From Eledone cirrhosa (lineage: Eukaryota), in the NCBI GenBank assembly GCA_964016885.1, contig OZ024760.1, forward strand, positions 21,700,001 to 21,764,000: a stretch of DNA of 64,000 nucleotides. The letters run 5' to 3'. A program made the translations under genes and the position numbers. The notes under the pieces are model-generated. The model saw nothing but the letters and a program-made list of their open reading frames with translations, made no database searches and was not told where the DNA came from. Shown in pieces: positions 1 through 64,000 of the stretch; within the stretch, counting starts at the first letter, position 1, and each line of letters begins with the position of its first letter.

Positions 1-15329: not shown

Positions 15330-15659
15330 CGATGATGATGACAACAATGATGATGTTGATGATGATGGTGACGACGATGGTGGTGATGACAATGATGATG
15401 ATGATGATGATGATGATGGTGGTGATGATGATGATGATGATAAAGTGTGCTTTGTGAGAGGGAGATAAACCCATTGTCCTAACCCATATTTTATGGCAAC
15501 AGCCCTTGATCCTAATCTTAAATAATCTACCCCCCACCCCACCCCCCACCCCCACACAATAAAACAAAAGATAGAGCAGTGAAACAACTAAATAAATAAA
15601 TATAAACAAAAGAAGCATCACCATCATCATCATCATCACCATCAACATCACCTGTAGCC

Positions 15660-16230
15660 TCTCCTCTCTCATTAGCATTCACCTCTACCCCCTCCTCTCT
15701 CATCACATTCACCTCTACCCTCTCCTCTCTCATCACATTCACCTCTACCCTCTCCTCTCTCATCACATTCACCTCTTCCCCCTCCTCTCTCATTATCATT
15801 ACCTTTACCTCTTCTTCTCTCATCACCTTCACCTGTAACACCCGCCTCTCTTCATCAGCATCACCTGTAATCCTGCTACTTTCTCTTCATCATCACCTCT
15901 ACCCCCCTCCTCTCTCATCACATTCACCTCTACCCCTTCCTCTCTCATTAATATCACCTCTACCCCTCCTCTCTTATTAACATCACCTGTATACCTCTCC
16001 TCTCTCTTCAACATCACCTCTACCCTCTCCTCTCTCTTCAACATCACCTCTACCCTCTCCTCTCTCTTCAACATCACCTCTACCCTCTCCTCTCTCTTCA
16101 ACATCACCTCTACCCCCTCTCTCTTCAACATCACCTCTACCCCCTCCTCTCTCATCACATTCACCTCTTATTCCTCCTCTCTTCATTATCACCTCTAACT
16201 CCTCCTCTTACATTAGCATCACCTGTACAC
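15660..16230. repeat. ~30-bp CT-rich minisatellite (CATCACCTCTACCCTCTCCTCTCTCTTCAA)
   Basis: Direct reading. Confidence 0.85.
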
Positions 16231-16704
16231 CCCCCCGCTCCACCTTCAGTTAAACAAAAACACTTTAAAATTCAATCATGTGACTTATAAAAAGGGATCA
16301 GCTTTGTTCCTTAACAACAACAACAACAACAACAACACTATATTCAGTCATGTGACTTATATTTAAAAAAAAAGGATCATCGTAAACCTCGAAAGACAAA
16401 GACAACAACAACAACAACAACAACATCTCTATATTTAATCATGAGATATATATTAAAAAAGGATCAGCCTAGACCCCTTAAGACAAAGACAACAACAACA
16501 ACAACAACAATCTCTCAAACAATTGTTAATCAGGGCTGTGGTGTGAGACTGAACTTAAGTATAACCTTCAGGCCTTGAGATTGAACTTAAGTATAACCTC
16601 CAGGCCTGAGATTAACTTTGATATGTCTGTCTGTCTGTCTGTCTGTCACTGCTTCTTAATGTTCTTTCAGGTTTGCACCTGGTTGAATTAAGGGTATTAA
16701 ATAA

Positions 16705-17044
16705 TAATTGTTTCTATTTTAGGCACAAGGCCAGCAATTAACCAGTACATTACTGGTACTTTATTTTATCGACCCCCGTAAAGATGAAAGGCAAAGTTAA
16801 CCTCGGCGGGATTTGAACTCAGATCATAAAGGGACGTAACTCTATGCTTCAAAGCATGGTGTCCGACTCTCTACCGATACTGCCAATCCAATAATTGTTG
16901 CTACTTTTGGCACAAGGCCAGCAATTACCCAGTACATTACTGGTACTTTATTTTATCGACCCCCGTAAAGATGAAAGGCAAAGTTAACCTCGGCGGGATT
17001 TGAACTCAGAATGGCAAGGGCCGTAACTCTATGCGTCAAAGCAT
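16705..17044 (-). mobile_element. Two adjacent SINE family 1 copies
   Basis: Two consecutive TTTTATCGACCCCCGTAAAGATGAAAGGCAAAG cores (~16765 and ~16950); second copy 5'-truncated. Confidence 0.9.
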
Positions 17045-17088
17045 ATATATAATATAAGATCAAAAGATGGTTAAAAGAGTTTCAAGTA

Positions 17089-17155
17089 TTTTATTATGCG
17101 CATTTCAAAAACAAATATCATCATGGGATCATATCTGCGTTCTCATCAGATAAAA
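17089..17155 (-). ncRNA. Type-I hammerhead ribozyme (left arm of inverted pair)
   Basis: Reverse complement of the 17201-17267 motif, one substitution within the motif. Confidence 0.75.
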
Positions 17156-17200
17156 TCAGATAAAATTTAATCTTTTCCTATCATTGCACAGAAAATAAAA

Positions 17201-17267
17201 TTTTATCTGATGAGAACGCAGATATCATCCCATGATGATATTTGTTTTTGAAATGCGCATAATAAAA
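17201..17267 (+). ncRNA. Type-I hammerhead ribozyme (right arm of inverted pair)
   Basis: TTTTAT-CTGATGA-GAACGCAGATATCATC..GATGATATTTGTTTTT-GAAA-TGCGCA-TA-ATAAAA; 6-bp stem I, long stem II, palindromic stem III. Confidence 0.8.
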
Positions 17268-17412
17268 TACTTGGAACTCTTTTAACCATCTTTTGATCTT
17301 ATATTATTTATACTCCAGTCCTACAAACTGTAGAGTGCTACTTATCCGATATTTGCATTACTTTATTGTGCTACAATATAACTCACCCCCTACACATATA
17401 TATATATATGCT

Positions 17413-17457
<45 letters not shown>

Positions 17458-17752
17458 CTGTATGTTTCGGAGAGAAAGTTAGGTACATGTGTACTCATGC
17501 CTAAATACAAACATGTGACTTGGGTGTTAAATTGTATAGAAATAATTTCTAGTAGCAGCAGCTGCAAACTTCCTTAGTTACTTCCCTTAGACCATAACAC
17601 TACCAAATCTTGTGCTTGTGTGTATCATGTGCACACACACTCACACGAAGCTGTGTACAGGAAGGCATATATAGGTGTGTGTGTGTATGTATGTATATAT
17701 ATATTTTCAGCCCCATGGATTTTATCTATTACATTCACGTATTATATTTCGA

Positions 17753-17810
17753 ATACCTGATGATATCACCGGATTCATACGGAACCCGGTCATTGAAATG
17801 ATCATAGTAT
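17753..17810 (+). ncRNA. Hammerhead ribozyme motif, partly decayed
   Basis: ATAC-CTGATGA-..ACCGG..CCGGT..-GAAA-TGATCA-TA-GTAT, immediately followed by AATAAA. Confidence 0.6.
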
Positions 17811-17863
17811 AATAAACCTTTCAAGGATTTACACAAATCCAGCCTCCTGTCATTTCAAAACAT

Positions 17864-17907
<44 letters not shown>

Positions 17908-18033
17908 TAAAATAACAGATTAAAGTTTAATCTGTTATTTTAATAAATATTTGCTCTACAGTTCTTATATATTTGATATATATTTATCCTTATCGAGCCC
18001 TCTTTGGATTTTAGTCTTCAAATTTATTATTAT

Positions 18034-18087
<54 letters not shown>

Positions 18088-18099
18088 ATGTGTGTGTAT

Positions 18100-18360
18100 A
18101 TCATCATCATCATCATCATCATCATTGTTTAACGGCCATCTTCCACGTTAACATGGGTTAGACGTGAGTTGTGCCACTTGAGGCAAGGTTGGTCGGGTGA
18201 CCATGTCTCGCTCATATAGGACTTGGCAGGCTTTCTATGGCTGGATGCCCTTCCTAACACCAACCACATTTACAGTGTGGAACTGGGAACTTTTTACCGT
18301 GTTACCTACACGGCCACATTACAGCGTGGACTGTGAGTTTTTTGTCGTGACACCTACACT
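18100..18360 (-). mobile_element. SINE family 2, 3' portion
   Basis: (CAT)n, GTTTAACGGCCATCTTCCACGTTAACATGGGTTAGACG, GGATGCCCTTCCTAACACCAACC. Confidence 0.8.
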
Positions 18361-18499
18361 ATCTCGATCTCATTTATCTCATTTATTTGGACTGGATGCC
18401 GTGGTACCAACTTTACAGAGAGAGGGTGGTGTTGGTGGGAGTGGGAGAGTGGTGTAGGGGTAGTGGATTGGGGTGTATATTTGGTTAAGAGGTGCCTAT

Positions 18500-18602
18500 T
18501 GGCTGTAGGTTTCGCTTAGTACATAGGCAAGGCGGGTCTTCTGTATTACTGCGCAGCGCCAAAGATCTCGGTCCAGTGACATTGTCTTAGAGAGGTGCAA
18601 GT
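18500..18602 (-). pseudogene. RTE-type LINE C-terminal fragment
   Basis: Minus-strand translation LHLSKTMSLDRDLWRCAVIQKTR resembles the DRDKWRDAVLNRTR end of the LINE at ~40340. Confidence 0.55.
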
Positions 18603-18886
18603 GTGTATTATATATATATATATGCCACAAAGTGACCCGTTGCAAAACACGTATATGTATATATATGTATATATATATATGTAAACTTTTATATGTAATA
18701 ATCTCCCATTAGGTTGAGATACAAATTTGGCTGTATTGTGCTGTGCTTTCTAGCAAAAATGCCACCAGTCATAAGCAACTACCACACTCCTTCCAACCTG
18801 ACCGCGACTACGTCACGATTTTTAGCCATTTTGAATGAATTCTTGGCGCAATCACTTTGGAAAATTTAATGTCTAGATAAGAGCAA

Positions 18887-18974
18887 ACTTCCTGATGAAT
18901 CCGGTGCTCGAGTTTATATAATTATTACATAATTATTGGAAAACTCAAAATACGGATGAAACCATGGTAGAGGT
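18887..18974 (+). ncRNA. Type-I hammerhead ribozyme
   Basis: ACTTC-CTGATGA-ATCCG..(GAGTTT..ATAATTAT/ATAATTAT..AAACTC)..CGGAT-GAAA-CCATGG-TA-GAGGT; GUA cleavage triplet. Confidence 0.8.
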
Positions 18975-19259
18975 ATTTAAATGTATTCTATTTTCTCCTA
19001 GTTTATTTTACACCTAATTCTGTTTAGTTGACTGTATCTGGGCGATTACGCTGTCGAAATATTCGATAAATATTCCGTTGCGGCCGACACGAAGGGCTGG
19101 TTTCGGTTATTTGTCGGAGATTTCTTCATAGAAGCCTCATTCTTATAGCCTGGTCTATTTGATTTTTTATATAGTTAATTATGCTAATTGGGAGAGGAAA
19201 TGGTATATATTTTATCTTGTGATTCTATAGACATGTTTTATGATATATATATATATATA

Positions 19260-24845
<5,586 letters not shown>

Positions 24846-25006
24846 CCCTCCTTGCCATCATACATGCTCAAATACACAGGACAAAATTTATACACAGATG
24901 TGTTTTGTTTATGTAAAAATGAAAAAAAATATATAAATAACATGAAAACATATGTGCACTGACTGACACACACTCACATGCATGCACATGCACACACACA
25001 CACACA

Positions 25007-25174
25007 CAGAGGTAATATTCGGTTATAACGAATTCCATTATAACAAATTTTTCCGTATAACAAAATCCCTGGCCACATATTTGATGTGTTTTGGTTGATT
25101 TTGTTATAAAGAATTTCTCGTTACAATAAATTTTTTTTATACCCCGTAAATTTCGTTATAATGTAATTTCACTG
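25007..25174. mobile_element. pogo/Tigger-like MITE
   Basis: Imperfect TIRs CAG..TTATAACGAA / TTCGTTATAA..CACTG followed by TA; internal repeats of TATAAC. Confidence 0.6.
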
Positions 25175-25190
25175 TATATCCAAAACACCC

Positions 25191-25258
<68 letters not shown>

Positions 25259-25484
25259 TAATGAAATGACAGGAGGCTAATATTTAACTCCGTAATAGCA
25301 CCACCAATTACTAAAACAAAGACGGTTGAACTGCTTTACGTTGAGTACTCTCTATATTATTACATTGAGATTGACCATATGGAATTGACCAGCTCTATCC
25401 AGTGGTGAACCTTCAAACCTGAATAAATATATATACATATATATAAATATATATATACATATATATATATATATCAATGATATT

Positions 25485-25670
25485 AATTGTTTCTACTTTA
25501 GGCCCAAGGCCAGCAAATTACCCAGTACATTACTGGTACTTTATTTTATCGACCCCGTAAGGATGAAAGGCAAAGTTAACCTCGACGGGATTTGAACTCA
25601 GATCGTAAAGAGACGTAACTATGCTAGAAAGCAGGGCGTACAACCCTCTACTGATATTGCCAATTCACGG
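25485..25670 (-). mobile_element. SINE family 1
   Basis: Family core and B box on the minus strand. Confidence 0.85.
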
Positions 25671-25696
25671 AAACTATATTTATCAAACCATATTTA

Positions 25697-25753
25697 TTTT
25701 ATTATATATATTTCAAGGGTACCAAAATTTTGGTACGCCCTCATCAGATAAAA
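25697..25753 (-). ncRNA. Type-I hammerhead ribozyme
   Basis: TTTTAT-CTGATGA-GGGCGTACCAAAATTTTGGTACCCTT-GAAA-TATATA-TA-ATAAAA; same family as 32239. Confidence 0.75.
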
Positions 25754-25799
25754 TACGACATTTGTTTTATAAATGGTGACATACCCAAGAAACCAGACC

Positions 25800-26090
25800 T
25801 TATAGGTTCAGGTTCAGTTTGGAACCGATAAGGTCTGAGCAAGACACTTTATTTCGCATTGCTCTAATTAACTCAGGTGTAGAAATGAGTTGCGACTTCA
25901 CTGGTGCCAGGCTGTATCAGCCATTGCCTTTCCCTTGGACAACATTAGTGGCATGGAGAGGGGAGACTGGTATACGTGGGTGACTACTGGTCTTCCACAA
26001 ACAACTTTGCCTGAACTTGTGTCTCGGCAGGGAACCTTCTAGGGGCAAATTCCATGGTCATTCGTGACCGAAAGAGCTCTTTAGCCGTTA
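25800..26090 (+). mobile_element. Old SINE sharing the central domain of family 2 but with a different 3' body
   Basis: GAGCAAGACACTTTATTTCGCATTGCTC..ACTCAGGTGTAGAAATGAG matches the reverse complement of ~14695-14750. Confidence 0.6.
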
Positions 26091-26802
26091 CAATATTATT
26101 TACATAGCATTGAAAGATTTATATCTAATCATCATTGTTTGAGAAGATCTTTTATCATAATACAGTAAAATTACAAGTCCTTCTTAAATCAATATAAAGT
26201 TATCTTTCCCCATTCCACTCATGACCTTCCCTTTACACTCATTTTTTCTGTGTTTACCAGTCAGAGTAGTGTGATAAACACCTCTTTCATTTCCAATCAT
26301 TTTACATACTACTTACTCACCCACTCACCCACTCACTCACTTACTCTTTCCCTCACTCACCCACTCACTTACTCTCTCCCTCACTCACTCAGTCACTTAC
26401 TCTCCCCCTCACCCACTCACTCACTCACTCACTCTCTATTTGTTATTTACCATCCTCCTACTTCTGTCTAAACTACATAACATGACAGCAAACAAAAACA
26501 TTTAACTTATCATTATATAGACCTTGTTGGATAATAATTCAAAGAGACCTTGTTGTGGCAAAACTAATAGTTATTGATAGAAAAAAATATATGTGTAAGT
26601 ACCCATGCACATGTATGTATGTATATATATATATATATGTATATACACATACATAAGCACAGATTTATACACACTTAGAGCAGTCTATACAAACATATAT
26701 GTAGATATAAATTTTAGTAACATATTTATACATGCAATAACATAAAAACACACATTATAAAATCATATGTGTGTTTATGGACACACAAGTATATAAAGTC
26801 AT

Positions 26803-26866
<64 letters not shown>

Positions 26867-27936
26867 GACTTTATGACTTTCACCAGAAAACCAAAAGCTG
26901 TATGCGAATGTGTGTATGTTTGAATATGTCCATGTGTAGATGTGAGAAAGATACTTTATATGAAAATGTGTGCACATACATGAGTGCATACATGCACATG
27001 CTGATATATAAGATGTGTTGTGATTTATGAAAATGCATATGCTATGATTTATATGCATGTGTGTGCAAATATGGGCAGTGAATTGACAGTTATTAGAACG
27101 TTGGATGGCTAGAATGCTTTGCAGCATTTGTTTGGGTTCTCTGCTTTCTGGGTTCAAATTCTGCCACGGTCAACTAAGCTTTTCATCAATTCAAAGTCAT
27201 TAAAAAATCTATCAGTCAAATACTGGGGTTGATTCTTCTTCTATATCTCTTTCTCATTTCCTCTCTCACTTTTTATCTTTCTCTGGAAAAAAATCTGCTG
27301 ATTTCAGGCCCAGAAAGAGAAGATGAGCTTCGCTAAGTTTTAAAAAAAATGTTTGTCAATACAGCACCTCCTTACGACTCCCTCTGAAGTTACAGGACCA
27401 TGCATGTGCAAATGTATCATCATCATCATTATCATCATCATGATTTCATCTTTGTTTTCCCATGGTGGTAGATATGGGTTGTCTAGGCCACTCAGTGTCC
27501 TGCCAATTATGTTCTTTAGTCATCTGACATATACTATGGCTCCATAGAAACTTGGAGAGCTTTCTAGCATTAGAGACTGAATCTTCAACAAGACTAAACG
27601 AGTTCTCTAACATACATTGCCTCTATTAAACCCCCTCCCCCTTAGCTTGGATTTTAAAATAGTATGCTCATTTTACAACCAAACCCTTTAAAATACGGAC
27701 TCAATATACCATTGCTCTTAGGGCAATGAGAGCCAAAGGGGTCAATTGACCTGGGCCCCTTGTAGTGACACCATAGAAATTTATTTGTGTGCTAAGCTGG
27801 GCTTTTTAATTTTGGGGGATAGTTACAATTTTTTAATTCAATGCCTCTATGTAAAACTTTTCAATTCCAATTACTTGTACCAAGCTAACTTTGATATATA
27901 AAGTTTGGGGGTTTGCTGTGTATTCTTTGGGGGTTT

Positions 27937-28438
27937 GCAGTATCGGTAGAGGGTAGGACGCCATGCTAGGGCGGTGGATTGGCAGTATCGGTAGAGGGTC
28001 GGACGCCATGCTAGGGCGGTGGATTGGCAGTATCGGTAGAGGGTCGGACGCCATGCTAGGGCGGTGGATTGGCAGTATCGGTAGAGGGTCGGACACCATG
28101 CTAGGGTGGTGGGTTGGCAGTATCAGTAGAGGGTCAGACGCCATGCTTTCCAGCATAGTTACGTCCCTTTACGATCTGAGTTCAAATCCCGCCGAGGTTG
28201 ACTTTGCCTTTCATCCTTACGGGGTCGATAAAATAAAGTACCAGTAATGCACTGGGTAATTGCTGGCCTTGTGCCTAAAGTAGAAACAATTATATGTAGT
28301 AGAAGGCAGTGAGTGAATTGGTAGAATCTTGAGAACGATGGATAGAAAGCTTTGTGGTATTTATGGGGTCGATAAAATAAAGTACCAGTAATGCACTGGA
28401 TAATTGCTGGCCTTGTGCCTAAAGTAGAAACAATTATT
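27937..28438 (+). mobile_element. SINE family 1 with five tandem 45-bp copies of its 5' head, followed by an internally deleted copy
   Basis: GGGCGGTGGATTGGCAGTATCGGTAGAGGGTCGGACGCCATGCTA at 45-bp period (27969, 28014, 28059...). Confidence 0.85.
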
Positions 28439-28666
28439 ACAGGGGTTCTACATGTGGATACATTTCCTAACACCACATCCCTTGTCAGAGTGCACAGAGT
28501 GCGTTTTAGCATGGCACAGATAGAAGAAATGGTGTCCATTCCATGGTGAGATAAACATATCCTCCTTACTTTATGCATTCATGTCTAGATGTATGTGTGA
28601 AAATGTTTTGTAGGTGTCAATATAAATAGGGAATATATATATATATATATATAGATATATAAAAAA

Positions 28667-28697
<31 letters not shown>

Positions 28698-28800
28698 CAA
28701 ATACATGTATATATATATGAATATACAAAAACATATATATATATATATATATATACAGATACAAATACATGTATATATATATATATATATATACATACAA

Positions 28801-28879
<79 letters not shown>

Positions 28880-29098
28880 CAAAAACATGTGTATATATAT
28901 ATAATTTACATACATATATACAAATACATGTGTGTGTATATATATATATATATACTTTGTTATTGAATTTATTTTTGCAAGATTTTTTAATCTGAAAAAG
29001 TGTTGAAACAGATATTGTTATACTCTGGGTGGGTCATGCTGCCAATAAAATCACACACACTCTCTCACACACACACACACACACACACTCACACACAC

Positions 29099-29129
<31 letters not shown>

Positions 29130-29512
29130 ACACCACCACCTCTCTCTTCCATTCTCCTTTTCTGTCTCTACTCTTTCTCTCTTTGTCTCTCTTTCAATCT
29201 ACTCCTTCATAACCACTATCTCTTTCTCTCTATCCTTTTCTCTTTCTCTGTTTATGAAGGTACCTGGAAAAACCCCATATCTCGGGAACCTTTGATTCGA
29301 TTTATGCGAAACTTGTTTTATTCCATTTGTATTCCAATTTCAGGGGCAACTTCCTTTCAAAGTATTTTCCCATTATGCGCCCCCTTTTGGCTGTATTACA
29401 TTACAGACAAGCCAGCAAGCAAACAATCACAGAGTTTTAGTAGTATATAGATTGAAGTGAAAATCAACAGGTGAGTGTGTTTTTATTGGCAGCATGACCC
29501 TCCCAAAGTATA

Positions 29513-29545
<33 letters not shown>

Positions 29546-29625
29546 TGAATATACATATATATATATGTTGATGCATATCTGTATTCATGAGCATTTCTCT
29601 GTGTATGTGTGTGTGTGTGTGTGTA

Positions 29626-29785
<160 letters not shown>

Positions 29786-30864
29786 TATACATATATATAC
29801 ATATATACATAATTCAAACAGGAAAAAAATAACACAACAAAAATCTGCAAACAAAATAAAAAATAAAAATATAAACAAGGGGAACAAATAAAATAAAATA
29901 AAATAAAATAAAACAAAAATAAAATAACAAAATTGAAAATAAATAAGTGTGGAGTGTTAGAGTGGTGTGGTGGTGTGGTGTTAGAGTTGGTGGTGGTGTG
30001 GTGTGAGGTGGTGTGTTAGAGTGGTGTGGTGGTGTTAGAGTGGTGTTGGAGTGATAAGGTAGTGGTGGTGGTGGTGTTTTAGAGTAGTGTTGCTGGTGTT
30101 GGCAGTGTGGTGTTGGTGGAGTGCTGTGTTGCAGTGGTATGGTGTGGTGTGGTTGTTGGTTTGTTATAGTAGTGTTGGTGGTGTGTTACCGTGGTGTGGG
30201 CAGTGTGGTGGTATTGCTGTTGCTGTTGGCAGTGGTGGTATTGGTAGTTGCAGCAGAGGTGGTAGTAGCAGTTATAATACATTAGTATGAAAGTGCTAAT
30301 ATTAGAGGTGATGGCAGCGGTGGTAGTGATGGTGGTGGTGGTGGTGATAGCTGTAGTAGTGTTGATGTAGTGTGACGGTAGGGGGGGGGTAGGATGCGGG
30401 TAATATTGATAGCAATAGTAGTACTGGTGGTGGTAATAGTAATAGTAGTAGTAGCAATAATAGTAGTGGTGGTGGTGGTAGTAGTAGTAGCAGTTATGTT
30501 AGTAAATGTAGCAGTAGCAATTAGAAAAAGTCAGGGTGAGGGTAGTGCTAATATTAGTGGTGGTAGTGGTGGTGGTGGTGGTGGTGCTGATGGAGGTAAT
30601 AGTAGTAGTGGTAATGGTTGTGGTGGTAGTGGTTGTCGTTCCAAAAATAAGATACAACATACAGTAGGCGAGGTTTCAGTACTGGTTAGGTTATCTTCAG
30701 TCTAGAAGAGGAAGAAGAAGAAAAAAAAAAACAAAACCATTTAGAGAAACATTATCATGAGTACTAGAAGAAGAAGAAACAAAATGTGTAGAAGTGTACA
30801 TATATGTATGTGTGTGTGTGTGTGTGCATATATATACATATGCGTGTGTGTGTATATGTATGTA

Positions 30865-30952
<88 letters not shown>

Positions 30953-30960
30953 TATATATT

Positions 30961-30998
<38 letters not shown>

Positions 30999-31227
30999 AA
31001 TATATATATTTATATATAAATATATATATTTATATATATATATATATATATATACATATACACACATACATGCACACACACATATATATATATATAAATA
31101 TATATATATAGATATAAATATATATAGATATAAATATATATATATATATATATAAATATATATATTTATATATATATATATATATAAATATATATATTTA
31201 TATACATATATATATATACATATGTAC

Positions 31228-31270
<43 letters not shown>

Positions 31271-31356
31271 AGTCCCGGTTTCAATCGGAGGTAACCACAG
31301 TAAGTGAAGTATTCAATACATTACTAGAGTATATACAAAATTTAATATAAATATGG

Positions 31357-31403
31357 CTTCTACAGGACTAGAACTGTTTCATTTGAAGAAAATCATCAGG
31401 AAA
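31357..31403 (-). ncRNA. Type-I hammerhead ribozyme
   Basis: TTTC-CTGATGA-TTTTCTTCAAAT-GAAA-CAG TTCTAGTC CTG-TA-GAAG; same family as 59875. Confidence 0.65.
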
Positions 31404-31602
31404 TCATGACTCTTTTCCTATTACCCATTGCACTACTCTAAGTATTGAGTACTCTGGTGCGTTATGGTCCACCTGGTTCCTTACCACACTTTCTTTGTTA
31501 TATATATGTATATATATGTGTGGCTGACAGTTGAGAGAAAGAATTACTCAATACCGAAGAAGAGTTATAATATTCAATATTATGAAGACTACAAAAGTGA
31601 GT

Positions 31603-31674
31603 CTTGTTATTCTGGAGTTTCACCTGTTTATCACAGGGTCATCTCACAGGGTCATCTCACAGGGTCATCAGGCA
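31603..31674 (-). ncRNA. Hammerhead motif (left arm of inverted pair), stem I decayed
   Basis: Reverse complement of 31678-31738 with an extra 13-bp internal repeat. Confidence 0.55.
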
Positions 31675-31677
31675 GTC

Positions 31678-31738
31678 CTTGTCTGATGACCCTGTGAGAT
31701 AACCCTGTGATAAACAGGTGAAACTCCAGAATAACAAG
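31678..31738 (+). ncRNA. Hammerhead motif (right arm of inverted pair)
   Basis: CTTGT-CTGATGA-C CCTGT..ACAGG T-GAAA-CTCCAGAA-TA-ACAAG; perfect stem I, imperfect stem III. Confidence 0.6.
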
Positions 31739-31909
31739 ACTCACTTTCTAGTCTTCATAATATTGAATATATATAACAAGCAAATGCCTTCACTATATAT
31801 ATATATATATATATATAATACTGTAGTAAAAGTTTGTAATAAATATCCAATAGTAAGAGCACTCAGTCCATAGGATGAGTTAGAATAAATAATTACAACC
31901 GTGACATAA

Positions 31910-31959
31910 ACAGGTACTTAGGTTTCAGTGGATTATGCACACCAACTCTTTCAGACTGT
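31910..31959 (-). ncRNA. Hammerhead motif, 8-nt core variant (left arm)
   Basis: ACAGT-CTGAAAGA-GTTGG..CCACT-GAAA-CCTAAG-TA-CCTGT; paralog of 14949-14998. Confidence 0.55.
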
Positions 31960-31988
31960 CATAAGAATATGTCTTTATTATTCTTATG

Positions 31989-32038
31989 ACAGGCTGAGTG
32001 AGTTGGGGTCCAAAACCCAATGAAACTAAAGTACCTGT
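31989..32038 (+). ncRNA. Hammerhead motif, 8-nt core variant (right arm)
   Basis: ACAGG-CTGAGTGA-GTTGGG GTCCAAAA CCCAAT-GAAA-CTAAAG-TA-CCTGT; stems I and II fully paired. Confidence 0.7.
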
Positions 32039-32238
32039 ATATATAACTGACTGTTGTAACTATTTATATATATATATATATATATTAGAAAGTGAGGTTT
32101 TTTTTACAAATTGAAAAATAACCGAGGTGTCCATTACTATTGGAAGCTCCCGGATAGTCTCCCGGGAGCTTCCAACAGTAATGGTTGCATTCTTTAAGGG
32201 TATGTCAATATTTATTTATAAAACTGCTCTATATTATA

Positions 32239-32299
32239 TTTTATCTGATGAAAGCACACCATAATTTAACTTGGTGTTCTTGAAATATGTATAATGAAA
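32239..32299 (+). ncRNA. Type-I hammerhead ribozyme
   Basis: TTTTAT-CTGATGA-AAG C ACACCA..TGGTGT T CTT-GAAA-TATGTA-TA-ATGAAA. Confidence 0.75.
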
Positions 32300-32428
32300 T
32301 AAATATGGTTTTATAAATATAGTTTCCATTTGTTAATATCGTATTTTTACTCCAATTATTTGTTGAGTGCTTTATATCAGTTATAAAAATATTTGCTTGT
32401 TGTATCCCAACAATTTAAATAGAACTTT

Positions 32429-32511
<83 letters not shown>

Positions 32512-32607
32512 AAATAAATAATTCCATCGGAAAGGTCCAGGAAAAAAGAGTGCTCTATGTAGGTTACCACTGGTAAATGAAATAATTGCCTTATGTTGTT
32601 TATTACT

Positions 32608-32666
<59 letters not shown>

Positions 32667-32810
32667 CGAAGGAAATGTGGTAAGGAACCAGATGGACCAT
32701 AACGCACCAAAGTACTCAATACTTAAGGTAGTAGAGTGGGTAATAGGAACGAGTAGGACCCCGACGGCTGAGCTCAAGCCGTTTCGACGGCTAATTCTGG
32801 GGTCTTCTAA

Positions 32811-33980
32811 TTGTTAGAAGACCCCTTAACCCTGATAATGTACTCCCGCTACGTTGATGATATAAACATCGTAGTTAAAACACCCCCACTAGAGAACAGT
32901 CAGGAATTAGAGAAAAACACAATGGAAAGCATCCAGCAAATAGCTAACTCCATCCACCAGAGTATTAGAGTTACTATAGACTACCCAAGTAAACACCCCA
33001 ACCATCGATTACCTGTACTAGACACAGAGCTCTGGTTAGATACCATTAATAACAAAAAACAAATCCTCCATTCCCATTATGCCAAACCCATGACTTCCAA
33101 ATATCTGATCCACCGAAACTCAGCTGTTTCGGACCATACCAAAATCAACATACTGATTGCGGATTTGGTACGGGTGATGAGAAACGTGTCCCGCATATGC
33201 AACCCCGAAGAACTAGAGAGACACATACAAGACTTCATCCACCGTATGCAGTTCTCTGGTTACAATCAGAGAGATAAAATCAGAGTGTATAGAGGAGCCA
33301 GAACCAAATGGGAAAAAATGGTAAATAATGACACAAATGGGACCTGCCCCTTGTATAGGAGCAAATTTTGGAATAGAATAGAAAGAACTAGGAATAAGGC
33401 TAATAGAATAAACTCATGGTATGATAGCAATAAATACCAGAGTGTAATGTTCATCGATACAACCCCTAGAGGTGAATTAGCTTACAAATTTAGAAGGGCC
33501 CTAGACAAACATAAACTCAATATTAAGATAGTAGAAAGACCAGGTACCTCCGTAAAAACACTTATTAGCAAGACATACCCTTTTCAAAGACCCCCCTGTA
33601 TAGATAAGAAATGTATAACCTGTAAATTAAGCCCCCATATTAACTGTAAAACTAGAAATGTAGTATATAGCATAAGATGTACTGAAGGACAATGTAGAGA
33701 CAAAAATATAGTGTACATAGGTGATACAGCTCGTAGTGTAGGGGAACGGATAAATGAACAGTGGCGAGACCTTCAAGATAGTAAAGAATCATCTGTACTC
33801 TACCAACATGCTAAAATAGTACATAAGGTTAAATTAGAGAACATAGAAATAAAAATAGAATCTACACACAGAAAAGACGCAATGTTTAGACAAATCACAG
33901 AGGCAATAAACATAAAAAAATTACAACCAAAATTAAATAGAAAATATGAGTGGAACAGCAACATCACAACTTACAACTAA
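32811..33980 (+). mobile_element. Penelope-like retroelement, 5'-truncated ORF (RT C-terminus/thumb, Cys-rich linker, GIY-YIG endonuclease)
   Basis: RYVDD catalytic motif, LPVLD, HYAKP, CxxxxCxxC linker (CIDKKCITC), VVYSIRC..C..VYIGDTAR, conserved His and RQITEA..LN; 389 codons without a stop. Confidence 0.95.
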
Positions 33981-34085
33981 GGACAAAATGAAAACACACA
34001 CGCACATAGAACAAACAACCAACCTGTAACATGTAAATAAACAAATAAATAAACGAATATAAACACACACAGACACCCGGATGCA

Positions 34086-34332
34086 AAAGCACGGCAAAAA
34101 AGCACCCAGCCCACACTGTAAAGTGGACGTGTAGGCGCCACGAAAAAGCACCCAGCACTCACTGTAAATGAGGTTGGTGTTAGGAAGGGCATCCAGCTGT
34201 AGAAATCAAGCCAAATCAGTTCCTGTATGAGCAAGGCATGGTCAGCCGATCAGACACTGCCCACAACAGGACAACCCGTCTAACCCATGCTAGCGTGGAA
34301 GAACGGACGTAAAACGGTGATGATGATGATGA
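34086..34332 (+). mobile_element. SINE family 2, 3' portion, lying in or behind the PLE 3' UTR
   Basis: Two 49-bp-type units (AAAAAGCACCCAGC..CACTGTAAA), GTTAGGAAGGGCATCCAGC, RTE-like tail and (GAT)n. Confidence 0.9.
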
Positions 34333-34355
34333 TATATATATATATATACCCACTT

Positions 34356-34390
34356 TTCTCCTGAAGAAGGACTTATGCCCGACACGTCGC
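34356..34390 (+). ncRNA. Degenerate hammerhead motif downstream of the PLE ORF
   Basis: CTGAAGA-AGGACTTATGCCC-GACA(for GAAA)-CG-TC; AATAAA at 34424. Confidence 0.45.
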
Positions 34391-34634
34391 TCCCCACTCC
34401 CCCACACTCAAGAGCATGAAACTAATAAACCTTTTTTTGTACTGCCTCTGTTTTGTTCCCGTTCCATTTTTCACTATATATATATATATATAAATATATA
34501 TATATTGCTTTTGAAAACAGCTGGTGATATGCATGTAAGTAAATATTCTCTTTATCTTGTAACTAACCTTACATAGATCAATAATTAAGTATAGCTACAA
34601 TGTATTATCGTCATCTAGAAACGATCGTAAAGCA

Positions 34635-34711
<77 letters not shown>

Positions 34712-34714
34712 ATA

Positions 34715-34881
34715 GTCCACACTGTAAACGTGGTGGTGTTAGGAAGGGCATCCAGCCATAGAAAACCCGCCAGACAGTCCTATACGAGCAGGACAACAAA
34801 TCTTGCCTCAAGTGGGAAAACTCCCGTCCAAACCCATGCAAGCGTGGAAGATGGACGTTAAACGATGATGATGATGATGAT
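34715..34881 (+). mobile_element. SINE family 2, 3' fragment
   Basis: GGTGTTAGGAAGGGCATCCAGCC...CCCATGCAAGCGTGGAAGATGGACGTTAAACGATGATG. Confidence 0.85.
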
Positions 34882-35000
34882 ATATATTTATATATATATA
34901 TATAGAGATATATTAAAATATAAGTATTAATAAATAGATGTTCTTTTACATTTTATTATTTAATCTTAACCATTTAACATCTCAGGGTATGTCATGTATC

Positions 35001-35062
35001 ATTATATTTTGTGTGATGAGGACGTACTCTTGTACATCCGAAATATGTATAAAAAATGTAAT
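35001..35062 (+). ncRNA. Degenerate hammerhead motif (C3 to G)
   Basis: ATTATATTTTGT-GTGATGA-GGACGTAC TCTT GTACATCC-GAAA-TATGTA-TA-AAAAATGTAAT. Confidence 0.55.
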
Positions 35063-35997
35063 TGATCAAAAGAACATCTATTTTATTAATACTTACATTT
35101 TAATATTAATAACTCCTGAAAAATTTTTTTTGACCATTGAGTGCTTCCAATCTACTGTAAAACTCATTCTTTCACATAATCATCGAATATTGTTAAACAA
35201 CTTAATTATATATATATATATAATTTGGTGCTCCAGCATAACATTGTACATATAAATGTATGTATTGTATATTGAATAATATACAGGAGTTTTTATAGAA
35301 AACATTTCAAGGTCTTTTGTTGTGAATTTTTAACCTTGTTTCCAACATCATACACCCAACCTCAGCAAAAGGAAGGGGAAGTAATCGATAATGCATCATT
35401 TCTCACTCTTTTGTGTTTATCAAGACTACATATAGCTGCACTTCTGTTGAGGTTATAGCTTTTTGCTTCTGTATATGAGTTGATCAGACTCATTTGCATA
35501 CGGAGTGGTAGCCGGCCATGCTTGAATGAAACTATTTCTATTGGCGTCCAACATAGCGGAAGACACATAAATAAAGATATTGAATATTGAATAATTACAG
35601 GATGTTTATTAAAAACATTTCAGAGCCTTTCAATGCACATAGGCACACAAGGTACATACATATACCAACAGAAACCTCAAATCTATAAATGGTGCTTTTA
35701 ATTATTTAGAATCAGTGTTTAAATGAAAGAAGGATATTTTTTATGAGAGATATATAACAAGTGACAAGAAAATCTCAGGAATTCTTTCACAAATACAGCA
35801 ATGTGCTCAGAAAATAGGGAAAAGTGAAGTATTTAAATAGAAAAAAAAAAAAAAAATCCTATTTCGTTTGAAACCTAATAAAAGATTTGATTCATTCTTA
35901 TATAGTTGTTGTATGTTTTGTTAAAATATTATTTAATGGTGCTTATATCACAACTAGCCATCATAGTTGGGATATAAGCACCATTATTTAATTTGCC

Positions 35998-36757
35998 CGA
36001 TAGAGAGCACAGCTCAGAGATCAGAGAGTCACTCCAGGTAGAGCCACTACTTCTCTGAATTGAGAGATCACAGCTCCAATACTATGGACATGTGGTTAGA
36101 ATGTCTCAGGAAAGAATCACTGGACAGATTTGTAACTCGGAGATCAGAGAGTCACTCCAGGTAGAGCCACTACTTCTCCGAATTGAGAGATCACAGCTCC
36201 AATACTATGGACATGTGGTTAGAATGTCTCAGGAAAGAATCGCTGGACAGATTTGTAACTCGGAGATCAGAGAGTCACTCCAAGTAGAGCCACTACTTCT
36301 CCGAATTGAGAGATCACAGCTCCAATACTATGGACATGTGGTTAGAATGTCTCAGGAAAGAATCGCTGGACAGATTTGTAACTCAGAGATCAGAGAGTCA
36401 TTCCAGGTAGACGCACTACTTCTCTGAATTGAGAGATCACAGCTCTGACAGTACACGCATGTGGTTAGAATGTCTCAGGAAAGAATCGCTGGACAGATTT
36501 GTAACTCAGAGATCAGAGAGTCACTCCAGGTAGACCCACTACTTCTCTGAATTGAGAGATCACAGCTCTGACAGTACACGCATGTGGTTAGAATGTCTCA
36601 GGAAAGAATTGCTGGCCAGATTTTACGAGCAAAACCAACTGGCAAGAGACCTAGGAGGTAGACCCCGAATAAGATGGTTGGATAACATCCACGAGCTTGG
36701 CTGGTCTCACTTGGGGATCCAGCCAGATCTGTTAGAGACAGTTGCTTCTGACAGGAC
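35998..36757 (+). pseudogene. RTE-type LINE 3' fragment with a 120-bp segment tandemly repeated about 5 times
   Basis: Repeated peptide NSEIRESLQVEPLLLRIERSQLQYYGHVVRMSQERI, then GRPRIRWLDNI..VASDR. Confidence 0.85.
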
Positions 36758-37269
36758 ACACTGTGTGTGTATGTGTGTATGAAATTACGTGCATGCATTT
36801 GTCTGTATATGTGAATGTGTGTGTATGTGTGAATGTGTGTGTGTGTGTTTGTGTGTGAATATGTGTAAGTGTAAGTGCTTGCGTGTATATGTGAATGTGT
36901 GTGTATGTATGTGTGTATGTGTGTGTATGTGTGTGAATGTGTGTGAATGTGTCTATGTGTATGTATGTGAATGTGTGTAAGTGTTGTGTGTATATACAGC
37001 TAGAACTTTCACAGCTGTAGTATGTATAAACAGTGTTTTGAAAAGTCAGCAGTGAGGAATTGGTATTGGCTGTTGTGTGTTTAGTTAGCTGTTAGTCATA
37101 TATCGCTTATGTAAGTATTTTACATACACATACTCACACTCACATACACATGCATACACTCACACACACACACACACCTGCCGCACATATACATGCATGT
37201 GCGTACACACGCACACACATGCATACACACCCACCCACTCAAACAATTACACACGTATTTACACAATTA

Positions 37270-37748
37270 AATAATAATTGTCTTTAAATTCTGATCCAAG
37301 ACCAAACAGGAATATCAATCAAATCAACTCCAGTGACTCTATATTTTAACTACCCCAGTGCATAACTGGTATTATATATATTTTATCAACGCCAGTAAGG
37401 ATGGCAAGCAAAGCTAACCTCTGTGAAATTTGAACTGAGAATGTAAAGGGTCGTAACTCTATGCCACAAAGCATATTGTCCAATGCTCTAAAAATTCTAC
37501 TGTCCTCCATTTGGTGAATAATAATAATTTCTGATATAGGCACAAGTCCAGCAATTTTGGGGGACGGGGGAAGTCGATTAAATTGACCCCAGTACATTAC
37601 TGGTACTTTATTTTATCGACCCCCGTGAGGATGAAAGGCAAAGTCAACCTCGGCGGAATTTGAACTCAGACCGTAAAGGGACGTAACTCCATGTCGCAAA
37701 GCATGGCTACTGACGTTCTACTTACTGATACTGCCAATCTACTGCCTT
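37270..37748 (-). mobile_element. Two adjacent SINE family 1 copies
   Basis: Family cores at ~37380 and ~37610. Confidence 0.8.
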
Positions 37749-38079
37749 TATATTAATATTAATCATCATCATCATCATCATCATCATTTAACACTGTGAG
37801 AGACACCAGGTCCGACAACCGTGACTTGCTCACACAGGACTGGTTTGGGGCCAGGTTTCTACGGCTGGGGGATGGTGGGGGTGGGGGTGGTGGTGGTGGG
37901 GGAGATGGTGGGGTGGTGGTGGTGGTGGGCGAGATATGGTGGGGTGGTGGTGGTGGTGGTGATGGTGGTGGTGATGGTGGTGGTGGACTGGTTTGGGCCA
38001 GGTTTCTACGGCTGGGTGACTTTCCCAACACCAACCATTTACAGTGAGGGCCGGCTGTATTTTCTCAATACTATTACTA

Positions 38080-39345
38080 ATAATAATAGTGATGGTGGTG
38101 GTGGTGGTGATGGTGGTGATGGTGGTGATGATGGTGGTGATGGTGGTGGTGGTAGTGATGGTGGTGATGATGATGGTGATGGTGTCAATGATGGTGGTGA
38201 TGATGATGATGGTGATGATGATGATGGTGATGATGATGGTGATGGTGTCAATGATGGTGGTGATGGTGATGATGATGGTGGTGATGATGATGATGGTGGT
38301 GGTGATGGTGGTGGTGGTGATGGTGTCAATGATGATGATGATGATGACCTTGTGCCAGTGTTTAGAAATCATTACTATTGTTATTCCTAACTTGATTTAA
38401 ATCCAACAACAGAAGCAATAAAATCTCAATAAGATTGAATCAAAACAATAACACCACCACCACCACCTATACCACTACAACCTATACCACCACCACCACC
38501 ACCTATACCACCACCACTTATACCACTACCACCTATACCACCACCACCATCACCACCTATACCACTACCACCTATACCACTACCACCTATACCACTACCA
38601 ACACCACCTATACCACCACCACCTATACCACTACCATCAACACCACTACTACCACCACCACCAGCACTACTACCATTACCACCACTACCAACAACACCAC
38701 CACCACCGACAACGACAACAACATCACCACCACCACCACCGCCACTGCTACCACTACCATCACCATCATCACCACTACCACCACCATTATCATCACCACT
38801 ACCATCACCACCACCACCTATACCACGACCTATACCACTACCATCAACACCGTTACCACAACCACCACCACCATTACCACCACCATCAACATCACCACCA
38901 CTACTATCACCACCACTACCACCACCACCACTACCATTACCAACATCACCACCACCACCACTACCACCACCACCACCTATACCACTACCATCAACACTGC
39001 TACCACCACTACTACCACCACCAACACCACAACCAACACCACCATTACCACCACCATCAACATCAACATCAACACCACTACCACTACCACTACTACTACC
39101 ATTAGCATTACCATCAACATCACCACCACTATCATCACCACCACCACTACTACCATTACCATCAACATCACCACCACCACTACTACTACCATTACCATCA
39201 ACATCATCACCACCACTACTACCATTACCATCAACATCACCACCACCACCACCACCACTACCATTAACATCACCATCACCACTACTACTACCATTACCAT
39301 CAACATCACCACCACCACCACTACCACCACCACCACCACCATCAC
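38080..39345. repeat. (GGT/GAT)n followed by (ACC/ACT/ATC)n trinucleotide tracts
   Basis: Direct reading. Confidence 0.9.
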
Positions 39346-39914
39346 TTCTGTTACCATTAGATATCAATAACAACGATACGTTTGGTACAAGCGTTCAAAG
39401 GAATAGATTTGAAGAGTTGATTGGTTCTTAATCCTTACTGTCATATATAGGTAAATAGGATGTGGTGGGGTGGTGGTGGTGGTAGGTGGGGTGGTGGTGG
39501 TAGGTGGGGTGGTGGTGGTGGTGGGGGAGATGGTGGGGTGGTGGTGGTGGTGGTGGTGGAGATGGGGGTGTAGTGATGTGATGTGGTGATGTGTTCCTTA
39601 CTGACACTACACATTTATAGGTAAATAGATCGGATGTGGGTGGGCGAGATGGTGGTGGTGGTGGTGGTGGTGGTGGAGATGGTGGGGTGGTAGTGTAGTG
39701 GTGTGATGTGGTGATGTGTTCCTTACTGACACTACACATTTATAGGTAAATAGATCGGATGTTGGTGGGCGAGTTGGTGGTGTGGTGTGATGCACTAGAG
39801 TGTTTTACTTTCTTTCTCCTCTTTCTGTGTTTATATATACTAGCAGAAAAACCACCATTTGGGTGGTTTTCTGCTAACAGGTGTAGTGTGCATGTTTATA
39901 TTATATGCAAATAT

Positions 39915-40433
39915 ATATGGATGGGTTGGAAGAAATTTAGGGAGCTGCTTCCTCTGTTGACAAAGAAGCGTTTCTCCCTGTGTACGAAAGGACAGTTATA
40001 TGATGCTTGTGTGAGATGTGCGATGCTGCATGGTAGTGAGACATGGGCAGCAACTGCAGAAGATATTCGATGGCTGGAGAGAAATAAAGCCAGTATGCTC
40101 CATTGGATGTGTAATGTCAATGTACGTGAAAGCCCAAGCATAGATGAGTTGAGAAAGAAACTGGGTATAAGAGGGATAAGTTGTGGTGTGCCGGAGAGAA
40201 GGCTGAGATGGTATGGACATGTGATGCGCATGGAGGATAGGAAGACGCAGTAGAAGTAGACCACGAAAAACATGGGCGGAAGTGGTGAGAGCAGACCTTA
40301 GATCGCTGAAACTCAGAGAGGAGATGACGAAGGACCGTGACAAGTGGAGAGATGCTGTGCTGAATAGGACCCGTCCAACCCTTGCAAGGAGGGAAAAGCG
40401 GACGTAAAAGGATGATGATGATGATGATGATGA
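39915..40433 (+). pseudogene. RTE-type LINE 3' end (second family) with (GAT)n tail
   Basis: WKKFRELLPLLT..LYDACVRCAMLHGSETW..RRLRWYGHVMRM, then RPRKTWAEVVRADL..DRDKWR; ends CCGTCCAACCCTTGCAAG..GGACGTAAAAGGATGATG. Confidence 0.9.
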
Positions 40434-40826
40434 TACATGCATGTAGATATGATATGTCAAATAAAATCATAATTGACAATATGCACAGAAATTGAAGAGA
40501 GAGACTGTGTTGTGTTACACCCTCTTCTTTTAATCAGTAAAGTAATCCATGACACATTTAAAAAAAGACGATATTATATATAAACTACATTATGGTGAAA
40601 TGTAATGAAACCTTATATAACGATGCAACTATATGGATGTCTATATAGGCAATGTAATAAGTGTTATGATATAACGGATGCTAACCGGAAATGTAAACGT
40701 TTGAACATTTTAAAAGAAGTGAATCTTAAAATAAGCAATCATTATATATAAGAATATTTATGTTTAATTAACAGCTACGAAATTTAGTAAATAAATTATG
40801 TAATATTCATTCATTATTTATTCAAA

Positions 40827-41215
40827 GGGCGGTGAATTGGCAGTATCGGTGGAGGGTCGGACGCCATGCTTTCTAGCATAGTTACGACCCTTTACGATCT
40901 GAGTTCAAATCCCGCCGAGGTTGACTTTGCCTTTCATCCTTACGGGGTCGATAAAATAAAGTACCAGTAATGCACTGGGTAATTGCTGGCCTTGTGCCTA
41001 ACGTAGAAACAATTATTTATTCAAAGTGGATTGGCAGTATCGGTAGAGGGTCGGACACCATGCTTTGACGCATAGAGTTACGGCCCTTGCCATTCTGAGT
41101 TCAAATCCCGCCAACGTTAACTTTGCCTTTCATCCTTACGGGCGTCGATAAAATAAAGTACCAGTAATGCACTGTGATAATTGCTGGCCTTGTGCCAAAA
41201 GTAGAAACAATTATT
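40827..41215 (+). mobile_element. Two tandem SINE family 1 copies of different subfamilies
   Basis: First has CCCTTTACGATCTGAG, second has CCCTTGCCATTCTGAG; TTATTCAAAG duplicated around the first. Confidence 0.9.
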
Positions 41216-41226
41216 ATAGTTGATAC

Positions 41227-41879
41227 TTAAACCCTTTAGTGTTCAAACCGGCCCAAACCGGCCAGAATTTTCTACCTCTTTCTGTTGAAACTGGCTGTAA
41301 CTGGTCACTCAAACTGATGTTAAGGTATTGTTCTCAAAATAAATACTTTCAAAATCTCATAGATTCGATATTATGTGAGATAATTAAGTGAGGTAAAGAT
41401 AAATTAATAGTAAATATATAAATATAATAGTATATATAAAATAATTGTTTCTACTTTTGGCACAAGGCCAGCAAATACCCAATACATTACTGGTACTTTT
41501 TTTTTAATCGACCCCGTAAGGATGAAAGGCAAAGTTAACCTTGGTGGGATTTGAACTCAGACCAAAAAGGGACGTAACTTTGCTGCAAAGCATGGCGTCC
41601 GACCCTCTACCAATACTGCCAATCGACCGCGCTTATATATATATAAAATAATTGTCTCTACTTTAGGCACAAGGCCAGCAATTACTCACTGTATGACTGG
41701 TACTTTTTTTTTTATCGACCCCCGTAAGGATGAAAGGCAAAGTCAACCTCGGCGGGATTTGAACTCAGAACGTAAAGGGACGTAACTATGCTGGAAAGCA
41801 TGGCGTCCGACCCTCTACTGATACTGCCAATCCACCGCCCTTATATATATATAAAATACTGTGAATGCTAAAGGGTTAA
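41227..41879. mobile_element. piggyBac-like MITE interrupted by two minus-strand SINE family 1 copies (41444-41840)
   Basis: TTAA(A)CCCTTTAG ... CTAAAGGG-TTAA termini. Confidence 0.8.
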
Positions 41880-42777
41880 AGGGAATACCTCGAAAATATA
41901 CAACAAAAATTGCCATGAAGAATTAGGTAAGAAGAATGAAAGAGGAAATGTTTAGAGAAGGGAAAGACAAGCTAAGGAAGAATATAATGGTAGAATGAAA
42001 GAAGGCAGAAGACAGAAATAATGAGAACAATCTAGAAAATGACAGACTGAAGAAGAGAGAAAATAAAGAGAAGGGGAAATAGAATAACACAGTCTCGCCT
42101 TCCTATCTTCCCGCCTTCCTTCCTTTTTAGTAACATACATAGATATACATACATACATACATACGTACATACACACACATATACATCTGTCTGTCTCTGT
42201 CTGTCAGTTTGTCCCTCTGTCTGTCTCTCTGTCTGTCTCTCTCTCTGTCTGTCTGTCTGTCTGTCTGTCTGTGTCTCTGTCTGTCTGTGTCTGTCTGTGT
42301 GTCTGTCTGTGTGTCTGTCTCTCTGTCTGTCTCTCTCTCTGTCTGTCTCTCTGTCTGTCTCTCTCTCTGTCTGTCTCTCTCTCTGTCTGTCTCTCTCTCT
42401 GTCTGTCTCTCTCTCTGTCTCTCTGTCTGTCTCTCTGTCTGTCTCTCTGTCTGTCTCTCTGTCTGTCTCTCTGTCTGTCTCTCTGTCTGTCTCTCTGTCT
42501 GTCTCTCTGTCTGTCTCTCTGTCTGTCTGTGTATCTATCTGTGTGTGTGCGTGCGTGTGTGTGCATGTATGTCTGTTTGACTGTCTGTGTATCTATCTGT
42601 GCATGTTTGTATGTGCATGTGTGTTTGTCTGTGTAACTGCCTGTGTGTGTGTGCCTGTCTGTATATCACGTGGTTGGGAATGAGATAGATAGATAGAGAG
42701 TGAGTAGAATGTTTTTATGTGAGTTGGATATTTAGTGGTAAAAATTGTGGATTATCACCAATATTTGTGGTTATACT

Positions 42778-44070
42778 GTCTCAAGAAAGAATCACTGGAC
42801 AGATTTGTAGCTCAGAGATCAGAGAGTCATTCCAGGGAGAGACATTACTTCTCCGAATTGAGAGATCACAGCTCTGACACTATGAACATGTGACATGTGG
42901 TTAGAATGTCTCAAGAAAGAATCACTGGACAGATTTGTAGCTCAGAGATCAGAGAGTCATTCCAGGGAGACACAACTTCTCCGAATTGAGAGATCACAGC
43001 TCTGACACTATGGACATGTGACATGTGGTTAGAATGTCTCAGGAAAGAATCACTGGACAGATTTGTAGCTCAGAGATCAGAGAGTCATTCCAGGGAGACA
43101 CAACTTCTCCGAATTGAGAGATCACAGCTCTGACACTATGGACATGTGACATGTGGTTAGAATGTCTCAAGAAAGAATCACTGGACAGATTTGTAGCTCA
43201 GAGATCAGAGAGTCATTCCAGGGAGACACAACTTCTCCGAATTGAGAGATCACAGCTCTGACACTATGGACATGTGACATGTGGTTAGAATGTCTCAAGA
43301 AAGAATCACTGGACAGATTTGTAGCTCAGAGATCAGAGAGTCATTCCAGGGAAAGACACTACTTCTCCGAATTGAGAGATCACAGCTCTGACACTATGGA
43401 CATGTGACATGTGGTTAGAATGTCTCAGGAAAGAATCACTGGACAGATTTGTAGCTCAGAGATCAGAGAGTCATTCCAGGGAGACACAACTTCTCCGAAT
43501 TGAGAGATCACAGCTCTGACACTATGGACATGTGGACATGTGGTTAGAATGTCTCAAGAGAGAATCACTGGACAGATTTGTAGCTCAGAGATCAGAGAGT
43601 CATTCCAGGGAGAGACACTACTTCTCCGAATTGAGAGATCACAGCTCTGACACTATGGACATGTGGACATGTGGTTAGAATGTCTCAAGAGAGAATCACT
43701 GGACAGATTTGTAGCTCAGAGATCAGAGAGTCACTCCAGGGAGAGACACTACTTCTCCGAATTGAGAGATCACAGCTTCGATATTATGGACATGTGGTTA
43801 TAATGTCTCAGAAAAGAATTGCTGGACAGATTTTATGGGCAAAAACCAGCCCAAGGGTAGACCCCAAGCAAGATGGTTGGATAACATCCATGAGCTTGGT
43901 TGGTCACACTTGGGGATCCAGCTGGATCAGTTGGAGATGGTTGCTTCTGATAGGACTCTCTGGAAGGAGTGTTTGAGGACTCTGCCCCCCCCCCCCCCCC
44001 CCCCCCCATGACACTCTCAGGAATAAGTGGGCGAAGAAGAAGAAGAAGAAGAACAAGAACAAGAAGGAGA
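42778..44070 (+). pseudogene. RTE-type LINE 3' end with a ~125-bp segment tandemly repeated about 8 times; (GAA)n tail
   Basis: Same LINE segment as the 36-kb array, carrying a CATGTG duplication; ends TCAGGAATAAGTGGGC(GAA)n. Confidence 0.85.
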
Positions 44071-44718
44071 AGAATATTTGTTTGCTATTGGTGTAATATA
44101 GAGTGGTTATATTTAAGAAAGTGATCAGCTGGTGCTGATGTTGTTGTGGCAGTTGTATGGGTAGTGGTTGTACAGTGGTTGTAGAGCTGATGTGGTAGTA
44201 TGTGAATGGTGATGGTGGTAGTATGTGAACGGTGATGATGATGATGATGATGATGATGATTATGATGATGATGATGGTGGTGTGTTGGTGTGTGATGAAA
44301 TTGTATTGATGTTTGTAGTAGCAATAGCGACCTTAACAAAAGGTTAGGATGTGATGATGATGATGATGTTGGTCTTGATGATGGTGATGATGATGATGAT
44401 CGTGATGTTGTTGTTGGTGATGTTTGTGGTGGTGGTGGTGGTGGTGGTGATGATGATTCTAATAATTGTTTCTACTTTGGGCACAAGGCCAGCAATTATC
44501 CCAGTGTATTACTGGTACCTTATGTTATGGACCTCGCAAGGATGAAAGGCAAAGTTAATGATTCTAATAATGATGGTGATGATGATGGTGGTAGTGGTGA
44601 TGGTGGGGTTGATGCTGATGATTGTAATGATGATGGTGATGGTGGTGGTGATGATTCAGAGAAGGGAAAAAGAGAAAGAGAAATTTGAGCAGAAATAAAT
44701 AAGTTGTCTCCCTTACTT

Positions 44719-44753
<35 letters not shown>

Positions 44754-45200
44754 TACACACACACACACACACACACAGAAATATATAAACATACACGCCT
44801 CCCACACACCTGCACTTACATTGCAACATATCCACACACCTGTACCCATGCATCAGACATACACAAACACATACATATAGCCATATATACATATATATAT
44901 ATACACACACACAAACAAAAACACATGCAGATATACACTCATACACACAGAGACACATACACACACACACAAACACATGCAGATATACACTCATACACAC
45001 AGATACACACACAGACATACACACATGCATATATATACACACAAACATAAACACATGCAGATATACACTCATACACACGGAGACACATACACATATATAT
45101 ATATGCACACATACACATGCAGACATACGCACACAGATACACGTGTATATATACGTATATATATATATATATATATATATTCACACACATACAGACACAG

Positions 45201-45259
<59 letters not shown>

Positions 45260-45312
45260 CACTAACACATATATATATATACACACCCATATATATATAC
45301 ACACACACACAC

Positions 45313-45349
<37 letters not shown>

Positions 45350-45656
45350 TATATATATACACATACACACATATATACACACACAGACAAACACACACAT
45401 ACACATACACATACACACATATATACACACAGACACACACACACATATATATACACACAGACACACACACATATATATACACACACATATATATACACAT
45501 ACACACACACACATATATATACACACATATATATATACACATACACACACGCATATATATACACATACACACACACATATATATACACACACCTGATAAT
45601 TCTGCTGAGTCACAAGGGTGATGAAAGTGTATTATAGTTTTATTGTGATCAATATT

Positions 45657-46285
45657 TGGGGCAGGGTGGAGGTGGTGCAGGGAGAGGGGTGGTGGAGGTG
45701 GGGCAAGGAGAGGGGTGGGGGAGGTGGGGGCAGGGAGAGGGGTGGTGTAGGTGGGGCAGGGAGTGGGGTGGTGGAGGTGGGGGCGGGGAGTGGGATGGTG
45801 GGGTGGGGCAGGGAGAGGGGTGTGGAGGTGGGGGCAGAGGAGAGGGGTGGTGGAGGTGGGGGAAGGGAGAGGGGCTGGTGGAGGTGGGGGCAGTGGAGAG
45901 GGGTGGTGGAGGTGGGGCAGGGAGCGGGGTGGTGGAGGTGGGGGCAGGGAGCTGGGTGGTGGGGGCAGGGAGAGGGACGGTGGAGGTGGGGCAGGGAGAG
46001 GGGGGTGGAGGTGGGTGGCAGGGAGAGGGGTGGTGGAGGTGGGGGCGGGGAGAGGGGTGTGGAGGTGGGGGCAGAGAGTGGGGTGGTGAGGTGGGACAGT
46101 GAGAGGGGTGGTGGAGGTGGGGGCTGTGAGAGGGGTGGGGGAGGTGGGGGCAGGGCGAGGGATGGTGGAGGTGGGGGCAGTGAGAGGGGTGGTGGAGGAG
46201 GGGGCAGGGAGAGGGATGGGGGTGGAGGTGGGGGTGGGGGAGAGGGATGGTAGTAGTGGAGGGGAGAGAAGGAGTAGGAGGGAGG
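45657..46285. repeat. G-rich minisatellite (GGGGTGGTGGAGGTGGGGGCAGGGAGA), G-quadruplex-prone
   Basis: Dense G3-G5 runs. Confidence 0.85.

Positions 46286-64000: not shown

What the first reader, a model, noticed from the sequence alone, without database searches (positions are those of the whole stretch)
31270..35062. Ribozyme and Penelope hot spot: about 9 HHR motifs from several families packed around one PLE ORF
Seen: within 3.8 kb, short modules separated by (TA)n carry HHRs at 31357, 31603, 31678, 31910, 31989, 32239, 32758, 34356 and 35001. A shared ~85-bp tail lies at 31415-31500(+) and 32662-32750(-). Inference: repeated insertion into TA tracts that each insertion regenerates, giving a feed-forward nest of PLE ends and microsatellite. 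This may help explain the extreme microsatellite content.
Basis: partly seen in the sequence, partly recalled or inferred. Interest (0 to 1): 0.75.

Follow-up and report, generated by a model that had tools for sequence, protein, structure and literature searches.

The report
Penelope ribozyme ends piled in microsatellites
This stretch is a pile of cut-off, mostly broken ribozyme-bearing tail ends from about seven unrelated Penelope-type jumping-gene families that likely landed one after another in TA repeats; it is a dense but ordinary spot in a genome estimated to hold several hundred thousand such ends, and net growth of the TA repeats by the insertions is not shown.

Summary
All nine hammerhead-like motifs are there, but they are seven insertion units of seven families. 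Only 2 of 9 pass a strict descriptor, a third marginally. The others lack half the core or carry core or stem III damage. None belongs to the ORF's family: that copy stops about 100 nt before its own ribozyme. The shared tail is two copies of one Hydra-clade family. A random 1 Mb gives 255 motifs (91 intact-looking) per Mb. One of 100 regions matches the nest's density, so a few thousand such nests are expected. TA targeting is strong (75% vs 12% within 150 bp) and already published for Hydra and other PLEs. Insertions leave TA on both sides (31 of 33), and those tracts are reused at about the background rate (31 vs 28 expected). Tract splitting is therefore supported. Preference for earlier inserts and net TA synthesis are not. 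The scan found this system, and the conserved tail hairpin I re-derived, on other DNA of this genome before.

The parts
31270..31403 (-). Module A: 3' end of a PLE family (likely Hydra clade); type I HHR, core at 31399, weak stems I and II
   Evidence: 4774 first-look candidates, about 92% identity; HMM hit; Hydra-type ORF 1.2 kb upstream of a related copy in L164
31405..31500 (+). Module F': tail of an older subfamily of family F, no HHR, joined 5'-to-5' to A
   Evidence: the other A copies do not carry this tail
31522..31790 (.). Module B: head-to-head pair (long arm -, short arm +); cores 31671(-) and 31683(+); both arms share private changes, including a broken stem III
   Evidence: 2045 candidates
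31818..32060 (.). Module C: head-to-head pair with an 8-nt core (CUGANNGA); the arms are only 76% alike (likely two subfamilies); right arm passes the strict descriptor
   Evidence: 1978 candidates
32086..32132 (-). Module X: short terminal piece of another family (tail of the f30 type), joined to D
32131..32430 (+). Module D: young (98%) 3' end; intact-looking HHR, core 32245; tail hairpin at 32349
   Evidence: 1976 candidates
32510..32607 (.). Module E: collapsed head-to-head remnant of family f18; HHR core deleted
32664..32800 (-). Module F: young (99-100%) 3' end of a Hydra-clade PLE; only the 3' half of its U3-A8 variant HHR; tail hairpin at 32737
   Evidence: 880 candidates
32814..34083 (+). 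5'- and 3'-truncated copy of a young autonomous PLE (RT C-terminal part, CX4CxxC linker, GIY-YIG; frame open to 33980); its own HHR is missing; 32798-32813 is a short inverted copy of its start
   Evidence: 3211 candidates, 98-99% identity
34090..34332 (+). Abundant non-HHR repeat ending in (GAT)n (RTE-type SINE/LINE end; label recalled), replacing the PLE 3' end
   Evidence: sequence; 39 matches in the random Mb
34350..34473 (+). Module G: 3' end of another family; minimal HHR with GACA for GAAA
   Evidence: 1611 candidates
34715..34880 (+). Second (GAT)n-ending repeat
34958..35205 (+). Module I: 3' end related to D; HHR with C3 changed to G at 35013
35374..35435 (-).
30873..35222 (.). Ten compound (TA)n tracts bounding the modules

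Best explanation
The region is a pile of truncated 3' ends of about seven unrelated Penelope-like retrotransposon families, which likely inserted one after another into (TA)n tracts, each insertion likely splitting one tract into two that stay usable as targets. Shown: family membership, truncation, TA at both ends, two fixed 3' end points per family, head-to-head arms and different ages. Inferred from PLE biochemistry (PMC11167929): the GIY-YIG nuclease nicks both strands of AT-rich DNA and both 3' ends are extended from one of two internal start sites on the RNA, giving a long and a short arm joined near the ribozyme, which is carried along uncleaved. Copying usually stops within 100-300 nt, so the genome fills with HHR-bearing stubs. 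Regional differences in tract density plus neutral splitting make an overdispersed landscape whose upper 0.4-1% looks like this nest.
For: TA proximity 75% vs 12% and 22% (n=232). Family-specific bimodal end distances. 41 of 46 adjacent motif pairs without TA between are same-family head-to-head; an arm is closer to its partner than to the median other copy in 81 of 104 units. TA at both ends in 31 of 33 young F/D copies and after 26 of 28 ORF-family ends. Module identities 86-100%. F traced to a Hydra-type ORF. Background 255 motifs/Mb; 1 of 100 regions reaches 9 and one reaches 8 in 3.8 kb; motif count tracks tract count (rho 0.59). Different-family ends across a tract match the permutation expectation.
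Against: No empty site was seen, so order and splitting are inferred. The nest holds 7 families and 0 of 100 random regions exceed 5, though the library was seeded from the nest. Dispersion stays 1.8 after conditioning on tract number. Young inserts have a PLE end across the tract in 23 of 90 cases (26%) against 17% (P=0.034), a weak hint of preference. The nest has three cross-family 5'-to-5' joints, while only about 1 of 255 random motifs shows a credible one (joints with HHR-less partners such as ORFs were not detectable there). 21 of 104 palindromes have arms less alike than the family median.
Confidence: 0.82

Rival explanations
1. Strong feed-forward: each insertion adds new (TA)n (target duplication, or repeat addition by the telomerase-related RT) and/or makes neighbouring tracts better targets, so PLEs drive the genome's TA content.
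For: TA at both ends in 31 of 33; left+right median 65 exceeds a randomly picked tract (29; P=0.002); 317 of 1081 tracts, about 30% of TA bases, abut a PLE end; 23 of 90 far-side PLE ends.
Against: Once both halves must be detectable the expected sum is 52 (37-81), which contains 65; per-base targeting predicts 142 or more; left and right lengths are uncorrelated (rho 0.16, P=0.38), against whole-tract duplication; no different-family excess; a duplicate of 31215-31945 differs in tract length (36 vs 24 bp) without any insertion.
Confidence: 0.2
2. A locus-specific hot spot (open chromatin, fragile palindromes, or co-insertion of several RNAs at one break) produced the nest, including the cross-family joints.
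For: Seven families, above all 100 random regions; three cross-family joints, the F/ORF joint using the same GGGGTC microhomology as F's own fold-backs; the A-F'-B-C block was itself copied 155 kb away.
Against: Ages differ; 20 stretches from the surrounding megabase hold 0-11 motifs per 10 kb, like the genome; a negative-binomial fit expects about 3,300 windows with 9 or more; insertion with deletion of the neighbour explains the joints equally well.
Confidence: 0.15
3. The nest is one composite element or retrozyme-like unit built around, and mobilised by, the ORF.
For: Proximity; the inverted tail pair.
Against: 29 of 29 other ORF-family loci have different flanks and run on into their own HHR; each module occurs alone elsewhere; no tandem monomers; the flanks are single-copy.
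Confidence: 0.03

Closest known systems
Hydra clade of C-terminal EN+ Penelope-like elements, incl. Hydra-1_Obim of Octopus (Craig et al. 2021, PMC8557442; sections 6, 11, 12, passages, supplement parts 52-54 and searches read)
   Same: Parent of F has the Hydra RT motifs, CxCX5C linker, CxxC and CxH; canonical HHR; (TA)n insertion; inverted 5'-truncated copy; one-sided tail.
   Different: Tails here are about 60-110 nt rather than 30-40; copies are mostly 100-300-nt stubs in very large numbers; a conserved bulged hairpin in the tail is not mentioned in the main text ('hairpin' 0 hits).
Minimal HHRs of metazoan PLEs (Cervera and de la Pena 2014, PMC4209133; parts 1-2 of 4 read)
   Same: Type I motifs with short palindromic helix III, U3-A8 variant, dual motifs on opposite strands 100-700 bp apart, most as solo remnants of truncated PLEs.
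   Different: Numbers: about 195,000-357,000 strict motifs estimated here against 2,000-9,000 min-HHRs there and 126,247 in axolotl (PMC7229834, passages); the descriptors differ.
Poseidon_Ac in vitro mechanism (Frangieh et al. 2024, PMC11167929; parts 1-2 of 4 read)
   Same: Both strands nicked and extended at AT-rich DNA, two internal RT start sites giving the tail, HHR cleavage not needed.
   Different: Other clade; target ATT rather than (TA)n; no nests analysed.
Penelope insertion architecture in Adineta vaga (Arkhipova et al. 2013, PMC3846280; passages read)
   Same: Head-to-head inverted pLTRs with palindromic junctions, microhomology 5' joints, secondary insertion of one family into another.
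   Different: Low copy number; explained there by self-priming; microsatellites not mentioned.
Animal non-LTR retrozymes (PMC7229834 passages; bioRxiv 10.64898/2026.07.22.740005 part 1 of 5)
   Same: Non-coding, type I HHR, linked to PLEs.
   Different: Retrozymes are tandem monomers cut HHR to HHR; the nest modules are single or inverted ends.

Membership tests
EN+ Penelope-like element (ORF family) | Single ORF with RT and C-terminal GIY-YIG endonuclease | tested here: met
   Open frame of 1257 aa stop to stop in L276 with RT motifs and YIGE; homologues carry PF00078 or PF01541; Pfam itself gave no RT or EN hit on the query
EN+ Penelope-like element (ORF family) | HHR in the pLTR, two 3' ends (tail), inverted 5'-truncated copies | tested here: met
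   Met in other copies; the window copy has lost its pLTR
Neptune or Nematis clade (ORF family) | CX2-5CxxC linker plus CCHH; no insertion between RT3 and RT4 | tested here: inconclusive
   Linker and CCHH present, short linker like Nematis in Fig. S2, but RT3-RT4 spans 148 aa against about 80 in Fig. S1; no tree built, so not filed
Hydra clade (family F) | CxCX5C linker, no CCHH, CxxC and CxH round the conserved E and N | tested here: met
   L278 and L279 translations compared by eye with section 11 and Fig. S7
Hydra clade (family F) | (TA)n insertion and HHR | tested here: met
Hydra clade (families A, B, C, D, E, I) | Linked Hydra-type ORF | tested here: inconclusive
   Hydra-type fragments 0.7-1.4 kb upstream of A- and D-type HHRs in single loci; B, C, E and I only share the tail hairpin with F
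Type I hammerhead ribozyme | Complete core and three helices | tested here: met
   Met for 2 of 9 (D, right arm of C), marginal for A, not met for the other six window copies
Type I hammerhead ribozyme | Self-cleavage | not testable with these tools
   No assay
Non-LTR retrozyme | Tandem HHR-to-HHR monomers | tested here: not met
   No such array in 31270-35062

The most novel reading that the evidence does not exclude
In this octopod genome (TA)n and Penelope-like elements form a self-feeding system at unprecedented scale: 0.6-0.9 million ribozyme-derived stubs, about one TA tract in five created by an insertion, and the telomerase-related RT or its repair step adding net (TA)n at each priming end, with a bulged tail hairpin conserved from coral to octopus setting the RT start sites of Hydra elements.
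Probability: 0.2. Interest if true: 0.7.

Novelty: new member of a known kind. Interest (0 to 1): 0.35.

Why it matters
The locus is ordinary for this genome, but it gave a quantitative test. PLE ends touch at least 29% of TA tracts, and neutral tract splitting explains the nests without any preference or proven regrowth. The estimated 195,000-357,000 intact-looking hammerheads would exceed the largest count I read (126,247 in axolotl). Thousands of 98-100% identical young copies make the question of whether PLE insertion creates microsatellite directly testable with empty alleles.

Tried and rejected
Rfam: no hammerhead among 23 matches in the region or the 150 of 415 listed for the window. 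Pfam: nothing significant on the ORFs; PDB: one weak GIY-YIG hit (E 0.47); the protein atlas could not read the sequence. Empty sites: the near-identical copy at C21:21576169-21576901 is a 733-bp duplicate of modules A to mid-C inside a duplicated LINE end, not an empty site; the flanks have no second copy; contigs and RAD reads piled on repeats and showed no usable joint; no RNA holder listed. A pattern search for a CUGANGA core upstream of F gave 49 heterogeneous junctions, not a parent; the parent core proved to be U3-A8. My first structure string was two columns off (corrected). Most of the 9 cross-family joints called looked like library contamination on inspection; one was credible. MFE folding was uninformative: 2 of 10 motifs had z below -2. 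Literature searches; none listed a paper on HHR-PLE nests in cephalopod (TA)n or on the tail hairpin; one search was too loose to count. The O. vulgaris repeat paper (PMC13282606, passages) has no 'ribozyme' hit. Supplements of the bioRxiv retrozyme preprint were not seen and might list cephalopods.

Full report
Setting. The window is C21:21700001-21764000 of a 3.0-Gb assembly. The closest named protein to the ORF family is from Octopus vulgaris (69% identity), so the host is probably an octopod.

Observation. Rfam finds no hammerhead. A strict type I descriptor passes 2 of the 9 claimed motifs. A library of 53 family profiles, 6 dropped as likely look-alikes, recovers all nine and a tenth at 35374-35435; it gave 0 hits on shuffled DNA. 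Compared with relatives, A has weakened stems, both B arms share a stem III break, C has an 8-nt core typical of its family, F is cut inside stem II and lacks its U3-A8 core half, G has GACA for GAAA and I has lost C3. B and C are head-to-head pairs, so nine motifs are seven units. The shared tail is two copies of family F; other A copies lack it.

The ORF. It matches a young family from 32814 to 34083 only. Other copies run on about 100 nt to their own HHR and end in (TA)n in 26 of 28 cases. A full frame exists elsewhere. The window copy is a doubly truncated passenger, not the source of the ribozymes. F belongs to another clade, Hydra.

Background. I drew 100 random 10-kb stretches from 26 contigs, within the lengths then known; C16, C25, most of C28 and unplaced contigs were not sampled. 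They hold 91 strict motifs (3 in shuffles) and 255 library motifs; bootstrap ranges scale to 195,000-357,000 and 0.6-0.9 million. Counts are overdispersed (variance 7.4, mean 2.55). The nest is far beyond Poisson, but 1 of 100 stretches has nine motifs in 3.8 kb, one has eight and one has seven units. A negative-binomial fit expects about 3,300 such windows. In family number the nest (7) exceeds all 100 (maximum 5), with the caveat that the library was seeded from it.

Relation to (TA)n. Of 232 motifs away from region edges, 75% have a tract within 150 bp on the 3' side, against 12% and 22% in controls; end distances are bimodal and family-specific. 317 of 1081 compound tracts abut a recognised PLE end, a lower bound. 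41 of 46 adjacent pairs without TA between are same-family head-to-head, and arms resemble their partner more than other copies in 81 of 104 units. This matches the published inverted copy plus one-sided tail and the two-strand, two-start chemistry of Poseidon_Ac. (TA)n preference is published for Hydra, including an Octopus family.

Feed-forward test. Tracts with PLE ends on both sides number 48 against 30.7 by genome-wide permutation, but 42.1 within regions (P=0.12); for different families 31 against 28.0 (P=0.29). Under neutral splitting the chance that the far side is a PLE end equals the overall rate (my derivation), which is what is seen. Young top-scoring copies show 23 of 90 against 17% (P=0.034), a weak excess in a non-random set. 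31 of 33 have TA at both ends; the summed length (median 65) fits an ordinary tract of 20 bp or more and left and right are uncorrelated. With 211 units and about 1,100 tracts per Mb, splitting would account for roughly one tract in five (inference). Net TA synthesis is neither shown nor excluded, since no empty site was obtained.

Tail hairpin. A bulged stem (RCUC, short stem-loop, 1-2-nt bulge, GAGY) lies in long tails of F (58 of 75), A (27 of 44), D (23 of 31), B (11 of 22), C (9 of 16) and E (4 of 4), but in 0 of 44 ORF-family and 0 of 24 G tails, and in 14 of 7340 shuffles. The short end lies 8 nt before it in 54 of 74 F arms and 7 nt before it in 21 of 32 D arms. Across 14 instances, chosen by the motif, 99% of cells pair and 4 of 7 pairs change on both sides. 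By eye, 3 of 6 published Hydra consensus sequences (coral, two sea cucumber) contain it, one nearly does and two do not. I found this before looking it up; earlier scan notes already describe it as a twin hairpin, and I did not test the second copy.

Verdict. Real motifs, known parts, mostly inactivated; a dense example of a genome-wide pattern that the scan has reported many times. Weak feed-forward fits the data; strong feed-forward stays open at about 0.2. Interest 0.35.

Noticed in passing
L112:169-901 (C21:21576169-21576901): A 733-bp copy of window 31215-31945 (94% with gaps) sits 155 kb away between a LINE 3' end and a duplicate of that LINE's last ~190 bp, with a 3-nt microhomology: a likely template-switch capture of part of the nest.
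   Followed up: partly
L276:3720-7490 (-); window 32814-33980: The ORF family has a C-terminal, Nematis-like endonuclease and a canonical HHR but an RT3-RT4 span of 148 aa (about 80 in canonical PLEs), an insertion of IFD size or more; 190 homologues at E<=1e-20. Possibly an unplaced PLE lineage.
   Followed up: partly
window 32349-32370 (+), 32712-32737 (-); many loci: Conserved bulged tail hairpin at a fixed distance from the short end in Hydra-type families, also seen in published coral and sea cucumber consensus sequences.
   Followed up: yes
window 32780-32835, 31395-31412, 32125-32135: Three cross-family 5'-to-5' joints without TA; the F/ORF joint uses the same short microhomology as F's own fold-backs.
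   Followed up: partly
one search matches, e.g. L270:1500-1535: Chimeric hammerheads: the 5' half of one family's HHR joined in the same sense to the 3' half of family F, suggesting template switching between PLE RNAs.
   Followed up: no
L185:4920-9650: Tandem array of eight 664-bp units, one HHR each (retrozyme-like).
   Followed up: no
window 17083-17275, 59823-59933, 14941-15002, 17746-17820, 18881-18983, 25689-25758: Eight further HHR-derived motifs in the window, two as head-to-head pairs.
   Followed up: partly
window 13362-14649: 27 tandem copies of a 49-bp unit from the 5' part of the (GAT)n-ending repeat also found at 34090-34332.
   Followed up: no
window 34506-34636: Unassigned 130-bp module between TA tracts; one 92% relative among held loci (L275).
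   Followed up: partly
L006, L008 (3' junctions): Young ORF-family ends followed by arrays of two letters plus (TA)n repeated 6-20 times; could be junction amplification after insertion or a pre-existing array.
   Followed up: no
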